A stretch of 64,000 nucleotides of DNA, from contig LFCP01000004.1 in the NCBI GenBank assembly GCA_001189155.1, positions 1,998 to 65,997 on the forward strand. The letters are read 5' to 3'. The notes below the pieces were generated by a model. The model had not been told where the DNA came from. It made no database searches and worked only from the letters and a program-made list of their open reading frames with translations. The first letter of the stretch is position 1. Every line of letters begins with the position of its first letter. Source of the stretch: Parcubacteria bacterium C7867-006. GTDB taxonomy: Bacteria; Patescibacteriota; Minisyncoccia; Phycocordibacterales; DATDWN01. The position numbers and the translations under genes were made by a program. Shown here piece by piece: positions 1 through 64,000 of the stretch.

Positions 1-249
1 AGTCCAGCCCGTGGAGGTCTCGGTTTTCTAGCGTTTCAATCAAAAGCTACAGTCGTTCCGGTTGCAATAAACACTTTTCATGCGCTCAGCTGGAAAGTGT
101 TTTTGTTAAGAAAAAGAAAAGTGGTGATTGATATTCTGAAACCAATAAAAGCAGATGAACTTTTCATAACAGATAATCCAACTGTTGATGATTATAGGCG
201 TGCATCACAGTTAGTTATGGATGTGATTAGAGAGAAAATATATAAATAA
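1..249 (+). CDS. C-terminal fragment of a PlsC-like acyltransferase (5' end outside window)
   Basis: Frame-1 ORF runs from the window edge to TAA at 247-249. Translation ...GGLGFLAFQSKATVVPVAINTFHAL... resembles the C-terminal part of lysophospholipid acyltransferases. A second plsC-like gene follows immediately. Confidence 0.4.
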   Translation, partial: SPARGGLGFLAFQSKATVVPVAINTFHALSWKVFLLRKRKVVIDILKPIKADELFITDNPTVDDYRRASQLVMDVIREKIYK

Positions 250-253
250 AAAT

Positions 254-952
254 ATGTCTGATAAATCAAACACTTTAGGATATCATGACAGTTTGTTTTT
301 AAGGTTTATGTATATTTTTATTAAATTAACTCTAGGAACTATCGTTAGAGTAATTTGGGTCTTAGAAGTGCACGATATGAATAGGATGCCAAAAAATGGA
401 CCTCTAATTGTTGCTTTAAATCATCAAAGTTTTTTTGATTTTTTGTGTTTTGTTGCAGTATCTCCAAGAAAAATACATTTTTTATCAGCAGAAAAATTTT
501 TTTCACATATTTTATGGGGCCCATTGGTCAAGTTAACTAGTCAAATAAAAGTTGATAGATTTGTTCATGATAAAAGTGAAATTCATAAGATAGTTTATGA
601 CCATTTGGAATATGGAAAGGTTGTAGCTATTTTCCCCGAGGGGACAAGATCTCCTCATCAGAATGATATGCTGCCTGCTTTTACTGGTGTTGCTGAATTT
701 GCAATAAGAGGAAATGTCCCAGTTCTACCTGTTGGCATTAAAGGAACATATGAAGTAATGGCTAAACACGATAAAAGTCCTAAATTCAAAAAAATTGTTA
801 CAATACATATTGGTGAACCTGTGTATTTTGCGGAATACCATCATTCAAAATTGGACAAAAAAACTTTTAGAACTATTACCAACAGTATAATGATAGAAAT
901 ATCTAAATTATCAGGTAAAAATTATCCGCATTTAGAATATATAGACGAATGA
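254..952 (+). CDS. plsC: 1-acyl-sn-glycerol-3-phosphate acyltransferase (PlsC family)
   Basis: H(x)4D box NHQSFFD and the FPEGTRS motif, both typical of the PlsC family. Confidence 0.75.
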   Translation: MSDKSNTLGYHDSLFLRFMYIFIKLTLGTIVRVIWVLEVHDMNRMPKNGPLIVALNHQSFFDFLCFVAVSPRKIHFLSAEKFFSHILWGPLVKLTSQIKVDRFVHDKSEIHKIVYDHLEYGKVVAIFPEGTRSPHQNDMLPAFTGVAEFAIRGNVPVLPVGIKGTYEVMAKHDKSPKFKKIVTIHIGEPVYFAEYHHSKLDKKTFRTITNSIMIEISKLSGKNYPHLEYIDE

Positions 953-1608
953 AAGAACTAGTTATATTAGATATTGATAACACTATTTTGAAAGGATTTA
1001 GCCAAGGTCTTTTTGTTGATTATTTATACAAAAAGGGTCAAATTTCTTTTTTTCAGAAAATTTTAATAGTATTTTGGTTTGTTTTATATAAAATTGGTTT
1101 TATTAAAAACCCAAAACCTGCAATGGAGTATGGTTTATCATTTATTAAAAATAAAACTCTCGGGGAGGTAGATGAGACCGTGGATGACTTTTTTAATACA
1201 GTTTGGATTAAAAAAATATATCCTGAAATGGAAAAAATTATTAAGGATCATCAAAATAAAGGCAGAACATTAATTTTAGTATCAAATGCACCAGATGTTT
1301 TGGTTGAAAAACTAGCTAATTATTTAAAAATAAGTGAATGGGTTTCAACTGAGTTAGAAGTTAAGAATGGAATCTATACAGGAAAAATTATTGATGAGAT
1401 AATGTATGGTGAGCAAAAAATAAAAGGACTGAATAAATATATAAACGACAGAGGTTTGTCTTTAGAAAATTCTTGGGGGTATGGAGACCATGATACTGAC
1501 ATGTTTTTGCTTTCAGAAGTATCTCATCCGGTTGCAGTTAATCCCTCCGGTGGTTTAAGAAGTTTCGCTATAAAAAATAATTGGCAAATATTGAAAACTA
1601 AAATATGA
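949..1608 (+). CDS. HAD superfamily hydrolase (HAD-IB / phosphoserine-phosphatase-like)
   Basis: N-terminal LDIDNTIL (DxD nucleophile motif) and C-terminal GDHDTDM motif. Confidence 0.6.
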   Translation: MKELVILDIDNTILKGFSQGLFVDYLYKKGQISFFQKILIVFWFVLYKIGFIKNPKPAMEYGLSFIKNKTLGEVDETVDDFFNTVWIKKIYPEMEKIIKDHQNKGRTLILVSNAPDVLVEKLANYLKISEWVSTELEVKNGIYTGKIIDEIMYGEQKIKGLNKYINDRGLSLENSWGYGDHDTDMFLLSEVSHPVAVNPSGGLRSFAIKNNWQILKTKI

Positions 1609-3155
1609 ATATATTTGGTATAACAAGCATAATGATTTTCTTTTCAAGTATAGGTTTTGGTCTTTTTCTTTATTCTTCAAATAGAGAATCAAATTTAAAT
1701 AAGTCTTGGTTTGTTGTATCTATTTTTGTTGCTCTTTGGGGTCTTGCTCTTTATGGAGTGACTTCTACAGATAATGAGAGTGTAGCTTTGAATTGGCAAT
1801 ATTTACTAGACATTTCTGCATTAATGATTCCAGTTACATATTTTTCTTTTGTTTGTAATTTAATTAAAGTAAATTTTAATTTTTTAAGAAGAACAATTTT
1901 ATATTTTGGGGCTGTTTTAGCTATATTTACAGTCACACCATATTTTAAAATTGGTGTTATGAATAAGTACGGTTTTCATTGGATTAATCCTGGGCCTTAT
2001 TACATAATATTTCCTATTTTTTTTGCAACAGTAACTTTTCTATCATTAGCTTTACTAATTAAGGCTTATATAAAAACAAATGACTTGTTATTTAAAGCCC
2101 AAATCAGGAATACTTTGCTAGCTGGGGTAATTGGTTTTGGTGGTGGGATTACAAATTTTTTCCCACAGGTAATTAATATATATCCATTCGGAAATTATTT
2201 TGTTTTACTGTATGTATTTTTTATGAGTTATGGTGTTATAAAGTATAAACTACTTAGTAGAAAAATTATTTCTGCTCAATTGTTAAGTGGGGCTATTGTT
2301 TTGGTATTTTTATTTAACCTATTGCAACCAGATTCAATAGTAAATTGGGCGATAAAACTTTTGCTTTTTATTCTTATACTCGTTTTTTCTATTTTGTTGG
2401 TTAGGGGTGTTTATAAGGAGGTTGAGCAGAGAGAGAAAATACAAAAATTAGCTGATGATTTACAAAAGGCGAATCAGGGTCAGGCAAGTCTTATGCATTT
2501 TATGAACCACCAGGTGAAGGGGCGGTTGGGTAATATTAAAAATATTTTTGCCGAGCTTTTGACTGATGACTACGGGACAATGCCTGATGACTCAAAACCA
2601 CTTTTGGAAAAAGGTTTAGATGAGGCAGATATTGGTGTGAATTATGTTCAGAATATTTTGAAAGGAGCATCAGCTGAAAACGGAACATTGCCATATGATA
2701 TGAAACCGATGGATTTAAAGTCCACAGTTACAGAAGTTTTTGAAAAACAAAAAGATAAAGCAGAGGCTAAGGGTCTAAAAATTGATCTAGATGTTTCTGA
2801 CGGAGACTATTCGATGACAGGAGACTCTCTTGAGTTGGGTGAGGCCGTGAGAAATCTAATAGATAACTCCATAAACTACACTATTGAGGGAAGTATAAAA
2901 TTGCATCTATTTAATAATGGGAATTTTTTAAGGTTAGAAATAAAAGATACAGGTGTCGGGCTTTCTCCTGAAGACAAAGCAAAATTATTTAAATCCGGTG
3001 GTCGTGGAGAAGAATCAATAAAAATAAACACGAACTCAACTGGTTACGGTCTAGTGTTTGTAAAAGGTGTAGTGGAGGCTCACAAAGGTAAAGTTTGGGC
3101 AGAGTCAGAAGGCCGTGGTAAAGGTTCTGCATTTATAGTAGAGTTACCAAAATAA
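1605..3155 (+). CDS. sensor histidine kinase with multi-pass membrane N-terminus (LytS-type 5TM-like)
   Basis: Multiple hydrophobic helices, H-box HFMNHQVKGRLGNI, and HATPase_c G-boxes DTGVGLS and GYGLVFVKGVVEAHKGKVWAE. No response regulator is adjacent. Confidence 0.75.
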   Translation: MNIFGITSIMIFFSSIGFGLFLYSSNRESNLNKSWFVVSIFVALWGLALYGVTSTDNESVALNWQYLLDISALMIPVTYFSFVCNLIKVNFNFLRRTILYFGAVLAIFTVTPYFKIGVMNKYGFHWINPGPYYIIFPIFFATVTFLSLALLIKAYIKTNDLLFKAQIRNTLLAGVIGFGGGITNFFPQVINIYPFGNYFVLLYVFFMSYGVIKYKLLSRKIISAQLLSGAIVLVFLFNLLQPDSIVNWAIKLLLFILILVFSILLVRGVYKEVEQREKIQKLADDLQKANQGQASLMHFMNHQVKGRLGNIKNIFAELLTDDYGTMPDDSKPLLEKGLDEADIGVNYVQNILKGASAENGTLPYDMKPMDLKSTVTEVFEKQKDKAEAKGLKIDLDVSDGDYSMTGDSLELGEAVRNLIDNSINYTIEGSIKLHLFNNGNFLRLEIKDTGVGLSPEDKAKLFKSGGRGEESIKINTNSTGYGLVFVKGVVEAHKGKVWAESEGRGKGSAFIVELPK

Positions 3156-3841
3156 TGGCTCAGGAAAATGTTTGGGAAAGGGAATATAGAAAATCAAAAC
3201 TTTTAACAAAAGAGAACAAACCACAGTCAGATGTGGTTCGTTTTGTTCAGTTTTTAAAAAAGGAAGAAGGACTAATTCCTGAAAATTTAAGTATTTTGGA
3301 TCTTGGTTCTGGAACAGGAAGAAATAGTTTTTATTTTGCAGAAATAGGGAATAAGGTTTTGGGTTTAGAAATATCAAAAACTGCAATAGAAATAGGAAAT
3401 GATAATGCAAAAAATGCTGGTTTGAATGTTAAGTATATAAAGCAAAGCATTGGAGAAATATTTCCATGTGACAGTGAGTCAGTTGATGTTGTTTTAGACG
3501 TTACATCATCCAACTCCTTAAATGAGTCAGAAAGGGAAGTGTTTCTATCTGAAACAAATCGTGTTTTAAAAAGTGGAGGGTATTTTTTTACAAAAGCTCT
3601 GTGTAAAGATGGTGATGATAATGCAAAATTTTTAATAAAAAATTTTCCAGGAAAAGAAAAAGATACATATATAATGCCTGAGCTCGGGGTGACAGAGCGA
3701 GTGTGGACCAAAGATGATTTTGTTCAGACCTATGAGAAATATTTTAAAATTTTACATATGGAAAAAAAGACAAGTTATTCTCGTATGAACAGTCGGAGCT
3801 ATAAAAGAAACTTTTGGATTGTGTATATGAAAAAAGCTTAA
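3155..3841 (+). CDS. class I SAM-dependent methyltransferase
   Basis: Motif I LDLGSGTGRNSFYFAE. Confidence 0.6.
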   Translation: MAQENVWEREYRKSKLLTKENKPQSDVVRFVQFLKKEEGLIPENLSILDLGSGTGRNSFYFAEIGNKVLGLEISKTAIEIGNDNAKNAGLNVKYIKQSIGEIFPCDSESVDVVLDVTSSNSLNESEREVFLSETNRVLKSGGYFFTKALCKDGDDNAKFLIKNFPGKEKDTYIMPELGVTERVWTKDDFVQTYEKYFKILHMEKKTSYSRMNSRSYKRNFWIVYMKKA

Positions 3842-3843
3842 TA

Positions 3844-3871
3844 TTGACTTTTTTAAAAAATAAGTTATACT
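3844..3871 (+). promoter_or_regulatory. sigma70-like promoter TTGACT-N16-TATACT upstream of the GC-rich clpP-like cassette
   Basis: TTGACT at 3844-3849, TATACT at 3866-3871, about 26 nt before RBS aaaggggag and ATG 3898. Confidence 0.4.
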
Positions 3872-3897
3872 ATGTGGCTAGGAAAGGGGAGTTAGCT

Positions 3898-4470
3898 ATG
3901 AATGACTTGCAGAGAAGGTGGCTTGAGAAGAATCGCATCGGCATCATCGACGAGGTCAATCGCGACATGTTCGTTTATGTTCGCGAGGCAATCGCCATCA
4001 AAATGGGTGAAGGTGGCCCACCAATCACAGTTCACATCTCAAGTGGTGGTGGCGCTGTTGTATGGGGTCTCGATATCTATGACCTCATCAACTTCTACCC
4101 GGGCAAGAAGGTCGGGGTCGTACATTCTATGGCGGCATCGATGGCATCCATCATCCTCCAGGCGTGTGACTGGCGAACGGCAACACCTTACGCTTCAGTT
4201 CTGATTCACCACGTGAACAACCAGAACCTCAAGCTGGATGTTGCCAGAGACAAGAATGAGCTCGAGAAGTTCATCGCCGGCATGGAGAAGAGCCAGAGCA
4301 AGTTGTATGAGATTCTTGTTCGGCGCACTGGAAAACCGATGGAGGAAATCAGTGCCCGTTGCAAGATGGAAGAATCCATGACTGCGCAGGAGGCGCTCAA
4401 CTATCACCTCATCGACCAGATTGTGGTTCAGGAGTCTGACGTGGTGATTCCAGAACCCGAAAAGAAATAA
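3898..4470 (+). CDS. ClpP-like serine protease (S14 family) encoded on a GC-rich islet
   Basis: Aligns by eye to ClpP: GGAVVWGLDIYD, catalytic Ser context VHSMAASMASI, His context SVLIHH, and the C-terminal EALNYHLIDQIV block. The ORF-track start at 3814 is an AT-rich in-frame extension. The true start is ATG 3898, preceded by an SD. GC-ending codons contrast with the flanks. Confidence 0.65.
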   Translation: MNDLQRRWLEKNRIGIIDEVNRDMFVYVREAIAIKMGEGGPPITVHISSGGGAVVWGLDIYDLINFYPGKKVGVVHSMAASMASIILQACDWRTATPYASVLIHHVNNQNLKLDVARDKNELEKFIAGMEKSQSKLYEILVRRTGKPMEEISARCKMEESMTAQEALNYHLIDQIVVQESDVVIPEPEKK

Positions 4471-4471
4471 C

Positions 4472-4528
4472 AGCTTCATGCAGGAGAGCCGATTGCGGCC
4501 CGCCTGCATGAAGCTTTTCTGTTTTTTA
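4472..4528 (+). terminator. rho-independent terminator (13-bp GC-rich stem + T-run)
   Basis: agcttcatgcagg ... cctgcatgaagct followed by tttctgtttttt. Confidence 0.6.
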
Positions 4529-4551
4529 ATAAAATCTGTTAGAATATTTCT

Positions 4552-5532
4552 ATGACTAAAAAAACATTACTTTCGGGAGTAAAACCTACAGGACGGCCAC
4601 ATATTGGAAACTATTTTGGTGCTATGCGCCAGTTCGTTGATATGCAGGATGAGTATAATGCTATATATATGATAGCTGACTATCACGCGCTTAACTTTAT
4701 TCAAAATAAAGAGGAGTTGAATCAAGCTATCATTGATTTAACTATAGACTATCTAGCTCTAGGTTTGGACCCTAAAAAATCTATTATTTTCAAACAATCA
4801 GATGTAATGGAGCATACAGAATTGGCTTGGATTTTTGACACTATTACAACAATGCCGTATCTAGAGAGAGCTCATGCATACAAGGATGCCGAGGTAAAGA
4901 ATAAGGAAATAAGTGTTGGAACTTTTAACTACCCGATGCTTATGGCTGCAGATATTTTGTTATATGACGTTGATGCAGTACCTGTTGGTCAGGATCAAAA
5001 ACAGCATGTTGAGTATGCTCGTGATACAGCACAAAAATTTAACTTCATTTTTGGAAAAGAAGTTTTTAAACTTCCTGAATCAAAGATATTAGGTGAAGTA
5101 GCAGTCGTTCCTGGAATTGATGGTCAGAAAATGAGTAAAAGTTATGGAAACACAATTCCGCTTTTTGCTACATTGGATGAAATCACAAAAGCAGTGATGT
5201 CTATTCCTACAGACTCAAAACCAATGAACGAACCTAGAAATCCGGAGGAAGACAATGTTTTTAAACTTCACAAACTATTTTCAAAATCAGAGGATTTATT
5301 TGTTTTGAGAGAAAGATATGAAAAAGGTGAAATAGGTCACAAAGAATCAAAAGAGATTTTGATAAAAAATATTGATGCTTTTATTGCACCACTTCGTGAA
5401 AAGAGAGATCAAATAGCTCACGATATAGATTATGTTCTAGATGTTTTGAAAGATGGTGGAAAGAGAGCAAAAGCAAAAGCAGAAAAGAAAATGGAAGCTG
5501 TGCGAGAGGTGATAGGAGTTAAACTATACTAA
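4552..5532 (+). CDS. trpS: tryptophanyl-tRNA synthetase
   Basis: Class I HIGH-type motif PTGRPHIGNYFGA and the KMSKS motif (QKMSKSYGN). Length 326 aa. Confidence 0.9.
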   Translation: MTKKTLLSGVKPTGRPHIGNYFGAMRQFVDMQDEYNAIYMIADYHALNFIQNKEELNQAIIDLTIDYLALGLDPKKSIIFKQSDVMEHTELAWIFDTITTMPYLERAHAYKDAEVKNKEISVGTFNYPMLMAADILLYDVDAVPVGQDQKQHVEYARDTAQKFNFIFGKEVFKLPESKILGEVAVVPGIDGQKMSKSYGNTIPLFATLDEITKAVMSIPTDSKPMNEPRNPEEDNVFKLHKLFSKSEDLFVLRERYEKGEIGHKESKEILIKNIDAFIAPLREKRDQIAHDIDYVLDVLKDGGKRAKAKAEKKMEAVREVIGVKLY

Positions 5533-5561
5533 GAGACTCTATTTTGATAGTATAAAATTCT

Positions 5562-6956
5562 ATGAAAAGAACTTATATAAAGGATTTGAGTAAGGAAGTT
5601 GGTCAGGAAGTTACTATTTCTGGCTGGGTGGATGTTCGTCGAGACCAAGGGAAAATGGTCTTTATGGATATGCGAGATATGACTGGAAAGGTGCAAGGTG
5701 TTGTTCTCCCAAACCATCCAGAGGCTATAGAGCAGGTAAAAGAGGTGAGAAACGAATGGGTTCTCTCTGTAACTGGCCTTATAAATAAACGACCAGAAAG
5801 AAATGTTAAAGCTGGTGTTCTAAATGGTGATATAGAAATGGAAATCACTGGTATAGAAGTTTTGAATAAATCAGAGACTATTCCTTTTGATATTTCTGGG
5901 GACACAAAAGAAATAAATGAGGAAGTTCGTTTGAAGTATAGATATGTTGATTTGCGTTCAGATAGAATGCAGAAAAATATCAGGAATCGGCACAAAGTAA
6001 TAAAGTTTATTCGAGATTATTTGGATAATGAAAACTTTATTGAAGTTGAGACTCCTATACTTACAAAATCAACTCCAGAAGGTTCACGAGATTATGTTGT
6101 GCCTGCGAGACTTTATCCAGGAAAGTTTTATGCACTTCCACAATCACCACAACAGTACAAACAACTACTTATGACAGCTGGTGTAGAGAAATATTTCCAG
6201 ATTGCACGATGTATGCGAGATGAGGATACTCGCGGAGACAGACAACCAGAGTTCACACAGTTAGATATGGAAATGAGTTTTGTTAAACAAGAAGATGTAA
6301 TGGAACTAAATGAGAAACTTTTGATCGAACTTGTTACAAAACTATATCCAGAAAAGAAAATTCAACAGATTCCTTTCCCACGACTTACATATGCAGAAGC
6401 AATGGAGAAGTATGGAAACGATAAACCTGATCTAAGAGAAGATAAAAATGATCCAGACTTACTGGCTTTCTGTTGGGTTATTGATTTTCCTTTCTTTGAG
6501 AAAACAGACACAGGAGCATGGACATTTACACACAACCCATTTTCACGACCAAAGCCAGAACATGTTGAGTGGCTAATGAAAAAAGAAAATATTGGTGAAA
6601 TACTGACAACTCAGTATGACGTTGCTCTAAACGGTATGGAAATTGGTGGAGGAAGTATAAGAAACCATGATCCAGAGGCTTTGCGAAAAGTTTTTGAAAT
6701 AATGGGTCACGAGTCAGATGCTATAGACAGAAACTTCGGTCATATGATGACAGCTTTTTCTCTTGGAACTCCACCACACGGAGGTATCGCTTGGGGACTA
6801 GATAGGTTCGTGATGACACTTCAGAATGAACCGAACATTCGTGAAGTTATTCCTTTTGCAAAAACAGGAGAAGGTAAAGACCCTATGATGGACTCTCCAG
6901 CAGAAATTTCTGTTGACCAACTATTGGAACTCGGAATTACTCTAAGAAAGAAATAA
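5562..6956 (+). CDS. aspS: aspartyl-tRNA synthetase, short (archaeal/non-discriminating-type, no GAD insertion). AsnRS not fully excluded
   Basis: Class IIb motifs: LPQSPQQYKQLLM, ARCMRDED, GGGSIR. At 464 aa it lacks the bacterial insertion domain. Confidence 0.75.
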   Translation: MKRTYIKDLSKEVGQEVTISGWVDVRRDQGKMVFMDMRDMTGKVQGVVLPNHPEAIEQVKEVRNEWVLSVTGLINKRPERNVKAGVLNGDIEMEITGIEVLNKSETIPFDISGDTKEINEEVRLKYRYVDLRSDRMQKNIRNRHKVIKFIRDYLDNENFIEVETPILTKSTPEGSRDYVVPARLYPGKFYALPQSPQQYKQLLMTAGVEKYFQIARCMRDEDTRGDRQPEFTQLDMEMSFVKQEDVMELNEKLLIELVTKLYPEKKIQQIPFPRLTYAEAMEKYGNDKPDLREDKNDPDLLAFCWVIDFPFFEKTDTGAWTFTHNPFSRPKPEHVEWLMKKENIGEILTTQYDVALNGMEIGGGSIRNHDPEALRKVFEIMGHESDAIDRNFGHMMTAFSLGTPPHGGIAWGLDRFVMTLQNEPNIREVIPFAKTGEGKDPMMDSPAEISVDQLLELGITLRKK

Positions 6957-6958
6957 TA

Positions 6959-7540
6959 ATGTCTAATTCTGATTGGGTAACATACTTTAATCAAACAAAA
7001 GATCGTAAACCCAGGCCACTTTTAGTCGAAGCTATAGAGCATGTTAATAGTAGAAATGAAGCTTTGGATTTAGGTTCTGGAGCCCTAAATGACGTCAGAT
7101 TTCTAGTCTCTGAAGGCTTCAATCATGTTACAGCAGTTGATCACGAGCCCTTGGCTCAGGATATAATAAATAACTTCCCAAAAGACATAGTCGATTATGT
7201 CATCTGTGATTTCATAGATTTTAATTTTGAAAAAGATAAATTTGATCTAATAAATTCACAGTATTCTTTGCCGTTCATTTATCCAGATTATTTGTTAAAA
7301 ATTATTGCTTCAATTGAAGACTCTTTAGTAACAGGGGGGATTTTTACTGGTCAGTTTTTTGGAATTAATGATGAATGGAATGTTGGTAATAGTAAAATGA
7401 ATTTTCACACCAAAGAACAAGCAGAGGAACTCCTATCAAAGTTTAAAGTTATAAAATTTACTGAGGATGAGTCTGATGCGATAACAGCAGCAGGCAAAAT
7501 GAAGCATTGGCATATTTTTCACTTTATTGTGCAAAAATAG
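6959..7540 (+). CDS. SAM-dependent methyltransferase (small)
   Basis: Motif LDLGSGALNDVRFLVSEGFNHVTAVD. Confidence 0.5.
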   Translation: MSNSDWVTYFNQTKDRKPRPLLVEAIEHVNSRNEALDLGSGALNDVRFLVSEGFNHVTAVDHEPLAQDIINNFPKDIVDYVICDFIDFNFEKDKFDLINSQYSLPFIYPDYLLKIIASIEDSLVTGGIFTGQFFGINDEWNVGNSKMNFHTKEQAEELLSKFKVIKFTEDESDAITAAGKMKHWHIFHFIVQK

Positions 7541-7565
7541 GTTTGTATTTGGTACAATAAAATAA

Positions 7566-8294
7566 ATGGAATCTTCCTATAACGTAAAAACTCATATATT
7601 TGAGGGACCACTGGATACACTACTTTCCCTCATCGAAAAAAGAAAACTTTTTATAAATGATATTTCACTTGCACAGGTGGCGGATGACTATATTTCATAT
7701 GTTAAATCTCTAACAGATTTTCCAATAGCGGATTCTGCTCATTTTGTTTTGATTGCATCTACACTTGTTCTCATCAAATCCAAATCACTTTTGCCTAACC
7801 TCAGTTTGACGGAGGAGGAGCAGAGCAATATCGACGATCTAGAAGATAGGCTGAAACAATATCAGAAATACAAGGCATTGAGTCTGCATCTCAAAGAAAG
7901 ATTTGGAATAAACACAGAGTATTTAAGGCTTCCATCAAAAGAGAAGATAATAGTTTTTACCCCTGATAAAAATACTTCGGTTGCTAGAATAAATGAGGTT
8001 ATAAAATCTGTTATAGCAGGAATGCCTAAAAAAGAGTTTGTTCCAAAGGCAGTGGTGCAAAAAGTTATAAGTTTGGAGGAAATGATGGACAGTTTAGCTG
8101 AGAGAATAACAAAAAGCATGAAAATGACTTTCAAGGATTTTGCTGGTGTTGGAAAAACAGAGAAGGTAAATGTTATAGTTTCTTTTTTAGCTATGTTGGA
8201 GTTGGTAAAACAAGGAATAATTCAGGTACGACAAGATAAGGATTTTCATGATATTGAAATAGAGACAAATGAGGTTGGTGTGCCATCATACTAA
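7566..8294 (+). CDS. scpA: segregation and condensation protein A
   Basis: N-terminal FEGPLDTLLSLIEKRKLFINDISLAQVADDY, typical of ScpA. Confidence 0.8.
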   Translation: MESSYNVKTHIFEGPLDTLLSLIEKRKLFINDISLAQVADDYISYVKSLTDFPIADSAHFVLIASTLVLIKSKSLLPNLSLTEEEQSNIDDLEDRLKQYQKYKALSLHLKERFGINTEYLRLPSKEKIIVFTPDKNTSVARINEVIKSVIAGMPKKEFVPKAVVQKVISLEEMMDSLAERITKSMKMTFKDFAGVGKTEKVNVIVSFLAMLELVKQGIIQVRQDKDFHDIEIETNEVGVPSY

Positions 8295-8474
8295 TCTCTT
8301 TTTCGCAAAACCTTTTTAGAGACAAAAACTTTTCCAGCGAAAAGTTTTTTCTGTCCTCGGCTTTGATTTGTCAATGAGCTCTGATTACAGAGTCGTTGAC
8401 AAAACCATGCTCAAAGCCTGTGGATGCTCTAAAAAGATTTTGGCTCAAAGAGATTTTCGAGTATACTTAATCTG

Positions 8475-9038
8475 ATGAAATCGAGTGAACTTATAAAACA
8501 AATAGAGGCTGTGCTTTTTTATCTTGCGGAGCCTGTGAAGATTGATTTTCTTGCTAAAACGCTAGAAGTCTCCAAAAAAGAGATAGAAGCTGGTTTGAAG
8601 GAGTTGGAAGAAAATCTAAAAAATAGGGGAGTTAGAATTGTAAATCACAATGATGAAATAGTTCTAACAACCGCACCAGAACTTGCCCCTCTTATTGAGA
8701 AAATCATAAAGGAGGAGAGAGAAAGGGATTTGGGGCGGGCAGGGATTGAGACTCTCTCTATTATTGCCTATAAAGGTCCAGTCAGTAAAAAAGAAATAGA
8801 GTACATAAGAGGGGTTAACTCTCAGTTTGCCTTAAGAAACCTGCTTCTGCGTGGGCTTGTGGAAAGAAAGGCTAGTACTTGGGATGAACGTGTTATAGTT
8901 TATAGCATTACAGCTGATACTCTGAGGTATCTAGGACTGAGTAGGATAGATGAGTTGCCAGAGTATGGTGAGGTTAGAAAACAACTGGAGATTGAAGAAG
9001 CGGAAGAGGTAGAGGAAACAGAAAACGAAAATGGATAA
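8475..9038 (+). CDS. scpB: segregation and condensation protein B
   Basis: IEAVLFYLAEPVKIDFLAKTL and tandem winged-helix pattern. Follows scpA after a 180-bp structured spacer. Confidence 0.8.
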   Translation: MKSSELIKQIEAVLFYLAEPVKIDFLAKTLEVSKKEIEAGLKELEENLKNRGVRIVNHNDEIVLTTAPELAPLIEKIIKEERERDLGRAGIETLSIIAYKGPVSKKEIEYIRGVNSQFALRNLLLRGLVERKASTWDERVIVYSITADTLRYLGLSRIDELPEYGEVRKQLEIEEAEEVEETENENG

Positions 9039-9987
9039 ATTTGAATATTTTAGAAATAAATACGATATATCTAAAAGTCTACTAGCCCTAAATGCTTTTT
9101 TTATTTTATCTATTGTTGTAATGTCTTTTGCTATTTATACAGTAAACAGTATTCCTGATATCTCAGATAAAACTGTTCCAGTCAAAAAGCATCTTTCCAG
9201 AGCATTTGATAATATAAAATTACAAGCAAAGGCTGTTTATGTTTATGATATAAAAAATGGTGTAGCTTTGTATGAAAAAAATGCAGACGCTCAGTTACCA
9301 CTTGCTTCTATAACAAAACTTATGATGGCCCTGACTGCAGTAGAGTTATTACCAAAAGACACAGAGATAACTATCAAAAAAGAGTTTTTGGCAGAGGAGG
9401 GTGATAGTGGGCTTTTAGCAAATGAATCTTGGAAGATGAAATATTTACTGGATTTCTCTCTAGTTTCATCTTCAAACGACGGAGCTAGATCAATAGCTTC
9501 TGTTATTGGAGCCACAAAACTTAACACAACTGATTACGATCTTGGCCGACAGGATTTTATAAAAAAGATGAATGAAAAGGCACAGGCTCTAGGATTGAAA
9601 CAAACTTTCTTTATTAATGAAACAGGATTGGATGAAGGAAATATTTCTGGAGCATATGGTTCAGCAAAGGATATAGAAAGTTTAATGCAGTATATTTTGG
9701 TACATAATTCAGAGATTTTGGAACCAACAAAAAATAAGTTTTTGAGTTTGGATTCTGATACAAAAGAGCACAAAGCAAAAAATACCAATACTGATGTTAG
9801 TTATATTCCAGGTTTGCTTGCTTCAAAGACTGGTTATACAGATATGGCTGGTGGAAATCTAGCTGTGGCTTTTGATCCAACTATCGGCAGACCTATTATT
9901 ATAGTAGTTTTGGGTTCAACTATTGATGGTCGTTTTGATGATGTTGATAAGCTAGTGAAAGCTAGTTTGGAATACGTAAGAGAATAG
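9031..9987 (+). CDS. D-alanyl-D-alanine carboxypeptidase (serine-type, PBP5/DacA-like)
   Basis: N-terminal TM helix, SxxK active-site motif (LASITK), and overall S11-like layout. Confidence 0.7.
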   Translation: MDKFEYFRNKYDISKSLLALNAFFILSIVVMSFAIYTVNSIPDISDKTVPVKKHLSRAFDNIKLQAKAVYVYDIKNGVALYEKNADAQLPLASITKLMMALTAVELLPKDTEITIKKEFLAEEGDSGLLANESWKMKYLLDFSLVSSSNDGARSIASVIGATKLNTTDYDLGRQDFIKKMNEKAQALGLKQTFFINETGLDEGNISGAYGSAKDIESLMQYILVHNSEILEPTKNKFLSLDSDTKEHKAKNTNTDVSYIPGLLASKTGYTDMAGGNLAVAFDPTIGRPIIIVVLGSTIDGRFDDVDKLVKASLEYVRE

Positions 9988-10045
9988 GTTTTTTGAATTA
10001 GGGCCTATTTTGGACTCTTTTTGGAGTTTTAGGTATACTCTAACT

Positions 10046-11881
10046 ATGTGTGGAATAGCTGGCGTAATAGAGCCATCAATTAAGAATAAAGAGAAGGTTA
10101 TAGAGGCTATGGTCTCAAGAATCATCCATCGTGGACCAGACGAGGATGGTTTTTATGTAGATAAAAATGTCGGTCTTGGAATGCGCAGACTCTCTATAAT
10201 TGACCTATCTACTGGCCATCAACCTATAACATCCGAAGATGAGAAACTTTTGATATTTTTCAATGGTGAGATTTACAACTATCTAGAACTTAAAAAAGAT
10301 CTTTTAAATAAAAAATATAATTTCAAAACTGATTCTGATACAGAAGTTATTCTCCACATGTATGAGGAGTATGGAGAGAATATGCTCCAGATGTTGCGAG
10401 GGATGTTTACTTTTTGTATTTACAATACAGAAACAAAAGAAGTTTTTGTTGCACGAGATTTTTTTGGAATCAAACCTCTTTACTATCTAGTTCAAAATGA
10501 AAAAATTGTGGCTTTTTCTTCGGAGGCAAAAAGTTTTCTGTCTTTTCCAAAGTTCAAACCAGAGGTTAATGACTCTGCTGTAATGAACTACCTTTCTTTC
10601 CAGTACAATCCTTTAGTTGAAAGTTTTTTCAAGGATGTTTATAAACTTCCACCAGCTCATTTTATGAGAATTAATCTGGAATCTGGTCAGACAGAAATTA
10701 AAAAATACTGGTCATTTGACTTCAAACAAAACAGGGAACTTGATGAAAAGAAAACTAAAATCGATTTACTGTATACAATAAAAGATTCAGTCAGACATCA
10801 TATGATAGCGGATGTTCCTGTTGGAGCTTTTCTGTCTGGAGGAATAGACAGTAGCATCATAACTACTCTGATGCAGGAGATAAGAGGTGATAAGAAAATC
10901 AAAACATTTACTGTTGGATTTAACACTCTAACAGAAGCAACAGAAGCAAAAGAAACATCAGATGTTTTGGGGACTGATCACAACGAAATAACAGTTGGAC
11001 CAGAAGAATATTTTTCTGTTTTAGGAAAGGCTGTTTATCACTTTGATGAGCCTGTCGCTGATCCGAGTGCAATCGGAATATATTTTCTAGCTCGTGAGGC
11101 GGCAAAAAGTGTGAAAGTTGTTCTCTCTGGAGAGGGTTCAGATGAGTTATTTGGTGGATACAATATTTATACAACTCCTTTTGCTTCAAATAAAATGTTG
11201 TGGCTTCCAAAACCTATTATAGATTTTGCTATTAAACTTCCTTTTAATTTTTTTGGTAAAAATTATTTAAAACGAGTAAGTCAGAAAATTGAGGATTGGT
11301 ATTTCGGTCAAAAATATTTTAGCGATTCTATTTTCGATAGGTCAGAAATAAAGAAAATTTGGAAGGGTGGGGAAGGAGAGTTTTTGTCTATGAGTCCTTT
11401 GTATAAAAAGGCGGGCAGACTTTCAGACTCCACAAAAATGCAGTATATAGACATAAACACCTGGCTAGTTGGTGATATATTGGCCAAGGCAGATAAAATG
11501 ACTATGGCTCATAGTTTGGAGCTCCGAGTACCGTTCCTAGACATAAAGGTAGCAGAGCTTGCTAGAACCCTCCCAGACCGCTTTAAATGGCATAATGGAG
11601 CCACAAAGTACCTACTTAGAGAGGCATTTAGTAGGGTAATACCGGAGTCCACTAGAAACAGACGAAAGCTAGGTTTTCCTACTCCTATTCGTGACTGGAT
11701 GACTGGAGAAAGTATTGGTATTTATAACTCAATTTTGAACAACGATTACATCAAAAAAAATCTAGATATTGAGTATATAAAAAAACTTATCGAAGACCAT
11801 AATGATGGCAAAAAAGATAACTCTAGAAAGATTTACACATTGTTAATGTTGGCTCTGTGGTATGATACATTTATCAAGTAG
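10046..11881 (+). CDS. asnB: asparagine synthetase (glutamine-hydrolysing)
   Basis: Begins MCGIAG (N-terminal nucleophile Cys), followed by the SGGIDSS PP-loop of the synthetase domain. The ORF-track start at 10010 is an upstream extension. Confidence 0.85.
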   Translation: MCGIAGVIEPSIKNKEKVIEAMVSRIIHRGPDEDGFYVDKNVGLGMRRLSIIDLSTGHQPITSEDEKLLIFFNGEIYNYLELKKDLLNKKYNFKTDSDTEVILHMYEEYGENMLQMLRGMFTFCIYNTETKEVFVARDFFGIKPLYYLVQNEKIVAFSSEAKSFLSFPKFKPEVNDSAVMNYLSFQYNPLVESFFKDVYKLPPAHFMRINLESGQTEIKKYWSFDFKQNRELDEKKTKIDLLYTIKDSVRHHMIADVPVGAFLSGGIDSSIITTLMQEIRGDKKIKTFTVGFNTLTEATEAKETSDVLGTDHNEITVGPEEYFSVLGKAVYHFDEPVADPSAIGIYFLAREAAKSVKVVLSGEGSDELFGGYNIYTTPFASNKMLWLPKPIIDFAIKLPFNFFGKNYLKRVSQKIEDWYFGQKYFSDSIFDRSEIKKIWKGGEGEFLSMSPLYKKAGRLSDSTKMQYIDINTWLVGDILAKADKMTMAHSLELRVPFLDIKVAELARTLPDRFKWHNGATKYLLREAFSRVIPESTRNRRKLGFPTPIRDWMTGESIGIYNSILNNDYIKKNLDIEYIKKLIEDHNDGKKDNSRKIYTLLMLALWYDTFIK

Positions 11882-11908
11882 AAAGTTCATAAAGTTACAA
11901 AGTAAATC

Positions 11909-12964
11909 ATGATTGACGTACTTAAAGTTGTTATTCCATCAGTTCTTACCTTTTTTGTTGGTGTTTTGATTACTCCATTTTTCACAGATTTTTTCTATAA
12001 ATACAAAATGTGGAAAAAAACCTCTCGCCTTCTTAACACAGATGGTGTATCAAAGGAATTTTCTGATGTTCATAATACAGCAGACGAGCTTTCTACTCCT
12101 CGAATTGGTGGAGTTATCATCTGGGTTTCAGTGCTTTTAACTGTTTTGATTATTTATTTGCTGTCGGTCATTTTCCCGTCAGATCTTACGGAAAAATTAA
12201 ACTTTTTTAGTCGAAGTCAGACATATATTCCTATAGGTGCACTTATACTCGCATCACTTATTGGTCTTGCTGATGATCTTATGCAGATATTTGGAAAAGG
12301 GAACTACTCTAGAGACCCGCTGATTTATAGAAAAATAAAAATATTTTTCATATCTCTTATTGGGCTTTCTATTGGGTTTTGGTTTTACGACAAACTACAG
12401 ATAACATCTATTCACATTCCTTTTGATGGGGAGTTACAAATGGGTATTTGGTTTATTCCATTTTTTATAACGGTTATGCTCGCTGTTTTTTCTACTAGTG
12501 TTGTTGATGGAATGGATGGTTTGGCAGGAGGAATAATGTCTATTATTTATCTAGCTTTCGCGGTTATAGCGTATGTTCATCAGCAGATAGATATATCTGC
12601 ATTGTGTGCAGTGATATCTGGCGGGACTCTAGCTTTTCTTTGGTTCAATATTCCTCCTGCACGGTTCTATATGGGGGAAACAGGAATGGTTGGTCTTACT
12701 GTAACTCTAGCTGTAGTAGCTTTTCTTACTAATTCAGTTTTAATACTTCCTATTATTGCTGTTCCACTCGTTGCGACATCTTTGTCTGTAATTATTCAAG
12801 TCATATCATATAAATATTTTGGAAAACGAAGAGTTTTTAAAGTTGCACCACTTCATCATCATTTTGAAGCAAAGGGTTGGTCAAGAACAAAAATAGTAAT
12901 GCGATACTGGGTTATAACTGCTGTATTTGCTATGACTGGGGTTATACTTGCACTTGTTAGTTAA
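11909..12964 (+). CDS. mraY: phospho-N-acetylmuramoyl-pentapeptide transferase
   Basis: Polytopic membrane protein with DDLMQIFGKG and the APLHHHFE signature. Confidence 0.9.
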   Translation: MIDVLKVVIPSVLTFFVGVLITPFFTDFFYKYKMWKKTSRLLNTDGVSKEFSDVHNTADELSTPRIGGVIIWVSVLLTVLIIYLLSVIFPSDLTEKLNFFSRSQTYIPIGALILASLIGLADDLMQIFGKGNYSRDPLIYRKIKIFFISLIGLSIGFWFYDKLQITSIHIPFDGELQMGIWFIPFFITVMLAVFSTSVVDGMDGLAGGIMSIIYLAFAVIAYVHQQIDISALCAVISGGTLAFLWFNIPPARFYMGETGMVGLTVTLAVVAFLTNSVLILPIIAVPLVATSLSVIIQVISYKYFGKRRVFKVAPLHHHFEAKGWSRTKIVMRYWVITAVFAMTGVILALVS

Positions 12965-12967
12965 TTA

Positions 12968-13012
12968 AACAAAAACCCACAAATCAGGGTTTCTGTTTTG
13001 TGGGATTTTACA
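12968..13012. terminator. bidirectional intrinsic terminator between mraY and a minus-strand islet gene
   Basis: aaaacccacaaa ... tttgtgggatttt hairpin with A/T runs on both sides. Confidence 0.5.
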
Positions 13013-13018
13013 CCTCCT

Positions 13019-13249
13019 TTAGTTAGAGTTGCTCATGAATTCAAACAGTATCAACCTCAGAATAGAAAGGAAGAAGAAGCCACTTGATAGCATGCCGATC
13101 GCATACATCAAGCTTCCTCTCAGGCCCCTGGGCTGGTAGCCTGAAATCATGAACGTTATTGATGTGAACTGATGGTTCACACCGAGGTAGAAGATTACTC
13201 CCGCGAGCATGGCCAGACCAGACAACACTGTGGTTCCTAAGGTCTCCAT
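13019..13249 (-). CDS. small (76 aa) two-helix membrane protein on a GC-rich islet inserted between mraY and ftsW
   Basis: Strong RBS aaggag 6 nt before the ATG (minus strand), two hydrophobic helices, GC-richer than the flanks. Confidence 0.45.
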   Translation of the reverse strand: METLGTTVLSGLAMLAGVIFYLGVNHQFTSITFMISGYQPRGLRGSLMYAIGMLSSGFFFLSILRLILFEFMSNSN

Positions 13250-13344
13250 TGGGATCTCCTTCTGTTTTTACTCTAGCAAAATAAAAAGTGTCGTCAAATT
13301 ATTTATTCTTAAAAAATAAATGATATACTGTCTTGTAGTATTTT

Positions 13345-14442
13345 ATGAAGAAAATAAAAGTTGATATTCCATTTTTAATATCTATTGTCATTTTAGTTGT
13401 TGCTGGCTATTTGATTTTTGCTTCTGCTTCTTTAGGTCTACTATCCAAACAACCGGCAAAATACGCAAACGTAGCTTTTAATCAAACATTTTTCGGTTTG
13501 TTTTTAGGTTCAGTGGCTTGTTTCTTTGCATCTCGGTTTGACTATAAAAAGTATCGTAAGTATGCATTTTATATTTTTGTGGCGTCAATTATTGCAACAC
13601 TTTTAGTGTTTGTTCCACATATTGGGATTGGTCACGGAGGGGCACAGCGATGGATTTATGTCGGTCCTTTGTCGTTTCAACCTTCGGAGCTATTGAAGAT
13701 TGGTTTTATTATGTATTTTGCTGCGTGGTTAGCCTCCATCAAAGACAAAGCTGATACTCTGAAGTACGGTTTAATTCCATTCGTTTTAATTATTGGAGTT
13801 GTTGGAGCTGTTTTGCTTGCCCAACCAGATACAGATACTTTTCTTATTATAGCTTTTGCTGGTTTAGCTATGTATCTTTCTGGAGGAGGTAGGTGGAAAT
13901 ATATTTTTATTATAGCCATTATTGGAGTTATAGGTATTGGAGCTTTGGCTATGACCAGACCATATGTTAAAAGCCGTATCACTACTTTTTTCCATCCAGA
14001 AAATAATGCACAAGGAAGTGGCTACCAGATTCAGCAGTCTCTTATAGCAATAGGAAGTGGAGGAATGTTTGGTCGAGGTTTCGGTCAGAGTATACAAAAG
14101 TTTAATGTTCTACCTGAACCGATAGGAGACTCTATTTTTGCTGTGGCTGGTGAGGAATTCGGTTTCGTTGGGGCTATTGGCATCGTAGCTCTATTTGTCT
14201 TTTTTGCCTTTAGGGGGCTTAAAATAGCCGGTCAAATAGCCGATTCTTTCGGTAGACTAATGGTTGTTGGAATTGTTATACTGATTGTATCCCAAGCTTT
14301 TGTTAATATAGGGGCTATGGTTGGTGTTTTGCCTTTGTCTGGTATAACACTGCCGTTTATTAGCCATGGAGGAACAGCTCTGTTTATGACCTTGGCTGAG
14401 GTTGGAATTATATTAAACATTTCAAAAAATAAAAAAGCTTAA
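13345..14442 (+). CDS. ftsW: SEDS-family peptidoglycan polymerase (FtsW/RodA). dcw context favours FtsW
   Basis: 10-TM SEDS layout, lies between mraY and murG. Confidence 0.8.
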   Translation: MKKIKVDIPFLISIVILVVAGYLIFASASLGLLSKQPAKYANVAFNQTFFGLFLGSVACFFASRFDYKKYRKYAFYIFVASIIATLLVFVPHIGIGHGGAQRWIYVGPLSFQPSELLKIGFIMYFAAWLASIKDKADTLKYGLIPFVLIIGVVGAVLLAQPDTDTFLIIAFAGLAMYLSGGGRWKYIFIIAIIGVIGIGALAMTRPYVKSRITTFFHPENNAQGSGYQIQQSLIAIGSGGMFGRGFGQSIQKFNVLPEPIGDSIFAVAGEEFGFVGAIGIVALFVFFAFRGLKIAGQIADSFGRLMVVGIVILIVSQAFVNIGAMVGVLPLSGITLPFISHGGTALFMTLAEVGIILNISKNKKA

Positions 14443-14448
14443 AATAAA

Positions 14449-15588
14449 ATGAAAATATTAATGACGGGTGGTGGTACTGGAGGACATTTTTACCCAATAA
14501 TTGCCGTCGCTCAAGAACTGAATGAGACCTCAAAGGAAAATAGGCTTTTAAAGCCCGAATTATTTTATATGTCCACCGATCCATACAATGAAACTTTACT
14601 GTATGAGAACAATATAACTTTCGTTAAAGTTTCTGCTGGTAAAATTAGACGACAAAAATCTATCTCAAATTTTATTTTGAATTTTTTTGATTTATTCAAT
14701 ACGTTTTTTGGAGTTTTGGGTGCTATTTGGAAAATGTTTCTGATTTATCCTGATGTTGTTTTTGGTAAAGGTGGTTACGCTAGTTTTCCAGCACTTTTTG
14801 CTGCTAGGATTTTAATGATACCTGTTGTTATACACGAGTCTGATAGTAAACCAGGAAAAGTAAACAAATGGGCTGGTAAGTTCGCACGTAGAGTTGCTGT
14901 TTCTTATCCAGAAGCAGTTAGTTTTTTCAAAACAGAAAAGACTGCATATACAGGAAATCCAATCAGAAAAGAAACTTTAGATCCACTCTCCACTGATTCT
15001 TTTGAGTTTTTTGGTTTTGACCCAAGTATTCCTACTATATTGATAATCGGAGGTTCTACTGGTTCAAGGTTTATCAATGAAGCAATAATGGATGTTTTAG
15101 CTGAATTAGTTAAGAAATACCAGATAATTCATCAAACTGGCAACAACAACTTTAGTGTTATCCAAGAAACAGCAAATGTAGTTTTGAATGGAAATCCTTT
15201 AAAAAATAGATATAAACCATATGCTTATTTAAATGTTGTGACACTGCGACGAGCTTCTGGTATAGCTAGTATTGTTATTTCAAGAGCTGGTTCAACTATT
15301 TTTGAAATTGCATCATGGGGCAAACCAGCTATTATAGTTCCGATTCCAGAGCCAACAAGTCATGATCAAAGATCAAATGCTTATGCTTACGCTAGAACAG
15401 GTTCTGCTGTTGTTATAGAAGAGAAAAATATGGCTCCTGGAGTTTTGATTTCTGAAATAGAAAGAATACTTTCTAATCCAGCTGAAAAAGAAAAAATGAT
15501 TAATTCAGCTAAGTCTTTTTCTCGAAAAGATTCTGCTGAAATAATAGCAAAAGAGTTGATTGCTATTGGTTTAGAGCACGAGAAATAG
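14449..15588 (+). CDS. murG: undecaprenyldiphospho-muramoylpentapeptide beta-N-acetylglucosaminyltransferase
   Basis: N-terminal MKILMTGGGTGGHFYPIIAV, a GT28 fold signature. Confidence 0.85.
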   Translation: MKILMTGGGTGGHFYPIIAVAQELNETSKENRLLKPELFYMSTDPYNETLLYENNITFVKVSAGKIRRQKSISNFILNFFDLFNTFFGVLGAIWKMFLIYPDVVFGKGGYASFPALFAARILMIPVVIHESDSKPGKVNKWAGKFARRVAVSYPEAVSFFKTEKTAYTGNPIRKETLDPLSTDSFEFFGFDPSIPTILIIGGSTGSRFINEAIMDVLAELVKKYQIIHQTGNNNFSVIQETANVVLNGNPLKNRYKPYAYLNVVTLRRASGIASIVISRAGSTIFEIASWGKPAIIVPIPEPTSHDQRSNAYAYARTGSAVVIEEKNMAPGVLISEIERILSNPAEKEKMINSAKSFSRKDSAEIIAKELIAIGLEHEK

Positions 15589-15622
15589 GTTAGTTAGAAA
15601 GTTCATAAAGTTATAAAGTAAA

Positions 15623-17095
15623 ATGCAAGAAAAAAATCAAAAAGTAGTAACAAGATTCGCTCCATCACCAACAGGCTTTATGCATATTGGGGGTGTTCGT
15701 ACCGCTCTTTTTGCTTATTTGTACGCCAGAAAAAATAATGGAACTTTTATTTTGCGTATTGAAGATACAGATAAAGAAAGAGAGGTTCCTGGTTCAATAA
15801 AACACATTCAAGAGTCACTGACTTGGCTTGGGATTGATTGGGATTTTGGTCCTGATAAACATGGGGACTTTGGTTCAACTATTCAGTCTGAAAGACTTCC
15901 AACATATATAGAGTATGCTCATAAACTGATTGAAAAAGGTCTGGCTTATCCTGATCCATATACCCAAGAAGAGTTAGCGGAGTTTCGTAAAAAAGCAGAT
16001 GAAGAAAAAAGACCTTTTCTTTATAGAGATTATAGGCCAGAAGTTTTTGAAAAATGGGATGGTAAAAAACCATTACGTTTTAAAGTTCCAGAAATAAAAA
16101 GATACAAATGGAATGATGTTGTTCGTGGTGAACTAGAGGCCGGAGAGGAGGCCTTGGATGATTTTATTTTGATAAAAAGTGATGGATATCCGACTTACAA
16201 CTTTGCTCACATAATAGATGACCTCAATATGGGCGTTACTCACATAATGCGTGGAGATGAGTTTATTTCTAGTACACCAAGATTTTTGAGTTTGTATAAT
16301 GCTCTAGAAATAGAACCTCCGATTTTTGTCTCACTTCCTCCGATTTTGCGAGACGATAGAACAAAAAAACTTGGTAAAAGAGATGGAGCAAAAGATATTT
16401 TGGAGTATAGAGAAGAAGGATACTTACCTGAAGCGATGTTAAATTTTCTTGCTTTGATTGGTTGGAATCCTGGAACGGAGCAGGAAATATTTACAAAGGA
16501 TGAACTTATAAAGGCTTTTGATATCAATAAAATTCAAAAAGCAGGAGGAGCTTTTAATGAGGAAAAACTAGACTGGATGAATAAAGAGCATCTGAGAAAA
16601 CTTCCAGTGGAAACTGTAAGGGACGAGATTTCAAATCGTCTCAAGAAGAATCCAACTATTGGAGAAAATGAGAAATTAAACGACAGAAATTTTCTAGCGA
16701 AAATTTCTGATATTGTGATGGATCATATTTCAAAATGGTCAGATATAGATATTATGGTTGGGGCAGGGGAGATAGAGTATTTTTTTGAATCTCCTCAATA
16801 CGACCATACCCTACTCTATTGGAAGGGAAATGAAGACAAGGAAACAACAAAAAAACATCTAGAATGGGTGATTGAAACTTTGAAATCTGCTGATGAGAGT
16901 TTTGATTCATCTGATAAAGTAAAAAGTCTTATTTTTGACTATGCAACAGAAAATGGTCGAGGAGAAGTTCTGTGGCCACTACGTGTCTCGTTGTCAGGAA
17001 AAGAAAAAAGTCCAGATCCATTTACTCTAATATATGTTTTAGGTAGAGATGAAAGTATAAAAAGAATAACAGATGCTATTGGAAAACTACTATAA
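15623..17095 (+). CDS. gltX: glutamyl-tRNA synthetase
   Basis: RFAPSPTGFMHIGGVRTALF (class I HIGH region) and the KLGKR KMSKS-like motif. Confidence 0.9.
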   Translation: MQEKNQKVVTRFAPSPTGFMHIGGVRTALFAYLYARKNNGTFILRIEDTDKEREVPGSIKHIQESLTWLGIDWDFGPDKHGDFGSTIQSERLPTYIEYAHKLIEKGLAYPDPYTQEELAEFRKKADEEKRPFLYRDYRPEVFEKWDGKKPLRFKVPEIKRYKWNDVVRGELEAGEEALDDFILIKSDGYPTYNFAHIIDDLNMGVTHIMRGDEFISSTPRFLSLYNALEIEPPIFVSLPPILRDDRTKKLGKRDGAKDILEYREEGYLPEAMLNFLALIGWNPGTEQEIFTKDELIKAFDINKIQKAGGAFNEEKLDWMNKEHLRKLPVETVRDEISNRLKKNPTIGENEKLNDRNFLAKISDIVMDHISKWSDIDIMVGAGEIEYFFESPQYDHTLLYWKGNEDKETTKKHLEWVIETLKSADESFDSSDKVKSLIFDYATENGRGEVLWPLRVSLSGKEKSPDPFTLIYVLGRDESIKRITDAIGKLL

Positions 17096-18356
17096 ATATT
17101 TTTTATTAATATCCCTATTTTTACTATCTTTTAATACTGTTTCATCACAAACAGCAACGACTACAGATGTACTAAAAAGCAAAATAGAAGAAAGAACTAA
17201 TCAAATAAAACAATTGGAAGCAGAGATAAGTCAGTACAATACTGAAATTATAAATACTCAAGGTCAAGCCAAAACTCTACAGAGCACTCTTAAAACTCTA
17301 GACCTCACAAAGAAAAAAATAAGTACAGATATCAATCTGACTGAAAATAAAATAGTAAAAACAAATCTAACTATAAGTCAGTTAGATTCAGAGATAAATA
17401 AAACTCAAGACAAAATAGATAATAATAAAATAGCCATAGGCTCTGCTTTGAAAAGTGCGTACTATGTTGAGGAATCAGGTTTTTTGCCACTTATTCTTTC
17501 AAAATCAAATATTAGTGAAGTTTGGAATGATATAGATAATACTAGGCAGATTCGTGAAAGTATCAGAGAAAAAACCAAAGAGTTAGTGGTTCTCCAAAAA
17601 GATATGAGGATAAAACAAGACTCACTTAATGGCCAAAAAACTCAATTAGTTGGTTTGAAACAAGATCTCTCTGGTAAAAAGCAAGCTGTTGAATTAACAG
17701 CAAAAGAGAAAGCAGATTTATTAGCTCAAACAAAAAATAAAGAGCAGACTTTTAAAGAGATTGTAAAAACAAAAGAGCAACTTAAAGCCCAGTTTGAAAA
17801 AGAAGTTTATGACTACGAGTCCCAACTACACTATTTGATTGATCCAACTAGTTATCCAAAACCAAAAACAGGAATATTTGCTTGGCCTTTAGATAATATT
17901 TATATAACACAACTGTTCGGTAGAACTGTAGGTGCAGAAAAACTCTATACATCAGGTTCTCACAATGGAATAGATCTTAGAGCAAGTGTTGGTACTAGGG
18001 TTAAAAATGTTTTGGATGGTACTGTTATGGGAACTGGTAATACCGATATTTATCCTGGTTGTTATTCTTTTGGAAAATGGGTTTTTGTTCAGCATGACAA
18101 CGGTCTATCTACTATTTATGGACATTTATCTGTTATATCAGCTCAAAAAGGTCAGAGACTTGCGACGGGGGATACGATAGGATTTTCTGGAAACACTGGA
18201 TATTCTACTGGCCCACATCTACATATAAGTGTGTATGCATCACAAGGTGTGAGAATAGAAAAGTTTGTAAACAGTAGGGGTTGTAAAGAAGCCACTCTCC
18301 CACTTGCTGATATTCGAGCGTATCTAGACCCTATGAACTATTTCCCAAGAATATAG
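17073..18356 (+). CDS. M23 family peptidase with N-terminal signal/TM and long coiled-coil (EnvC/LytM-like)
   Basis: C-terminal HNGIDLRA ... GHLS ... GYSTGPHLHISV LytM motifs. The N-terminal half is heptad-rich. Confidence 0.8.
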   Translation: MLLENYYKYFLLISLFLLSFNTVSSQTATTTDVLKSKIEERTNQIKQLEAEISQYNTEIINTQGQAKTLQSTLKTLDLTKKKISTDINLTENKIVKTNLTISQLDSEINKTQDKIDNNKIAIGSALKSAYYVEESGFLPLILSKSNISEVWNDIDNTRQIRESIREKTKELVVLQKDMRIKQDSLNGQKTQLVGLKQDLSGKKQAVELTAKEKADLLAQTKNKEQTFKEIVKTKEQLKAQFEKEVYDYESQLHYLIDPTSYPKPKTGIFAWPLDNIYITQLFGRTVGAEKLYTSGSHNGIDLRASVGTRVKNVLDGTVMGTGNTDIYPGCYSFGKWVFVQHDNGLSTIYGHLSVISAQKGQRLATGDTIGFSGNTGYSTGPHLHISVYASQGVRIEKFVNSRGCKEATLPLADIRAYLDPMNYFPRI

Positions 18357-18375
18357 TTTTTGTTACAATTAATCC

Positions 18376-18582
18376 ATGAAAAAAACTAGAAACGATGAGG
18401 GTTTTATTGTAAAGATAGTTCTCGTTATAATCGCTCTTATTACTCTCAAATACTATTTTCATTTTGATGTTATTGAGTGGCTTAAGTCAGACAAAGTTCA
18501 AACATTTATTTCTCCAGCAATAACAGCAGTAAAAAACTTTTATAGTTACATGGACAATCTAGTTAAGGGTTGGACTAACTAA
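18376..18582 (+). CDS. small hypothetical membrane protein (68 aa)
   Basis: Single hydrophobic helix IVKIVLVIIALITL. No homology recognised. Confidence 0.3.
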   Translation: MKKTRNDEGFIVKIVLVIIALITLKYYFHFDVIEWLKSDKVQTFISPAITAVKNFYSYMDNLVKGWTN

Positions 18583-18585
18583 CGA

Positions 18586-18626
18586 CGAAACCCGCTTCTG
18601 ACACTGTGTCAAAAGCGGGTTCAGAG
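18586..18626. terminator. bidirectional intrinsic terminator
   Basis: aacccgctt ... aagcgggtt 9-bp stem sitting between convergent genes. Confidence 0.5.
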
Positions 18627-18932
18627 TCTTGGGCGAATTTCCTTGAACGCCAATATAACTGCTCTGTAGAACAAATCGTTAGCCAGCCAGAACGACGGCT
18701 CACTGTAGAGGATGATGTTAATCAGCTCTTCACCTAGTTTCTCTGGTTTGTAGAAGCTGATGATTTCATCCTTCTTTTTCTCGATCACCTCCGGTTTTCT
18801 GATAACGAGTCTTCTGTTGATCAGGAACTCCATGACCTTGATACGCTTGTCGGCCAAGGTCAGCTTGTCTGGGAACTCGTGCTTTTTCTGTCCGAACCAA
18901 CTTTCCTTTCCGCGGATCACTCGTCCAGCCAC
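18621..18932 (-). CDS. hypothetical protein (103 aa) on a GC-rich islet
   Basis: GTG start preceded by aaaggag. GC-ending codons. No motif recognised. Confidence 0.45.
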   Translation of the reverse strand: MAGRVIRGKESWFGQKKHEFPDKLTLADKRIKVMEFLINRRLVIRKPEVIEKKKDEIISFYKPEKLGEELINIILYSEPSFWLANDLFYRAVILAFKEIRPRL

Positions 18933-19010
18933 GTAGTCTCCTTTCTTTCTACAAAAATTAAAGCATTAATAAGGGTTTTCCTCAAGTATTAGGTATGTTA
19001 AAATTAACGT

Positions 19011-19406
19011 ATGAAAACACTATCAATACCTTTGGCAATAGTAATAGGGTGTGTTATTTTGGGAGGCTTTTATTATGCTAGTGAAGTTAATAAGCAGAAA
19101 TCCATTGAGATGCAACAATGGACGGAGCTTGCATCAAAAAAGGAACAAGAAAAAAGAGAATACACTCTTAAACAAAAAGATACATGTCTTTCTATTTATG
19201 AGACTGAAGGAAAAAAATGGAGTAATGTAACTGGTTGGAGATATAATGAAACTGAAGATAGATGTTATATTGAATATAAAGAAACTAATCCTAAGACTTC
19301 AGCACAATGTAATTCAACATATAAAGATGAAGATGGAAAAGTTTCGCCACTTGTTTTTATGGATTACTTACTGTGTCTAGATGGAAAATTTGAAAAGATT
19401 TTTTAA
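19011..19406 (+). CDS. hypothetical secreted/membrane-anchored Cys-containing protein (131 aa)
   Basis: N-terminal hydrophobic helix and six Cys in the mature part. Confidence 0.4.
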   Translation: MKTLSIPLAIVIGCVILGGFYYASEVNKQKSIEMQQWTELASKKEQEKREYTLKQKDTCLSIYETEGKKWSNVTGWRYNETEDRCYIEYKETNPKTSAQCNSTYKDEDGKVSPLVFMDYLLCLDGKFEKIF

Positions 19407-19418
19407 ATAACTCAATAA

Positions 19419-19446
19419 TTGCAAGCTTCTATACGTTATTTATACT
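19419..19446 (+). promoter_or_regulatory. sigma70-like promoter TTGCAA-N16-TATACT upstream of the fic gene
   Basis: TTGCAA at 19419-19424 and TATACT at 19441-19446, about 125 nt upstream of the fic ATG. Confidence 0.35.
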
Positions 19447-19570
19447 TAATTCATCTCTATTCCGAATGTTTAATCATTGACGTTTAAGATGTTAAATGAT
19501 AGGATTAGCAATAAGTCATTAGAATCTTTATTTATAGCCATTTATTAGAGATTGATGATAAATAATCATT

Positions 19571-20767
19571 ATGATAACTGAAAATAATAAAGCTTTCAAA
19601 GATATACCCTTAAAGATATATGAGCCCGAGTTTGGTTCTGAACTGACTAACATTATTATTGAACTAGAGAAGCTTCGTGTTAAAAAATTAGGTGGGCCCG
19701 TTCCACCTCATATATTTTTCCAATTAAAAGAAATTTTTCAAATGTTTGAGAGTCTTGGTTCTGCCAGAATAGAAGGAAATCGAACTACCTTGTCTGAATT
19801 TGTTGAAAAAATCATTGAGAATCCAACTAAAAAAACAAAAGACGACGGTCTTAAAGAAATTTATAATATTGATAATGCAATTCAATTTATAGAAAAGAAT
19901 GTTGATAGTAAAACAAATTTTAGCCGCTATTTTATTTCTGAAATTCATAAAATTTTGGTTGATGGGCTTACACCACCTCCAACGGGGGAGGGATCTAGGT
20001 ATCCTGGTCAATTTAGACCAGTAAACGTTACCATTAACAAGTCCTCCCTTATTTCACCCGAACATGTTCAGGTGCCAGAATATATGGAAGAGTTATTAGG
20101 GTTTGTGAATCAACCAAGAACATCTCAGTACCATCTTCTTGTAATGGCTTTAGCACATCATAGAATGGCATGGATTCATCCGTTTGATAATGGAAATGGA
20201 AGAATGGTTCGTATGTTTACCTATGCTCTTTTGATCAAACAAGGTTTTAAGGTTAAGAGTGGAAGAATTATTAATCCTACAGCAATTTTCTGTATGGATC
20301 GTAATAAGTACTATGAAAAATTAGCTCATGCAGATTCTGGAACGAGAGAAGGTGTTTTGGAATGGTGCACTTATGTATTAGAGGGGTTACGTTCAGAAAT
20401 AGAAAAAATAGATAATCTCTTAGATTTAAAATATATGACCAATACAATTCTTATACCTGCATTAGATTTTGCTTTAGAGAGAGAAAACATCACAAGACGG
20501 GAGTATGAAATACTGGTTTTTATTGTAAAAAATAAAGGTATGGAGATTCGCCCTATTGATCTAAAAAAAGCAATTGGAAAAGATAGTGTTGTTGAAAGAT
20601 CAAGAATATTAAAAAAGTTAAGAGATAAAAAAATGGTTGAGCCTATTGGTAAACAGAATGGGAGGATATACACTATAAGTTTTGCTAATAATTATCTATT
20701 AAGAGGTATTGCCCATGTGCTGGAGAAAAATGGCTTTGTCCCAGAATCTTTGAATAAGAAAGATTAA
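19571..20767 (+). CDS. Fic family protein (putative AMPylase) with N-terminal inhibitory motif and C-terminal winged HTH
   Basis: Fic core HPFDNGNGRMVRMFTYALL (HxFx(D/E)GNGR). Upstream SARIEGN fits the (S/T)xxxE(G/N) auto-inhibition helix. Confidence 0.8.
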   Translation: MITENNKAFKDIPLKIYEPEFGSELTNIIIELEKLRVKKLGGPVPPHIFFQLKEIFQMFESLGSARIEGNRTTLSEFVEKIIENPTKKTKDDGLKEIYNIDNAIQFIEKNVDSKTNFSRYFISEIHKILVDGLTPPPTGEGSRYPGQFRPVNVTINKSSLISPEHVQVPEYMEELLGFVNQPRTSQYHLLVMALAHHRMAWIHPFDNGNGRMVRMFTYALLIKQGFKVKSGRIINPTAIFCMDRNKYYEKLAHADSGTREGVLEWCTYVLEGLRSEIEKIDNLLDLKYMTNTILIPALDFALERENITRREYEILVFIVKNKGMEIRPIDLKKAIGKDSVVERSRILKKLRDKKMVEPIGKQNGRIYTISFANNYLLRGIAHVLEKNGFVPESLNKKD

Positions 20768-21063
20768 TTTTTTAGGGTAGGGGACTTCCCTATTGGGAAT
20801 AGGAAAAAATAAGGTTCCAGAAATTGGGTTCAGTGTGCATATTTCGGGGTAGGTAGATAGCACCACAAAAAGATTTGGAGGCAGATAAATTGGGGAGAGA
20901 AATACAAGAATCATTTAATCAAAAATTAAATTATTGAAATTATTAAAAATTATCTTTTTATAGTTTTGCCCCTCTAGAGGTATGTACAAAAGATATATTG
21001 TGCGACACGTATATAATCGCTCCCCTCTATAAAGATGATCAATAAAACATTCTTTGTATAAAA

Positions 21064-21096
21064 CAAAAACCACCCTTGCGGATGGTTTTTGTTTTT
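21064..21096. terminator. hairpin terminator (one mismatch in stem) flanked by A and T runs
   Basis: aaaaaccaccc ttgc ggatggttttt. Confidence 0.4.
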
Positions 21097-21128
21097 AAGT
21101 TTAGTTCTGATTATTCAGATAAGCTTGA

Positions 21129-21587
21129 TTATTGATTTATGGCTAAGTCTTTGTTTTCGTACTTACCCCAACAAGGCTTTGATGAAGCCCAAGGTCGTGT
21201 ACCTTCTCGCTCATACAAATCTCGAGCGTAGGCCACGTTACCTTCTAGTGTGTAGATGTTTATGTTCTTCTTTTGAGCTTGATCTAAGTGATAAAACTCA
21301 TTGATTTGCATAACACCAACATCAGCATTGTTAACAACTCCTCGGTGGATTTCTCCATCCGCATCTAGTTGTCTAAAATGTGACTCACATCTAGCAACCT
21401 GAATCATAATCGGAATGTCTGAGAAATATTGACGAACGTACTTTTCAGTAGACATCATATTATCAACATCTTCGTTAGATAACTTTCTTACGACTGATGA
21501 TTCTGTGACTGAATTTTCAAGCTTTGGAGTATCTTTGATCGCAATTGGACTGTTAACTCCACCTATGGCTGAAATAACCATGAACAA
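21129..21587 (-). CDS. small lytic transglycosylase / lysozyme-like (SLT domain) protein
   Basis: ARCESHF ... GVMQIN matches the SLT catalytic E-S ... GLMQ(I/V) pattern. Probable start is ATG at 21579-21581 (MVISAIGG...). GC is moderately elevated. Confidence 0.6.
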   Translation of the reverse strand: MFMVISAIGGVNSPIAIKDTPKLENSVTESSVVRKLSNEDVDNMMSTEKYVRQYFSDIPIMIQVARCESHFRQLDADGEIHRGVVNNADVGVMQINEFYHLDQAQKKNINIYTLEGNVAYARDLYEREGTRPWASSKPCWGKYENKDLAINQ

Positions 21588-21887
21588 ACTGATCGCTGTG
21601 AAATTTAAAATAAGCTATTGTTAAGGTGTAATTCTATCGTAATGAAGGAAGTTAAGGACCGTTAAGGTTAGTTGGCTCCCTTCAAAGGAAAAACTCAGAC
21701 TTACTGAGTTGCTAATATACTAACATACTTACCCCCCTTCTGTCAAGATAAAACAACAAAATATGGCTCTTGTATAGGGCATAAAAACCCTTATTTATAG
21801 CCATATTATGTTAAATTTTACTAGACAAGATAATAGGCAAAAATGCAACCTTCCATGAAACTTTCTAACCTTTTTGTTTCTTGGGAG

Positions 21888-22382
21888 CTATAGGAAAGCT
21901 AGTAAGGCAAAAATGCCGACATTCCAGTAGAAAATCCTAGTTGCTGGGACAAATAATGAGTCTATAGAGCCAGAAAAGTTGTGAAATACATCATAATTAA
22001 CCGTACTGTATGAGAACATAACCATCAAAATCAGAGCTATCAATGCGAATCCACTGGTTCTTATGAGGTGTGAGGCTCCTGTGCTTATGGATTCAGAGAA
22101 TATGTAATAGTTCATTATTATACTCAAAGGTATAAAAATTATTAAAAATATACCTATTTTGTTTAAAACTAGTCCACTGTCTCCTTTTAGAAATAGAATT
22201 TTGTCTATAAAGGGTATGCTTGTATAGAGGACTGTTGCTGGGTAGTAGGCTAATATTAGGGAGATCATCTTCCCTCTTCCAAGGTAAAGTGTAAATATTA
22301 GAAACAATATAAAAGCTACAACAAAAAAGAGCATATCTCCTGAAAGGAAATGCCCTATTTGTGAAAGAGTGCTTGAAGCCAT
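21888..22382 (-). CDS. hypothetical polytopic membrane protein
   Basis: Five predicted hydrophobic helices. No motif recognised. Confidence 0.4.
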   Translation of the reverse strand: MASSTLSQIGHFLSGDMLFFVVAFILFLIFTLYLGRGKMISLILAYYPATVLYTSIPFIDKILFLKGDSGLVLNKIGIFLIIFIPLSIIMNYYIFSESISTGASHLIRTSGFALIALILMVMFSYSTVNYDVFHNFSGSIDSLFVPATRIFYWNVGIFALLAFL

Positions 22383-22435
22383 ATTTAGATTATATGTAAA
22401 TATGGTTAATCAAACAATGACTTTCTCCCCAAATT

Positions 22436-23512
22436 CTATAGTCCTTCTTTTTTGAGGTCTTCTATTTTTTTACGCACATCTTTTGATAGTTTCTTTGGAA
22501 GATCAATATGAATTTTGATCAAGATGTCTCCTCTACTTCCTCGCTCTGATGGGACACCTTTACTTTTTATCCTTAGAATCTCTCCGTGAGAAACTCCTTC
22601 AGGGATTTTAACCTTGATTGCTCCGTCTAATGTGTTGATTGTTTGTTCCCCACCCAATAGGGCATCAGTAAGTTTAATTCCAAGATCCATGACTAGGTTT
22701 TGACCTTCTTTTTTGAAGATTGGATGTTTTTTAACATGGATTTTAATATACAAGTCTCCACTCTGCCCACCTGAGATGGCTTCACCTCCTCCAGATAGTC
22801 TGATCATCTCGCCATTCTCAATTCCTGAAGGAATTTTTACTTTTATTTCTGATTCTTTTTTGTATACACCGTGTCCATGACATGTACGACATTTAACTTT
22901 TGGAATTTTCCCACTTCCATGACAATTTTCACATACTGCATTTGTCTCAAATTGTCCAAAGAATGTTCTCTTCACCTCTCGTATGTTTCCCTTTCCGTTA
23001 CATGTATCACAAGTTACCATATCAGAACCTTTTTCCGCACCAGAGCCTCCACAAGTATCACACTTTGAAACCTTGTTTAGGAGAATAGTTCTTTCTACAC
23101 CGAATACAGATTCATCAAAGTTTAGCTCAATATCAACAGATATATCACGACCTCTCTTTGTCTGTCGTCTACCACCTCCACCAAATACATCTCCAAAGAT
23201 ATCACCAAAGTCGAATTCAAAACCTCCATTTGCACCTTGTGTAAACTGAGAGAAGTCAAAACCTTCAAAGCCTCCACTACCACCACCAAAACCGCCCATA
23301 TTTGGGCCAGCAGATCCGAACTGGTCATACTGAGCACGCTTCTGATCGTCAGATAACACTGAATACGCCTCGTTAATCTCTTTAAACTTGGCGTCATCGC
23401 CAGTTTTTTTGTCTGGATGGTACTTGTGCGCCAAAGTACGGAAAGCGCGTTTTATGTCGTCCTTTCCGGCTTTTTTATCTACACCAAGTATTTCGTAATA
23501 GTCTTTTTTCAT
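22436..23512 (-). CDS. dnaJ: molecular chaperone DnaJ
   Basis: J-domain with HPD (KYHPDK), a G/F-rich region, and four CxxCxGxG zinc-finger repeats. Confidence 0.9.
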   Translation of the reverse strand: MKKDYYEILGVDKKAGKDDIKRAFRTLAHKYHPDKKTGDDAKFKEINEAYSVLSDDQKRAQYDQFGSAGPNMGGFGGGSGGFEGFDFSQFTQGANGGFEFDFGDIFGDVFGGGGRRQTKRGRDISVDIELNFDESVFGVERTILLNKVSKCDTCGGSGAEKGSDMVTCDTCNGKGNIREVKRTFFGQFETNAVCENCHGSGKIPKVKCRTCHGHGVYKKESEIKVKIPSGIENGEMIRLSGGGEAISGGQSGDLYIKIHVKKHPIFKKEGQNLVMDLGIKLTDALLGGEQTINTLDGAIKVKIPEGVSHGEILRIKSKGVPSERGSRGDILIKIHIDLPKKLSKDVRKKIEDLKKEGL

Positions 23513-23599
23513 TAGTTTTTATTATAAGGTTTTGATGTTTTAAGTATACTTGACGACTTACAGTATAAATCGTAGTCTGATACCAGACTGGGAGGTCAC

Positions 23600-23803
23600 A
23601 TGAAGGTTAAGGTTGGTAATAACCACATGAGGGATGTCAGCTTTGCTGACGATCGATACGTGGACATCATCTCCATGGATGGAAGTATTTCCATCCGAGT
23701 GATCATCGAGAAAGACCAGGTCGTCATTACAGCAAGATCCGGTAGCATGGTTATTGAACATGACCGTGCCTACCCATCAGTTCGTGTCGAGAAGAAGGTG
23801 TGA
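23600..23803 (+). CDS. small hypothetical protein (67 aa) on a GC-rich islet between dnaK and dnaJ
   Basis: RBS gggagg precedes the ATG, and a strong terminator follows. The opposite-strand ORF 23558..23761 has no RBS. Confidence 0.35.
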   Translation: MKVKVGNNHMRDVSFADDRYVDIISMDGSISIRVIIEKDQVVITARSGSMVIEHDRAYPSVRVEKKV

Positions 23804-23810
23804 GACTTTT

Positions 23811-23850
23811 CCACGGCCGGCCAGATTTGGTCGGCCGTTCGTCGTTTCTA
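23811..23850 (+). terminator. intrinsic terminator (GC stem acggccg/cggccgt + U-run) for the islet gene
   Basis: ccacggccggccagatttggtcggccgttcgtcgtttcta. Confidence 0.5.
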
Positions 23851-25755
23851 TTTATTATCCTCTGACTTTTTTTCTTCAAAGTCAGCATCTCTAACTTTCT
23901 CATCCTTTGGAGCTTCACCTCCTGTTTGTCCTGCTTGAGCTTGCTCTTGGGAAGCTTTGTTTATTATCTCCCCTATTTTCTGTAATTCATTTGATAATTC
24001 AGTCGTCGCTTTCTTTATAGCATCCATATCTTCACCCTCTCGAGCTTTTTTAGCATCAGCTATTTTTGACTCGATAGAAGTCTTTAGATCTGCAGGAACT
24101 TTGTCCCCTGCATCTGTGAGTGACTTCTCAGCTGTATATATAAGTTGTTCTGCAATATTTTTTGCTTCAACTAAATCTTTTTTCTTCTGGTCATCAGCTG
24201 CATGAGCCTCTGCATCTTTCTGCATTTTCTCAATATCTTCTTTAGACAAACCTGATCGAGCCTCTATTCGGATAGATTGCTCTTTGCCAGTTGCTTTGTC
24301 TTTTGCTTTTACAGAAAGGATTCCATTTGCATCAACATCGAACATAACCTCCACCTGAGGCATACCTCGTGGTGCTGGTGGGATTCCGTCTAGAATAAAT
24401 CTACCAAGTGACTTGTTATCGCTCGCCATTGCTCGTTCACCTTGAACAATATGAATCTCTACAGATGTTTGGTTGTCTGCCGCTGTTGAGAAAACTTGTG
24501 AACGTGATGCTGGAATAGTCGTATTTCGCTCTACAAGCTTTGTAGCAACACCTCCCATAGTTTCGATACCTAGAGATAGCGGTATAACATCTAGAAGCAA
24601 TACGTCCTTTACATCTCCTGACATAATACCTCCTTGGATAGCAGCACCTAGGGCTACCACTTCGTCAGGGTTGATAGATTTGTTAGGCTCTTTTCCAAAG
24701 TACTCTTTTACTTTTTCTGCAATCTTTGGCATTCGAGTCTGTCCTCCAACTAGAATAACTTCATTTATCTGTGAGTTAGAGAAACCAGAAGCTTCCATGG
24801 CTCGTTTTGTGATTGCCATTGCTCGGTCGATAAACTCAGCGGTTAGTTCCTCAAGTTTAGCTCTAGATATTTTAATAAGTAGGTGTCGTGGACCAGAAGC
24901 ATCTGAAGTGATGAACGGAATGTTTACTTCTGACTCCATAGCTGTAGAAAGTTCAATCTTTGCTTTTTCTGCAGCTTCATCTAGTCGCTGTAGCGCTAGT
25001 GTGTCGCCTCGCAGGTCGATACCTGACTCCTTTTTGAACTCGTCAGCAAGGAAGTTTATGATTTTCTGATCAATATCTTTTCCTCCAAGGTGTGAGTCTC
25101 CGTCAGTAGACTTCACTTCGATAACAGAGTCACCAACTTCTAGTACAGAAACGTCAAATGTTCCACCTCCAAAGTCGAACACAACTATCTTCTCTTCTTT
25201 CTTTCCTTTGTCGAAACCGTATGCAAGAGCAGCTGCTGTTGGTTCATTTATGATTCTCAAAACCTCAAGTCCTGCGATAGCGCCAGCGTCTTTTGTTGCT
25301 TGTCTCTGTGAGTCGTTAAAGTATGCAGGTACGGTGATGATAGCCTGTGTGATTTTTTCTCCAACTTTAGCTTCAGCATCTGCTTTTAGTTTTGCAAGAA
25401 TCATTGCAGAGATTTCCTCTGGAGTTGAGTCTTTGTCACCAAGGTGAACTTGAACACCTCCTGTCGGAGCTTTCTTTACTTCAAAAGGCACGATACCTTT
25501 ATCTTTCTGAACTGCTTCATCGTCAAAAGTGTGACCAATGAATCTTTTAATTCCAAAAACTGTGTTTTTTGGATTTGTAACTGCTTGTCGTTTTGCCAAA
25601 AGACCCACAAGTCTTTCGCCTGTTTTTGAAACAGCAACAATAGATGGAGTAGTTCGAGCCCCTTCCGCATTTTCTAATATTTTAGGATTCCCTGCTTCCA
25701 TGATGGCAACAGCGGAATTTGTTGTACCTAAGTCTATACCTATGATCTTAGCCAT
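23848..25755 (-). CDS. dnaK: molecular chaperone DnaK (Hsp70)
   Basis: N-terminal [16 protein letters not shown] and the full Hsp70 layout. 635 aa. Confidence 0.95.
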
Positions 25756-25799
25756 GAGTTTAATTTAATTAGTTAAGTTTTAATAAAAACGAAATCTAA

Positions 25800-26108
25800 T
25801 TAAAATGTTGGTGCTCTGGGTTTAGAACCTGAGAAATATAATATTTCAGAATATACAAAAGGACTTACTACTGCTTTATAAAAAGAGTTAAGTTTAGTTG
25901 AAACTTTGTTTGAAAAACCAACAAGAGACAGGACTTTTCCAGTGAGTTCTTTTACATCAATGTAAACAAAATCAACAAGTCTAGCTTTGATACGTCCTGC
26001 ATTTTCATATATAGCAAATCGTGCACGAACAAGTCGACCTTCTTTGTCTCGAAGGACTTTTTCAACTATATTACTTTGTGATTTAACTATCTGCTGCATT
26101 TTATTCAA
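25800..26108 (-). CDS. hypothetical protein (102 aa) between grpE and dnaK
   Basis: Overlaps the grpE stop by 8 nt and shares the operon strand. No recognisable motif. Confidence 0.4.
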   Translation of the reverse strand: MNKMQQIVKSQSNIVEKVLRDKEGRLVRARFAIYENAGRIKARLVDFVYIDVKELTGKVLSLVGFSNKVSTKLNSFYKAVVSPFVYSEILYFSGSKPRAPTF

Positions 26109-26688
26109 AATGTCCCACTTTTACCTTTGGCGCCCTGATTTCCTTTCCGTTTAGTTCGTATCCAACCTGTACTACGTCGATTATTTTACCATCGTCTTTT
26201 TTGTCGTCAACTTTTATAGTTTCCACTGCTTCGTCTCTACTAGCATTATACATTTCTCCTAGTGGGTTTATTACCTTTAGAGCGTGGTTTCCAAGAACAT
26301 TCATCAGTTGTGAGTTGATATATTCAACCCCCACTCGCCAGTTTTTATCAACTTTTTCCCAAGCTTCTTTGTTTTTAAACGCAGACTCAAAAGAGTCGAG
26401 TACTGGAAGAAGTTCGGCAATAATATCTGCCTTAGCAAACTTTATGAACTCCTTTTTATCCTCCTCGTCTTTTTTTCGAAGGTTTACAAAGTCAGCTTTG
26501 TCTCTCTGCCACTTGTCCATGAGGTCGGCATTTTTCGCCTCAAGCTCCTTGATACGAGCTTTGAGTTTGTCGCTCTTGTCTTTCATCTCAGGAGCAAGAT
26601 TTTCTGACATGTCTTCAAAAGTGACATCGTCACCTGGGTCAGTATCTATCTCCTCTTCTAAGTCAATTTTGTTAAGTTCATCTGTCAT
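26101..26688 (-). CDS. grpE: nucleotide exchange factor GrpE
   Basis: Acidic N-terminus, coiled-coil, and C-terminal GrpE beta-domain signature (IDVVQVGYELNGKEIRAPKVKV). Confidence 0.85.
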   Translation of the reverse strand: MTDELNKIDLEEEIDTDPGDDVTFEDMSENLAPEMKDKSDKLKARIKELEAKNADLMDKWQRDKADFVNLRKKDEEDKKEFIKFAKADIIAELLPVLDSFESAFKNKEAWEKVDKNWRVGVEYINSQLMNVLGNHALKVINPLGEMYNASRDEAVETIKVDDKKDDGKIIDVVQVGYELNGKEIRAPKVKVGHFE

Positions 26689-26757
26689 AGTTCGGCTATT
26701 TTAACACAATTTTTGAGCGATTCAAAATTATTGACAAAATATTAATTATATTTTACT

Positions 26758-26973
26758 GTGTCTACAGGGAGGAAGACTTTGAACATCATCATCACGAACA
26801 GAAGCAGCGACTACCACGCTGCAATTGAAGGAAGGCCTGAGATCTGGGGAAACGGCACAACTCCCCGAGAAGCCATCGGCAACCTCGTTCAATCGCACAA
26901 GGAGGTGTTCGGGATCACTGAGATCCAAAGCACAATACCAGCAATTGAGATCTACTCAACGCTAGTCGGCTAG
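26758..26973 (+). CDS. small HicB-like / UPF0150-like protein on a GC-rich islet (start probably TTG 26779)
   Basis: DYHAAIEGRPE-IWGNGTTPREAIGNLVQSH resembles the HicB antitoxin core (Y.A.I....G.G.T..EA..N). RBS gggagg lies 5 nt before TTG. No hicA partner was seen. Confidence 0.35.
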   Translation: MSTGRKTLNIIITNRSSDYHAAIEGRPEIWGNGTTPREAIGNLVQSHKEVFGITEIQSTIPAIEIYSTLVG

Positions 26974-27220
26974 TCATACCGTCATCGTGGCGGCGAATTA
27001 ATTGCCAGCACGATCGGCGGTTTTTTCGTATAAATATTATCACTTTCCCCAATGAGGCGTGCAAAGCTTTTCAGACTTTGCTTCTTGGAAATACCACAGG
27101 AGTACTTCAAATTTCTAATCGCTTTGCTCAAGAAATTTTGGTCGCCCACGGTTTTCCAACGCTCACTATCGCTCACTGCCTTCCGACACAGGAGAGACCT
27201 TTCTCTCCCGACCCCACTCT

Positions 27221-27296
27221 CACCACAGTGGAGTAAACTAAACAAAAAATCCCTTTCGGGATTGTTTTGTTTTTAACGCTTACTCCACTGTGGTGC
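27221..27296. promoter_or_regulatory. rpsI 3' terminator hairpin enclosed by a perfect 16-bp inverted repeat that includes the rpsI stop region
   Basis: caccacagtggagtaa (27221-27236) and ttactccactgtggtg (27281-27296) flank the hairpin aaacaaaaaatccc tttc gggattgttttgttt. Confidence 0.5.
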
Positions 27297-27677
27297 TTTT
27301 CTCGCTTTCTTCAGACCGAACTTTCTTCGTTCCTTAGCTCGTGGATCTCTTTTTAGATATCCTGCTTTCTTTAGAGTCTTTCGTAGTTCACCTGAGTGTT
27401 CTACTAGAGCTCGAGCAATACCGTGTCGTAGAGCTTCTGCCTGTGAGTGCATTCCTCCACCAACAATTTTAGCTGTAACTTTATATTTATCTTTTACTTC
27501 TCCATCAGTAAGGGGTTGCTTTATAAGGTTCTGCATTTCTGCAATTGGGAAATAACCCTCTAGATCCTTATCGTTTATTTCAAAAGTGTTTTTTGACGCA
27601 GGAGTAATTCGAACACGAGCAACGGCTGTTTTTCGTCGTCCTACTGTTTCTATGTATTTATCAGTTGTCTTTTCCAT
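27273..27677 (-). CDS. rpsI: 30S ribosomal protein S9
   Basis: Ends ...KKARKAPQWSKR, the typical S9 C-terminus. Confidence 0.9.
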   Translation of the reverse strand: MEKTTDKYIETVGRRKTAVARVRITPASKNTFEINDKDLEGYFPIAEMQNLIKQPLTDGEVKDKYKVTAKIVGGGMHSQAEALRHGIARALVEHSGELRKTLKKAGYLKRDPRAKERRKFGLKKARKAPQWSKR

Positions 27678-27682
27678 ATTTA

Positions 27683-28027
27683 TTATTCAGTGATTGTTAG
27701 GTTGTTCATCATCTTCTGTCGAAGCTTATTCTTTGGAAGCATACCCCAAACAGCCTCTTTGAACAACTCTTTATTTCCGTGCTTTGCAGCTATCTGTCTA
27801 GCTGTAGGCTTTCGTAGTCCTCCTGGGTAACCAGAGTAGTAAGCGATAGTCTCTAGATCATACTTCTTGTCATAAATAGCAGCTTTTCCAGCGTTTTTGA
27901 TTTCAACCTTGACTTCAGGAATTGTGTTTCTAGCAAATGAAGTTAGATTTTTTCCCATTAAGTAAACAGCAGCTTGTGTAGCTATTCGTCCAACTTTTTT
28001 ATTTTCTGCATCTAGTACGTATTTCAT
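27683..28027 (-). CDS. rplM: 50S ribosomal protein L13
   Basis: L13 family sequence. The true start is the ATG giving MKYVLDAENKK. The ORF-track TTG start at 28051 would overlap rplQ. Confidence 0.9.
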   Translation of the reverse strand: MKYVLDAENKKVGRIATQAAVYLMGKNLTSFARNTIPEVKVEIKNAGKAAIYDKKYDLETIAYYSGYPGGLRKPTARQIAAKHGNKELFKEAVWGMLPKNKLRQKMMNNLTITE

Positions 28028-28037
28028 ATGTTTATTT

Positions 28038-28385
28038 TTATACAAATTCAACTATCGCCATCAAACTTCCATCTGAAAGTCTTGCTGGAAGCTTTGTGAT
28101 TCTTGTGTAACCACCTTTTCTATCCATGTATTTTGGAGATATATCTTTTACGATTTTTGTTGCGGCTATTGATCCAACTTTTGAAACAAGAGCTCTTCGA
28201 GAAGCAACTGTTCCAGATCTTCCTTGAGTAACTAGTTTCTCAACGAAAGGTCGTAGTTCTCTAGCTTTTGCATCTGTAGTTTTTATTTTTCCATTAACAA
28301 CCAACGCCAAAGCAAGAGACTTCATAAGTCCAGATCTTACTTTTGTTACTCGTCCAAATTTTCTTTTTGCGTTGTGGTGTCTCAT
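28038..28385 (-). CDS. rplQ: 50S ribosomal protein L17
   Basis: MRHHNAKRKFGR, typical L17 N-terminus. Confidence 0.9.
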   Translation of the reverse strand: MRHHNAKRKFGRVTKVRSGLMKSLALALVVNGKIKTTDAKARELRPFVEKLVTQGRSGTVASRRALVSKVGSIAATKIVKDISPKYMDRKGGYTRITKLPARLSDGSLMAIVEFV

Positions 28386-28409
28386 ATCCGTAAATCTATA
28401 TTATTCTGT

Positions 28410-29363
28410 TTATTTAAGTGTTATTCCAAAACTTTCTAGAACTTCTTTAATTTCTGTTAGACCTTTTGATCCTAGACCTTCTATTTCTAGAATATCTTTC
28501 TCTTTCTTTCTAGCCAAACCTCCAACTGTTCGGATGTTTGCGTTTGAAAGAGCATTAAGTGTTCTTGCTGAAAGGTTTAGTGTTTCAATTCGAGTCTTTA
28601 GAGAATCATCATCGATATCCTCTTTTGCAGCAGACTCTTTGTGAGAACTAGAAGACAATATCACATCTTCTTCTTTAAAACCAACTATAGCTTTTAGCTG
28701 GTGAATCATAGTTTCAATAGATTTCTCTAAAGCCTCTTTTGGAGAGATAGTTCCATCTGTTTCAATAAACATTTTTAGTCTGTTGAAATCTGTTCTATCT
28801 CCAACTCGCATATTTTCAACTTCGTAACTAGCTCTTTTTATAGGTGTAAAAATAGCGTCCAAAGTTATATGACCAATATCAACTCGATTTTTCTGTAGTT
28901 CTTCCTTTGATACAAATCCAAGTCCTTTTTCAACTGTTATTTCCATATCAAGATCAGCACTTTTATCAGTTAGGTTTGCAATAACAAGTTCTGGATTCAT
29001 TATTTCAACTCCACCAGTTACTTTTATATCACCAGCTGTAACTTCTTTTACACCTTTTACTTTAAGTGAAAGAGTTTGTGGTTCATCTGATACAACTGAA
29101 AGTCGCATCTTTTTTAGATTCAAAAGAATAGTAATAGCATCTTCTTTTACTCCAGGGATTACTGAAAATTCGTGTGAAATACCAGCTATTTTAACTGATG
29201 TAACAGCTGATCCTGGAAGAGATGATAGGATTATTCTTCTAAGAGAGTTTCCTAGAGTGTGGCCGTAGCCAGGATAAAGACCATCTATTTCGTAAGTTCC
29301 TGAGAACTTTTCTTCAGAGACAATCTTTGGTTTTGAAGGCAATACAATGTTGAAATCAGACAT
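28410..29363 (-). CDS. rpoA: DNA-directed RNA polymerase subunit alpha
   Basis: Alpha NTD/CTD layout, lying between rpsD and rplQ as in the canonical operon. Confidence 0.9.
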   Translation of the reverse strand: MSDFNIVLPSKPKIVSEEKFSGTYEIDGLYPGYGHTLGNSLRRIILSSLPGSAVTSVKIAGISHEFSVIPGVKEDAITILLNLKKMRLSVVSDEPQTLSLKVKGVKEVTAGDIKVTGGVEIMNPELVIANLTDKSADLDMEITVEKGLGFVSKEELQKNRVDIGHITLDAIFTPIKRASYEVENMRVGDRTDFNRLKMFIETDGTISPKEALEKSIETMIHQLKAIVGFKEEDVILSSSSHKESAAKEDIDDDSLKTRIETLNLSARTLNALSNANIRTVGGLARKKEKDILEIEGLGSKGLTEIKEVLESFGITLK

Positions 29364-29431
29364 ATAGGGTGTTGTTATTTAGTTAAATTGTAATTTACGC
29401 AATATACATTATTTCTAATAAAAAATCAATA

Positions 29432-30043
29432 CTATCGACTGTAAAACTCAACCACTGTGTTAAGGTCAAACATATTCTCTGTTTTTACGTATTGTGGCTT
29501 ACCTTGAATCTCCGCAACCTTCTTAACTGCATCAAATTTAATCCAAGATGGAACAGTAGCAGAGTTTTTTATTCTTTCATCTAGGCTAGTAAATAGAGGT
29601 TTCTTTAGTGATCTCTCTGCAATAGTGATTTTATCTCCTATTTTGAGTCTTCTTGATGGAGTATCAACTCTTCTGCCGTTTACTGCTATGTGACCATGAG
29701 AAACCATTTGTCTTGCTCCACTTCTAGTTGGAGAGAAACCTAGTCTGTAAACAACACTGTCTAATCTAAGTTCTAGGAACTCATAAATAGTAGCAGGAGC
29801 ATTTGTTGCTTTTGATTCAATCGCTTCTTTAACGTATGCAGCAAACTGCTTTTCAGGCATACCGTATATAAATCTAGCTTTCTGCTTTTCATTTAGTTGT
29901 AGACCGAATTCAGACTTTGGTTTTGTAAAACCTCTACTCTTTCCTCGTCTCTCTAGGTGAAGTGCATATTTTTGAGTTTGAGTTTTCTCAAATATTGGTG
30001 CCCCTAGGCGTCTCGCTATTTTATATTTTGGTCCTGTTATCAT
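29432..30043 (-). CDS. rpsD: 30S ribosomal protein S4
   Basis: S4 N-terminal region plus S4 RNA-binding domain. Confidence 0.9.
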   Translation of the reverse strand: MITGPKYKIARRLGAPIFEKTQTQKYALHLERRGKSRGFTKPKSEFGLQLNEKQKARFIYGMPEKQFAAYVKEAIESKATNAPATIYEFLELRLDSVVYRLGFSPTRSGARQMVSHGHIAVNGRRVDTPSRRLKIGDKITIAERSLKKPLFTSLDERIKNSATVPSWIKFDAVKKVAEIQGKPQYVKTENMFDLNTVVEFYSR

Positions 30044-30061
30044 AATTTTTTTATTAAAATA

Positions 30062-30487
30062 CTATACTCTTCTTGGTTTTTTAGGTTTTGGCCCGTTGTG
30101 AGGGACAGGAGTTACATCTTTGATTGAGTTAATGTTTATTCCTTTTGAAATAAATCCTCTAATTCCTGATTCTCGTCCTGATCCAACTCCTTTTACCACA
30201 ACAGCTACTTCTTTCATTCCCATAGTTGCTGCTTTTGCTCCTAGAATCTCACCAACCTTTGCCGCTGCAAATGGAGTTCCCTTTTTTGCACCCTTAAATC
30301 CGATAGCTCCAGATGAAGATGTTGCTAAAACATTACCTTTTGCGTCTGTAAGAACGATCTGAGTGTTGTTATATGTAGACTGAACATATAGAGTTCCAGT
30401 TTCAACTTTTTTCTTAGATACGGTAGGAGTAGCTACTTTTGTAGCCTCTGCACCGTCCCCTGTTTTTACTATACGTTTCTTTCCCAT
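30062..30487 (-). CDS. rpsK: 30S ribosomal protein S11
   Basis: S11 family sequence (C-terminal PHNGCRPPKRRRV-like tail: PHNGPKPKKPRRV). Confidence 0.9.
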   Translation of the reverse strand: MGKKRIVKTGDGAEATKVATPTVSKKKVETGTLYVQSTYNNTQIVLTDAKGNVLATSSSGAIGFKGAKKGTPFAAAKVGEILGAKAATMGMKEVAVVVKGVGSGRESGIRGFISKGININSIKDVTPVPHNGPKPKKPRRV

Positions 30488-30508
30488 ATTATTTTTATTT
30501 ATTTACTG

Positions 30509-30886
30509 TTATTTCTTATCAGCGGTCTTTCGTCCAGTACCCATAGTTTTCTTCGCTCCTCTCTTTGTTCTGGCGTTTGTTTTTGTTCTCTGACCTCTAG
30601 TTGGAAGATTTCTAGCATGTCGTGAGCCTCTGTAAGTTTTGATATCTTTTAGTCGTTTTATGTTACCAGCAACCTCTCTTTTTAGGTCTCCTTCGATTTT
30701 TATACTCTCGATAACCTTTCTAATAGCGTTTTCCTGGTCAACAGTCAAATCCTTTGGTTTTAAACCATATTCAACTTTTGCTTTATTTAAAATGGTATGA
30801 GCTAATGGTCGTCCAACTCCATAAAGGACTGTTAGGCCAATTTCAATTCTCTTATTCTCCGGTAGTGTTATTCCTAGTATTCTCAT
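30509..30886 (-). CDS. rpsM: 30S ribosomal protein S13
   Basis: Starts MRILGITLPENKRIEIGLT. The ORF-track N-terminal extension is not real because it overlaps rpmJ. Confidence 0.9.
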   Translation of the reverse strand: MRILGITLPENKRIEIGLTVLYGVGRPLAHTILNKAKVEYGLKPKDLTVDQENAIRKVIESIKIEGDLKREVAGNIKRLKDIKTYRGSRHARNLPTRGQRTKTNARTKRGAKKTMGTGRKTADKK

Positions 30887-30899
30887 TTTTTTATTTGTT

Positions 30900-31016
30900 T
30901 TATCCTTGTCTTTGCTTATGTCTGGCGTTAAGTTTGCATACAACATAAACATAGCCCTTTCTTCGGACCACCTGGCAACCTGAACAAATTTTTTTAACTG
31001 AAGATTTTACTTTCAT
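30900..31016 (-). CDS. rpmJ: 50S ribosomal protein L36 (38 aa). Absent from the ORF track because it is under 60 aa
   Basis: Minus-strand translation [38 protein letters not shown] matches the L36 zinc-ribbon pattern (C-x2-C ... C ... H). It sits in the canonical infA-rpmJ-rpsM position. Confidence 0.8.
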
Positions 31017-31047
31017 TTTTTAACAATTTAAATCAAAATAATACACC

Positions 31048-31269
31048 CTAGCCTCGTTTTACTATACGGCCCTTGCCTCCATATGGTTCAAGTTCAACAG
31101 CGACCCTGTCACCAACCATAACTCTGATTCGGTGAAGGCGCATTTTACCAGACAAATATGTCAACATTTCCTCGCCGTTGTCGTCTCTTTTGACTTTAAA
31201 AAAGGTGTTAGGTAATGCCTCAATAACTTGAGCACTAACTACTACTTCTTTTTTGTTAGGTTCTTGCAT
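31048..31269 (-). CDS. infA: translation initiation factor IF-1
   Basis: S1-like OB fold. KMRLHRIRVMVGDRVAVELEPYGGKGRIV is the IF-1 signature. Confidence 0.9.
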   Translation of the reverse strand: MQEPNKKEVVVSAQVIEALPNTFFKVKRDDNGEEMLTYLSGKMRLHRIRVMVGDRVAVELEPYGGKGRIVKRG

Positions 31270-31335
31270 TATTTTGATCCCAATTTCAATTCAGACGTCT
31301 TTTAAGTAACAGGTAGTATGGTAACAGAATTAGCC

Positions 31336-32811
31336 CTATTTCGTCAAGGTATTTATTAAGGTCACCTTATTTGTGTCTGTTGGAACGGTTTGATTCCAGA
31401 ATGGCTGTGTTTCAATCCATGTTTCTTTTATTGTTGGGTACTTAGAAACAATGTTTTTAGCCTCTTTCTTTGAAAGACCCAGGAGTTCTGATTTTATTTT
31501 GTTTTCATCAACAACCCAAACGAATTGAGGAACTCCTTTTAGAGAAAAAGTTATAGAATTAGCCGTATTTATATCCACTGGAGATTGTGTTGCATATTCA
31601 AAATTCAATGAATCTAGGTTGGTTATTTTTACAACATCATTAGTTGAATCAGGAGATAGTTTTGCTAAAAGAGTTCTAGAAAGAACTCCTTTATCAAAAA
31701 TAACAGCAGAGGCAACACCTTTCTTTTTCAAAACCGCACCACCAGTTGAGCTATTAGTTTGTGTAATAGCTTCAAGTTTGTAAGTTAGTGATGATGAGAA
31801 TAAAACATAATCTGCCGGTATTTGAGCTGTTATATCTTTTGCTAGGGTCTCTTTTAGAGTTTTTTCCAATTCTGTATTAGTTTGGTTTATTATAGCTTCC
31901 GAAACTATCTTTTGCATACCAGAAAATCCTCCTGTCATTTCAGTTTTTGATCTAGCGTATACTTTCGTATATTTAGGATCGCCTTTAAAGCCTGGAATGG
32001 TGAAATCCTTATATGAAATATTGTATTCAGCCCCTGTTTTGTCTGCTTCAACTACAGCATCAACACTACCAGCCACTGTTTTACCCGACTTTACTGATGT
32101 ACCTGGCACTGTAACTGGACTTACAAGCCTATATATAAGGCCTTCTGGAGTCTCAAACCTTGTTGTTGCTACTAGTTTTTGAGATTGAGAGCTATATGTA
32201 TTGTATATTGTTATTGTACCTCTAGCTTTTTTATCAACTCGGGCTTCACCTGTAGCTTCTACACTTTTTTCTACTTCTTTAACCACTGTGACAACCTGAA
32301 AACCTAACCCACCAGACGAGATATCTTTTTTGGCAGTAAACGAATCGTTTAGAGGGATACTTATATTTTTTGGAGTTATTGTTATTTTTGCACTTTTGAA
32401 AAATGCAGATATTCCGAATGCTCCAAGGATAACTAATACAAAAACACTGGTATATAAAATCTTTTTACTAGGTTTTTTGGGTTCATCAAACTCGTATTTA
32501 TAAGACGAATTAATTATTGGCGGTTTATTGTTCCCAACAGGAGCTTCTACTCTAACTGGGGCTGATACCTCAGTTTTTATTGATACGGGTCTAGAAAAAT
32601 CCTCTAGCATAGGTTCAGGTTTAGGAGCTTCTTCTCTATTTATTTTAGGCGCAGTTCTTCTTGGAGCAATATCTAGTCCAGCTGATCTAGATGGTAATTT
32701 TACGTTACGTATTGATTTTTTAGGTGGAATTACGTCTTGTACCAAATTTTTATTAGCCATTTTCTTTTGAAAAATATTTTTAGAAAAATACCTTCTATCA
32801 TTGTAACGCAA
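31336..32811 (-). CDS. hypothetical bitopic membrane protein (cytoplasmic Pro/Lys-rich N-terminus, one TM, large extracytoplasmic domain)
   Basis: TM helix ILYTSVFVLVILGAFGISAFF. No motif recognised. Downstream of an FtsA/PilM-like gene. Confidence 0.4.
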   Translation of the reverse strand: MRYNDRRYFSKNIFQKKMANKNLVQDVIPPKKSIRNVKLPSRSAGLDIAPRRTAPKINREEAPKPEPMLEDFSRPVSIKTEVSAPVRVEAPVGNNKPPIINSSYKYEFDEPKKPSKKILYTSVFVLVILGAFGISAFFKSAKITITPKNISIPLNDSFTAKKDISSGGLGFQVVTVVKEVEKSVEATGEARVDKKARGTITIYNTYSSQSQKLVATTRFETPEGLIYRLVSPVTVPGTSVKSGKTVAGSVDAVVEADKTGAEYNISYKDFTIPGFKGDPKYTKVYARSKTEMTGGFSGMQKIVSEAIINQTNTELEKTLKETLAKDITAQIPADYVLFSSSLTYKLEAITQTNSSTGGAVLKKKGVASAVIFDKGVLSRTLLAKLSPDSTNDVVKITNLDSLNFEYATQSPVDINTANSITFSLKGVPQFVWVVDENKIKSELLGLSKKEAKNIVSKYPTIKETWIETQPFWNQTVPTDTNKVTLINTLTK

Positions 32812-32845
32812 AGACCTATATTTGCCAACGATAAAATCCTGTGGA

Positions 32846-34051
32846 TTATTTTGTGTTTATTAGTTTTTTATAAAAAAGAGCTACAAAAGTAATGAACTCG
32901 TCTATCTTTCCTACAGCTTGGTTTTTGATAAATTTAGAAACAACAATTTCATCTATTATATTTATGTTTAACATTTTTCTAAAAATAGAAGTTGTATCAG
33001 TTTTTGGCATTTTCAAAAATTCTGTATATATGTGTACAACATCACTATCTGACATTAAGTATATATTTGAAGGTAAATTAATAGTTGGAGATAGTTCCAC
33101 TAAAGCATTTTCTAGATATATAGCCCATTCTTTTTCAATTTCAGCTATAACCTCGTGCATTTTTTGATTTACAGAATCATCAGACTTGTCGGAGCTAAAC
33201 ATGTGGAGCATAGACTCCGCTATCTCAGGAGTAACGTCAAAATTTTTACTTATTTGTCTTAATATGAAATTTCTACCAGAAGGTATAGATACATTTTGTT
33301 TAATAACAAAATCCTGTACAAGTGTTAGATCGGTTACATCTCCGGAGACATCACATATCAAGAAATCCCCACCTGCGCTGAAAAAATCTCTAACAACCGC
33401 AAAAGAGACTACTGGGAATGTATGAAACTTGAAATCATCTTTGTGTATGTGCGCATATCTTAGGACAATATCTTGTATTTTATATACAAGGCCCACATCC
33501 ATAGCCGACATACAAAGAAAAGCCTCTAAGCTTTTTGTTTTTTTATCTAATATATTTTGAAGTTCATAGCCATTAATTTTTGTATGTAAAACATTTTTCT
33601 CTATAACCTCAAAAGCATCAGGTCTTTCAGGATAAAGTTCTGATTTAAATATGTTTTCTTCCTGTGAAATTACATCATTTAAAAATGATTCCGTAACAAT
33701 AAAATCCTTCTCGTGAGAAAGTGAAAGATGTTTAGTTTTTATCGCAAACCATGGAGATGAGAAAGATATAATTCCACCAGAAAGCTTTTTTGATTTATTA
33801 TTCCAGTATTTATGATTAAAACCTTCTTTTACGAGTTCTTTTAGTTGTAAATCTAATATGGATAGTAGAGATTCTATTAGCCGATTAGCATCTGCTTTGT
33901 CCCCGACAGGATGTGTTGCTGTTTTAGAGTACAAAAAAGTAGGTAATTCTTCAGCATTAAAAACTACCATTGCTGATGTAACTGTACTGCTACCAACATC
34001 AATAACGAGAGAAACTTTTTCTTTTTCATTCCCAAATGAGAATATAGACAT
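32846..34051 (-). CDS. actin-fold ATPase of the FtsA/PilM family
   Basis: N-terminal LVIDVGSSTVTSAM phosphate-1 motif, DVSGDVTDLTLV phosphate-2-like motif, and SIPSGRNFI resembling FtsA GG-motif. Confidence 0.55.
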   Translation of the reverse strand: MSIFSFGNEKEKVSLVIDVGSSTVTSAMVVFNAEELPTFLYSKTATHPVGDKADANRLIESLLSILDLQLKELVKEGFNHKYWNNKSKKLSGGIISFSSPWFAIKTKHLSLSHEKDFIVTESFLNDVISQEENIFKSELYPERPDAFEVIEKNVLHTKINGYELQNILDKKTKSLEAFLCMSAMDVGLVYKIQDIVLRYAHIHKDDFKFHTFPVVSFAVVRDFFSAGGDFLICDVSGDVTDLTLVQDFVIKQNVSIPSGRNFILRQISKNFDVTPEIAESMLHMFSSDKSDDSVNQKMHEVIAEIEKEWAIYLENALVELSPTINLPSNIYLMSDSDVVHIYTEFLKMPKTDTTSIFRKMLNINIIDEIVVSKFIKNQAVGKIDEFITFVALFYKKLINTK

Positions 34052-34071
34052 ACATTTATTCTAACACAATT

Positions 34072-35826
34072 TTACTCCAAGACAGCTTTGATGCGCCTGA
34101 CGCCAGCCGAAACAGCCTCCTCTTTTGCAATTTTGAATCGTCCAAGCACCCCAGTATTTTCTACATGAGGACCTCCACAGAACTCTTTTGAGTAGGCAGA
34201 GTCTAATGAGTCTCCAATATAATAAACATTTACTTCATCTGGATACTTCTCTCCAAAAAAGTGTAGGGCTCCAGTTTTTTCAGCTTCCTCTTTTTTCATA
34301 ACCTCCTTTTTAACAGGTAGATTTAATTGAATTTTTTCATTAACAATATCTTCAACTTTTTTCTTTTCCTCATCGGTCATTTTTCTTTCAAAGGCAAAAT
34401 CGAAACGCAGTCTTTCTGTTGTTATATTACTTCCTTTTTGTTGTACTGATTCACCTAAAACATCCCTCAGGGCTTGGTGTAGTAGGTGTGTTGCTGTATG
34501 GTATTTTGTTTCTACTTCTCCAGTTCCAGCTAAACCTCCTTTGAATTTTTGTTCACTACCTGCGCGAGAAAGTTCTTGGTGCTTTTTAAATTCCTCGTTA
34601 AATTTTTCTTCGTCTATAACAGTTCCTCTTTCTTTGGCTAACTCTTTTGTTATCTCAATAGGAAAACCATATGTTGTAAACAAAACAAACGGGTCAATAC
34701 CTTTTTCAAATTGTTTTATTCCATCCTCTAGAGTTTTTGTAAATTTATTAACCTCTTCTTCTATTTTTTGTGTAACTGAAGTAAGGTTTTGCTTAATTTC
34801 TGGATAAGAGGCCTCATATTTGTCAGAGATTATATTAACTAAACTAGATATTTCCTGATTATCTAGCTTTCTTTTATCTGTTTTAAGAACCGCTCTCCTT
34901 AAAAGCCGCCTCAAAATATACCCTCTATCTGTATTTGATGGGCTGACTCCGTCTACAATCATAAATACAGCAGTTCTTATATGATCAGCAATTATTCTTT
35001 GATTTTTTAAACTTCCTGTTAGATTTTTTGTATTTTTTATTAAATCTGAGAATATATCTGTTTCAAAAACACTAGATTTACCCTGAACAACAGCAATCAT
35101 TCTTTCAAATCCAGCGCCAGTATCAACATTTTTGTTTTCTAGTTTACCAACAACTTTACCATCCTTTGACAAAAACTCCATAAATACGTTGTTCCAAATC
35201 TCAACCACTTTTTGTTCATCATCAGCTTTTAAATACTGTTCCAAACTCATCCCCTCAGTTATGTTTCCTGTCAAATCATAAAACATTTCTGTATCTGGTC
35301 CACATGGTCCATTTGGTCCAGCACTCCACCAGTTTTTATTTGCAGGCCGAAAATATATTCGCTCTCCCGTGACTCCATTTTTCTCAAAAATTTCTTTCCA
35401 GATAGTGGCCGACTCTTCATCTCGAGGTGCATTCTCATCCCCTTCAAAACAAGTAACATAAAGTCTCTGAGGATCTAGCCCAAAACCCTCTTCCTTTGAT
35501 GTTAGTAACTCATAGCTCCAGTTTATTGACTCAGATTTCCAATAATCACCCAAAGACCAGTTACCAAGCATCTCAAAAAAAGTAAGATGTGTATTGTCTC
35601 CAACTTCATCTATATCGTTTGTTCTTACGCATTTTTGTACGTCAGCAAGCCTTGTCCCTTGTGGGTGCTTTTCCCCAAGTAGGTACGGGACTAAAGGTTG
35701 CATTCCAGCCGTGTTGAACAAAACAGAAGGATCATTTTCTGGAACAAGAGATGCGGATGGAATTATGGCGTGGCCTCTTTTTTCAAAGAAAGTAAGAAAC
35801 CTCTGTCTAATCTCGTTTGATGTCAT
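34072..35826 (-). CDS. alaS: alanyl-tRNA synthetase, truncated form lacking the C-terminal C-Ala domain
   Basis: N-terminal MTSNEIRQRFLTFFEKRGH plus the editing-domain HxxxH (HTATHLLH) and CxxxH (CGGPHV) motifs. About 585 aa. Confidence 0.85.
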   Translation of the reverse strand: MTSNEIRQRFLTFFEKRGHAIIPSASLVPENDPSVLFNTAGMQPLVPYLLGEKHPQGTRLADVQKCVRTNDIDEVGDNTHLTFFEMLGNWSLGDYWKSESINWSYELLTSKEEGFGLDPQRLYVTCFEGDENAPRDEESATIWKEIFEKNGVTGERIYFRPANKNWWSAGPNGPCGPDTEMFYDLTGNITEGMSLEQYLKADDEQKVVEIWNNVFMEFLSKDGKVVGKLENKNVDTGAGFERMIAVVQGKSSVFETDIFSDLIKNTKNLTGSLKNQRIIADHIRTAVFMIVDGVSPSNTDRGYILRRLLRRAVLKTDKRKLDNQEISSLVNIISDKYEASYPEIKQNLTSVTQKIEEEVNKFTKTLEDGIKQFEKGIDPFVLFTTYGFPIEITKELAKERGTVIDEEKFNEEFKKHQELSRAGSEQKFKGGLAGTGEVETKYHTATHLLHQALRDVLGESVQQKGSNITTERLRFDFAFERKMTDEEKKKVEDIVNEKIQLNLPVKKEVMKKEEAEKTGALHFFGEKYPDEVNVYYIGDSLDSAYSKEFCGGPHVENTGVLGRFKIAKEEAVSAGVRRIKAVLE

Positions 35827-35856
35827 AGCGTTATAATTACACAAAATGAACTTATT

Positions 35857-36474
35857 TTAAAGATACTGTATATATTTCTTCAATACTTGAAAATCCTGAA
35901 CCAAAGTATCTTTATTTGAGCCATTATATAAAGTAACAGCCGGATGATATAAAGGTATAATCACAACTGAACCAAAATAGGTATCAATCTTGAACTCTTT
36001 TCCATGTAAATCACCGATAGTTCCGAGTTTATCTGAAAGATTAAAGCGATTAAATATATATTCCATTGAAAATCTACCCAAAGTAGCAATAACTTTTGGT
36101 TGTATTATATCAATCTGTTCGTCCAAAAAAGGAGCATAAATTTTTATTTCCTCTGGGCTTGGGTCTCTATTCTCTGGGGGTCTATCTTTTACTATGTTAG
36201 TTATATAAACATCACTTCTATTTAAACTAATCGATTCGAGCATTTCATCTAAAACTTTTCCAGATTTACCACAAAAAGGTCTGGCTGTTTCAGCTTCATT
36301 TTTTCCAGGGGCCTCACCAATAAACATTATGTGAGCAACAAGACTCCCCTCTCCAACAACAGGAAAATATTTATTTTGAACTCTGTATTCATATAACGGG
36401 GATTCTTTAAGATGTAGAACTTGATCCCTAACATTTTTCATCTTATCGAACTTTTCTTCAAGTGAAAATGACAT
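35857..36474 (-). CDS. uracil-DNA glycosylase, family 4
   Basis: FIGEAPGKNEAETARPFCGKSGKVLD, the family-4 UDG motif GEAPG..E ... F.G..G. Confidence 0.7.
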   Translation of the reverse strand: MSFSLEEKFDKMKNVRDQVLHLKESPLYEYRVQNKYFPVVGEGSLVAHIMFIGEAPGKNEAETARPFCGKSGKVLDEMLESISLNRSDVYITNIVKDRPPENRDPSPEEIKIYAPFLDEQIDIIQPKVIATLGRFSMEYIFNRFNLSDKLGTIGDLHGKEFKIDTYFGSVVIIPLYHPAVTLYNGSNKDTLVQDFQVLKKYIQYL

Positions 36475-36478
36475 ATTT

Positions 36479-37111
36479 TTATTTTTTATTCTTCTCTTTG
36501 CTCTTATAAGAAACCGCTACCTTTTTGTTATCAAACCACCAAGCATTTGAGTCTGTCTTCATTATTTCGTTTACAATTTTTTTAGCATTTTCTGTTTTTA
36601 TTCTTTTTACCGCATGCTCGGCCCACTTTAATGCTCTGGTATTACCTTGATCAACTTGTTCTTTTAAAGCCATTATCCATTCAATATTATCTGCATCTTT
36701 AACCAAAATAGACTCTTTACTTTGCCTATCTTCATATTCCTCAATGATTCCAAAAATTTCTTCACCAAAAGATATTGAGTCTGCTATGTCACGATGTGCA
36801 GCTTCTTCTTTTCTTTCAACATATTTTTGATGAACATAGTTCAAATCAGATATTCTGGTTTCTGATATATCATGAAATAAACACATTTCTAAAACTTTTG
36901 AAATGTTGACTGTACCGTCCATCATGGCTAAGGCATATCCTATATAACAAACGCGGTTTATGTGTTCAGCCACAGATTGATCACCGGTTCCTAAAAAGTG
37001 AAAACCACTTCTTGGAGTTTTTGATAAAATTCCAACCTCAAAAAGGAAATTTGCTGTATTTTTATAATCACTTTTTGATTTTTTATTACTTTTTTTCATT
37101 TTATAACGCAT
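36479..37111 (-). CDS. HD-domain phosphohydrolase, YfbR-like 5'-deoxynucleotidase family
   Basis: FLFEVGILSKTPRSGFHFLG ... ESVAEH-like (QSVAEH) ... LFHDISE. HD motif present. Confidence 0.6.
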   Translation of the reverse strand: MRYKMKKSNKKSKSDYKNTANFLFEVGILSKTPRSGFHFLGTGDQSVAEHINRVCYIGYALAMMDGTVNISKVLEMCLFHDISETRISDLNYVHQKYVERKEEAAHRDIADSISFGEEIFGIIEEYEDRQSKESILVKDADNIEWIMALKEQVDQGNTRALKWAEHAVKRIKTENAKKIVNEIMKTDSNAWWFDNKKVAVSYKSKEKNKK

Positions 37112-37934
37112 CTATCTCATCTATCACTTTTTTTATTTCAGTATCCTTAATCCCAATATCAGAAAGTAATTCTGGCTTTTCTATAATAGATTTACACAAA
37201 ACAATACCTTGATCCAAAAGAGCTTTTTTCTCATGAGTATTTAGGCTAACCAAACAAGTAAGTGGATGAAGTTTTGATTCTATTATTAGATCATGAAGAT
37301 TACCTATTGGAGGATAGTTCCAACCAATCATTCTAATGCCTCCCTGACAGCTACCGTATTCTATGGCTGTAGAAGTGAATTTTGTATTTGTAACAAGCCA
37401 CGCCTCATCCAACTCTCTTTCCTTTCCATAATTAAATTTCATTTTTCGTAAATCATCAAAACGAGCCTTAACATACAAAATAACTTTCAAATCAGATTTT
37501 GTCCCACCTTCATTGTGGAATTTAGCCTCAACCATAATAAGCTCCTTATCATTCCAAGCAACTACATCTATTTCGTGAGCAACACAAGAGCCTTTTACTA
37601 TTTGTCCTGTTTTTGCTTCAAAACCTTTATTTCTAAATATCTCTGCTACAAAATCCTCAAAAGGAAAACCTGAGGGTCCCAATTCTGAGATAGCTTTTTT
37701 TAGAGAATATTTTATTGCGATTGGTTTTTCTTCTTTATGAAGAAGCTCAAAAGCATGTTTATAAATATTATGAGTTGTAATATCTTGTTTAAGATGACCA
37801 TAAACATGGTTTATGATATCTCGAGTAGCTTTAGTAGAAGCGCCAGCACGTTTTAGAGAAAATTCTAATTTTTTTTCATCAAATGGTTCTTTTGTTCCGT
37901 CTGCTTTAATGACATAAATTGGTTCTGTATGCAT
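37101..37934 (-). CDS. ATP-cone domain fused to an Mrr-like PD-(D/E)xK restriction-endonuclease-fold domain
   Basis: N-terminal ATP-cone pattern (VIKADGTKEPFDEKKLEFSLKRAG). C-terminal FEDFVAEIFRNKGFEA ... HEIDVVAW ... IMVEAKF matches the Mrr_cat motifs (D ... E-x-K). Confidence 0.55.
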   Translation of the reverse strand: MHTEPIYVIKADGTKEPFDEKKLEFSLKRAGASTKATRDIINHVYGHLKQDITTHNIYKHAFELLHKEEKPIAIKYSLKKAISELGPSGFPFEDFVAEIFRNKGFEAKTGQIVKGSCVAHEIDVVAWNDKELIMVEAKFHNEGGTKSDLKVILYVKARFDDLRKMKFNYGKERELDEAWLVTNTKFTSTAIEYGSCQGGIRMIGWNYPPIGNLHDLIIESKLHPLTCLVSLNTHEKKALLDQGIVLCKSIIEKPELLSDIGIKDTEIKKVIDEIDAL

Positions 37935-37969
37935 AAAACCATTATCTCATATCCATGTTTTCGGGCAAA

Positions 37970-39043
37970 CTAGATAATTTTTTCAATAATACCTCCACCA
38001 AGACAGACTTCCCCATCATAAAGCACGGCTGATTGGCCTATAGCTATTCCACTTTGTGGCTCATCAAACAGTATATGGTAACCATTACCTTCTTTTTTAA
38101 CCAAACAAGACTGCTTTTGTTGTCTATATCTTATTCTGACTGAAATTTTTTTATCAATCTCTTTCTTATTTTCAGAAATAAGGTGAAGATTTTTTAGAAC
38201 AATCTCTTTTATGGAATAAACTTTGTCTGCTTCAGCTTCTTTACTTGCGACAGTTACAGTATTTTTATCTAGATTTTTCGCCACAACAAAATATCTAGGA
38301 TCATCTCCTGTCTTTTTTGTTATAGTAAAACCGTGTCGCTGGCCGATAGTTAAAAACATAGCGCCATCGTGGGTACCAATAACTTCTCCTTTAGTATTCA
38401 AAACATCTCCAGTTTCGGTTTTTATATAATGAGAAAGAAAATCTTTCATATCTATCTTTCCGATAAAACACAAACCTTGGCTATCTTTTTTGTGGGCCGT
38501 AGGAAGACCAAATTTCTCCGCCAACTTTCTGACTTCTGGCTTTGTCATATGACCTATCGGGAAAAGTGTGTGGGAAAGCTCGTGTTGTCCAAGTGTATAA
38601 ACAAAATACGACTGGTCTTTCTCTTTGTCAGTTGACTCGTGTAACTCAAATACGTTGTTATTATTCAAAATTTGAGCATAATGCCCTGTAGCAACATAGT
38701 CAGCTCCCATCTCTAGCGCTTTTCGTAAAAAAACTCCAAATTTTACATACTTATTACAAAAAACATCAGGGTTCGGCACTCGTCCATCACGATATTCACG
38801 TATCATATAATCCACCACTTCTTTTTTATATTCTGCCTCGCAATCTAGTGTAATAAAAGGGACATCTAGTGTCGCACAAACTTTCATTGCACTTCTTCTT
38901 TCTTCTCTCCAGTCACAAGGTAAAAAATCTGGTGCCCAGACCTTCAAAAATACCCCCGTTACATCATAACCTTGATTTTTAAGCAGTGCCAAAGCCACAG
39001 AAGAATCAACTCCTCCGGAGACACCAACAAACACTTTTGGCAT
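37970..39043 (-). CDS. mnmA: tRNA-specific 2-thiouridylase
   Basis: PP-loop VGVSGGVDSSVA. Start taken at MPKVFVGV. Confidence 0.85.
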   Translation of the reverse strand: MPKVFVGVSGGVDSSVALALLKNQGYDVTGVFLKVWAPDFLPCDWREERRSAMKVCATLDVPFITLDCEAEYKKEVVDYMIREYRDGRVPNPDVFCNKYVKFGVFLRKALEMGADYVATGHYAQILNNNNVFELHESTDKEKDQSYFVYTLGQHELSHTLFPIGHMTKPEVRKLAEKFGLPTAHKKDSQGLCFIGKIDMKDFLSHYIKTETGDVLNTKGEVIGTHDGAMFLTIGQRHGFTITKKTGDDPRYFVVAKNLDKNTVTVASKEAEADKVYSIKEIVLKNLHLISENKKEIDKKISVRIRYRQQKQSCLVKKEGNGYHILFDEPQSGIAIGQSAVLYDGEVCLGGGIIEKII

Positions 39044-39072
39044 TTTATTCATAACAAACTTATAACACAAAT

Positions 39073-40071
39073 TTACTGGTTTAGATAGAGTTCCTTATTT
39101 CTTTTATGTTGCTCAAACGTAGTCGCATAGTACATTTTTCCACTTTTACTTGATAAGAAATAAAGATACTTTGAATTTGTTGGATTAACAGCAGCAAATA
39201 TTGCATCTAAACCAGGATTACTTATTGGACCAGGAGGAAGACCTCTATATTTATAAGTGTTATATGGCGAGTCTATTTTTAAATCATCAGCTGTTAGTTC
39301 ATAAGTATTTTTACCATTTATATAAAGAAAAGTAGAATCCACTTGAAGAGGCATACCGATGGACAATCTTTTCCAAAGTATACCTGCAACCATTCTACGA
39401 CTTTCTGTGGTTCTGGCTTCTTCCTCTAAAATAGAAGCCATTATAATTATTTCTTTCAAACTATGGGTTGACGTCGCTATTCCACCAACAGTTTTTATTT
39501 TTTGATCAAAATTATTTTTCATCAACTCAACAACAGCTTCTGGTTTTATGGTTGGAGAAATAAAATAAGTATCAGGAAAAAGATACCCTTCATTACTTTT
39601 TGCTAACTTTAAAAATTTAGTTTTATCAAAACCAATCAAGTTGGCTTTTAAATAATCAGCTATTTGAAAGATACTCCATCCTTCAGGAATAGTGGCTTTA
39701 AATGTAACTAAATGAAACTGCCCTTCGGTTATACGATAGGCCAGCTCAAAAGAACTCTCTTTTGCATCTAATAGGTAGTCTCCTGCTATCATTTTTTTCT
39801 CCCCACCAAGCATTCTCACCGCCAACCTGAAAAAGAACGGTGATCTAATAACTTTTGAGTCATAAAGACTATTCGCTATCCCTTGAAGAGATGCTCCTTG
39901 TTGAACTACCACAACCTGACCAAGAGGAAATTCTCTTGGTTGTGTATTCATATACAAATAAAAAGAAAAAAATATAACAAAAATTAAAGAAAAGTAGAGA
40001 GAATACTTCTGTCTTTTTGGTAAAGACCTTATATTTTTAATTAATTCAGATAATATTACGGAATATTTCAT
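39073..40071 (-). CDS. mltG: endolytic murein transglycosylase (YceG/MltG family)
   Basis: N-terminal TM and the C-terminal YceG signature YNTYKYRGLPPGPISNPGLDAIFAAVNP. Confidence 0.8.
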   Translation of the reverse strand: MKYSVILSELIKNIRSLPKRQKYSLYFSLIFVIFFSFYLYMNTQPREFPLGQVVVVQQGASLQGIANSLYDSKVIRSPFFFRLAVRMLGGEKKMIAGDYLLDAKESSFELAYRITEGQFHLVTFKATIPEGWSIFQIADYLKANLIGFDKTKFLKLAKSNEGYLFPDTYFISPTIKPEAVVELMKNNFDQKIKTVGGIATSTHSLKEIIIMASILEEEARTTESRRMVAGILWKRLSIGMPLQVDSTFLYINGKNTYELTADDLKIDSPYNTYKYRGLPPGPISNPGLDAIFAAVNPTNSKYLYFLSSKSGKMYYATTFEQHKRNKELYLNQ

Positions 40072-41381
40072 TATACAGGAAGATTTGTAGGTGCTTGTGA
40101 TTTCTTTGAATCAATACGAGTAAATGTAGGTGTTGTAGATACTCCACCAGGAAGATGGAATAGAGTAGCCAGCTCTTCTGTGTTTAAAACAAAATGAGGA
40201 CTTTTAAATGGGCCATAAAAATATCCTCTGTGTTTGTATGCGTCTAACAAATACTGCTTTTCACTCTCTCTCTTTTTTAGACTTCTTGTTTTCCAAGCAA
40301 TAAAAATATTTGAAAACCTCTCATCTATACCACGAGCTGGCTTAAAACCATTTAAATGCGAGTTAAAGTGCGTTATCCCACCTATTATCCCTCCAATATT
40401 ATCAGGACTCCAAATGTCTTTAGGAGCTATATAAATTGCTCTCATACCAACATCAAAACCTTTTTTAGAAACACTTCTTGCAAGAGCTGTTACAGTTTCT
40501 TTTTCAACATCAGTTAACTGTCTTCCTGTTCCTGGAATAATTTTTCCATCTGGACCTTTTTCACCCTTAGCTTTTGTGATAATTTTATCTATCTCCACCT
40601 GAGCAGCCTCTTTCCATCTGAAATCTTTCTTTGCCCAACGATCCCAGATATCTTTTGGTCTTAAAGTTGTCCATATTTTAGCATTAGACCAAGTTTTACT
40701 TGGATCTTTTTCCTCAGCGACATGAGCACGAATAAGAATCTGAATCCAAGCCTGCTGGCCACGACCAAGACTTCCAAGGAATTCTATAAGTGGAGTCATA
40801 GGATCTATTTTGTATTCTTCATCTGGGTCTTTGTCCATTCCATAATCTATATAAGTTTTTATGGGAAAAACATCAGCTCCGGTTAGATCAAATTCAGAAG
40901 CCCATATTGAATTAACTTCTGGATTGTAGCTAGTTGGCAATGTATAGTCTGGAACTTCATATATTTCAATTCCGGGATATTGAGAATACAAATTTGCCTC
41001 TAGAACATTTTTCATTGATTTTCTTATCCAGATGAAAAAATGTACACCTCCATCAATAGAAGCTATCTCTAAAGATGTCCATGCACGAACTTTTCCTTGC
41101 CAAAATTTTTCAAACCAATTTTTCTCTCCGGCTAATTGATGAAGTGACTGTATACAAAACTCCATCGCTTTTGGAGATTTGAAAATGTCCTTTGGGAGTT
41201 TTATTTCCAAAACAATCATTGATGTTTTAGCAAAAAATAAAGCCCTAACATAGGCAACCCAAACTTCCCAGGCAATGTAAACCAAAGCAAATGGAACTAA
41301 AACATAAGCTGAGTAATACAACAGTTTAAATGTTAGGAGAAAATTTGAATTTGCAAAAAAATCTATTAGAAATGAAAACAT
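40071..41381 (-). CDS. hypothetical membrane-anchored protein (436 aa)
   Basis: N-terminal hydrophobic helices, then a soluble domain with no recognised motifs. Confidence 0.35.
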   Translation of the reverse strand: MFSFLIDFFANSNFLLTFKLLYYSAYVLVPFALVYIAWEVWVAYVRALFFAKTSMIVLEIKLPKDIFKSPKAMEFCIQSLHQLAGEKNWFEKFWQGKVRAWTSLEIASIDGGVHFFIWIRKSMKNVLEANLYSQYPGIEIYEVPDYTLPTSYNPEVNSIWASEFDLTGADVFPIKTYIDYGMDKDPDEEYKIDPMTPLIEFLGSLGRGQQAWIQILIRAHVAEEKDPSKTWSNAKIWTTLRPKDIWDRWAKKDFRWKEAAQVEIDKIITKAKGEKGPDGKIIPGTGRQLTDVEKETVTALARSVSKKGFDVGMRAIYIAPKDIWSPDNIGGIIGGITHFNSHLNGFKPARGIDERFSNIFIAWKTRSLKKRESEKQYLLDAYKHRGYFYGPFKSPHFVLNTEELATLFHLPGGVSTTPTFTRIDSKKSQAPTNLPV

Positions 41382-41438
41382 ATTTTAATTATAACTTACA
41401 TAAAAGAAAAAACCACCCCTTTAGGGTGGCTTTTTCTT

Positions 41439-42476
41439 TTATGCTATATCGTACTTTCCGTCTTTTGTTTTTTTGAAGAATTTTGGATTCTGAAGGTTTA
41501 CCATAATTGTATTTTCTTTTACATATCTCTCCTTCAATACTTTCTTAACTATATCATCCTTTGTCATTGGGCCATTTTTAGCAATAACACCTTTTATGAC
41601 ATCTTTAACTACTCCACTCATATAACCCCACTCAGACAGCGCGTAGAGTCCTCGTCCAACCAAAACGAATCTTGGATCCTTTATTAGTTCATTGTGAGTT
41701 GTTGCAACGTGCGCTTTTTTCTTAAATAGCTCTGTTATAAGTTTTGCTACCTCTCTAAAATGAATTGGAGAACCGTGTCGTCTGATAACTAGGTATGCAT
41801 AGTCTCTCATACCTTTTGCATTTATATTTGCAGATTTAGTTTTACCCCATTCACCTAGTGGATTTTTATCTATAACTTTAGATAGTTCCAACCATCGTTT
41901 TGCGATTTCTTCGTTTCTGTATTTATCAGAAACATCTTTTAGGTGTTCCAGAAACTTTTCTATCATTTCTGACTCTAGTAAAATTTCATCATCAGATAGA
42001 GTACTATATAACTGTCGTAGTGAGTAATGGATCTTTTTTGATAGATCTTTATCAATAGTCCATCTGTGTTTGAATTCCAAATCCTCTTTTTCTTTCATAA
42101 AATCCTCACCAACTGTAAGTAGGAAGTGGATTTGATTTTGAGTAGCTTTGTCTTTTGATATGTGTTTCAAAAGAGCTTCCTCGTGAATAGTAGAACCTAA
42201 ATCAGCTATTATCTTTTTTAATTCATCAAAAACTGCTTTTTCCTTTGCGTATTCTTTTGATTTTCTTATGTTTATTATTGAGTAGTTCTCAATCTGTCTA
42301 ACTCTTTCTCTAGTGATTTTATATTTTTTACCAATAGCTTCCAATGTCATTCTTTTTGTATCATTTCCGAGTCCAAATCTAGAAGTAAGAACATCCTGTG
42401 CTCTATCCCCTAAAACAGAAAGTAACCGTTTTACAACTTGCTTTGGTTTGAATGTAATTGGTGTTTTTTCACTCAT
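41439..42476 (-). CDS. hypothetical DNA-binding protein: sigma-70 region-4-like HTH (N-terminal) plus HARE-HTH-like winged helix (C-terminal)
   Basis: LEAIGKKYKITRERVRQIENYSI (region 4.2-like) and C-terminal FVLVGRGLYALSEWGY (HARE-HTH / RNAP delta-like pattern). Confidence 0.4.
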   Translation of the reverse strand: MSEKTPITFKPKQVVKRLLSVLGDRAQDVLTSRFGLGNDTKRMTLEAIGKKYKITRERVRQIENYSIINIRKSKEYAKEKAVFDELKKIIADLGSTIHEEALLKHISKDKATQNQIHFLLTVGEDFMKEKEDLEFKHRWTIDKDLSKKIHYSLRQLYSTLSDDEILLESEMIEKFLEHLKDVSDKYRNEEIAKRWLELSKVIDKNPLGEWGKTKSANINAKGMRDYAYLVIRRHGSPIHFREVAKLITELFKKKAHVATTHNELIKDPRFVLVGRGLYALSEWGYMSGVVKDVIKGVIAKNGPMTKDDIVKKVLKERYVKENTIMVNLQNPKFFKKTKDGKYDIA

Positions 42477-42585
42477 AATTTTGATAATTTATGTATAAAT
42501 TAGCTATTGGTATTGGGCTAATGTCAATTATTTGTATCATTTACCTCAGGTAAAGTCAAGCCTTGACCAAAACAGCCAAAAAAGA

Positions 42586-45162
42586 CTAAAAAACTACCAG
42601 ATTTACGAGTTTATCTTTGATAAAAATCACCTTTTTTATCTCTTTTTCCATTATCCATTTTTCAACATCAGGAAGAGCCTTTATTTTTTCTAGTACAACG
42701 TTTTCAGATAACCCTTTAGGTAACATCGTTTCTGCTCGAACTTTGCCGTTTATCTGAATAATAAACTTAACCTCCAATTCCTCCATTTTTTTCTTACTTG
42801 CCTTTGGCCAAGCCTCCAACACAAGAAAACTTTTGTGTCCGAACATGCTCCATATTTCTTCTGTCATATGAGGAGCAAATGGATTTAATATTTTTAAGAA
42901 TAATTCAAAATCTGACTGTTTTACATATTCCATTTTTTCCATTTCATTTAACAAAATCATCATTGAAGAAACTGCTGTGTTGAAAGCAAAATTGTCTATA
43001 TCTTCAGTAACTTTTTTGATTGTTTTATGGAGTACAGATTCAAAAATTGGAGTTGATTTAGCTTTTTTGGAAACTCTTTCAGTCAATCTCCATATTCTAT
43101 CCAAAAATCTTCTAGATCCAATGATATTGTCTGTGCTCCAAGGAAGAGATGCCTCAAATGGCCCCATAAATGTCTCATAAACTCTCAGAGTATCTGCTCC
43201 ATAGTTTTTTACAACATCATCTGGATTGATGATGTTACCCCATCTTTTACTCATCTTTCTGTTATCTGGCCCCAGTATCATTCCTTGATTTTTCAAAGTC
43301 TGAAATGGTTCCTCTGTTATAACAAGTCCATAATCTTTCAAAAACTTATGCCAAAATCGTGAGTATAAAAGATGCCCTGTTGCGTGTTCTGCACCACCAA
43401 CATACATATCAACATTTTTCCAATATTTTATAGCTGATTTATCTACAAAAGCTTTTTTGTTTTTCGGATCCATGTACCGCAAAAAATACCAAGAAGAACC
43501 AGCCCAACCAGGCATAGTGTTTGTCTCAAAACCTTTTTTCATCCAAGAAGAAACACCGGCGAGTGGAGACTCTCCTGTTCCTGTAGGCATATATGATTTA
43601 ACTTCAGGAAGTTTTAGTGGAAGATCTTTTTCTTTAAGTGGAGTTATGATTCCATTTTTATCATGCATAAGAGGTATAGGCTCACCCCAGTATCTCTGTC
43701 GTGCAAAAATAGCATCTCGCATTTTATATTTTGAAACAATTTTACCACCGACTTCTTTTGTTATGCTTTTTTTACATTCTTCTGAACTGAGACCATTGAA
43801 TTTTCCAGAGTTTATCAAAAACCCTTCACCAGTTATTGGCAACTCTAAATTCCCTCTATCTTTCGGAATTATGACTTCTCTTATAGGAAGTTTGTATTTC
43901 TTTGCAAACTCATAATCTCTTTCATCAGATGCAGGTACAGCCATAATAGCTCCTGTTCCGTAGTCAGCCAAAACATAATCAGCTATCCAAACAGGAATTT
44001 CCTCGTTGTTTGCTGGGTTTATAGCTTTTATACCTCTCAACTCCACTCCAGTTTTTTCTTTTCCTTCAATTCTTTCTTCTCTAGTTTTTTTCTTTAAACT
44101 TTCAATATATTTTTTAACTTCCTCTCTGTTATCCAAAACTCCTATATGGTCATCATCTACAGCTAGAGTTACCCAAAGGTGCTCTGGAGAAAGAACCATA
44201 TAAGTCGCACCGAACAAAGTATCAGGTCTTGTTGTGAATACAGGTATAATTCCAGGTTTACCCTCCTTAAAAACTATTTTGAAAGGAATCTCTGCGCCAT
44301 CACTTTTACCAATCCAGTTTCTCTGAATTTCTTTAATATGTTCAGACCAGTCAAGTCCATTAAGACCAGTCAAAAGCCTGTCTGCATAAGCAGTAATACG
44401 CAAAAACCACTGTCGCATTTTCTTTTTCTCAACAGGAAAACCACCCCTCTCTGAAACTGGGCCATTTGGCCCATCCACTATTTCATCATTAGCCAAAACT
44501 GTTCCAAGTTTCGGTGACCAGTTCACATCACTGTATCCTTCATACGCAAGACGATATCTCATTAACATATCTTGCTTGTCTTTATCACTCATCGCTTTCC
44601 ACTCCTCTGCAGAAAAACTAGCTCTGTTATCTGTAACAGCGTTTATTTTTTTGCTTCCTTCTTTTTCAAAAATTTTTATCAGATTTTCTATTGGTTCAGC
44701 TTTGTCTGTATCTTTGTTGTACCAAGAGTTATAGATTTTAAGGAAAATCCACTGTGTCCATTTATAAAAACCTGGGTCAGTCGTGTTTACTTTTCTATCC
44801 CAATCAAAAGAAAGCCCTATGTTGTGTAGTTGCTTTTCAAAAGTTTTTATATTCATTTCAACTGCCTTTCTAGGATGAATATTATGCTCTAACGCATACT
44901 GTTCTGCGGGCAAACCAAAAGCATCATAACCCATAGGATGGAGAACATTCATCCCTTGCATTCTTTTGAAACGTGCAAAAACATCTGAGCCTATATAACC
45001 TTTTGGATGCCCAACATGGAGTCCTGTACCGCTCGGATAAGGAAACATATCAAGAACATAGTATTTCTTTTTCTTTGATTTGTTTGAGGCTTTGTAAACT
45101 TTTTTAGTAACCCACTTTTTCTGCCACTTTTTTTCTATATCTAGATGGTTGTATTCCTTCAT
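42586..45162 (-). CDS. leuS: leucyl-tRNA synthetase
   Basis: Class I HIGH-type HVGHPKGY and KMSKS motif (RKMSKRWGN). 858 aa with CP1 editing domain. Confidence 0.9.
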   Translation of the reverse strand: MKEYNHLDIEKKWQKKWVTKKVYKASNKSKKKKYYVLDMFPYPSGTGLHVGHPKGYIGSDVFARFKRMQGMNVLHPMGYDAFGLPAEQYALEHNIHPRKAVEMNIKTFEKQLHNIGLSFDWDRKVNTTDPGFYKWTQWIFLKIYNSWYNKDTDKAEPIENLIKIFEKEGSKKINAVTDNRASFSAEEWKAMSDKDKQDMLMRYRLAYEGYSDVNWSPKLGTVLANDEIVDGPNGPVSERGGFPVEKKKMRQWFLRITAYADRLLTGLNGLDWSEHIKEIQRNWIGKSDGAEIPFKIVFKEGKPGIIPVFTTRPDTLFGATYMVLSPEHLWVTLAVDDDHIGVLDNREEVKKYIESLKKKTREERIEGKEKTGVELRGIKAINPANNEEIPVWIADYVLADYGTGAIMAVPASDERDYEFAKKYKLPIREVIIPKDRGNLELPITGEGFLINSGKFNGLSSEECKKSITKEVGGKIVSKYKMRDAIFARQRYWGEPIPLMHDKNGIITPLKEKDLPLKLPEVKSYMPTGTGESPLAGVSSWMKKGFETNTMPGWAGSSWYFLRYMDPKNKKAFVDKSAIKYWKNVDMYVGGAEHATGHLLYSRFWHKFLKDYGLVITEEPFQTLKNQGMILGPDNRKMSKRWGNIINPDDVVKNYGADTLRVYETFMGPFEASLPWSTDNIIGSRRFLDRIWRLTERVSKKAKSTPIFESVLHKTIKKVTEDIDNFAFNTAVSSMMILLNEMEKMEYVKQSDFELFLKILNPFAPHMTEEIWSMFGHKSFLVLEAWPKASKKKMEELEVKFIIQINGKVRAETMLPKGLSENVVLEKIKALPDVEKWIMEKEIKKVIFIKDKLVNLVVF

Positions 45163-45235
45163 ATGAATACATCCTACATAAATTTTTGTCTCTACGCAAA
45201 ACCCTCCAGATTTGCTGGAGGGTTTTGTTTAAATA

Positions 45236-46153
45236 CTACATTGGCAACTTTACGTACTGACCAACTGGAATAGCGAGCTTGAAGCAATAGTAACCTGCCG
45301 GATGAACCCGTGATATATCTTGATATGGATATGATGCAGAAACACCTTTAGTTGTTTTTGAGTCTATGTTGAATTCTGCACAAAGTTCATATGCTTTTGC
45401 ACTCTGACCGATAAGATTGTACTCATATGCTTTTCCACTCTGTGGGTCAACTGGAATCTGTGAATACTGAACTAATGTTAAATCTTCCATTTTTGAAGGC
45501 ATACTAGCTTTCATCTGATAGTAACTTTGTACTAATGAGTTAATAGTCATCAAATCGTTAACTTTTTGTTCATCATACTTTAGAAGTCTCTGTGTTCTAG
45601 GTGAACCCAAAACTGAAAATCCCCAAACTATTGAACCAAGAATAATAACAGAAGCAACCCCAGCCCAGATTTTTCTGGAATTTGAATTTAACTTTCCTCT
45701 TATATCAGAAATGTAATAAACAAAAACAGCTAGAGCTACAACTAGAACAGCTAAAACTTTAAAAAGAAAACCTGTTGTTAGTTCCTGACCGTCAATGAAG
45801 TAATAAAGCACAGTTACAAGATCTCCAGCAGTGGCAATTCCAGCTAGAAATAAAGTTATATACGAAAGCCATTTTCTAATACCCATATTTCTTCTATCAG
45901 GTTCAGAAACATAAGCTTTTTCCAATAACCACATCAAAAATACAAAAATCGGGAAGAATATAATCAGTATCGCTACTGGCCATGATATAGACTGACTACC
46001 GTAGTAGTTATAACCATTAGTGATTTGAGGGTAGGCTGTATTTATTACAGCAAAAAGTAGGTTAATAAGACTAATAACAACTGTATACAATGCAACAATA
46101 GCACCAAGATTTAAAAATAAATCTTTTACATTTGTTTTTTTTGTTGGTTCCAT
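45236..46153 (-). CDS. hypothetical polytopic membrane protein
   Basis: Five or more hydrophobic helices. No motif recognised. Confidence 0.4.
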   Translation of the reverse strand: MEPTKKTNVKDLFLNLGAIVALYTVVISLINLLFAVINTAYPQITNGYNYYGSQSISWPVAILIIFFPIFVFLMWLLEKAYVSEPDRRNMGIRKWLSYITLFLAGIATAGDLVTVLYYFIDGQELTTGFLFKVLAVLVVALAVFVYYISDIRGKLNSNSRKIWAGVASVIILGSIVWGFSVLGSPRTQRLLKYDEQKVNDLMTINSLVQSYYQMKASMPSKMEDLTLVQYSQIPVDPQSGKAYEYNLIGQSAKAYELCAEFNIDSKTTKGVSASYPYQDISRVHPAGYYCFKLAIPVGQYVKLPM

Positions 46154-46180
46154 AATTTTTTGTTAATTGATAAATAATTG

Positions 46181-46579
46181 TTATTCTGTTGTCTTGCCAT
46201 CAAACTCAGGACTATTTGCTTCTGCTTCTACTTTTGTGGCTCTCATTACAGCATCTTGGTGATGTGCTGGACTATATATTGTGTATAGCTTTAGACGATC
46301 ACTCCCCGTGTTTATTACATTATGTCTTGCACCACGAGGAACTACTACAGCGTCTCCATCAGCAACCTCGTACTCAGTTTCGTTTATAACAACCTTGCCT
46401 GTTCCAGATTCAAATCTAAAAAATTGATCGTTATCCTCATGCACTTCTGCTCCAATATCCTCTCCTGGAAGAAGCGACATCAGCACAAGCTGGCTTTTCT
46501 CACCAGTGTAGAGGACTTTTCTAAAGTTCTCATTTTCCTGTGTGAGTTTTTCTATATTGTCTTTATATCCTTTTTTCAT
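46181..46579 (-). CDS. cupin-domain protein
   Basis: Cupin motif pair G(x)5HxH-like (GAEVHEDNDQFF) and GDAVVVPRGARHNVIN. Confidence 0.6.
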   Translation of the reverse strand: MKKGYKDNIEKLTQENENFRKVLYTGEKSQLVLMSLLPGEDIGAEVHEDNDQFFRFESGTGKVVINETEYEVADGDAVVVPRGARHNVINTGSDRLKLYTIYSPAHHQDAVMRATKVEAEANSPEFDGKTTE

Positions 46580-46685
46580 GGTATTAAGTTAGATTTATAA
46601 CAGGCGTATTATACCACAAAATAATGGTTAACAAAGAAGCGACTTTGTTTTATTCATAAAACAAAAAACACTCTTGTGGTGTTCG

Positions 46686-47783
46686 TCAAATTTTGAACTC
46701 GATCACGTCTCCGTCTTTGACTATATACTCTTTTCCTTCAGTTCTAACTTTTCCCTTTTCTCTAGCTGGTCCATAACCACCAGCATTTAGCAAATCATCA
46801 CAGTGAACGACTTCTGCTCTAATAAATTTATCTTTAAAATCAGTATGTATTGCCTGACCAGCGACAGGTGCTGTCGAGTCTCGTAGCACAGTCCATGCTC
46901 TTGTTTCATCCTCACCAGTTGTAAAGTATGTAATAAGGTTCAAAAGTTTGTATCCAGCTTTAATAAGGTTATCTATACCATCATCTTTTCCACCCAACTC
47001 CGATCTAAAAACTTCTTTTTCCTCTCCTTCTAGATCCTTCAGTTCATTTTCTATATTTGCATCAATAATCACGTACTGACTGTTGTTTTCTTTGAAAAAT
47101 TCCAAAAGCTTTGTAAACTTTTCATCATTCATTTCATCCAAATTTTTTCCTCCAGCTTTTTTATTCAAACCATACATTATAGGTTTTGCTGTCAAAAGGT
47201 TTAACTGTTTTACAACCGGAGTTTCTTTTTCATCGAAACTAAGTGTGTTGACTAACTTGCCCTGTTTCAAAACAGCATCTACTTTATTCAACACTTCATT
47301 TTCAAACATAGCCTCTTTTCGGTTGGCTTTAACATCCTTTTGTAATGTTCCGATACGTTTTGTGACAGTCTCTTGATCAGCTAAAATCAACTCATAATTA
47401 ATAACCTCAATATCAGAAACAGGATTTATACCACCATGAACATGGATAACTTTGTCGTCCTCAAATATTCTAACTATTTCCAAAATAGCATCAGTCTCGC
47501 GAATATTTGAAAGAAATTTATTTCCCAACCCCTCACCCTCGCTCGCCCCCTTTACTAAACCAGCAATATCAACAAACTCAACAACTGCTGGAATAGTTTT
47601 TGCTGAGTTTGAAAGTTTTGAAAGCTTCCAAAGTCTTTCATCAGGAACAGGAACAATTCCTACAGATGGGTCAATAGTACAAAAAGGATAGTTCTCTGCT
47701 GGAACAGCCTTTTTTGTTAGCGCGTTAAAAAGCGTGGATTTACCCACGTTTGGCAAACCGACAATTCCGATTGATAGTGACAT
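46686..47783 (-). CDS. ychF: redox-regulated ATPase YchF (Obg-like GTPase family)
   Basis: G1 motif GIVGLPNVGKSTLFNALT and C-terminal TGS domain. Confidence 0.9.
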   Translation of the reverse strand: MSLSIGIVGLPNVGKSTLFNALTKKAVPAENYPFCTIDPSVGIVPVPDERLWKLSKLSNSAKTIPAVVEFVDIAGLVKGASEGEGLGNKFLSNIRETDAILEIVRIFEDDKVIHVHGGINPVSDIEVINYELILADQETVTKRIGTLQKDVKANRKEAMFENEVLNKVDAVLKQGKLVNTLSFDEKETPVVKQLNLLTAKPIMYGLNKKAGGKNLDEMNDEKFTKLLEFFKENNSQYVIIDANIENELKDLEGEEKEVFRSELGGKDDGIDNLIKAGYKLLNLITYFTTGEDETRAWTVLRDSTAPVAGQAIHTDFKDKFIRAEVVHCDDLLNAGGYGPAREKGKVRTEGKEYIVKDGDVIEFKI

Positions 47784-47877
47784 AATAAAACACTATACAG
47801 CAAAACACAGTTTTTTTGAAATTCTGAACAAAATATAAAAAGTTGATGATAAAATTATATACAGAAGGAGGACCGCT

Positions 47878-48492
47878 ATGCGAGATTTCTTGTTTTTCCT
47901 GCTCGCTACTTTCCTCCTGTTACCAAATGTAGCAGAAGGAAAAAGCAGCCTAGTTGGAAGCACTGTCTCTCAACACAAACAAAACGACCACGCCGAAGAA
48001 GAAGGTCTTCCTCAAATCAGAAATGATGAGGAACTAAACACTCTAAAAGAATCCGGAGCGCTCGTCCCAATTCCGGGAACCGTAAGAGTGGACTACCGAC
48101 TAGAAGACAAATGGCGTTGGTGTCTTCCCCAGACATCGTTCTTTCTTGGAGATATTGGACTCGAGTTCCAAGAAGTTTTTGGAAAACGACTCCAAATCAA
48201 CTCGGCAGTCAGGACAACACTGAGACAAATTGAGCTCCAAAAAACGAACAACAACGCTGTACCTGTCACTGGTCGTCGTCGGTCTTCCCACCTCACTGGG
48301 GCAACAGTGGACATTGCCAAAATCGGTCTCACAAAAGATGAACTTGAGTGGGTTCGATTAAAACTCCTCTCTCTAGAAGACGAGGAAAAACTGGAGGCAA
48401 CAGAAGAACACGATCAACTCGTTTTCCATGTAATGATTTTCCAGAGCTACACAAACGAAGCCAAGGCTTCGGAACTGCGAGCGCAGCAATAG
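47878..48492 (+). CDS. secreted LAS-superfamily zinc peptidase (peptidase M15 / DUF882-like) on a GC-rich islet
   Basis: Signal peptide MRDFLFFLLATFLLLPNVAEG. SAVRT ... RSSHLTGATVDI matches the SxHxxGxAxDI metal-binding motif of M15/VanY-like peptidases, with a second His later (FHVM). Confidence 0.5.
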   Translation: MRDFLFFLLATFLLLPNVAEGKSSLVGSTVSQHKQNDHAEEEGLPQIRNDEELNTLKESGALVPIPGTVRVDYRLEDKWRWCLPQTSFFLGDIGLEFQEVFGKRLQINSAVRTTLRQIELQKTNNNAVPVTGRRRSSHLTGATVDIAKIGLTKDELEWVRLKLLSLEDEEKLEATEEHDQLVFHVMIFQSYTNEAKASELRAQQ

Positions 48493-48508
48493 GCGCTCGC
48501 AGTTTTTC
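48476..48508 (+). terminator. intrinsic terminator, perfect 10-bp GC stem + T-run
   Basis: ctgcgagcgc agcaatag gcgctcgcag ttttt. Confidence 0.6.
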
Positions 48509-48516
48509 TTTAATAA

Positions 48517-48552
48517 GAAAACTCCCGAAACCTTGCTAGGGTCTCGGGAGTG
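48517..48552 (-). terminator. intrinsic terminator for the convergent minus-strand gene
   Basis: actcccgaaacc ... ggtctcgggagt stem. The minus-strand reading is followed by a U-rich run. Confidence 0.5.
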
Positions 48553-48570
48553 ACTGAGAATACTGGAGAA

Positions 48571-49410
48571 CTAGGTCTTCAGCACGCCGAAGAACTGACG
48601 TGCAGCAGCCTGAACCGCAGTGAGCTCAGCTTCAGCCTTATCAGCCCGACTCTTCTCTTGAGCCAAGGCTTCGTTCGCCAACTTCAGATCAGCGGTGACT
48701 TTCGCAACCTCCTCGCGGTAAAGCTCAAGCTCCGCGAGCTGATCCTGGGTAGAAGCAATCTGCCCCTCGAGTTCAGAGACTCTCATGGACAGATCGGTGC
48801 TCTGTTTCTGCAGTGGAGCGATCGAGCGACGGAGTTCGTCACACTCCTGCTCCTTCCTGATAAACAGTTGATACTGTTTGAGAACATTGTCGATGACCTC
48901 ACCCAGGTTGGGAATCCCACTTCGGAACTTCTCCAACTGACGGGCAGAATCGCTCCAGCCCTTATAGGGAGAAGACGAGCCGTTCCCGTCAGCCTTGTTC
49001 AGATCCTGAACAAGAACCGACGGAACAGGACCCTGATCCTCCACCGATGGATGTTCCTTCGGCTTCTCCTTTTCATTCGGGTAAGCCGAACTAAGAAGAT
49101 CCCGAATCTCAGCGGGGGTCAGAGTCTTGGGATGAAGAATCGCTCCATCGGGCCGGTCGTTCTTGATCTTCATCGTCAGCTCGTGATCGACGAAGCGGGT
49201 CTGAAGAATGAGTCCCGTGTTGCTCGGAACTGTGCACTTCTTACTGTCATCAGTGAACCAGAACAGCAAACGTCGGTCGCCCTTGTTGTACCAACCACCC
49301 ATGTTGCTCGGCCTGACGCCAGCAACAAGAATGGTGCCGTTGTTGGCGAGAACTGTCTTGGCCTGTTCGATGAGAGTGCTGGTGATCATGATCCGCTCCT
49401 TTTCCGACAC
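48571..49410 (-). CDS. hypothetical protein: N-terminal globular domain + C-terminal coiled-coil (GC-rich islet)
   Basis: RBS aaaggag 7 nt before the ATG on the minus strand. The C-terminal 110 aa is heptad-rich (LQKQSTDLSMRVSELEGQIASTQDQLAELE...). The antisense 297-aa plus-strand ORF is rejected. Confidence 0.5.
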   Translation of the reverse strand: MSEKERIMITSTLIEQAKTVLANNGTILVAGVRPSNMGGWYNKGDRRLLFWFTDDSKKCTVPSNTGLILQTRFVDHELTMKIKNDRPDGAILHPKTLTPAEIRDLLSSAYPNEKEKPKEHPSVEDQGPVPSVLVQDLNKADGNGSSSPYKGWSDSARQLEKFRSGIPNLGEVIDNVLKQYQLFIRKEQECDELRRSIAPLQKQSTDLSMRVSELEGQIASTQDQLAELELYREEVAKVTADLKLANEALAQEKSRADKAEAELTAVQAAARQFFGVLKT

Positions 49411-49509
49411 GTCCGTTTACCACGGACTGGGTTGAGGATTTAAAAAGAACACCTCGAAGGAGGATTATGACATGATTGTTATAATTTGTAAATATAACTA
49501 CTATTTTGT

Positions 49510-50085
49510 TTAATAAACTCTTTTACCGTATTTAACAAATTTAGAAACCCACTTTGCACGTCGTTCTGGAGATATTTTTTTCATTGGTCCACATTTTTTC
49601 ATTTGGGTATGAATACCAGCAAACCAAAGTATTCCATCCTGAATCTCATTTGTATTATCACCAAAAAGAAATCTAGCCAGTATAGGATTAGAATCTGAAG
49701 TTACAAAAACTCTAGCTGTTTTACCCTTTAAAAGCCTCCACCAGCCCAAGCCATTTGGTTTGAACTTGTAAGCAAAACCGGGAAGCCACGATCTATCAAA
49801 CAAACCTTTGAGCAATGCCGGCATTGTAGACCACCATGATGGATAGATAATAACTAAATGGTCACACCATTTAACATCTTCTTGAAACTTCAATAAATCT
49901 GGCTCCAGTGCTTGAATAACTTTGTATCCCTTGTGAAGTATCGGATCAAACTGCATATCACCGAGATTTGTTCTCCTTACCTCGTGACCAGCTTCCTTTG
50001 CACCTTTAGCATAAGCATCCGCAAACTCGCAACACATAGACTCAGTGTCAGGATGCCCCAACAGTACAAAGATTTTTTTAGACAT
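49510..50085 (-). CDS. flavodoxin-like fold NAD(P)H dehydrogenase (quinone) family protein
   Basis: IFVLLGHPDTESMCCEFADAYAKGAKEAGHEV and HLVIIYPSWWSTMPALLKGLFDR match the Flavodoxin_2/NQO-like signature. Confidence 0.65.
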   Translation of the reverse strand: MSKKIFVLLGHPDTESMCCEFADAYAKGAKEAGHEVRRTNLGDMQFDPILHKGYKVIQALEPDLLKFQEDVKWCDHLVIIYPSWWSTMPALLKGLFDRSWLPGFAYKFKPNGLGWWRLLKGKTARVFVTSDSNPILARFLFGDNTNEIQDGILWFAGIHTQMKKCGPMKKISPERRAKWVSKFVKYGKRVY

Positions 50086-50094
50086 ATCTATATA

Positions 50095-50322
50095 TTACAT
50101 CAAACCTTTTAAATCAGCTTCATACTTTTTAACAACCTTCATTGTTGCAGTCATCTGATCACTACCGGTTCTTTTCATTTCATCTTGAACTTCCATACCT
50201 ATTTTCTGAAATAGTTCAGGATTTTTTTCTAACATTGAAAAAACTTTGTCTTGATCAGCCTGAGGAACACCCTTCATCTGACTTCCCAACATTTTTCTTA
50301 ACAGAAATGATTTTATTGACAT
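50095..50322 (-). CDS. small hypothetical protein (75 aa)
   Basis: ORF with no recognisable motif, tight spacing to upstream gene. Confidence 0.3.
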   Translation of the reverse strand: MSIKSFLLRKMLGSQMKGVPQADQDKVFSMLEKNPELFQKIGMEVQDEMKRTGSDQMTATMKVVKKYEADLKGLM

Positions 50323-50385
50323 ATTTTTTGAATTTTTAATTTACTTATCAAATATACTATATGCTACAATATATTCAAACAATCT

Positions 50386-51204
50386 ATGGCAAAGAAAAAA
50401 CAAATCGGAATGAAATGGAAATACACTCTTGGTTTGCTCGGTATATCATTCGGAAGTCTTTTGGGAATGATGTTCTACTATCATCTAGATTTATCCCTAC
50501 TCGCTTCCCTTTCGTTCTATGAAAATCTAGCAAACCCATCAATCAGAATTGTTAGAGTTCAAGAAGGACTACGTAAGGAACAAATCGCAGAGGTTTTTGG
50601 AGATAAACTTGGTTGGTCAGAGAGAGAAAAAGAAGAATTTATAAACGCCCACCTAGCTTTAAACAGTCAGAACCTAGAAGGTAGATATTTCCCAAAAACT
50701 TATATGGTTCTAAAGGACGAAGACCCTATGGGAGTAACTAGTAATATGCTCCACGAATTCATAAAAGAAACCTCTACAATTAAAAAACCGAAACCTTCAG
50801 AAATACTAAATCAAGATACAGTAATAAAAATTGCTTCCATAATCCAAAGAGAAGCTGGTGGAAAAAGTGATATGAAATTAATCTCTGGAATTATCTGGAA
50901 CAGACTTTTCAAAGGAATGAAACTTCAGATTGATGCGACTCTACAGTATGCAAAAGGTTCAGAGGAAGATGGATGGTGGACAAAAGTAGATCCCGAAGAT
51001 AAATCAATCGACTCTTACTACAATACTTATAAATACAACGGCCTTCCACCTAGTGCTATATCAAACCCAGGTTTAGCTGCATTAGATGCTGCATACAATC
51101 CGCAAAAAACAAATTGTCTTTACTATCTGCATGATAAAAAAGGACGGATACATTGTTCTACAACATACGAAGGACATAAAGCTAATATAAAAAAGTACCT
51201 ATAA
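50386..51204 (+). CDS. YceG/MltG-family endolytic transglycosylase, second paralog
   Basis: N-terminal TM and YNTYKYNGLPPSAISNPGLAALDAAYNP. The same signature occurs in 39073..40071. Confidence 0.7.
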   Translation: MAKKKQIGMKWKYTLGLLGISFGSLLGMMFYYHLDLSLLASLSFYENLANPSIRIVRVQEGLRKEQIAEVFGDKLGWSEREKEEFINAHLALNSQNLEGRYFPKTYMVLKDEDPMGVTSNMLHEFIKETSTIKKPKPSEILNQDTVIKIASIIQREAGGKSDMKLISGIIWNRLFKGMKLQIDATLQYAKGSEEDGWWTKVDPEDKSIDSYYNTYKYNGLPPSAISNPGLAALDAAYNPQKTNCLYYLHDKKGRIHCSTTYEGHKANIKKYL

Positions 51205-51212
51205 AATAAACC

Positions 51213-51239
51213 AGGTCGCACTCCGTAGAATGCGACCTG
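51213..51239. terminator. bidirectional hairpin terminator
   Basis: caggtcgca ctccgtagaa tgcgacctg, lying between convergent genes. Confidence 0.5.
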
Positions 51240-51263
51240 AGGGTAAATCTTGTGCCGTGGGTG

Positions 51264-51527
51264 CTAGTCGTGACCCTCCGGACTCATGTTGAGGTTGTCC
51301 CAGCGACAGGCCTTGAGCCCCTCGCAAGAATTGAAGAACGTGCACTTGCGCGCCTCGGAGCCGAGCTGGCAACCGCGCGTCTGGCGATCTCCCGTCGTGA
51401 TGTGACTGAAGAGGATCTCATCAGACTGAATCCTGTTCAGACGCCCTGGCAGGGTAACTCCCTGCAGGGCCCGAAATTCCTCCACAACTTCGATGTGACG
51501 TGTGACTTCGCGGGACAAACCTTCCAT
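51264..51527 (-). CDS. small 4-Cys hypothetical protein (87 aa), GC-rich islet
   Basis: RBS gaggagg 8 nt before the ATG. C-terminal Cys cluster C-x9-C-x6-C-x5-C. The antisense plus ORF is rejected. Confidence 0.45.
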   Translation of the reverse strand: MEGLSREVTRHIEVVEEFRALQGVTLPGRLNRIQSDEILFSHITTGDRQTRGCQLGSEARKCTFFNSCEGLKACRWDNLNMSPEGHD

Positions 51528-51685
51528 TATGCGCCTCCTCTAATATAGTACGACTAACACATTTAGCTGTCAAATAATATTTTTAATATACCAACCAAAA
51601 CAAGGATATATTTATTTATAATTTGACAAAATATTGTTATATATGTAGGATTTTTCTCTGAAAGGCCTTAGGAGGGCCTGAGTTC

Positions 51686-51883
51686 ATGGGGAAAGAGACC
51701 AGAGGATTCGCATCGATGTCACCGGAGAAGCAGCGTGAGATCGCAAGCAAGGGCGGCCGGGCCGCACACGAGAAGGGCAAGGCCCACGAGTGGACCAGCG
51801 ATGAAGCTCGTGAGGCTGGACGCAAGGGCGGCATGGCCAGTCGTGGCGGGCGCGGCAAGACTACCGCTCAGCCGACGACCTAG
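51686..51883 (+). CDS. KGG-repeat general stress protein (YciG/Con-10-like)
   Basis: Repeated KGG/RGG motifs (ASKGGRAAHEKGKAHEWTSDEAREAGRKGGMASRGGRGK). RBS aggaggg. GC-rich. Confidence 0.55.
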   Translation: MGKETRGFASMSPEKQREIASKGGRAAHEKGKAHEWTSDEAREAGRKGGMASRGGRGKTTAQPTT

Positions 51884-51904
51884 TCGACAGTAGCAACGCA
51901 ACGC

Positions 51905-51939
51905 AAACGGGGTGAGCCAGATGGCCCACCCCGTTTTTC
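51905..51939. terminator. bidirectional intrinsic terminator
   Basis: cggggtg agccagatggccc caccccg ttttt. Confidence 0.6.
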
Positions 51940-51962
51940 CTATATTGAGAATTTGAAACTTA

Positions 51963-52649
51963 CTATTGAACTGTTGTCTCTATTTTTGCTGTAGCTTTTA
52001 GAGACTCAATGAATGCAGCTATTAACTGTTGTTGTTTAGTGTTAATTATCTGCTGTTTGATTTGCTCTTTGATGTCTTTTAGAGCAGGAGCTCCTTGCTG
52101 ACCTTTTACATTATCATTGTAGTACTTTGAAACTTCTGCATCAGTAGCTGTTGCGGTACTGATATCTATTTTACTTAGGAGGTATTTCTGAATTGTTAAC
52201 TGCTTTGAAACATTCTCTCTAAGCTGTGCTTCTGTAAGATTTGCCTTTGTAAGCTCGGCTGCAAATTTATCTGCACCACCAACTTGAGCAATCAAAGCAT
52301 CTACTTGTTTCTGAACTTCATCAGCTGTAGCTGTTACTCCAGAAGCTTTTACTGCTTGGTTCAACAACTCATTTCCGATTAGATCATTCAAAACTTGAGC
52401 TTTGATTTTAGGAAGCTCAGTGTCTGTATTTACTCCCTGTGACTTAAGCGTAGATATCACTGAAGCCAACTGTGACTCATATGCTGACTTTGTAATATCA
52501 ACGCCATTTACTTTTGCTACTGTTTCAACAACTGGAGCAACAGCAACCTCAGCTTTAGGCTTGCTGTACATTTTGTAACCAACTGCACCGAAAATCACAA
52601 CCAAAACAACTACCACTGCAACTATTTTTTCTTTACTTAATGTATTCAT
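51963..52649 (-). CDS. SurA N-terminal-domain-like periplasmic chaperone-like protein, membrane-anchored
   Basis: N-terminal TM, then an Ala/Lys-rich helical domain similar to the SurA_N / PpiD N-domain. Confidence 0.5.
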   Translation of the reverse strand: MNTLSKEKIVAVVVVLVVIFGAVGYKMYSKPKAEVAVAPVVETVAKVNGVDITKSAYESQLASVISTLKSQGVNTDTELPKIKAQVLNDLIGNELLNQAVKASGVTATADEVQKQVDALIAQVGGADKFAAELTKANLTEAQLRENVSKQLTIQKYLLSKIDISTATATDAEVSKYYNDNVKGQQGAPALKDIKEQIKQQIINTKQQQLIAAFIESLKATAKIETTVQ

Positions 52650-52871
52650 TATTTATTTTAATTAAAGCAAACAAATTTAATATTCCAACATTCTATCACA
52701 GAGGGTTTCTATAGGCCAACTAGGTTATACAGACTAATTAGGTTAAAACTAATAATCTACGACTATTATACACCCACTGTATTTTTTTATTTCAAATACA
52801 GTTTCACTTTGTAGATATTGACTTTTTTCTATAAATAGGTTAGAAATTACCATTGAAAGGGTTCTTTACAC

Positions 52872-53051
52872 ATGGCAAAATTGAGCAAAGACAATGCTGT
52901 GACGCATGCGCTGCGTCACGGTACGAGCAAGAACTGTGCACACCTCGCCTCCCCATCGAAAGTGAAGGAGGCTAAAGCACCGATTCACGTAGTAGACCGT
53001 TCTCTCCTTTGTGGGGAATGCGTCCCAACAGAGGAGCTCTCCGCAGTCTAG
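52872..53051 (+). CDS. possible tiny protein (59 aa) on a GC-rich islet. Not in ORF track
   Basis: ATG 52872 to TAG 53049-53051 gives MAKLSKDNAVTHALRHGTSKNCAHLASPSKVKEAKAPIHVVDRSLLCGECVPTEELSAV. Followed by a plus-oriented terminator. Weak RBS. Confidence 0.3.
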   Translation: MAKLSKDNAVTHALRHGTSKNCAHLASPSKVKEAKAPIHVVDRSLLCGECVPTEELSAV

Positions 53052-53078
53052 CTCTGGCTAGCTCATGTCATCACACCG

Positions 53079-53115
53079 TGCGCTCGGGCCTTTGGCCCGG
53101 GTGCGCGTTTTTTTA
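53079..53115 (+). terminator. intrinsic terminator (imperfect GC stem + T7 run)
   Basis: gcgctcgggcc tttg gcccgggtgcgcg ttttttt. Confidence 0.45.
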
Positions 53116-53121
53116 TTATTT

Positions 53122-53538
53122 TTACCAGACAGCTATTATCGCCCCCATAACAAGAATACAAACCAGTGATGTAGCCATCTCAAACAACCAGTATTTGAGT
53201 GTCCTTCCCATCCAGATAACTTCCATTGATGATGAAGTTACAATAAAACCGAGCCACATCCAAAATGATATACCCATAGCACCGATAACATTTCCAACAT
53301 TATTGTAATATGAAGATGTCACAAAAATAACAACAGCCAAAACATACGCGAATACAATATTAGCCAAAAAGTTTTGAACCATCTGAGGGATCATATCTGA
53401 AAACTTTTCATTGCCTGTAGGGTGAATATTCGCAAGCTTCATCCAAACTTTTCCAAAAACTGGCCCATGTGCAAGAAAACCAATAACAAAATTAGCAATA
53501 GCAGCTACTAAAACAGCAATATAATTAATTGGTAACAT
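53122..53538 (-). CDS. small polytopic membrane protein (DUF1761-like)
   Basis: Four hydrophobic helices. Weak resemblance to DUF1761 family. Confidence 0.4.
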   Translation of the reverse strand: MLPINYIAVLVAAIANFVIGFLAHGPVFGKVWMKLANIHPTGNEKFSDMIPQMVQNFLANIVFAYVLAVVIFVTSSYYNNVGNVIGAMGISFWMWLGFIVTSSSMEVIWMGRTLKYWLFEMATSLVCILVMGAIIAVW

Positions 53539-53569
53539 AAATAAACATTAAATTTGTAATATCTATATT

Positions 53570-54031
53570 CTAACTCTTTTTTATGTTTTGCACCTCATCT
53601 AGTAGTTTTTTAAGAACAGATTCTATCTCTTCTAGTTTCTTTCTGTCATTCTGTGCTGTTCCCTCTTCTGCATCGACTTCTTTTTCGATTTCATCCACGT
53701 CCTCTTGGATTTCATCAACATCATGTTGGATCTCATCCACGTCTTGTTGAATTTCATCAATATCTTCAGAAATCTCTGTCACTTCCTCAGCAATATCCTC
53801 AATATCCTCCTCCACCTCCTCTAGGGATTGAGTGTTTTCATTAACGGTCATCTGAATAAAAATGGAAAGATATATAGCCTCTAGAGAAACTACTGTTGTA
53901 AGAATAAGCAAAACAGTATCAGTTTTTACCCCCAAAAAAGCCAAAGAAAACATAGCGATAAAAAATATCGTATGTAATACAACGGACATTCTAGAACCAA
54001 CCCATTTTGTAAAATTTCTTTCCCAACTCAT
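53570..54031 (-). CDS. DUF1003-like membrane protein with tandem acidic heptad repeats
   Basis: Two N-terminal TM helices, then four tandem 7-aa repeats DIDEIQQ / DVDEIQH / DVDEIQE / DVDEIEK (21-bp DNA periodicity). Confidence 0.5.
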   Translation of the reverse strand: MSWERNFTKWVGSRMSVVLHTIFFIAMFSLAFLGVKTDTVLLILTTVVSLEAIYLSIFIQMTVNENTQSLEEVEEDIEDIAEEVTEISEDIDEIQQDVDEIQHDVDEIQEDVDEIEKEVDAEEGTAQNDRKKLEEIESVLKKLLDEVQNIKKS

Positions 54032-54068
54032 TTATTTTGATTCTAGCATTTTTAAAATATACGACAAA

Positions 54069-54100
54069 GCCCGCGATGGACTAGTCGTCCCATGCGGGCA
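54069..54100. terminator. hairpin terminator downstream of minus-strand islet gene
   Basis: gcccgcgatggactagtcgtcccatgcgggc, immediately after the stop at 54101-54103. Confidence 0.4.
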
Positions 54101-54442
54101 TTACTTTCTGACAAGTCCGAGGTTTGCTCGGACTTTATCGTTCAAATTCTTGATATCTTCAGCCTTCACATCTCCTTTCGGAAGTTCGTTCATCTTGCTC
54201 AGGCACTGAGCCTGAAAAGAAACGTCGTGATCTGCTCTGATAACGAGCAGAGCGGCATCGCTCGAGGCTTGAGCCCCGACCTTCGAGATGGAGGGCCAAC
54301 CAATAGCCCTCACGATGCGTTTCATCACCTGACCGTGTGCCGTTGGCTGAGGTGGATCCGCTCGAGCCATCTCCAAAATCATCTTTGGAATTTCTTCCAC
54401 GACAACTGGTGGATTGTAGAAATGCGAGTTCTTCCAACTCAT
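54101..54442 (-). CDS. hypothetical protein (113 aa) on a GC-rich islet
   Basis: RBS ggaggggg precedes the ATG. GC-ending codons. Overlapping plus-strand ORFs are rejected. Confidence 0.45.
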   Translation of the reverse strand: MSWKNSHFYNPPVVVEEIPKMILEMARADPPQPTAHGQVMKRIVRAIGWPSISKVGAQASSDAALLVIRADHDVSFQAQCLSKMNELPKGDVKAEDIKNLNDKVRANLGLVRK

Positions 54443-54489
54443 AACCCCCTCCAGTTTTATTTATACATCACTTTCAAACAGTGTCAATA

Positions 54490-55047
54490 CTATTCATTAT
54501 CCAAAATGTGCCAGAGGTAAAGAGTAAGATTGGTTCGAGAGCCGAGGTGTGGCTCAGCGAGTTTGAGCATTTGTTTTTCTGACGGAAGTGACTTTAGTTT
54601 GAACGCTTTTTGGAAACCTTTTTTTGTACCCAAATCCCCTAACGGCAAAATATCTGGTCGATTGAGTGCAAAGATAAGAAACATATCTGCTGTCCACGAG
54701 CCTATTCCTTTTACTCTGACTAGGTGTTCTTTCACCTCATCATCCGTCATCTTATGAAAGTTTTTATGATCTATGGTTTTATCTACAAACTTTTCTGCGA
54801 GGTCCGTGAGATACCCAAGTTTCTGTGGAGAAATCCCCGCTCCGCGTAACTCTGCAGTTTTCAGTTTCAGAAAATTCTCTGGTGTAACTTTCTTTCTTCC
54901 AAATAGTGCGAGAAACTTTGTCCGTATCACATTCCCAGCCTTTGTCGATATCTGCTGACCTATGATTGCGTTTGCCAGCGACAAAAACGGATTCTCTGTT
55001 GGAGATATTTTTCTCAGTTTCTTTTTATCTATCTTGAGTTTCATCAA
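54490..55047 (-). CDS. HhH-GPD superfamily DNA glycosylase (AlkA-like 3-methyladenine glycosylase)
   Basis: Helix-hairpin-helix with GIGSWTADMFLIFAL and catalytic Asp context PLGDLG. Confidence 0.65.
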   Translation of the reverse strand: MMKLKIDKKKLRKISPTENPFLSLANAIIGQQISTKAGNVIRTKFLALFGRKKVTPENFLKLKTAELRGAGISPQKLGYLTDLAEKFVDKTIDHKNFHKMTDDEVKEHLVRVKGIGSWTADMFLIFALNRPDILPLGDLGTKKGFQKAFKLKSLPSEKQMLKLAEPHLGSRTNLTLYLWHILDNE

Positions 55048-55052
55048 ACAAA

Positions 55053-55463
55053 TTATTCTTTAATTCGCATTGATAGGACAAAAATCAAAACATAGAATAT
55101 TAGTCCTAGAGCGCATGTTGGTAAACCTAGAGCATATGCTTTTATTCCATCTGTAAACAATAGAGGTAACTCTTTGAAAGTAAAATATCCAGCAAACAGA
55201 ATTCCCAAAAGTGAAACTCCCGATACAATTCTCAATCCCTTTGCTAACAAGACACGATTTGTTATGAGTAGATAACTTGTAACACTGAGAACGAGGTACA
55301 TAGCGAAACCATAGTAACAAGCCGGATATCCTAGGAAATACGGACACGACTCGTTAAAAGCACATGTCTCAGTAAAAAACTTTATCCCTCCTATATAACC
55401 AGCAAACAACAAACCACCAAAAGAAAATACGAACAATAAAATTGTTTTTATGTCTTTTTTCAT
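55053..55463 (-). CDS. small membrane protein with paired Cys motifs (possible VKOR/DsbB-like thiol oxidoreductase)
   Basis: Four TM helices. Cys pairs TETCAFNESCPYF and PACYYG sit in a loop. Confidence 0.35.
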   Translation of the reverse strand: MKKDIKTILLFVFSFGGLLFAGYIGGIKFFTETCAFNESCPYFLGYPACYYGFAMYLVLSVTSYLLITNRVLLAKGLRIVSGVSLLGILFAGYFTFKELPLLFTDGIKAYALGLPTCALGLIFYVLIFVLSMRIKE

Positions 55464-55513
55464 ACCCCCATTATACTCCTATTTTAAAAAATGAAGTGAT
55501 AAGTATTCTTAAA

Positions 55514-56011
55514 TTATTTATTTAAATGATTATTTAAAAGCTCCATCGCTCTTTGCATTATTCTGTCTCCAACCTCACCCCAATCAAAATATTTTTTATA
55601 TTCCAACGGATCTATGAGTTTTATTTCCATAATTTCCCCATCCGGATCGGCTACAAATTCACCATATGGTTCAACTATACACAACGAACGAGTTTGTTTT
55701 GATATTTTGGTTGGTGTCTCGAACACTGAATATCCGATTATCTCCTGATGCAAAACTTTCATGTTAGTTTCCTCCCCAACCTCCCTTTCCGTCGTTTGCA
55801 AATAATTTTCACCTTCCTCTCTATGACCACCTGGTGGTATCCAACCTACTTTTGGATGATTTACCAAAACTAATTTTCGGTCACAAAAACAAAAAGCATG
55901 TGTGCCTTCAAAATCCATATCATTTAGTACACCATCCAAATCACCTTCGTCATAGTAGGATTGTTTTACCAACTGACCAGATTTGTTTGTATATGTTGAT
56001 TTAATTATCAT
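55514..56011 (-). CDS. NUDIX hydrolase
   Basis: Nudix box GGHREEGENYLQTTEREVGEETN. Confidence 0.75.
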   Translation of the reverse strand: MIIKSTYTNKSGQLVKQSYYDEGDLDGVLNDMDFEGTHAFCFCDRKLVLVNHPKVGWIPPGGHREEGENYLQTTEREVGEETNMKVLHQEIIGYSVFETPTKISKQTRSLCIVEPYGEFVADPDGEIMEIKLIDPLEYKKYFDWGEVGDRIMQRAMELLNNHLNK

Positions 56012-56543
56012 TTAAATACTGTATTAATTTTGAATACTCCTCATCATGATCAGCGAACATCCTCACATCAGTCCTCGTCCAATTTTCAAATGTCTCCAGA
56101 TCCAACCATCTTACTTCATCAACCTCATTTTTCTCAATTTTCAAATTTGATATATCTAAATCACGGCGGACTACATACACATCATTTATTTCATTATCAA
56201 TAAAATCATCGAAATGTTTCATTACCCGAGCTCTTACTGTAAAGACCAACTGATATTCCTCTTTTGGAATATCTAAACCAATCTCCTCTCTAGTTTCCTT
56301 TTGTGCTCCTTCAACACTAGTCTCTCCAGACGATACATGTCCACCAACTCCCGCATCCCAAAGTCCTGGAAAAATCTTCTTATTCATTGATCTTTTCTGA
56401 ACAAGAACCTCACCTTTTGAATTTACAAACCACACACGTGCTGTTCGATGAAGCAACCCTCTTTTATGAACTTCTTTGTATGTTAAAGACTCACCAGTTG
56501 GTGATCCATCTTCATTTAAAATATCTAGATATTCTTCTATCAT
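56001..56543 (-). CDS. NUDIX hydrolase
   Basis: Nudix box GGHVSSGETSVEGAQKETREEIG. Confidence 0.75.
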   Translation of the reverse strand: MIEEYLDILNEDGSPTGESLTYKEVHKRGLLHRTARVWFVNSKGEVLVQKRSMNKKIFPGLWDAGVGGHVSSGETSVEGAQKETREEIGLDIPKEEYQLVFTVRARVMKHFDDFIDNEINDVYVVRRDLDISNLKIEKNEVDEVRWLDLETFENWTRTDVRMFADHDEEYSKLIQYLNDN

Positions 56544-56743
56544 ATTATTATTTTACTCCACCACCTCCTTCTCCGTTAACCAAAAGCTGTGGTGTGACAG
56601 GTATCAAAACCCCAATCCCAATCATATCGATAAGTATCGTCAAATATAAAAACCAAATTTTCTTATGCATGAGGATATACTAGCATTTTTATTCAATATA
56701 TTAAAAAAGAAAGATTGCAAAACCGTAAGTAAAAGTTAACGAT

Positions 56744-58093
56744 TTAGTTATTTTTAGTAATTTCCTCTTTTACAGTTTTAATAACTTCTTTCTCCACGTC
56801 TTTCATTGTTTTTGTAATCTCACCTTTCAAAGAAGCAAATTTACCATCAAATCCCAAACTAAATTTCGACTCCTTTGTTGGTTCATAAGGCTCTTGATAT
56901 ATCATTGTCATAGAATTAAGTACAAAATCAAGAATCTTCTCTTCATTTTTCTTTTCTCCAAAAGTATTAATCAAAAGTGTAGTATATCCATGCAAAGAAA
57001 GTGCCGTTGCTGATTTAAAAGCATATTTTTCAAGGTAATTTCTCTCTTTGCTATATTCAAAGGTCGCAAAGGTAATGAAGAAAATGAGCGGTGACGTTAA
57101 TGTTAGTCTATACCAAAGATACCCATCCACATTAAGAGTCACACTACTTCTAAGAACATGCCAAAAAAACCAAATAATAAGACATAATAATATTGCTGTA
57201 GATACAACAACAGACCAATACCAAAAGTTTGAACTTTTTTGTAAATCCACTTTTCTCTGATCAAACGAATTCGCCAGAGCACTATCTGTAGCAATTTTGT
57301 AAATCTCTTTTATTTTGTCTTTTAGGTCTGTACTCTCCTTTTCGTGTGACAAAATAAGATCCTTATTTTCTATAGATGTTTTTCTTAAATTTTCAATCTC
57401 TTTTGTATAGTTTTGAGATTCATCTCGGAAAGTTTTTATTTCTAGAAATACTACATCAGACTGTTTTTTCACCGCTTCTATTTCTTCTTGAATAGCTTCT
57501 GAATTTACAAGAATAGTTTTGATACCACCTTCTGGGTCATCAATCTTTTTCTTTATAGTTAAAAACTCTTCGTAAGCAACTTTCATTTGTTGGATGTTTT
57601 GTTGCACAGTAGCTAATGCAGTTCCTATTTGACCCAACTGTTCCTCAGAAGAAACCTTCAATTTATCTATTTCAGCTTTTACTTGAGTAGCTTTGTTTAG
57701 TACAGCTTCTATACCACTTTCTGGATTTATCATTCTAGAATTTACCCCCTTAAACTCTTCGTAAGCAACATTCATTTGTTGGATGTTTTGTTGCACAGTA
57801 GCTAATGAAGTTTTAATCTGACCCAACTGTTCCTCAGAAGAAACCTTCAATTTATCTATTTCGGAAGAAGAGTTCTTTGAACGTTCCAGGTTTGAAATAA
57901 TTCCCGTTGATGGATCATCAAAGGTAGTTCTTAGTAATTCAAATTTTGTATTATAATCGTTAATAACAGCAATAAGGCTGTTTGCCTTATTAGCCATGCT
58001 TTCTATATTGGAAACATCCTGTTTACCCTTATTTATTAAGGTTTTTAGCTCTTCCAATTGTTCTTTTGCTTTTATTATGTCTATATCTTCCAT
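56744..58093 (-). CDS. hypothetical coiled-coil protein with internal about 63-aa tandem duplication and C-terminal TM region
   Basis: The repeat EIDKLKVSSEEQLGQI(K/G)T(S/A)LATVQQNIQQM(N/K)VAYEEF occurs twice. Hydrophobic helices lie near the C-terminus. Confidence 0.45.
   Translation of the reverse strand: MEDIDIIKAKEQLEELKTLINKGKQDVSNIESMANKANSLIAVINDYNTKFELLRTTFDDPSTGIISNLERSKNSSSEIDKLKVSSEEQLGQIKTSLATVQQNIQQMNVAYEEFKGVNSRMINPESGIEAVLNKATQVKAEIDKLKVSSEEQLGQIGTALATVQQNIQQMKVAYEEFLTIKKKIDDPEGGIKTILVNSEAIQEEIEAVKKQSDVVFLEIKTFRDESQNYTKEIENLRKTSIENKDLILSHEKESTDLKDKIKEIYKIATDSALANSFDQRKVDLQKSSNFWYWSVVVSTAILLCLIIWFFWHVLRSSVTLNVDGYLWYRLTLTSPLIFFITFATFEYSKERNYLEKYAFKSATALSLHGYTTLLINTFGEKKNEEKILDFVLNSMTMIYQEPYEPTKESKFSLGFDGKFASLKGEITKTMKDVEKEVIKTVKEEITKNN
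57565..57864. repeat. intragenic tandem duplication (two copies, about 110 bp each, near-identical, period about 189 bp)
   Basis: aactcttcgtaagcaac(t/a)ttcatttgttggatgttttgttgcacagtagctaatg(c/a)ag ... gacccaactgttcctcagaagaaaccttcaatttatctatttc appears at about 57565 and about 57754. Confidence 0.6.
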
Positions 58094-58273
58094 AGTTTTA
58101 TGTTATTGAGAAATGTTAGAAATGTTGACATAACCCTACAATATCCATGATATTTTTACAATAGATACTAGACTTGGACTCAAACCTAATTACTTTTCTA
58201 ATAGTCTACATAAAGACTATCTGGAAAAGCCACAACATCAGAACTAAAAATAGTAAAGTTAGTAGCTTAACTC

Positions 58274-58675
58274 TTACACCTCACCCAACAAATACGCAAT
58301 GTTTGTGTAAACAACCTTTTTTGCCTCCTCTAGAGGGAACCATTTTGATTTCGTGCCTTCTTCGGCTGTAGCTTTTTGGCCAAGTGACTTTGCTTTGAAC
58401 ATTGCGACGACTATCTCCTCGTCTGTGCCACCTCTCAAATATTTTAAATCCGACAGTCTAGAGATGATTTCAACTTCATAACCAGTTTCCTCCAAAACCT
58501 CTCTCACGGCTACATCCTCAAGATTTTCTCCTGCCTCAGCATGACCTTTTGGATATGACCAGATATCCTCGTCCACTCTACTCACCAGCAAAACTTCGTT
58601 GTTGTCGTTTACAACAACACAACCCGCTTTCATAGTCTCCCCGCTTTCATTTTTTATTTTTTTCTCGTGTGACAT
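58274..58675 (-). CDS. NUDIX hydrolase (third copy, small, GC-richer)
   Basis: Nudix box GHAEAGENLEDVAVREVLEETG. The ORF-track N-terminal extension to 58942 overlaps the next membrane gene and is rejected. Confidence 0.65.
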   Translation of the reverse strand: MSHEKKIKNESGETMKAGCVVVNDNNEVLLVSRVDEDIWSYPKGHAEAGENLEDVAVREVLEETGYEVEIISRLSDLKYLRGGTDEEIVVAMFKAKSLGQKATAEEGTKSKWFPLEEAKKVVYTNIAYLLGEV

Positions 58676-58683
58676 TTTGTGAT

Positions 58684-59082
58684 TTAAATATTGTTGAAAC
58701 TTCTCAAAAAGAACTTTCCACCAAACCAAACAAATAGAGGACCAGATACGGCAAGCGCAACAGGATACCAATGGTTGCCCAAACTCCATCCGGAAACTGC
58801 TCCAGCGACTCCACCTATACCACCAAGAATCATAAGGACATACACGTGCTTTATAGGATTTGCAGGAGCCAAACGTGCTGTGACATATCCACCTACTACC
58901 GTGTAAATACTGCGATAGAAAAGAGCCAGGGCCAGCATCCATGTGACATATGATCCAGAGTCAGCAGAAGAAGGAAATACTCCAAACTTTTCGAGCACAA
59001 CGTCAGTGGCTATAGATAAAAATGCAACTGAAACAAACCCCACTATCACTGACCCGATACTTTTAAATATATTTTTATTCAT
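58684..59082 (-). CDS. small polytopic membrane protein
   Basis: Four hydrophobic helices. GC-richer than the backbone. Confidence 0.4.
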   Translation of the reverse strand: MNKNIFKSIGSVIVGFVSVAFLSIATDVVLEKFGVFPSSADSGSYVTWMLALALFYRSIYTVVGGYVTARLAPANPIKHVYVLMILGGIGGVAGAVSGWSLGNHWYPVALAVSGPLFVWFGGKFFLRSFNNI

Positions 59083-59113
59083 ATTTTTTATTTTATTATT
59101 GTTTAACGTAAGT

Positions 59114-59515
59114 TTATTTGCTAGAGATTGCGCTGGTAATAAAGTAAGTCACCGTAGATACAGAAGCTGCGAGCACGGCGCCCCAGATCATGTCCACGAT
59201 AGTTATGAGTAGTGGCCAGTCTTTTGCCACAGCGAGGTTGGTGAGGTCGTATGTTGCATAGCAGACAAGACCGAACAGTGCGCCGAACATAACTGCGTAC
59301 ATCCATGAACCTTTTTCTACTGCTGGAGTGATAACGAAAACAACTAGTCCAACGATGAACAAAAGGTAGAAAGTTATTGCTGCGACCCAGTTAACATCTG
59401 TTTTGAGAAGTGAGCCTATCTGAGCACGATAAAAGTTTTTTGAAACAACACCTAGCCAGAACATGTCGATAGCAAAGAAAACTGGAAGAGCTATAACGTA
59501 AAGTTTTATGAACAT
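59114..59515 (-). CDS. small polytopic membrane protein (DUF2177-like)
   Basis: Four hydrophobic helices. GC-richer than the backbone. Confidence 0.4.
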   Translation of the reverse strand: MFIKLYVIALPVFFAIDMFWLGVVSKNFYRAQIGSLLKTDVNWVAAITFYLLFIVGLVVFVITPAVEKGSWMYAVMFGALFGLVCYATYDLTNLAVAKDWPLLITIVDMIWGAVLAASVSTVTYFITSAISSK

Positions 59516-59557
59516 AATGTGTAAAGTTATTTTTAACTACAAGATTATAACATTTTA

Positions 59558-60415
59558 TTATTGGGTCGCTCTACATTCCTGCTGATTAAGGTATTTTTTG
59601 GTTAGAGTAGAGAGATTTACTGTTACTTTTGACATAATGACTGCGCCGAGGCCGTTTGAGGTGTAGGTTTTCAAATCAGGACAGTTTTGGGTTGTAGGTT
59701 TTATTGAAGTCTTTGCGAAATAAGTAATACTGTCCCCCACAACATCCACTGGTTTTGCATACGAGTCAGTGAATACTTGTTTTTTGGTCCTCAAATCATA
59801 AACAACAAGTCCGCGAGGTTCTGGAGCTGTGCCTTTGTCTATGAGTAAAAAGTTATCTGTAAAAGCTAGAAAATATTCTGCCTCAAGATTCTTCAGTTCA
59901 AAGTCTCCACTGGCGACTTCGTACTTACAAGAAAAATTTTGAGTAGGACTAGTTTTGTATTTCACCAAAATATTTGAACCAACATTTGGGGCCAAACTCT
60001 TTTCAATTGCAAAATATTTGGAACTTTCGTGACAAGACAGCGATGGATCTTCTACAACCATCCAGTTTTTTATATATATAGTTCGTTTTACTCTGTCTAC
60101 TCCTTGTTCGAGGAATATGTCATATGCTCCTGCCTCTTCATACGAGTTGAAAGAAGCAATAGTCAGAGCGTAACTAGATCCAACAGAGTCAACAGCGAGT
60201 TTCGACGCTTTTTTAATATCAGCAGTCATATCAAATGATCTAATACAAGCACCAACATTTTCATCAAAAGCATAACCAGCTGATATCAGACAACCGCTTT
60301 TGTCCCTATCACCACCAATAGTTGGTTCTTTTCTGTTGAAAAAATAAACAGCTACGATAATCCCAACAGCAAATATAAAAACAAATAAAATAGTTAGGTT
60401 CTTTTTCATAAACAT
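59558..60415 (-). CDS. hypothetical secreted/anchored protein
   Basis: N-terminal signal-anchor LTILFVFIFAVGIIVAVYFF. Cys-containing extracytoplasmic domain. Confidence 0.4.
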   Translation of the reverse strand: MFMKKNLTILFVFIFAVGIIVAVYFFNRKEPTIGGDRDKSGCLISAGYAFDENVGACIRSFDMTADIKKASKLAVDSVGSSYALTIASFNSYEEAGAYDIFLEQGVDRVKRTIYIKNWMVVEDPSLSCHESSKYFAIEKSLAPNVGSNILVKYKTSPTQNFSCKYEVASGDFELKNLEAEYFLAFTDNFLLIDKGTAPEPRGLVVYDLRTKKQVFTDSYAKPVDVVGDSITYFAKTSIKPTTQNCPDLKTYTSNGLGAVIMSKVTVNLSTLTKKYLNQQECRATQ

Positions 60416-60527
60416 ATTCTAACATTTTTACGTTTTAAAAACGAAAAACTCGCCGGGGTACGCCCGCTAGGTTAGAAAAATAAATTTCTGCAACAAAAAC
60501 ACTAAAATATAAAATCAAAAAACAAAC

Positions 60528-60556
60528 AGCGCACAATCCCGTATGGGATTGTGCGC
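60528..60556 (-). terminator. intrinsic terminator (perfect 13-bp stem) downstream of parB-like gene
   Basis: agcgcacaatccc gtat gggattgtgcgct. The minus-strand reading is followed by a U-rich run. Confidence 0.55.
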
Positions 60557-60572
60557 TTCGGACTCACCGAAA

Positions 60573-61925
60573 CTAGTCCTTACTCCTGACCGTGGTCCTC
60601 AAGTCAACCTGATCGCGGAGCATGGTCAATTTTTCAGCGAGATCATCGATCTCCTTGAGAACGTTCTGTCTGTCCTCAAGTGGACGATTTTGAAAGAGCT
60701 CATCGATTGCACGATGGGGCATGTCAACGAGATGCTCCAAGTTCTCGTTCGCCTTCCGCAGATAGTTGCGCAGGATTACGTAATCCTCTCTTGGACTACG
60801 TCCGGGTGACCCAACCCTGATGCCGGCGGCCGAAGCCAACTGGCGAGCCAGATGTTTGGCCTTCGCAACACTAAGACCCTTCTCGACAGCCTCCTTGCAG
60901 ACTTTGAGTTGAATCTCCCGGCTCTCGATTGACGCCAGGAAAACACCCATGGACTGTGGAAGTGCCGAACGCTCATTGTCGTCCGGCTCCAACATATCCT
61001 GAACTTCCTTTGGCAGGTTGAGAAGCTTCAGGTAGTTGAATGCCCAGACGTCGGTCTTGCCGGTCAACGAGGCGATGATCCTGAGAGCAGCCATCTTGCT
61101 GAGGTCTGCATATTCAGGAAAATCCATCATGCGCCGAATTGAGCGAGCGGTCTCGAGAGGAGTGTGTCCTTCGCGAGCAAAGTTCGCCACGAAAGACTTC
61201 TTGAACTGGTCTTCGGAGTCTTTGACCTCCCTGACCGTAGCGAGCATCTCCTCGACACCGAGCTTGGTGCAAGCACGAAGCCGTCGCTCACCCTCAATCA
61301 GCTCATAGTCAAAGTTGGGGTCATCATCGATCGGACGAACGATGATCGCCGTAACCTGACCAATGGCCTTGATGCTGGTCATGAGTTCCTGCATCTTCTT
61401 GGGACTGAAGTACGTGCGAGGTTGACCCTTGAGGGGTCTCACCCGTTTCGTCTTCACCAGGAACTCACCCTCCCACTTTCTTGGTGCTGGAGGTACAGTC
61501 ACAGGACCGGGGCTGCGCATGAGGTGAGCCGGAATCTGCCGTCTGGTGGTAACACCAGGCACAGCGTAATCAGCTCCGTTACCATTGCCGTTCCCGTTTC
61601 CACCAACTTCATCGCTGAAATAGGTGTTGAGGTTCTTTTCCAGATGGTTCGAGGAGTACTCGGTGTGAATCTGGTCGTCCTTGATGCCGTTCTTTCTTGC
61701 CCACGTTTTGATGATGTTCTCGGCATCTTTCTTCATTGCGTATGGAAGAACGATTCCAACCACACCGTCAGGCACAGTACCGGCGCCAAGGAACTCCCAT
61801 GAGTTCATCCAGTGGACACGTGCTCCAAACCGGAGTTGTGCCTTTCTGGGTAGGCTCATGTTGACGACAATGATCTTTCCACCGGAAGGAAAGGGCAGAC
61901 CACTAGTTGTGTTGCTCAAACTCAA
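60573..61925 (-). CDS. ParB/Srx-fold (ParB N-terminal domain) protein with N-terminal extension and GNGNGNGNG linker. Orphan (no parA)
   Basis: IKAIGQVTAIIVRPID ... YELIEGERRLRACTKLG and NFAREGHTPLETARS match ParB boxes. TTG start with RBS ggagg. GC-rich islet. Confidence 0.6.
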   Translation of the reverse strand: MSLSNTTSGLPFPSGGKIIVVNMSLPRKAQLRFGARVHWMNSWEFLGAGTVPDGVVGIVLPYAMKKDAENIIKTWARKNGIKDDQIHTEYSSNHLEKNLNTYFSDEVGGNGNGNGNGADYAVPGVTTRRQIPAHLMRSPGPVTVPPAPRKWEGEFLVKTKRVRPLKGQPRTYFSPKKMQELMTSIKAIGQVTAIIVRPIDDDPNFDYELIEGERRLRACTKLGVEEMLATVREVKDSEDQFKKSFVANFAREGHTPLETARSIRRMMDFPEYADLSKMAALRIIASLTGKTDVWAFNYLKLLNLPKEVQDMLEPDDNERSALPQSMGVFLASIESREIQLKVCKEAVEKGLSVAKAKHLARQLASAAGIRVGSPGRSPREDYVILRNYLRKANENLEHLVDMPHRAIDELFQNRPLEDRQNVLKEIDDLAEKLTMLRDQVDLRTTVRSKD

Positions 61926-62061
61926 CCTCCGAGGAAATAGTTACGAATTTGTTGGTGCTATTCCGTTTTTCAGTCTAGTAAATATATAAATTATTGTCTA
62001 TGATTCCAAACTATTAGATTTGTTGTGTATTTTTATTTTTTTTGGTAATCTAATTGTTACT

Positions 62062-62150
62062 GGGCCCGTAGCTCATCTGGCAGTTGCGTAGCAACAAGTC
62101 AAATAGCCACATCATTTGAGCAAATGATTAAACGGGTCTAAAACAAGTTT
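62062..62150 (+). pseudogene. degenerate tRNA-Ala copy (5' acceptor + D-arm intact, T-arm deleted, internal insertion)
   Basis: The first 19 nt gggcccgtagctcatctgg are identical to the downstream tRNA-Ala. It also shares cacatcatttg and cgggtc, but cannot form a cloverleaf. Confidence 0.4.
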
Positions 62151-62164
62151 GAAATTTAATATTT

Positions 62165-62237
62165 GGGCCCGTAGCTCATCTGGTAGAGCACATCATTTGC
62201 AATGATGGGGTGGCAGGTTCGAGTCCTGTCGGGTCCA
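62165..62237 (+). tRNA. tRNA-Ala (anticodon UGC)
   Basis: Manual cloverleaf: acceptor GGGCCCG/CGGGTCC with G3:U70, D-arm GCTC-ATCTGGTA-GAGC, anticodon arm CATCA-TTTGCAA-TGATG, T-arm GCAGG-TTCGAGT-CCTGT, discriminator A. CCA is not encoded. Confidence 0.9.
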
Positions 62238-62239
62238 CA

Positions 62240-62270
62240 GAAAAAAGTCCGCTGTAAGGCGGATTTTTTC
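62240..62270. terminator. short hairpin flanked by A6/T6 runs after the tRNA
   Basis: aaaaaag tccgc tgtaag gcgga ttttttc. Confidence 0.4.
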
Positions 62271-62271
62271 G

Positions 62272-62360
62272 TGACCCGAAGTAAAGCGAAGCTTTACTTC
62301 AGGACTCGAACGGAAACCTGGTTACGCGGCGAGTGCGCCGTGTCAGGTTTCCGCGTCCTA
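62272..62360. repeat. structured non-coding segment carrying an inverted 12-nt copy of the tRNA-Ala T-arm plus nested long stem-loops
   Basis: caggactcgaac (62296-62307) is the reverse complement of gttcgagtcctg in the tRNA. Stems cgaagtaaagc/gctttacttcg and cggaaacctg/caggtttccg. Confidence 0.35.
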
Positions 62361-62513
62361 ACTTTTATTGAGTGGCGATGAATTAAAAGTTAGGAAGAGT
62401 CCTGTGTTTCAGAACAAGTGTACTAACCCTATAAGGGTCAAATCCGATATTTAACATTTGACAATCCTCCCAAAATACCGCAATCTTTTGCTCAGAGCGA
62501 GGGAGGCTCTTTA

Positions 62514-62873
62514 ATGCAAAACACTGTCGCAAAAGAAGCGACATTGCAGACTAAAGCCGTAAAATCGTGGCTGAAATCTGCAGGTTACAGAGAAGTAACC
62601 AGGATGGACCTCAAAGCTAATGGGGTTCTCATCATGGTAGACACGACAAGAATCAAACCGGTTGAAGATGGTGAGATCAAAGCAGGTTACACTGCGGGCA
62701 CCACACTAGTTCAACTCGGCAACCCACCGATAACCGAAAGCGAAATGTTCGGCGGGCTTGAAGTTCTACACTTCCAGATGACCTACCCTGCAATGGGCAG
62801 ACATTCGTTTGTGCCGGTAGACGATGTGCTTACCGGCAAAGAGTCAACGCTCTGGTTTGTTGAAAAGGAGTAG
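62514..62873 (+). CDS. hypothetical protein (119 aa), paralog A of a tandem pair on a GC-rich islet
   Basis: RBS gagggagg precedes the ATG. Shares blocks with the next ORF: GVLIMVDTTRI~CIVMVDVQRL, EVLHFQMTYPAMGRHSFVPVDDVL~KVVHFRHIERASHRPDFVPLEEIL, LWFVEK~RYFVRR. Confidence 0.45.
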   Translation: MQNTVAKEATLQTKAVKSWLKSAGYREVTRMDLKANGVLIMVDTTRIKPVEDGEIKAGYTAGTTLVQLGNPPITESEMFGGLEVLHFQMTYPAMGRHSFVPVDDVLTGKESTLWFVEKE

Positions 62874-62877
62874 ATAG

Positions 62878-63258
62878 GTGGACAATCCACGTTACTTTGA
62901 AGAGGAGATCTTCAAAGCCAAAGCTGTCATGGCGCAACTCGGCTTCGATCCAGTCAAACTGGAGGACATCGTCGCGGACAACTGTATCGTGATGGTGGAT
63001 GTCCAGCGACTCTGCGCCCACAACGCACCTCCAAGCAAACTCGGTGAGGCAGGAACGTCGGTCATCTGCATCGACAACGAGCCAATCCGTGAGCACGAAA
63101 GGATTGCTGGACGAAAGGTGGTCCACTTCCGCCACATCGAGAGAGCTTCCCACAGACCAGACTTTGTCCCTTTGGAGGAAATACTCCGAGACGAGTACGA
63201 CCCGCGAGTCGCCAACTCGTCCGACACGCGCTACTTCGTGAGGCGCAAACGCGATTAG
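62878..63258 (+). CDS. hypothetical protein (126 aa), paralog B of tandem pair
   Basis: GTG start with RBS aaaggag, 4 nt after paralog A's stop. Homology blocks as above. Confidence 0.45.
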   Translation: MDNPRYFEEEIFKAKAVMAQLGFDPVKLEDIVADNCIVMVDVQRLCAHNAPPSKLGEAGTSVICIDNEPIREHERIAGRKVVHFRHIERASHRPDFVPLEEILRDEYDPRVANSSDTRYFVRRKRD

Positions 63259-63282
63259 CGCTACGACTAGACGTCGCACGAG

Positions 63283-63313
63283 AGCCCCGGCCGATACCGG
63301 GGTTCTTTTTTTA
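63283..63313 (+). terminator. intrinsic terminator (ccccgg/ccgggg stem + T7)
   Basis: gagccccggccgataccggggttcttttttt. Confidence 0.6.
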
Positions 63314-63336
63314 TATAAAAAAGATATAATTAAAAT

Positions 63337-63633
63337 ATGTCTATAGAAAATCCAGAAAATGATAAAAAAATAAACCCTGCAGAAATTGAGACTCAAAAAG
63401 AAGAAGAGATTTGGGAGTCTTTTAAAAATACAGAGTCAAAAGAAAACATTAAAAATATTTTTGAAAGTATACTAGAAAAACTTGTAATGGAAGATTACAA
63501 ATACTACCTAGAAGAAACAGAATTTGGAGTTGCTGTAAAAAGAACTGACAATAACGAAACAATTTATTTTACAGATGTAGAGGCTGAGATTGAGACACTG
63601 TACGAAGCAGTAGCAAAAGGAAGAGTTGATTAG
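63337..63633 (+). CDS. hypothetical acidic protein (98 aa)
   Basis: Glu-rich. No motif recognised. Confidence 0.35.
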   Translation: MSIENPENDKKINPAEIETQKEEEIWESFKNTESKENIKNIFESILEKLVMEDYKYYLEETEFGVAVKRTDNNETIYFTDVEAEIETLYEAVAKGRVD

Positions 63634-64000
63634 TTTTTATTTAAAGCTAGATTGATTGTGTGATGAATAAAATCTCGTATTGAAACACCAACAGCCTCCA
63701 AAGATCTCCTTATGACAGACTTTTCTCCTAATTTAGGTTGAGTATTTACCTCTAGCACATATATTCCCCTTCGTGGAGTAACAATAAAATCTGTAGTTGA
63801 ATAATGTCGCAGACGTAATCCTTTGTGAATTATTTTTGCTAGATGCTCCATTTCATTTTTTTCATCATCAGTAAAACGAGTTGGATAAAATGGATTGTCA
63901 CTAGAATCAAGCTCAACTGGAGCTAAAGTATACAAATTCTTATCTCTAAAACCCTCTATTACACCAGAGGAAGCCCGCGTACCGTTTATATACTCCTCCA
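63630..64000 (-). CDS. ddl: D-alanine--D-alanine ligase, C-terminal part (N-terminus beyond window end)
   Basis: GIYVLEVNTQP ... S ... P ... A ... GVS ... LI resembles the Ddl C-terminal ATP-grasp segment. The reading frame continues open to position 64000. Confidence 0.6.
   Translation of the reverse strand, partial: EEYINGTRASSGVIEGFRDKNLYTLAPVELDSSDNPFYPTRFTDDEKNEMEHLAKIIHKGLRLRHYSTTDFIVTPRRGIYVLEVNTQPKLGEKSVIRRSLEAVGVSIRDFIHHTINLALNKN

What the first reader, a model, noticed from the sequence alone, without database searches (positions are those of the whole stretch)
60440..61950. Orphan ParB/Srx-fold protein with novel N-terminal domain and GNGNGNGNG linker, on a GC-rich islet abutting the tRNA-Ala locus
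The ParB N-domain boxes (GQVTAIIVRP, ELIEGERRLRAC, FAREGHTPLETARS) are intact. The protein also has about 180 extra N-terminal residues, including a Gly-Asn dipeptide repeat, and a long C-terminal helical region. There is no parA and no parS-like repeats nearby.

Stand-alone ParB-like proteins occur on plasmids, on phages (as nucleases or CTPases) and in some defence contexts. Its placement directly beside tRNA fragments suggests a remnant or active cargo of an integrative element.
Basis: partly seen in the sequence, partly recalled or inferred. Interest (0 to 1): 0.6.

Follow-up and report, generated by a model that had tools for sequence, protein, structure and literature searches.

The report
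Orphan ParB clamp with new domain
An intact, stand-alone ParB-type DNA-clamp gene of a small Patescibacteria-specific family carries a previously undescribed N-terminal domain. It sits in an oddly GC-rich gene islet beside a tRNA-Ala gene that is a rearrangement and integration hotspot in related genomes.

Summary
ORF 60573-61925 (minus strand; the likely true start is 61919) encodes a 448-450 aa protein with significant ParB_N and HTH_ParB hits. It has about 150 extra N-terminal residues, a variable Gly-Asn linker and a helical C-terminus. There is no parA and no detectable parS.

The protein belongs to a Patescibacteria clade of orphan ParBs. All members lack the ParA-binding motif, and all lack the Box III glutamate needed for CTP hydrolysis in B. 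subtilis ParB. The N-terminal 100 aa form a confidently modelled small alpha/beta domain. It has no Pfam, PDB or viral relative and occurs in only 23 clusters among 1.84 billion representative proteins. Elsewhere it is fused to coiled-coil tails.

The gene has GC3 of 0.63 against 0.2-0.3 for its neighbours. Orthologues in four other AT-rich genomes show the same contrast, and in the three where the flank is visible they lie next to an identical tRNA-Ala(UGC). In relatives the ParB-tRNA unit is inverted, ParB can be absent, and a large-serine-recombinase element abuts the tRNA.

My reading is a horizontally acquired, lineage-specific, ParA-independent CTP-type DNA clamp. It is not a nuclease or defence gene. 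The integrative-element idea is only partly supported. This is a new variant of a known kind, of moderate interest.

The parts
60528..60557 (-). Intrinsic-terminator-like hairpin (13-bp stem followed by a T run) just after the ParB stop codon. It marks the left edge of the GC-rich islet.
   Evidence: (I20)
60573..61925 (-). ParB-long coding sequence, 450 aa from the first TTG. The probable true start is the TTG at 61919 (448 aa), which has GGAGG 6 nt upstream.
61608..61898 (-). N-terminal alpha/beta domain (about aa 10-106). It has 4 strands and 4 helices in a Rossmann-like sandwich, with invariant P13 and W43. No known family matches it.
61476..61607 (-). Disordered, low-complexity linker (aa 107-150) that includes the GNGNGNGNG run. 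Its length and sequence are not conserved among homologues.
61212..61454 (-). ParB N-terminal (CTPase-fold) domain, aa 158-238, with Box I QPR and Box II GERR. Box III follows at aa 246-252 as ANFARE and lacks the catalytic Glu.
   Evidence: PMC8494293
60837..61163 (-). ParB-type helix-turn-helix DNA-binding domain, aa 255-363.
60609..60794 (-). C-terminal pair of long helices (aa 378-439), the presumed dimerisation region. No Pfam family other than ParB_N and HTH_ParB hits the protein. The canonical ParB relatives carry an extra precomputed domain, PF23552, that is not listed for this family.
61981..62009 (-). Sigma-70-like promoter match (TTGGAA-17-TATATT) in the AT-rich spacer. The surrounding sequence is conserved with L098 and L099.
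62061..62128 (+). Pseudo-tRNA: a copy of the 5' 22 nt of tRNA-Ala plus an anticodon-arm-like stretch, preceded by the tRNA promoter-like sequence. It is conserved in L099 and decayed in L098.
   Evidence: (D5)
62165..62238 (+). tRNA-Ala(UGC), transcribed divergently from ParB. The 74-nt sequence is identical in L004, L098 and L100, and almost all of it was found as exact matches in L104.
62265..62445 (+). GC-rich non-coding stretch predicted to fold into a multibranched hairpin structure. No known RNA family matches it.
62514..62873 (+). 119-aa GC-rich ORF, a paralogue of the next ORF. It belongs to an orphan family.
62878..63258 (+). 126-aa GC-rich ORF (GC3 0.68). Relatives lie beside ParB-long or tRNA-Ala in L098, L004 and L104.
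63280..63307 (+). Terminator-like hairpin at the right edge of the GC-rich islet.

Best explanation
The gene encodes a ParA-independent ('orphan') ParB/Noc-type DNA clamp of a Patescibacteria-specific clade.

**Shown.**
- It has a ParB CTPase-fold domain with Box I and Box II intact, a ParB helix-turn-helix and a helical C-terminal region.
- It forms a complete unit: promoter-like site, ribosome-binding site, coding sequence and terminator.
- It has no ParA-binding motif, and no parA is present in the window.

**Inferred.**
- A dimer recognises a still unidentified parS-like site through the helix-turn-helix. It then binds CTP (or another NTP), closes its N-terminal gate and slides along DNA.
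- The Box III glutamate is Ala throughout the clade. In B. subtilis ParB this residue (E111) is required for CTP hydrolysis. The clamp is therefore expected to hydrolyse slowly or not at all and to stay closed for a long time. In B. subtilis that state still supports SMC recruitment but not ParA-driven segregation.
- In canonical ParB the ParA-contacting motif lies near the N-terminus. Here that position is occupied by a new alpha/beta domain of about 100 aa on a flexible 45-aa linker.
- In other Patescibacteria proteins the same domain is fused to coiled-coil tails, occurs in tandem, or stands alone. I therefore take it to be a partner-binding or self-association module that tethers the DNA-bound clamp to something else.

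**Origin.** The gene and the small ORFs beside it have the base composition of GC-richer Patescibacteria. In such genomes the same family sits in conserved chromosomal contexts with matching composition. In this AT-rich lineage it most likely arrived by horizontal transfer. It now resides at the tRNA-Ala(UGC) locus, a hotspot for inversion, gene loss and insertion of serine-recombinase elements.
For: **ParB identity.**
- PHROG hits are ParB-like partition proteins.
- The best solved relatives by sequence are Noc, Spo0J and ParB (E 3e-31 to 1e-22), ahead of KorB at 2e-12.
- The best relatives by fold are CTP/CDP-bound ParB and Noc.

**Motifs.**
- All 34 closest relatives (P0001-P0034) lack LG[RK]GL.
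- Wherever Box III could be read in them, it carries Ala, Val or Ser in place of Glu.
- Most canonical relatives (P0035 onward) have LG[RK]GL, and nearly all of those with a readable Box III have ENLQRE.
- E111Q abolishes CTP hydrolysis but not clamp closure or SMC recruitment (PMC8494293).

**No parA.** None appears in any of the loci whose genes were listed. Orphan ParBs are a recognised class (10.1101/2025.10.10.680097).

**N-terminal domain.**
- It is conserved in 14 full-length homologues.
- The model has pLDDT 84.
- It occurs in 23 clusters among 1.84e9 representatives, including coiled-coil fusions.
- One such fusion, P0072, lies next to MgsA, just as ParB-long does in L001 and L010.

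**Transcription unit.** See and the ribosome-binding site.

**Composition and locus.** See for composition. See for the locus comparisons.
Against: - No binding site was found. There is no parS consensus above chance. No palindrome is shared between orthologous loci. The one perfect 16-bp palindrome inside the gene is not conserved.
- Nucleotide binding, clamp closure and dimerisation are all untested. Nucleotide specificity of this fold cannot be predicted from sequence (10.1101/2025.10.10.680097).
- The N-domain role is inferred from its fusion partners only.
- A simple 'old transfer, then vertical descent' does not explain why GC3 has stayed near 0.6. Synonymous sites between orthologues are saturated and four of the orthologues form a 98% clade.
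- ParB is absent from the same locus in L104, whose flanking genes are 72-82% identical to the window. The gene may therefore be dispensable. That contig is only 7 kb.
Confidence: 0.6

Rival explanations
1. The ParB gene, the tRNA-Ala and the small GC-rich ORFs form a small integrative or invertible element, or its remnant. In this reading ParB serves the element, in maintenance or as a KorB/BisD-like regulator. The element moves among hosts and inserts at tRNA-Ala.
For: - GC3 is 0.60-0.66 for ParB and 0.52-0.81 for the small ORFs. Host genes have 0.21-0.30 in most of the five AT-rich genomes, and somewhat more in L099.
- ParB is next to an identical tRNA-Ala(UGC) in the window, L004, L098 and L100.
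- The orientation of the ParB-tRNA unit relative to Ddl differs between the window, L004 and L100 on one hand and L098 and L099 on the other.
- ParB is absent in L104.
- Large serine recombinase genes in L098 and L104 end inside the tRNA.
- A duplicated tRNA 5' fragment is present.
- The small-ORF content differs between genomes.
- Saturated synonymous sites without loss of the GC excess fit separate acquisitions from a GC-richer pool.
Against: - The window has no match to that serine recombinase beyond the tRNA overlap (tblastn). No recombinase or replication gene was recognised among the ORFs of the islet and its flanks.
- The recombinase genes of L098 and L104 have host-like AT-rich composition (GC3 0.28 in L098) and lie on the opposite side of the tRNA from ParB. 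They look like a separate element.
- The tRNA 3' end is not duplicated.
- No full-length relative occurs in phages, plasmids or IMG/VR contigs.
- In L001 and L010 the family sits in a conserved chromosomal context without a tRNA and with host-like composition.
- The AT-hosted copies form one clade.
Confidence: 0.25
2. It is the organism's ordinary chromosome-partition ParB. It would work with a ParA encoded elsewhere and with parS sites near the origin, outside this window.
For: - It scores above the TIGR00180 cut-off.
- Its closest solved relatives are chromosomal ParB, Spo0J and Noc.
- parS sites could lie outside the 64 kb.
Against: - It has no LG[RK]GL ParA-binding motif, and a globular domain occupies that position.
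- The catalytic Box III Glu is missing. ParABS function depends on that residue in B. subtilis.
- No parA is adjacent in any homologous locus whose genes were listed.
- The gene's composition is foreign.
- GC skew and gene orientation converge at about 21 kb, which suggests a terminus-like region rather than an origin.
- The gene is absent in L104.
Confidence: 0.08
3. It is a ParB-like nuclease or an anti-phage defence component, like the stand-alone ParB-fold proteins of phages, plasmids and defence islands.
For: - Weak PHROG hits are labelled nuclease (phrog_12047, phrog_940).
- There is a marginal PADLOC hit (PD-Lambda-5_A, E 0.0087, 13 bits).
- Variable, partly defence-like genes lie next to ParB in relatives: SLFN/AlbA_2 in L100, and DUF2726, a helicase with an S24 peptidase domain and a methylase in L004.
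Against: - The stronger matches are all to partition-type ParB, with helix-turn-helix and C-terminal region included.
- The PADLOC hit has no matched stretch passing threshold.
- No partner defence gene is conserved beside it across loci.
Confidence: 0.04

Closest known systems
Chromosomal ParB/Spo0J (TIGR00180; PF02195 + PF17762), the CTP-dependent parS-loading sliding clamp
   Same: - It has the CTPase-fold domain with Box I QPR and Box II GERR.
- It has the ParB helix-turn-helix, followed by a linker and a helical C-terminal region.
- It is about 30% identical to solved ParB and Spo0J over some 210 residues.
   Different: - It has no ParA-binding LG[RK]GL motif and no parA.
- The Box III Glu is replaced by Ala.
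- It carries an extra 100-aa N-terminal domain and a 45-aa linker.
- PF23552, precomputed for the canonical relatives, is not listed for it.
- No parS was found, and the gene is not at an origin-like position.
Noc (nucleoid occlusion protein, TIGR04285), an orphan ParB paralogue that clamps DNA and binds the membrane through its N-terminus
   Same: - Noc gives the best sequence and profile matches (98.9 bits; E 3e-31).
- Both are orphan and ParA-independent.
- In both, the N-terminus carries an added function instead of contacting ParA.
   Different: - The score is far below the Noc cut-off of 315 bits.
- Noc's N-terminal element is a short amphipathic helix (established knowledge). Here it is a globular alpha/beta domain.
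- Noc keeps the ENLQRE Glu.
- Noc is a Firmicutes family.
KorB / BisD / VirB: ParB-like CTP switches of plasmids and integrative elements that regulate transcription
   Same: - They use the ParB fold outside segregation and are encoded on mobile DNA (reviewed in 10.1101/2025.10.10.680097).
- KorB is a detectable relative (E 2e-12; fold hits).
- Small co-located ORFs could in principle be partners, as KorA is for KorB.
   Different: - It is much closer to chromosomal ParB and Noc than to KorB.
- No regulated promoter or operator is known.
- The small ORFs match no family.
- No plasmid or ICE backbone is present.
Short orphan ParBs of Parcubacteria, Jorgensenbacteria and Niyogibacteria (P0014-P0030, about 300 aa)
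   Same: - They share the core and C-terminal region at 36-41% identity.
- Most have the same ANF[AG]REGHT Box III, and none has a ParA-binding motif.
- They are also stand-alone and often GC-richer than their surroundings.
   Different: They lack the N-terminal domain and linker.

Membership tests
ParB/Spo0J family (Pfam PF02195 + PF17762; NCBIfam TIGR00180) | ParB_N (CTPase-fold) domain above the curated threshold | tested here: met
   PF02195 scores 60 bits against 26.3. TIGR00180 scores 86.9 bits against 58.45.
ParB/Spo0J family (Pfam PF02195 + PF17762; NCBIfam TIGR00180) | ParB-type helix-turn-helix DNA-binding domain | tested here: met
   PF17762 scores 35.9 bits against 22.6. It aligns through the helix-turn-helix of Noc and Spo0J.
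ParB/Spo0J family (Pfam PF02195 + PF17762; NCBIfam TIGR00180) | Box I (QPR) and Box II (GERRxRA) nucleotide-binding motifs | tested here: met
   The motifs read LKGQPRTYF and LIEGERRLRAC. Q168, R170 and G212-R215 are invariant in the family.
ParB/Spo0J family (Pfam PF02195 + PF17762; NCBIfam TIGR00180) | Box III ENLQRE with the glutamate required for CTP hydrolysis (B. subtilis E111) | tested here: not met
   The motif is VANFARE. Ala247 is nearly invariant in the family. The role of E111 comes from PMC8494293.
ParB/Spo0J family (Pfam PF02195 + PF17762; NCBIfam TIGR00180) | N-terminal ParA-binding motif LG(R/K)GL and an adjacent parA gene | tested here: not met
   There is no such motif and no ParA-type Walker A ORF in the window. 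No parA appears in the homologous loci.
ParB/Spo0J family (Pfam PF02195 + PF17762; NCBIfam TIGR00180) | Cognate parS sites near the gene | tested here: inconclusive
   The parS consensus is not enriched. No palindrome is shared between loci. Sites could differ in sequence or lie outside the window.
ParB/Spo0J family (Pfam PF02195 + PF17762; NCBIfam TIGR00180) | CTP binding, parS-stimulated clamp closure and sliding | not testable with these tools
   This needs purified protein. Specificity is not predictable from sequence (10.1101/2025.10.10.680097).
Noc (TIGR04285) | Score above the equivalog cut-off | tested here: not met
   98.9 bits against a cut-off of 315.
Noc (TIGR04285) | Short N-terminal membrane-targeting amphipathic helix | tested here: not met
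   The N-terminus is a 100-aa globular alpha/beta domain. The Noc feature is taken from established knowledge.
tRNA-linked integrative element / genomic island | Compositional deviation from the host and presence/absence variation among relatives | tested here: met
   GC3 is 0.63 against 0.2-0.3. ParB is absent in L104, and the small-ORF content varies between genomes.
tRNA-linked integrative element / genomic island | Integrase or recombinase gene inside the element | tested here: not met
   tblastn with the L098 recombinase finds nothing in the window except the tRNA overlap. No recombinase was recognised among the ORFs listed from 55.5 to 64 kb. Recombinases in L098 and L104 are AT-rich and lie on the other side of the tRNA.
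tRNA-linked integrative element / genomic island | Direct repeat of the tRNA 3' end marking the far boundary | tested here: not met
   The tRNA 3' 22-mer occurs once. Only a 5' fragment is repeated, 103 bp upstream.
ParB-like nucleases / defence-system ParB-fold proteins | Match to a defence or nuclease model, or a conserved defence partner gene | tested here: not met
   PADLOC gives only 13 bits with no passing stretch. The PHROG nuclease-labelled hits are much weaker than the partition-labelled ones.

The most novel reading that the evidence does not exclude
The N-terminal domain defines an undescribed Patescibacteria-specific system. In it, DNA-bound, hydrolysis-impaired ParB clamps are coupled through this domain to coiled-coil proteins carrying the same domain. 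This would be a ParA-free way of positioning or organising the chromosome.

In addition, the ParB/tRNA-Ala/small-ORF cassette may be a compositionally self-maintaining unit, possibly invertible or mobile. Its GC-rich state would be actively kept up in AT-rich genomes by selection on the DNA or by repeated site-specific replacement.
Probability: 0.12. Interest if true: 0.7.

Novelty: new variant of a known kind. Interest (0 to 1): 0.45.

Why it matters
Patescibacteria have tiny genomes, and little is known about how they organise or segregate DNA. A clade-wide orphan ParB has lost both the ParA contact and the hydrolysis glutamate. In a subset it has gained a private N-terminal domain that is shared with coiled-coil proteins. 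This is a concrete, testable candidate for a ParA-independent use of the CTP clamp.

The protein is a natural equivalent of the laboratory E111 mutants, so it could show what a long-lived ParB clamp is good for.

Separately, the gene stays about 20 GC points above five AT-rich host genomes despite saturated synonymous divergence. That is an unexplained pattern in genome evolution and deserves a population-level look.

Tried and rejected
1. **A second N-domain protein in the window.** By eye, the N-terminus of the GC-rich 279-aa coiled-coil protein (48571-49410) resembles the ParB N-domain. hhalign gave E 0.16 and 0.018 at very low probability. An HMM built from 27 N-domains scored it at 1.4 bits. 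Rejected.

2. **A split-off N-domain gene.** The 141-aa ORF upstream of the short ParB in L006 showed no similarity to the N-domain.

3. **A known family for the N-domain.**
   - Pfam gave nothing on single sequences or on all 14 members.
   - A PDB sequence profile gave nothing.
   - Foldseek against PDB and viral models gave a best E of about 7e-3 with TM at or below 0.54, all generic Rossmann, helicase-lobe or receiver folds.
   - My recollection that it might resemble DUF2325 found no support.

4. **parS.** The consensus scan, shared palindromes across 9 loci and the perfect palindrome AGGATTACGTAATCCT at 60772 all led nowhere. That palindrome is not conserved in orthologues.

5. **Phage or plasmid origin.** Only matches to the ParB core at about 25-33% identity turned up, and none covered the N-domain.

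6. **Small ORFs.** Pfam, PHROGs, NCBIfam and PADLOC gave no significant hit. Homologue searches found only 7 proteins. The P0087 context look-up failed.

7. **ParB tree against locus type.** The placement of L004 was unresolved, so the tree could not decide between vertical descent and replacement.

8. **Rfam.** The non-coding parts gave only sub-threshold noise.
Full report
**1. The observation**

The window is a low-GC bacterial chromosome (about 0.30-0.38 GC). It carries ordinary housekeeping genes: LeuRS, AlaRS, GluRS, DnaK, DnaJ and YceG.

ORF 60573..61925 on the minus strand encodes 450 aa.
- Pfam finds ParB_N at aa 158-238 (E 2.4e-16) and HTH_ParB at aa 255-363 (E 8.5e-9), both above gathering scores.
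- NCBIfam TIGR00180 is above its cut-off. The Noc model is far below its own, at 98.9 against 315 bits.
- A GGAGG sequence lies 6 nt upstream of the second TTG at 61919. Homologues begin MSNT.., so the product is probably 448 aa.
- A promoter-like site at 62009-61981 and a 13-bp-stem terminator at 60557-60528 bracket the gene. It is therefore an intact monocistronic unit, not a relic.

The GC-rich islet is real.
- GC is 0.52-0.55 across the gene.
- GC3 is 0.63, against 0.16-0.33 for most genes of the window.
- A second GC-rich stretch runs from 62240 to 63300 on the other side of tRNA-Ala(UGC), which lies at 62165-62238. It holds two paralogous small ORFs of 119 and 126 aa, 33% identical to each other.

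There is one tRNA fragment, not several. The 5' 22 nt of the tRNA recur at 62062-62083 with one mismatch. The tRNA 3' end is not repeated.

There is no ParA-type Walker A ORF, no LG[RK]GL motif and no parS consensus above chance.

**2. What the protein is**

A search of 5.8 billion proteins found 13 full-length relatives at 30-86% identity. It also found about 20 shorter relatives of some 300 aa that lack the N-terminal part. Those with source names are Parcubacteria, Niyogibacteria, Jorgensenbacteria or Saccharibacteria MAGs.

The family alignment shows four regions:
- a conserved N-terminal block of about 100 aa, with invariant P13 and W43;
- a linker that varies in length and sequence, of which the Gly-Asn run is one version;
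- a well conserved ParB core;
- a conserved helical C-terminus.

AlphaFold2 models the N-terminal block as a four-strand, four-helix alpha/beta sandwich. pLDDT is 84 when it is modelled alone and 71-87 in the full-length model. Residues 107-150 are disordered.

The core matches solved Noc, Spo0J and ParB structures by sequence profile (E 3e-31 to 1e-22) and by fold. KorB is clearly more distant.

*Motifs.* Box I (QPR) and Box II (GERR) are invariant in the full-length family. Box III reads ANFARE where canonical proteins have ENLQRE.

The 67 homologues split almost cleanly.
- None of P0001-P0034 has the ParA-binding motif. Wherever their Box III could be read, the Glu is replaced.
- Most canonical ParBs from P0035 onward have the motif, and nearly all of those with a readable Box III have the Glu.

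In B. subtilis ParB, E111Q abolishes CTP hydrolysis. It leaves CTP binding, gate closure and SMC recruitment in place, but it impairs ParABS-dependent segregation (PMC8494293).

I therefore infer a ParA-independent clamp with slow or no hydrolysis. This is an inference from sequence. Nucleotide preference of this fold cannot be predicted reliably (10.1101/2025.10.10.680097).

*The N-terminal domain.*
- It has no Pfam match.
- It has no relative among PDB sequences.
- It has no significant structural neighbour in PDB or BFVD. The best E is about 7e-3, to generic Rossmann-like folds.
- A profile search of 1.84 billion representative proteins found only 23 clusters.

Besides ParB-long, those clusters include:
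- the domain followed by a coiled-coil tail (P0072, P0079, P0080);
- two tandem copies plus a coiled coil (P0076, P0078, P0081);
- the domain on ParB remnants that keep only the helix-turn-helix and C-terminus (P0071, P0075);
- the domain alone (P0068, P0077).

P0072 lies divergently next to an MgsA-type AAA gene. ParB-long has the same neighbour in L001 and L010.

The domain has no conserved catalytic-looking residues. I read it as a partner-binding or self-association module. It stands where canonical ParB carries its ParA-contacting motif.

**3. The locus in relatives**

Three arrangements exist.

- *A (window, L004, L100):* Ddl, then GC-rich small ORFs, then tRNA-Ala(UGC), then divergent ParB, then variable genes.
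- *B (L098, whose ParB is 60% identical, and L099):* the small ORFs are followed directly by ParB. Ddl precedes them in L099. The ParB-tRNA unit is inverted relative to A. In L098 the tRNA comes next, followed by a 519-aa large serine recombinase. The last 21 codons of that recombinase are the antisense of the tRNA's 3' part, and a further AT-rich ORF lies upstream of it.
- *C (L104):* its small ORFs, 98-aa ORF and Ddl are 72-82% identical to the window's. The order is Ddl, 98 aa, 126, 119, tRNA, recombinase. There is no ParB on the 7-kb contig.

The 74-nt tRNA is identical in the window, L004, L098 and L100. L104 carries the same gene.

The ParB promoter region and the tRNA 5' pseudo-copy are conserved between the window and L099. 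They are decayed in L098.

The window and L100 are syntenic over about 15 kb. Orthologues are 44-82% identical and ParB is 47% identical. The window has extra GC-rich insertions that L100 lacks.

A second group of genomes, L001 and L010-L013 at about 47-50% GC, carries ParB-long between a polysaccharide flippase gene and MgsA. There is no tRNA nearby, and composition is close to that of the neighbouring genes.

**4. Composition**

In the five AT-rich genomes, ParB has GC3 of 0.60-0.66 and the accompanying small ORFs 0.52-0.81. Neighbouring genes mostly have 0.21-0.30. L099 is more mixed, with Ddl at 0.37 and ADK at 0.71.

The recombinase of L098 is host-like at 0.28.

Four-fold synonymous sites between the ParB orthologues are essentially saturated. 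The window, P0002, L098, L099 and L100 form a 98% neighbour-joining clade, and L004 is unresolved.

One old transfer followed by vertical descent should have erased the GC excess. Repeated site-specific replacement from a GC-richer pool would explain the excess. However, there is no recombinase of matching composition and no extrachromosomal relative. I leave this unexplained.

**5. Verdict**

The molecule is best described as a lineage-specific orphan ParB/Noc-type clamp with a new N-terminal domain and a hydrolysis-impaired Box III. It was horizontally acquired and sits at a tRNA-Ala recombination hotspot.

The nuclease and defence alternatives are not supported.

Orphan ParBs and domain fusions to this fold are already a recognised theme (10.1101/2025.10.10.680097). 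This is therefore a new variant of a known kind. It has two features worth follow-up: the private N-terminal domain shared with coiled-coil proteins, and the persistent compositional anomaly.

Noticed in passing
window 62265-62445 (+): This non-coding GC-rich stretch lies between the tRNA-Ala terminator and the 119-aa ORF. It folds into a multibranched set of long hairpins. The RNA MFE of 62239-62513 is -104 kcal/mol, z = -6.65 against shuffles. It matches no Rfam family, is unique in the window and in the fetched loci, and is absent from the close relative L104.
   Followed up: partly
window 62061-62128 (+); L099 1-35; L098 about 2365-2410: This is a pseudo-tRNA. The 5' 22 nt of tRNA-Ala are followed by an anticodon-arm-like stretch and preceded by a promoter-like sequence. 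In L104 that same sequence directly precedes the real tRNA. An extended copy is conserved in L099, and a decayed one is present in L098. It looks like a scar of an old event inside the tRNA gene.
   Followed up: partly
window 3814-4470, 47878-49443, 51204-51963, 54092-54520: These are further gene-sized GC-rich islets with GC3 of 0.43-0.64. They hold a ClpP-like protease, a DUF5715 protein with a 279-aa coiled-coil protein, a 65-aa Gly/Lys/Arg-rich ORF (not run through Pfam), and a 113-aa ORF. The 47878-49443 islet is missing at the syntenic site of L100, so at least some of them are insertions.
   Followed up: partly
L098 793-2352 and L104 2924-4477: These large serine recombinase genes are 60% identical to each other. 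Their 3' ends run into the antisense of tRNA-Ala(UGC). The last residues, ..DPTGLEPATPSL.., are encoded by the tRNA. This points to an AT-rich mobile element that uses this tRNA as its attachment site.
   Followed up: partly
window 62514-62873 and 62878-63258; L098 4573-4962; L004 7365-7718; L104 4599-5340: This is an orphan family of proteins of about 120 aa with a conserved C-terminal R(Y/W)F motif. Only 7 members were found in 5.8 billion proteins. Every member whose context could be read lies beside ParB-long or the same tRNA-Ala.
   Followed up: partly
L010 7460-7978 and 11324-11995; L103 5583-7562: ECF-type sigma-70 genes and M23 peptidase genes lie next to N-domain proteins in two unrelated loci. 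In L010 the sigma factor ends 23 bp before ParB-long. This is a faint hint of a link to envelope or division functions.
   Followed up: no
window about 21000: GC skew changes from positive to negative here, and gene orientation changes from plus to minus, so genes converge on this point. The region looks terminus-like. A Fic-domain gene (19571-20767) lies beside it.
   Followed up: no
L015/L022 10001-10849, L036, L034, L074, L052: The short orphan ParBs of other Patescibacteria are also local GC peaks, 5-17 points above their flanks. Distant canonical ParBs match their flanks. The compositional oddity may therefore be a property of the whole orphan clade.
   Followed up: partly

Follow-up and report, generated by a model that had tools for sequence, protein, structure and literature searches.

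The question raised by this locus is what a tRNA gene bordered on both sides by pieces of itself actually records. tRNA genes flanked by their own partial copies are usually classed as integration scars, and the first-pass annotation of the window (the whole stretch of 64 kb of DNA that was analysed) took the same view, regarding a degenerate copy upstream of an intact tRNA-Ala gene and an inverted T-arm fragment downstream of it as footprints left at a decayed integration hotspot. The analysis presented here leads to a composite reading instead, whose chances are rated as about even: the tRNA-Ala gene would be a long-standing target of recombination, and each of the two fragments would be the form taken here by a recurrent accessory feature of that gene.

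The intact gene, a tRNA-Ala(UGC) at 62165-62237 on the plus strand, stands as originally annotated. It is the single tRNA called in the 64 kb by ARAGORN and by Rfam/Infernal, each on its own, and its score of 63.9 bits against a gathering threshold of 29 places it in RF00005. By direct reading, it contains the G3:U70 pair and does not encode the CCA end. The surrounding DNA comes from a Parcubacteria MAG: the Ddl protein encoded beside the locus shares 100% identity with that of 'Parcubacteria bacterium C7867-006', and a neighbouring protein of 98 aa is encoded on JGI contig 3300001199|J055_10000484. Its sequence is identical in eight of the relatives used for comparison (L003, L004, L006, L007, L024, L236, L246, and L248). 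These relatives are loci, labelled L003, L004, and so on, from GTDB genomes, a metagenome scan and contig look-ups, and were reached by three routes, namely via GTDB relatives of Ddl, via the metagenome scan for the 3' motif of the structured units described below, and via contigs encoding homologues of Ddl or the ParB-like protein. No tmRNA was called by ARAGORN in the window or in the relatives, and a distant blastn search of the locus against phage records returned matches to tRNA genes only.

On the downstream side, the inverted T-arm fragment and the nested stem-loops reported at first pass proved to be real, and the inverted copy is longer than had been stated. The segment opens with a hairpin resembling a bidirectional intrinsic terminator (62241-62269; A6, TCCGC-tgtaag-GCGGA, T6), in which a GC-rich stem-loop at 62248-62263 is flanked by the A6 and T6 runs; the terminator was called on the minus strand, and the T run of the plus strand was recognized by direct reading. 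The same terminator-like hairpin is conserved in L004, L006, L009, L024, and L237. Next on the plus strand comes GTGACCCGA (62271-62279), which repeats the acceptor 3' strand in inverted orientation, was detected by repeat analysis and is present in all unit-bearing relatives. A hairpin called hp1 (62280-62299; repeat and folding analysis) then splits the inverted copy, whose remainder, CAGGACTCGAAC (62300-62311), corresponds to the T loop and the T-stem 3' strand and pairs with 62397-62404. The relatives also contain a hairpin at the position of hp1, albeit of unrelated sequence. The stretch 62300-62311 is the exact reverse complement of GTTCGAGTCCTG, a 12-mer with two matches in the window and 0.00 expected. 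Read on the minus strand, positions 62264-62311 yield GTTCGAGTCCTG, a 20-nt hairpin and TCGGGTCACGAAAAAA, the counterpart in the tRNA reading GTTCGAGTCCTG TCGGGTCCACAGAAAAAA; the inverted copy spans the T loop, the T stem, the acceptor 3' strand and the trailer of the tRNA.

The interior of the segment consists of two plus-strand hairpins, A (62311-62353) and B (62356-62395), both of which were recognized by repeat and folding analysis and by comparison with the relatives (L004 and L237 in the case of A), and which are enclosed by a closing helix between CAGGACTC (62300-62307) and GAGTCCTG (62397-62404). Compared with its counterparts in L004 and L237, hairpin A shows one compensatory change from G-C to A-U in addition to changes of the G-U/A-U and C-G/U-G types. 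A direct repeat of the T-stem 3' strand of the tRNA, GAGTCCTGT (62397-62405, plus strand), closes the unit. Of the direct 3'-end copy, the window contains only these 9 nt, which could be due to chance on their own; the direct copies in the relatives measure 14-19 nt and bound units or islands. The acceptor part, which is kept in the relatives as the full GAGAYTCCTGTCGGGTCCA, has been lost in the window, and the unit of the window therefore cannot form the full terminal helix. At 62411-62440 (plus strand), AGAACAAGTGTAC and a hairpin with a UAUAA loop represent the remnant of a second unit, as recognized from the occurrence of the motif in L003, L004, L007, and L240, and of its variant GGAACAAGTGTAC in L237. 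The motif is located inside a unit in the second unit of L007 and in L240, only that of L007 being complete. Intermediate stages of decay toward the fused arrangement are seen in L237. As judged from the sequence, a single unit without its acceptor copy is fused in the window to what is left of another unit.

A structured unit of this kind is found 3' of the same tRNA in at least 15 independent contigs (L003, L004, L006, L007, L009, L012, L013, L015, L017, L018, L023, L024, L026, and L027, with L237/L238 and L240-L245 as further unit-bearing loci). All units share the orientation of the tRNA, and L007 contains two of them in tandem, as L012 also contains two. A complete unit is composed of five successive parts. 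A terminator-like hairpin with runs of A and T comes first, followed by GTG(G)ACC(C/T)CGA, in which the acceptor 3' strand of the tRNA reappears as its reverse complement. A hairpin with no fixed sequence separates this element from C(A/T)AGGACT(C/T)GAA, which is complementary in the same way to the tRNA sequence from the T loop to the T-stem 3' strand. The fifth part is a structured interior of two or three covarying hairpins, followed by GAGA(C/T)TCCTGTCGGGTCCAC, which repeats the tRNA 3' end in direct orientation and contains 2 inserted nt. The ends of a unit, namely the hairpin-split inverted copy of the last ~20 nt of the tRNA and the direct 3'-end copy GAGAYTCCTGTCGGGTCCAC, pair to a helix resembling the acceptor/T-stem duplex of the tRNA, with A3-U70 replacing G3:U70. 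At least three types of interiors are distinguished, among which the 5' modules are shuffled: the hairpins A and B of the window type (window, L004, and L237); a long hairpin, GUAC and a second, small hairpin whose loop reads UGUAA (L003, L007 unit 2, L012, L017, L018, and L240); and two junction hairpins with a UGACGA loop (L006, L007 unit 1, L009, L024, and L026). The units are dispensable, as L248 has none and none are visible in L236 and L246.

Several features indicate that the fold, rather than a particular sequence, is kept in these units. In the GUAC/UGUAA type, 88% of the cells in the six sequences contain standard pairs and 14 pairs have changed on both sides, a level which was reached in 0 of 500 shuffles (the slid controls gave 37-51%). 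In the window type, 62 pairs are kept across three genomes, with one compensatory and several wobble changes; these values are to be read in view of the only 3-6 distinct sequences available per unit type. The predicted folds are more stable on the plus than on the minus strand in 12 of 13 units, and the stems contain 23 G-U pairs versus one A-C mismatch when read on the plus strand, compared with 13 versus 6 on the minus strand. In addition, the sequence of the inverted arm changes along with the T loop of the neighbouring tRNA. Rfam searches at gathering and relaxed thresholds retrieved nothing beyond the tRNA in the window, and no known family in the units of L006 and L007. Two specific assignments of the units were tried and rejected, namely as tmRNA, because of the missing ARAGORN call, the A3-U70 pair and the lack of a T loop, and as hammerhead ribozymes, by inspection and by Rfam.

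The degenerate tRNA-Ala copy upstream extends from 62062 to 62139 on the plus strand and starts 103 nt ahead of the start of the real tRNA, as described at first pass for a pseudo-tRNA. It agrees exactly with the tRNA over the first 19 nt (22 of 23 nt agree if the flanking base is counted as well), shares CACATCATTTG with it (11/11) and ends with the acceptor-3'-like CGGGTCT at 62133-62139. The window contains the 19-mer of the tRNA 5' end two times, against 0.00 occurrences expected by chance, even at three mismatches; a third copy, which might have marked the far end of an element, is not present in the window with three mismatches allowed. The D arm of the copy is interrupted by a 24-nt insert (62084-62107) with the perfect hairpin GTTGC-GTA-GCAAC; the homology to the tRNA then resumes and stops in the anticodon loop, which is a classical crossover region of integrases. 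The anticodon arm has been rebuilt to a perfect 7-bp hairpin (62112-62129, ATCATTT-GAGC-AAATGAT), and the T arm is deleted. A functional or intron-containing tRNA, an option raised at first pass, is contradicted by this deletion, by the interrupted D arm and by the lack of any match to a tRNA model, as ARAGORN did not call the copy and RF00005 did not match it even at E<=10.

Just ahead of the copy, TAATCTAATTGTTACT (62046-62061, plus strand) is the putative native promoter or leader of the tRNA gene, although this interval was not called in a promoter scan. It is homologous to the sequence directly 5' of the real tRNA in the copy-less relatives L004, L007, and L236, which places the upstream copy between the native promoter and the gene; homologues also precede the degenerate copies of L246 and L003. 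The spacer or leader in front of the real tRNA, AAAACAAGTTTGAAATTTAATATTT (62140-62164, plus strand), is conserved in L003 and, over part of its length, in L006, L247, and L248. The real tRNA's own leader AATTTAATATTT is unlike the native leader and common to copy-bearing loci, so that a simple tandem duplication does not account for everything. The relatives differ widely in what they contain at this place. The same type of copy as in the window is found in L003, and the contig of L247 begins inside a copy of the window type, with GGCGGTTGCATAGCAA; L006 contains a divergent copy of 153 nt (compared with 103 nt in the window), whose D arm is interrupted at the same point by another insert, of 88 nt, L246 retains a relic of 42 nt, L248 may keep only the last part, and L004, L007, L024, L236, and L248 are without an upstream copy. 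Erosion to such different degrees speaks for a duplicate in decay and against a functional RNA. The fragment would then be an old partial duplicate in the leader which erodes differently in each lineage, and its hairpins look like palindrome-perfecting mutations, not like tRNA features.

The neighbouring genes pointed out at first pass were confirmed as such. A ParB-like gene (60573-61925, minus strand; 450 aa, 53% GC) with the Pfam domains ParB_N and HTH_ParB is oriented divergently from the tRNA, and full-length homologues occupy the same divergent position beside tRNA-Ala(UGC) in L246, L247, and L248. The ParB-like proteins of the window and L247 are only 53% identical, and the insert hairpin of the upstream tRNA copy is conserved between these two loci, which leaves some doubt about reading that copy as a decaying duplicate. 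On the other side, a promoter-like TTGACA and a putative leader (62458-62513, plus strand), homologous to the region following the unit in L240, precede two small genes coding for proteins of 119 and 126 aa (62514-63258, plus strand; 48 and 56% GC), which are paralogues by comparison; a similar TTGACA is located 3' of the copies of the tRNA 3' end in L003 and L237. Homologues of the small proteins adjoin the locus in L003, L236 (by reading), L240, and L246, and a similar small ORF was read from the sequence at the locus of L006. The small proteins have no Pfam or PHROG match, and a large protein search with the 126-aa protein returned only the query itself; a comparison of the ParB-like protein with a 340-aa protein encoded upstream of the copy in L003 gave no convincing shared N-terminal domain. 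The ParB-like gene and the small-protein pair are contiguous in L246, relative to which the window represents an inversion of the tRNA-ParB block. The ParB-like and small genes show 50-55% GC in every relative, the genomes, recombinases and cargo 33-38%. The GC-rich flanking genes are conserved neighbours of the tRNA which are compositionally foreign in every relative. Of the earlier description as GC-rich islets with mobile cargo, the foreign composition is therefore retained, but not a recent arrival, since the same genes adjoin the tRNA in many relatives.

The proposal that tRNA-Ala(UGC) is a recombination hotspot is supported by the sequences of the relatives. Large serine recombinases of 517 and 519 aa, assigned to a PHROG integrase family, are encoded directly against the tRNA 3' end in L236 and L246; they are orthologous (60% identical), and their reading frames run on into the antisense strand of the tRNA. 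The Ddl protein of L236 is 88% identical to that of the window. Three unrelated insertions (L013, L237/L238, and L240-L245) share one junction, ...|GTCCAC, inside the acceptor 3' strand: the foreign DNA ends at ...|GTCCAC, a terminator and a unit follow, and the tRNA is located beyond the insert, the units lying on the chromosomal side. In L013, an island of 6.2 kb coding for a TIR-domain protein of the CAP12/Pycsar type is located between two copies of a GTCCAC-terminator-unit-terminator module. The site of this island is also occupied in L017 and L027 and is empty in L023. In L237, a gene of the Tad4 family has the unit array on one side and a single, isolated tRNA-3' copy on the other. The comparison with relatives suggested at first pass has thus revealed both occupied and empty forms, together with a gene content around the tRNA that varies even among close relatives (e.g., L004, the window, and L003). 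In the window, the integration site is unoccupied, and in agreement with the first-pass annotation no recombinase was found by tblastn with the recombinase, by Pfam on 30 ORFs and by precomputed Pfam data for 53-64 kb, a recombinase-domain scan covering all but about 24 ORFs, which are mostly large and were taken for housekeeping genes.

The recombinases at the tRNA and the junction common to three insertions also speak for regarding both fragments as plain decayed att scars, left by integration and excision and devoid of any structure or function of their own. The same holds for the direct copies of the tRNA 3' end located 3' of the gene in relatives, for the resemblance of the arrays to tandem accretion, as in L007 with its two different unit types in tandem, and for the arrangement in the window and L237, where a unit of the window type beside the tRNA is followed by a remnant of the other type. 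Nevertheless, this explanation appears unlikely for either fragment. Integration at a 3' end yields direct and not inverted repeats, and it would make no duplicate of the 5' end upstream, so the upstream copy, which sits in the presumably transcribed leader 3' of the native promoter and is variably eroded among the relatives, would not be a simple footprint of such an event. The observed crossover GTCCAC is at the very 3' end of the tRNA and outside both fragments, with the units on the chromosomal side of the junctions. Finally, scars should not keep their helices by compensatory changes across genomes with Ddl proteins that are only 50-80% identical, and such changes are found in the conserved structured unit of which the inverted fragment is a part. 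The hotspot and the missing integrase of the earlier interpretation are therefore maintained, but not the simple att footprints.

A purely mutational origin has to be weighed against the same conservation. Quasi-palindromes may grow by intrastrand template switching, which would match their arms without selection, and a switch at the terminator hairpin would copy the adjacent tRNA 3' end in inverted form. This would fit with the near-perfect long palindrome at the second unit of L012, where the 19 nt ahead of the unit and the trailer reappear at its start as their exact reverse complement, with the terminator at the centre, and with the fact that the inverted arm tracks the T-loop variant of the adjacent tRNA (CTCGAA beside TTCGAG, CTTGAA beside TTCAAG). 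It would also fit with the perfect palindrome in the anticodon arm and the perfect hairpin in the D-arm insert of the upstream copy, and with the observation that the large palindrome is interrupted twice, each time by a hairpin. As a complete account, however, a mutational by-product is considered quite improbable: it leaves unexplained the closure of each unit by a direct 3'-end copy in which the same 2 nt are inserted (GAGAYTCCTG), the conserved UGUAA and UGACGA loops together with the excess of G-U pairs on the plus strand, and the near-identical 5' module across divergent genomes.

Very improbable, finally, are miniature non-autonomous elements, or folded single-stranded att sites, which are mobilized in trans and whose ends mimic the tRNA site: terminal inverted repeats and a direct repeat of the target, the variable copy number with mosaic interiors, the island bounded by unit copies in L013 and the conservation of structure rather than sequence would all be expected, but the units are seen only behind this tRNA and nowhere else in the window, the arrangement of a tRNA 3' end plus inverted copy was absent in three IMG/VR scans among the matches listed and the viral contigs fetched, no cognate recombinase is linked to the units, and the sites used by large serine recombinases are short and double-stranded. 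The 14-mer and gapped patterns used in IMG/VR gave chance matches or ordinary tRNAs, and two matches to the core were coincidences in coding sequences. A MITE-like element was rejected as well, as the unit motifs show no dispersed copies in the window, where they are confined to the tRNA locus.

Under the preferred composite reading, the inverted T-arm/acceptor fragment forms the 5' arm of the conserved structured unit linked to the tRNA. The units would be read on the strand of the tRNA, probably as read-through trailer RNA, and their tRNA-like (minihelix-like) ends would invite processing of the RNase P/Z type, comparable to the rtT repeats of tyrT in E. coli. At the level of DNA, the units would multiply the core sequence used by integrating elements. 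Elements with large serine recombinases appear to insert at ...GTCCAC in the relatives. Several observations argue against this model. Every unit is separated from the tRNA by a terminator-like hairpin with a T run, and the space is too short for a promoter of its own, so any transcription of the units would depend on read-through. The units are dispensable, their interiors are mosaic and belong to at least three types, and the unit of the window lacks the acceptor 3' copy. Template switching within palindromes can produce paired changes in hairpin arms even in the absence of selection, and the plus-strand bias of the G-U pairs is moderate and could reflect strand-biased mutation. A more far-reaching proposal is offered as a rather doubtful one: the units may constitute an undescribed class of RNAs which mimic the 3' end of tRNA-Ala and are excised by tRNA-processing enzymes, or else folded att-like DNA, their repeated attB-like cores serving as modular landing pads at which defence/anti-defence islands are inserted by large serine recombinases.

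What would usually be filed as an integration scar includes a conserved folded module derived from the tRNA's own 3' end, which recurs across divergent CPR genomes and adjoins the attachment site of serine recombinases. If the units are processed RNAs, they would represent a new tRNA-linked family of non-coding RNAs in a lineage with very few described RNAs, and discrete RNAs extending from the G of GGACCCGA to ...GGGUCCA(CCA) would be expected. If they are DNA sites, they would show how a minimal genome maintains a reusable insertion platform. In either case, the locus supplies testable sequences in the form of the attB core GTCCAC, the orthologous recombinases and the consensus of the units.

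Known systems share some, but not all, of these properties. REP/REPIN sequences are palindromic intergenic elements, and the units resemble them as hairpin-forming intergenic repeats near terminators with matched arms, but no RAYT-type transposase was seen, and the units are not dispersed, being tied to one tRNA and built from its own 3' end. Folded att sites would find their models in the attC sites of integrons and the attP of the CTX phage. Genomic islands at tRNA genes grow by tandem accretion, with direct repeats of the tRNA 3' end as attL and attR. Repeated tRNA 3' copies downstream, variable cargo and a recombinase at the tRNA in some relatives are common to these islands and the present locus, which differs in employing a large serine recombinase rather than a tyrosine integrase, in having its repeats inside conserved structured units with an inverted arm, and in the extra duplicate of the 5' end upstream. 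Closer still in architecture are the rtT repeats of tyrT in E. coli, which are 178 bp long and each end in a 3' segment of tRNA-Tyr. The rttR/rtT RNA has been linked to the processing of tyrT (bioRxiv 10.1101/2024.07.17.603846). Like rtT (RF00391), the units described here are arranged in tandem on the same strand behind a tRNA, each ends with the 3'-terminal sequence of that tRNA (shortened to GAGTCCTGT in the window), and by analogy they may be released by the tRNA-processing machinery. They differ from rtT in giving no match to RF00391 at gathering or relaxed thresholds, in beginning with an inverted tRNA 3' end, in carrying covarying hairpins of several types, in being separated by terminator-like hairpins, and in being located at an integration hotspot. 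The unit family of these Parcubacteria matches no family in Rfam and no description found in the literature on CPR/Patescibacteria, and is kin to both the repeats of tRNA operons and the arrays of att sites.

The sequences adjoining the tRNA-Ala gene, namely the ParB-like gene (window 60573-61925) on one side and the small-protein family (62514-63258) on the other, have a GC content of 50-55% in every relative, compared to 35-38% for the genomes (loci compared: the window, L246, L247, L248, L236, L240, and L237), and both retain their position next to the tRNA gene across the relatives. They are conserved neighbours, yet persistently foreign in composition. The elements carrying serine recombinases, in contrast, are AT-rich and match the composition of their hosts. 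The reading frames of the large serine recombinases in two of the related contigs, L236 (2551-4104, minus strand) and L246 (793-2352, plus strand), both cross the junction between element and tRNA gene, and the codons for the final ~20 residues of the enzymes (VDPTGLEPATPSLQMMCSTR) lie on the antisense strand of the tRNA.

While the ParB-like proteins share 53-60% identity, the intergenic stretch leading from their gene toward the putative tRNA promoter (window 61990-62045; L246, 2440-2500; L247, 95-130) is far better conserved, as exemplified by the sequence TTTGTTGTGTATTTTT. The stretch may serve as a site of regulation or of ParB binding.

Further GC-rich islets at window 47878-51204 code for a DUF5715 protein, an uncharacterised 297-aa protein, a flavodoxin-like protein, and a YceG-like paralogue, the second in the window besides the YceG encoded at 39073-40071. 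Because YceG, flavodoxin-like, and SurA-like genes are also present near the tRNA-ParB locus of the related L248, this neighbourhood is syntenic. The window additionally codes for a Fic/DOC-domain protein (19571-20767) and for a protein in which an ATP-cone is joined to an Mrr-type restriction endonuclease domain (37101-37934). The tRNA 3' end is matched with two mismatches (TCCTGTCGGGGACA) at 33898-33911 on the minus strand, within a 401-aa ORF without any Pfam match; this resemblance is probably due to chance.

A GC-rich 88-nt insert in the degenerate upstream tRNA copy of L006 (11644-11798) brings an acceptor-like CGGGCC of its own, together with a 6-bp stem capped by a 9-nt loop. This copy could adopt a tRNA-like fold, and ARAGORN did not call a tRNA in it.

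Two copies of the structured unit found 3' of tRNA-Ala flank a 6.2-kb island in L013 (together making up the whole 6518-bp contig), and occupied as well as empty forms of this site are present among the contigs compared (L013, L017, L023, and L027). No recombinase is encoded on the island, whose cargo consists of a CAP12/Pycsar-type TIR-domain protein, an unknown 513-aa protein, and small membrane proteins. In L237, a GC-rich gene (9527-10330, plus strand) sits between a decayed unit array and a lone copy of the tRNA 3' end, and a promoter-like TTGACA comes after this copy; the gene matches Pfam Tad4 (PF25186) and a phage PHROG.

Follow-up and report, generated by a model that had tools for sequence, protein, structure and literature searches.

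The window analysed here, a stretch of 64,000 nucleotides of contig LFCP01000004.1 from Parcubacteria bacterium C7867-006, carries close to its right-hand end two small tandem genes, ORF1 and ORF2, that lie between a tRNA-Ala gene and ddl (Table 1). The ORF1 stop codon ends 4 nt before the ORF2 start, each gene has its own SD sequence and one terminator-like hairpin serves both; the spacing, the separate SDs and the single terminator described in the first-pass annotation were all confirmed from the coordinates. At the position equivalent to the ORF2 start, the L001 ortholog (related loci are designated by L numbers) has GGAAGGAA followed by an ATG start. On the minus strand, long ORFs overlap the pair (62830-63396 and 62892-63227).

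Table 1. Coordinates of the gene pair, its signals and its neighbours in the window
Feature	Position	Strand	Remarks
ParB-like gene	60573..61925	-	450 aa: N-terminal domain of undefined type, GNGNGNG linker, ParB_N, HTH_ParB
Pseudo-tRNA	62062..62140	+	First 19 nt of tRNA-Ala, two hairpins, acceptor-like 3' strand
tRNA-Ala(UGC)	62165..62238	+	275 nt upstream of ORF1; read as a recombination hotspot
tRNA T-arm-derived inverted repeat (I7)	62268..62310	.	Just 3' of the tRNA terminator
Putative promoter	62458..62486	+	-35 TTGACA (62458-62463), 17-nt spacer, -10 CAATCT (62481-62486)
5' leader motif	62493..62510	+	CAGAGC-N-GGGAGGCTCT; holds the ORF1 SD; potential AGAGC/GCTCT short hairpin
ORF1 SD	62501-62506	+	GGGAGG
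ORF1	62514..62873	+	119 aa, ATG start; 'TLWFVE' subtype of the family
ORF2 SD	62865..62870	+	AAGGAG, within the final ORF1 codons; direct sequence reading
ORF2	62878..63258	+	126 aa, GTG start; 'EEILRDEYDP...TRYFV' subtype of the family
Terminator-like hairpin and T-run	63280..63316	+	Common to ORF1 and ORF2; 3' edge of the GC-rich islet; kept in L001
Acidic 98-aa gene	63337..63633	+	AT-rich, GC 0.30; conserved right-hand neighbour, host-side boundary
ddl, 3' part (D-Ala-D-Ala ligase)	63630..64000	-	Convergent with the pair; syntenic anchor

The pattern TTGACA-N17-CAATAT/CAATCT occurs once in the window and precedes genes of the same family in L001, L019 (twice), L006, L018, L012, L007 and L182; the segment upstream of ORF1 is likely to act as a promoter. 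Because one such promoter lies upstream of the two genes and one terminator downstream, ORF1 and ORF2 appear to be co-transcribed. The leader motif is likewise found at a single place in the window, where chance would give 0 occurrences, and is kept upstream of paralogs whose proteins are no more than 25-50% identical. Its stem is devoid of covariation and is equally compatible with an RNA hairpin, with a DNA operator and with conservation of the sequence as such. A scan of IMG/VR with the leader motif returned 120 chance matches, none of them accompanied by a family gene.

The analysis corrects the public annotation of both genes. NCBI gives ORF1 in a truncated 79-aa form only, starting at M41; the 119-aa form has the support of the orthologs and of the alignment of the family. 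ORF2 is missing from the NCBI protein set covered by the searches, and its exact sequence is on record from a Logan assembly only.

An undescribed family of small proteins

ORF1 and ORF2 align over 121 columns with 30% identity (BLASTP, E=3e-16), and their local alignment score of 124 compares with 24.3 +/- 4.0 and a maximum of 54 in 2000 shuffles (z=24.7). The pairwise alignment against shuffled controls thus places the similarity far above chance, and the homology claimed for the two proteins from the letters alone stands. The blocks named at that stage (xIVMVDxxR, VxHF...FVP...L and xxFVxK/R) proved to be conserved blocks of the wider family too. The L001 orthologs are 72% identical to ORF1 (dN/dS 0.11) and 84% identical to ORF2 (dN/dS 0.056), and because of these low ratios in comparison with a related genome, both ORFs are real genes under purifying selection. 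The L007 counterpart of ORF1 is 50% identical to it, while the adjoining 98-aa protein is 78% identical to that of the window.

An exhaustive profile search of 1.84 billion representative proteins gave 27 hits, of which about 22 were proteins of 107-156 aa. These form an unnamed family of about 22 clusters of proteins of about 110-130 aa, and all sources with an organism name are Parcubacteria. The long repeat proteins P0016, P0021 and P0029 were rejected, as their repeated Ig-like or other units add up chance matches to profile positions 43-94, and the long repeat protein P0007 was dropped on its assumed likeness to these three. Searches of Pfam, NCBIfam, PHROGs and PADLOC with ORF1, ORF2 and 26 family members yielded nothing above noise: the sole PHROG match was at noise level (E=0.11), and one family member had a weak MazE-like Pfam match (E=0.045). 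A profile search of PDB sequences produced two chance matches only (E about 1). No relatives were found in a scan of the GTDB representative genomes, and a search of the window gave no further family copies. In agreement with the first-pass annotation, no described family could be recognised in any of these libraries. IMG/VR viral contigs scanned with both subtype profiles contained no relatives. The pI of the proteins ranges from 4.7 to 9.8 and is not consistently acidic. ORF1 and ORF2 belong to an undescribed family of small cytoplasmic proteins.

AF2 models of ORF1 (pLDDT 91.4, pTM 0.82) and ORF2 (pLDDT 94.2, pTM 0.86) have the same topology, an N-terminal helix followed by a small beta-barrel. 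With both models, Foldseek returned only weak matches to small beta-barrels (TIP60 chromo-barrel, Tudor, Pelota N-domain, eIF5A N-domain and SspB), none of them significant; the best probability was 0.69 with a target-normalised TM of 0.5, the best E was 0.19 and the TM normalised to the query was 0.3. The family resembles the small beta-barrels (SH3, chromo, Tudor and Sm-like; among them the TIP60 chromo-barrel 4QQG, the Pelota N-domain 2QI2 and the SspB structure 1OUL), which gave the best matches for both models, in its size of about 110-130 aa, its predicted N-terminal helix and its long bent beta-strands. It differs from them by one additional strand and by a long loop that spans residues 44-62, and there is no sequence relationship, Pfam being negative. 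Small beta-barrel folds are typically non-enzymatic binding modules. The nearly invariant positions of the family are D32, V42 and G62, and no catalytic-type residue is conserved in the family alignment. Because of this, the proteins would bind a protein or nucleic-acid partner stoichiometrically and would not act as catalysts, a view taken solely from the conservation pattern and a weak fold-class assignment.

A relationship with the SspB adaptor (PF04386) had been prompted by the resemblance of a 'VPL..VL..Y' motif, by the N-terminal helix and by the tmRNA neighbouring the family gene in L008. It was rejected: hhalign against residues 1-112 of E. coli SspB (sequence checked against PDB 1YFN) gave a probability of 1%, Pfam was negative and the Foldseek comparison with 1OUL_B gave E=1.3 and a TM of 0.25. 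Furthermore, SspB has a flexible ClpX-binding C-terminal tail, whereas the C-terminus in the family models is a confident buried beta-strand.

Base composition and neighbourhood of the pair

The GC content of ORF1 and ORF2 is 0.48 and 0.56 and their GC3 is 0.52 and 0.68, compared with a window median GC3 of 0.265; a GC3 above 0.45 is found in 6 of the 66 ORFs of the window. Right after position 63316, GC falls to about 0.30. The GC-rich islet that had been noticed downstream of the tRNA is thus real. Across the family, GC3 is 0.5-0.68 in every AT-rich host examined, where host GC3 is 0.2-0.34, and the same contrast is seen for the family genes of L001, L003, L006, L007, L016, L182 and L185. 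The member in L008, from a genome of 47% GC, has a host-like composition. High expression was discarded as a cause of the elevated GC3, ribosomal protein genes and DnaK having a GC3 of only 0.16-0.31.

On its right-hand side the pair adjoins a conserved host block. Orthologs of the 98-aa gene occupy the same position in L001, L007 and L012-15, a full-length ddl with the Pfam domain Dala_Dala_lig is found there in L001, L006, L012, L014 and L018, and in the more distant L016 ddl lies 3.4 kb away. The pair, the 98-aa gene and ddl make up a block whose synteny is preserved in at least 6 related assemblies. Between the window and L001, identity at four-fold sites is 0.45-0.53 for the pair and 0.53-0.54 for flanking host genes, values that fit long vertical residence rather than recent transfer. 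Because of this synteny and of a divergence like that of the flanking host genes, the islet is not a recent one-off insertion.

The family genes themselves are variable. Their copy number ranges from 1 to at least 3 per genome, their position changes, and the ParB-like gene is present or absent. Single family genes are found in L003, L006, L018, L182 and L185, the ORF1 type being alone in L018 and L182 and the ORF2 type in L006; those of L185 and L003 are located between ordinary core genes and are free of mobile-element markers. L007 has an unrelated GC-rich gene in place of ORF2. Only three partners recur across loci: the 98-aa neighbour, a 141/147-aa upstream gene (L007, L018) and ParB (window, L019). 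No conjugation or phage genes neighbour the family in any context.

On the left-hand side, the sequence of the tRNA-Ala is 100% identical in L001, L012, L019 and L006, and this tRNA adjoins family genes in the window, L001, L019 and L006 and lies 2 kb off in L012. In L001 and L019, the tRNA is on the strand opposite to the family genes, and an ORF for a large serine recombinase (Resolvase and Recombinase domains) overlaps it with its 3' end. This recombinase is AT-rich like the host, lies on the far side of the tRNA as seen from the GC-rich block and is probably part of a separate element. In L008, the family gene directly follows the tmRNA. Several tRNA-derived short fragments surround the tRNA of the window (plus-strand 62062-62080, minus-strand 62300-62311 and a plus-strand 9-mer at 62397-62405). 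The first of them opens the pseudo-tRNA, which has an MFE of -23.8 kcal/mol (z -3.3), is kept in L012 and is degenerate in L019. The second is an antisense match to tRNA positions 53-64 within the inverted repeat, whose ends are conserved and whose centre is variable in L006 and L012; this repeat may be a pseudo-att site. L012 has in addition a 14-nt direct copy of the tRNA-Ala 3' end. Clean flanking direct repeats indicative of an att duplication were not found in the window, where only the short tRNA-derived fragments are present, nor was an integrase or any other gene for mobility; the serine recombinases of L001 and L019, used as tblastn queries, matched the tRNA antisense only. With the outlying GC3, the tRNA upstream and the recombinase in relatives, the earlier placement of the pair in an islet of foreign composition, at a recombination hotspot associated with a tRNA, is borne out.

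The ParB-like protein matches ParB_N (E=2.4e-16) and HTH_ParB (E=8.5e-9) in Pfam, and its gene has a GC of 0.53 and a GC3 of 0.63. The L019 ortholog is 61% identical and is located directly upstream of the family genes on the same strand, so that ParB and at least 3 family-type genes make up one GC-rich block. The unit formed by the tRNA, spacer, ParB gene and terminator is collinear with L019, yet it is inverted relative to the pair; of the rearrangement history around the tRNA, only this relative inversion is established. ParB adjoins family genes in only 2 of about 11 distinct contexts. Metagenomes searched with the ParB protein alone gave no matches, and a search with a ParB alignment gave distant generic ParB genes only, none near a family gene.

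Like tRNA/tmRNA-linked islets and integrative elements with large serine recombinases, the window islet has a deviant composition, adjoins a tRNA gene and is accompanied by tRNA fragments; in relatives the serine recombinase ORF runs into the tRNA, cargo varies among close relatives, and another family member directly follows a tmRNA. It departs from them in that the window has neither an integrase nor a clean att duplication, and in that the residence of the pair beside ddl is as old as the divergence of the flanking genes. The KorB-controlled kil, kle and klc genes of IncP plasmids are small accessory gene arrays under ParB-family regulators. L019 likewise has a ParB-family HTH protein followed by small genes, each with a similar promoter and leader, but sequence similarity to KorA, Kle or Klc is lacking, as are ParA and replication genes, and ParB is next to the family in few contexts. 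An integron gene cassette was rejected, given that family genes or operons carry their own promoter, leader and terminator and that the only nearby recombinase in any relative is a serine recombinase, as opposed to the tyrosine integrase IntI.

Explanations for the gene pair

The reading that we favour, with a probability a little above even, is that ORF1 and ORF2, genuine paralogs from an undescribed family, belong to the accessory cargo of a foreign-looking tRNA-Ala hotspot and act by binding. The pair occupies a variable GC-rich region bounded by the tRNA-Ala on one side and by the host block (98-aa gene, ddl) on the other, the conserved promoter and leader that travel with each gene copy would drive expression of the co-transcribed genes, and the proteins would bind their partner stoichiometrically. 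We infer a mobile or foreign origin of the pair; a functional link between it and the ParB-like gene is possible. Gene transfer is common among Patescibacteria (PMC12455944). Counted against this reading were the lack of an integrase and of clean flanking direct repeats in the window, the synteny with ddl and the four-fold-site identity equal to that of flanking host genes, the absence of the family from IMG/VR and PHROGs, the small share of contexts that include ParB, and the solitary copies among core genes in L185 and L003.

The alternative that survives best, although we hold it to be rather unlikely, is that the family is resident and lineage-specific in Parcubacteria, plays a cellular role tied, for instance, to the cell envelope or translation neighbourhood, is inherited vertically near ddl and keeps its GC-richness by means other than recent transfer, with codon or mRNA selection and biased gene conversion between tandem paralogs as candidates. 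The synteny with ddl, the synonymous-site divergence equal to that of flanking host genes, the solitary copies among core genes (L185) and the host-like member in L008 all speak for it. Polarised synonymous changes in ORF1 are also balanced, 10 GC>AT versus 9 AT>GC, where a decaying foreign gene should show a strong GC>AT excess; these counts, however, are sums over two outgroup rootings in which the window lineage is counted twice, they are small, and parsimony is unreliable at this divergence. The family is moreover rare and patchy with a varying copy number, one paralog is swapped for an unrelated gene in L007, the genes are always compositional outliers in AT-rich hosts, and they are associated with tRNA, tmRNA, ParB and serine recombinase genes, all of which argues against residency.

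It is improbable that the pair encodes anti-defence or host-interaction factors, the idea put forward in the first-pass annotation, which would serve a mobile element by binding and inhibiting a host protein such as a restriction or defence component. Small proteins that evolve faster than the 98-aa neighbour, tandem paralogs in variable copy number at an integration hotspot and the lack of conserved catalytic-type residues would be expected of such factors, and a ParB-like gene is adjacent; the leading regions of conjugative elements often pair ParB-like with anti-defence genes. Nevertheless, PADLOC, PHROGs and IMG/VR gave no matches, the proteins are not consistently acidic, conjugation and phage genes are missing from every context and residence beside ddl appears long and vertical.

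About as little credit can be given to the proposal that the family, often together with the atypical ParB-like gene, is a self-contained cassette of promoter, leader, gene and terminator that moves or is exchanged among Parcubacteria and whose GC-richness is actively maintained instead of decaying to the composition of the host; we regard it as improbable too. It fits the single GC-rich copies in unrelated core contexts. Continual exchange with a GC-rich pool, biased gene conversion between paralogs and selection on nucleotide content are candidate ways in which GC-richness would be maintained, and the tRNA-targeting serine recombinase would possibly handle the cassette in trans.

That the two genes form a type II toxin-antitoxin pair, or a comparable two-component addiction system, is very improbable. 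Two small genes in a tight operon on an islet and the weak MazE-like match of one member would suit it, but the partners are paralogous and share one predicted topology, domain searches detected neither a toxin nor an antitoxin, co-occurrence is not obligate, and the partner in L007 is an unrelated gene; the first-pass annotation had argued from homology against such a pair, and the single members in L003, L006, L018 and L185 bear it out. Finally, the idea that the ORFs are artefacts of a GC-rich non-coding segment with few stops, encoding for instance a structured RNA, accounts for the long antisense ORFs, which are typical of GC-rich DNA, but is effectively refuted by the sense-frame dN/dS of 0.06-0.11 with synonymous sites near saturation, by the conservation of the protein family down to about 20% identity, by confident models for both ORFs and by an Rfam search that at the gathering threshold yields tRNA only.

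If the favoured reading of the pair as hotspot cargo is true, a new, structurally confident family joins the poorly understood accessory gene pool of Parcubacteria, and a concrete hotspot made of a tRNA-Ala, a serine recombinase and a ParB-like gene is pinned down in these reduced genomes. Were the exchanged cassette to prove correct instead, it would be a small gene unit of a new kind, mobile or compositionally autonomous, among candidate phyla radiation (CPR) bacteria. The main lead is evolutionary: GC3 stays at 0.5-0.68 in the AT-rich hosts examined, also where synonymous divergence matches that of neighbouring host genes, and each family copy keeps a promoter and leader that are better conserved than the protein itself. 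Explaining this kept GC-richness and the leader could reveal how the tiny genomes of symbionts retain and regulate foreign genes.

The tandem pair and its reading frames

The tandem paralogous pair reported in the first-pass annotation was confirmed. ORF1 and ORF2 lie 4 nt apart, each behind its own Shine-Dalgarno (SD) site, and the common terminator proposed for them corresponds to one terminator-like hairpin and its T-run. BLASTP aligned the two proteins end to end (30% identity, E=3e-16), and the score of 124, compared with 24.3 +/- 4.0 for 2000 shuffles (z=24.7), upholds the claimed homology. Orthologs with 72% (ORF1) and 84% (ORF2) identity occur in identical arrangement in the related assembly L001 (GCA_040959485.1), with dN/dS values of 0.11 and 0.056, respectively, and synonymous sites near saturation. 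The long antisense ORFs over the pair are a by-product of the GC-rich sequence, Rfam detected nothing but the tRNA in this region at gathering threshold, and the idea that ORF1 and ORF2 are themselves artefacts can be dismissed with near certainty. The public record KND47644.1 (79 aa), from a 199-kb contig of Parcubacteria bacterium C7867-006, is identical to residues 41-119 of ORF1; by starting at M41, this annotation loses an N-terminal helix and the GYREVT strand (window 62514-62633). An exact match to ORF2 is recorded from a Logan assembly only.

Features of the window and of related loci (L-numbers; coordinates are those of the window unless a locus is named)
Feature	Position	Strand	Remarks
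ORF1	62514-62873	+	119 aa
ORF2	62878-63258	+	126 aa
SD of ORF1	62501-62506	+	GGGAGG
SD of ORF2	62865-62870	+	AAGGAG
Terminator-like hairpin	63280-63316		3' of the pair
TTGACA	62458-62463		upstream of ORF1; 17-nt spacer follows
CAATCT	62481-62486		upstream of ORF1
Leader	62493-62510		CAGAGC-GAG-GGAGGCTCT
98-aa gene	63337-63633	+	between pair and ddl
tRNA-Ala(UGC)	62165-62238
Pseudo-tRNA	62062-62140; L012 5673-5760; L019 2364-2420	+ (window)	103 nt upstream of tRNA-Ala
Inverted repeat	62268-62310; L006 60-108; L012 5868-5925		right after tRNA terminator
ParB-like gene	60573-61925	-	450 aa; GC3 0.63
Islet, 218-aa ORF	3814-4470	+	GC3 0.60
Islet, 279-aa protein	48571-49410	-	GC3 0.64; C-terminal half coiled-coil
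Islet, 65-aa KGG-repeat stress protein	51250-51900		protein at 51686-51883; Pfam KGG E=3e-15
Islet, 113-aa ORF	54101-54442	-	GC3 0.54
Large serine recombinases	L001 2924-4477; L019 793-2352
GC-rich stretch	L016 5400-6300		~900 bp, GC 0.51-0.53
Helical 141/147-aa protein	L007 133-576; L018 24-449	-

A family of small Parcubacteria proteins

A profile built from ORF1 and ORF2 matched 27 of 1.84 billion representative proteins (E<=1e-3). Some 22 of them, 107-156 aa in length, share the blocks of the pair (GYRPVTxxDL, LVMVDV, AGTTxIxL, VVxF/YH, FVPLEEFL, TRYFVK), and the three blocks named at first pass are conserved in this wider family too; the remaining matches, long repeat proteins, were regarded as additive chance matches. 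The family has two subtypes, one matching ORF1 and the other ORF2, and its members with a named source come from Parcubacteria only. In L012 and L019, family genes have a neighbour of a more divergent 116-aa type, which profile alignment (hhalign E=6.6e-5, probability 64%) makes a probable distant paralog. As first stated, no known family is recognisable: Pfam, NCBIfam, PHROGs, PADLOC and PDB sequence profiles gave no match, and neither subtype profile picked up a relative in IMG/VR. A suspected likeness to SspB did not hold up when tested. This small-protein family is real and previously undescribed.

Only D32, V42 and G62 are nearly invariant, no active site is apparent from the conservation pattern, and pI values span 4.7 to 9.8. 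In one subfamily two cysteines co-vary (YHC...C-FVP), which points to a structural contact. From sequence, we infer that the members are non-enzymatic binding proteins.

The promoter and leader layout of ORF1, which occurs once in the window, is also present 5' of family genes in L001, L019 (twice), L006, L018 and L182, and in weaker form in L012 and L007. The proteins behind it are just 25-50% identical, and the leader is better conserved than the protein. By its sequence, the leader could either form a 4-5-bp hairpin presenting the SD or be an operator; its stem shows no covariation.

Composition and neighbourhood of the family genes

The genome, from Hanford groundwater, is 652 kb long with 36% GC (PMC4508563). 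The GC-rich islet described beside the tRNA was borne out by third-codon-position GC (GC3), which is 0.52 in ORF1 and 0.68 in ORF2 against a window median of 0.265, and which exceeds 0.45 in only 6 of the 66 window ORFs. Since ribosomal protein genes and DnaK have GC3 values of 0.16-0.31, this bias is not an expression effect. Other GC-rich islets exist in the genome (table), none with the promoter and leader of the pair. The islet ends on the right at the terminator, followed by the AT-rich 98-aa gene and the convergent ddl (D-Ala-D-Ala ligase). The 98-aa protein is very acidic and of unknown family; its gene is kept in position in L001 (73%), L007 (78% identical) and L012-15 (34%) and is absent from L006 and L018.

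At four-fold degenerate sites of conserved codons, identity between the window and L001 is 45-53% for the pair and 53-54% for the 98-aa gene and ddl, with GC of 0.47-0.62 in the pair and 0.0-0.2 in these two host genes. Polarised synonymous changes in ORF1 were balanced (10 GC>AT vs 9 AT>GC), these being small numbers summed over two outgroup rootings, with the window lineage counted twice, and obtained by parsimony, which is unreliable at this divergence; for a foreign gene decaying under host AT bias, we roughly estimate a GC>AT excess of ~5:1. In 9/9 AT-rich contexts that were examined, the family genes are GC-rich; those of L012 have an intermediate value (0.43). The balanced changes and the GC richness across AT-rich hosts leave two options: new copies may keep arriving from a GC-richer Parcubacteria pool, gene transfer being common among Patescibacteria (PMC12455944), or some force may maintain their composition. 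A resident, lineage-specific family of maintained composition is an explanation that we consider rather unlikely.

The loci differ in their arrangement. In L001 a large serine recombinase ORF running through tRNA-Ala antisense is followed by the pair, a 95-aa homolog of the 98-aa protein and ddl. The order in L019 is serine recombinase, tRNA-Ala (-), ParB-like ortholog, 116-aa-type gene, the family member P0015 and the start of an ORF1 ortholog, with GC of 0.50-0.57 throughout from ParB onward and an AT-rich recombinase. L006 carries tRNA-Ala (+), the terminator and inverted repeat of the window, a small GC-rich membrane ORF, the family member P0026 and ddl. In L012-15, DUF2177 and DUF1295 precede the pair, with tRNA-Ala 2 kb upstream. 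The gene that comes after the ORF1-type member in L007 is GC-rich and unrelated, with a length of 116 aa. A single ORF1-type gene adjoins ddl in L018, a family member directly follows SmpB and tmRNA in L008 (a 47% GC genome), and solitary GC-rich members stand among ordinary AT-rich genes in L003 and L185. The member in L016 lies within a 2.7-kb GC-rich block of seven small genes. In this ~38% GC genome, the GC-rich stretch 600 bp upstream of that block matches nothing in Rfam and lacks a convincing ORF; it could represent an undescribed RNA or the remains of a decayed gene. The helical 141/147-aa protein is encoded divergently from the ORF1-type gene in both L007, where its gene is GC-rich (0.50), and L018. 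The two versions are 37% identical, match no family and have no counterpart in the window.

The proposed tRNA-Ala hotspot and a probable origin of the pair

Fragments derived from tRNA lie near tRNA-Ala in both orientations; the window holds no integrase and no further family copy. The pseudo-tRNA opens with the 19 nt that begin the tRNA and continues with the hairpin GTTGC-GTA-GCAAC, a second hairpin resembling an anticodon arm with an altered loop, and a 3' strand like that of an acceptor stem. Its predicted fold is cloverleaf-like (-23.8 kcal/mol, z -3.3), it is called by neither ARAGORN nor Rfam, and it is conserved at ~85% in L012 and degenerate in L019. The inverted repeat has conserved outer arms from the tRNA T-arm (TTCGxGACCCGA ... 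TCAGGACTCGAA) and a centre that differs per genome; possible readings are a pseudo-att site for a serine recombinase and a small mobile hairpin. The recombinases of L001 and L019 are 61% identical, and because both ORFs read through ~63 nt of tRNA-Ala antisense, they share a tRNA-encoded C-terminal peptide, ...DPTGLEPATPSLQMMCSTR. Their genes are AT-rich like the host; the adjacent block is GC-rich.

On the far side of the tRNA from the pair, the ParB-like gene is another GC3 outlier of the window. In its product, an N-terminal domain of ~100 aa that matches no family is followed by a GNGNGNG linker, ParB_N and HTH_ParB; a close relative (61% identical) was found in L019 only, and neither L019 nor the window showed a ParA gene beside it. 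The unit of tRNA, spacer, ParB and ParB terminator is collinear between L019 and the reverse complement of the window, and homology stops past the ParB terminator, which indicates that, relative to the family genes, the window carries this unit in inverted orientation. A loose link between the pair and this atypical ParB-like protein is possible.

Combined, we favour, with moderate confidence, the reading that the pair is accessory, foreign-derived cargo: a variable region at a tRNA-Ala recombination hotspot would carry it, a conserved promoter and leader would drive its expression, and the products are predicted to be small, non-enzymatic beta-barrel binding proteins. A proposed role as anti-defence or host-interaction factor, as first suggested, would be compatible with accessory cargo; we hold it to be improbable. 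A toxin-antitoxin pair, already doubted at first pass on account of the homology, is highly improbable. The setting is of an ordinary kind, a tRNA-linked compositional islet; two features of the family are mildly unusual: its genes stay GC-rich in AT-rich hosts, and the leader is conserved beyond the protein.
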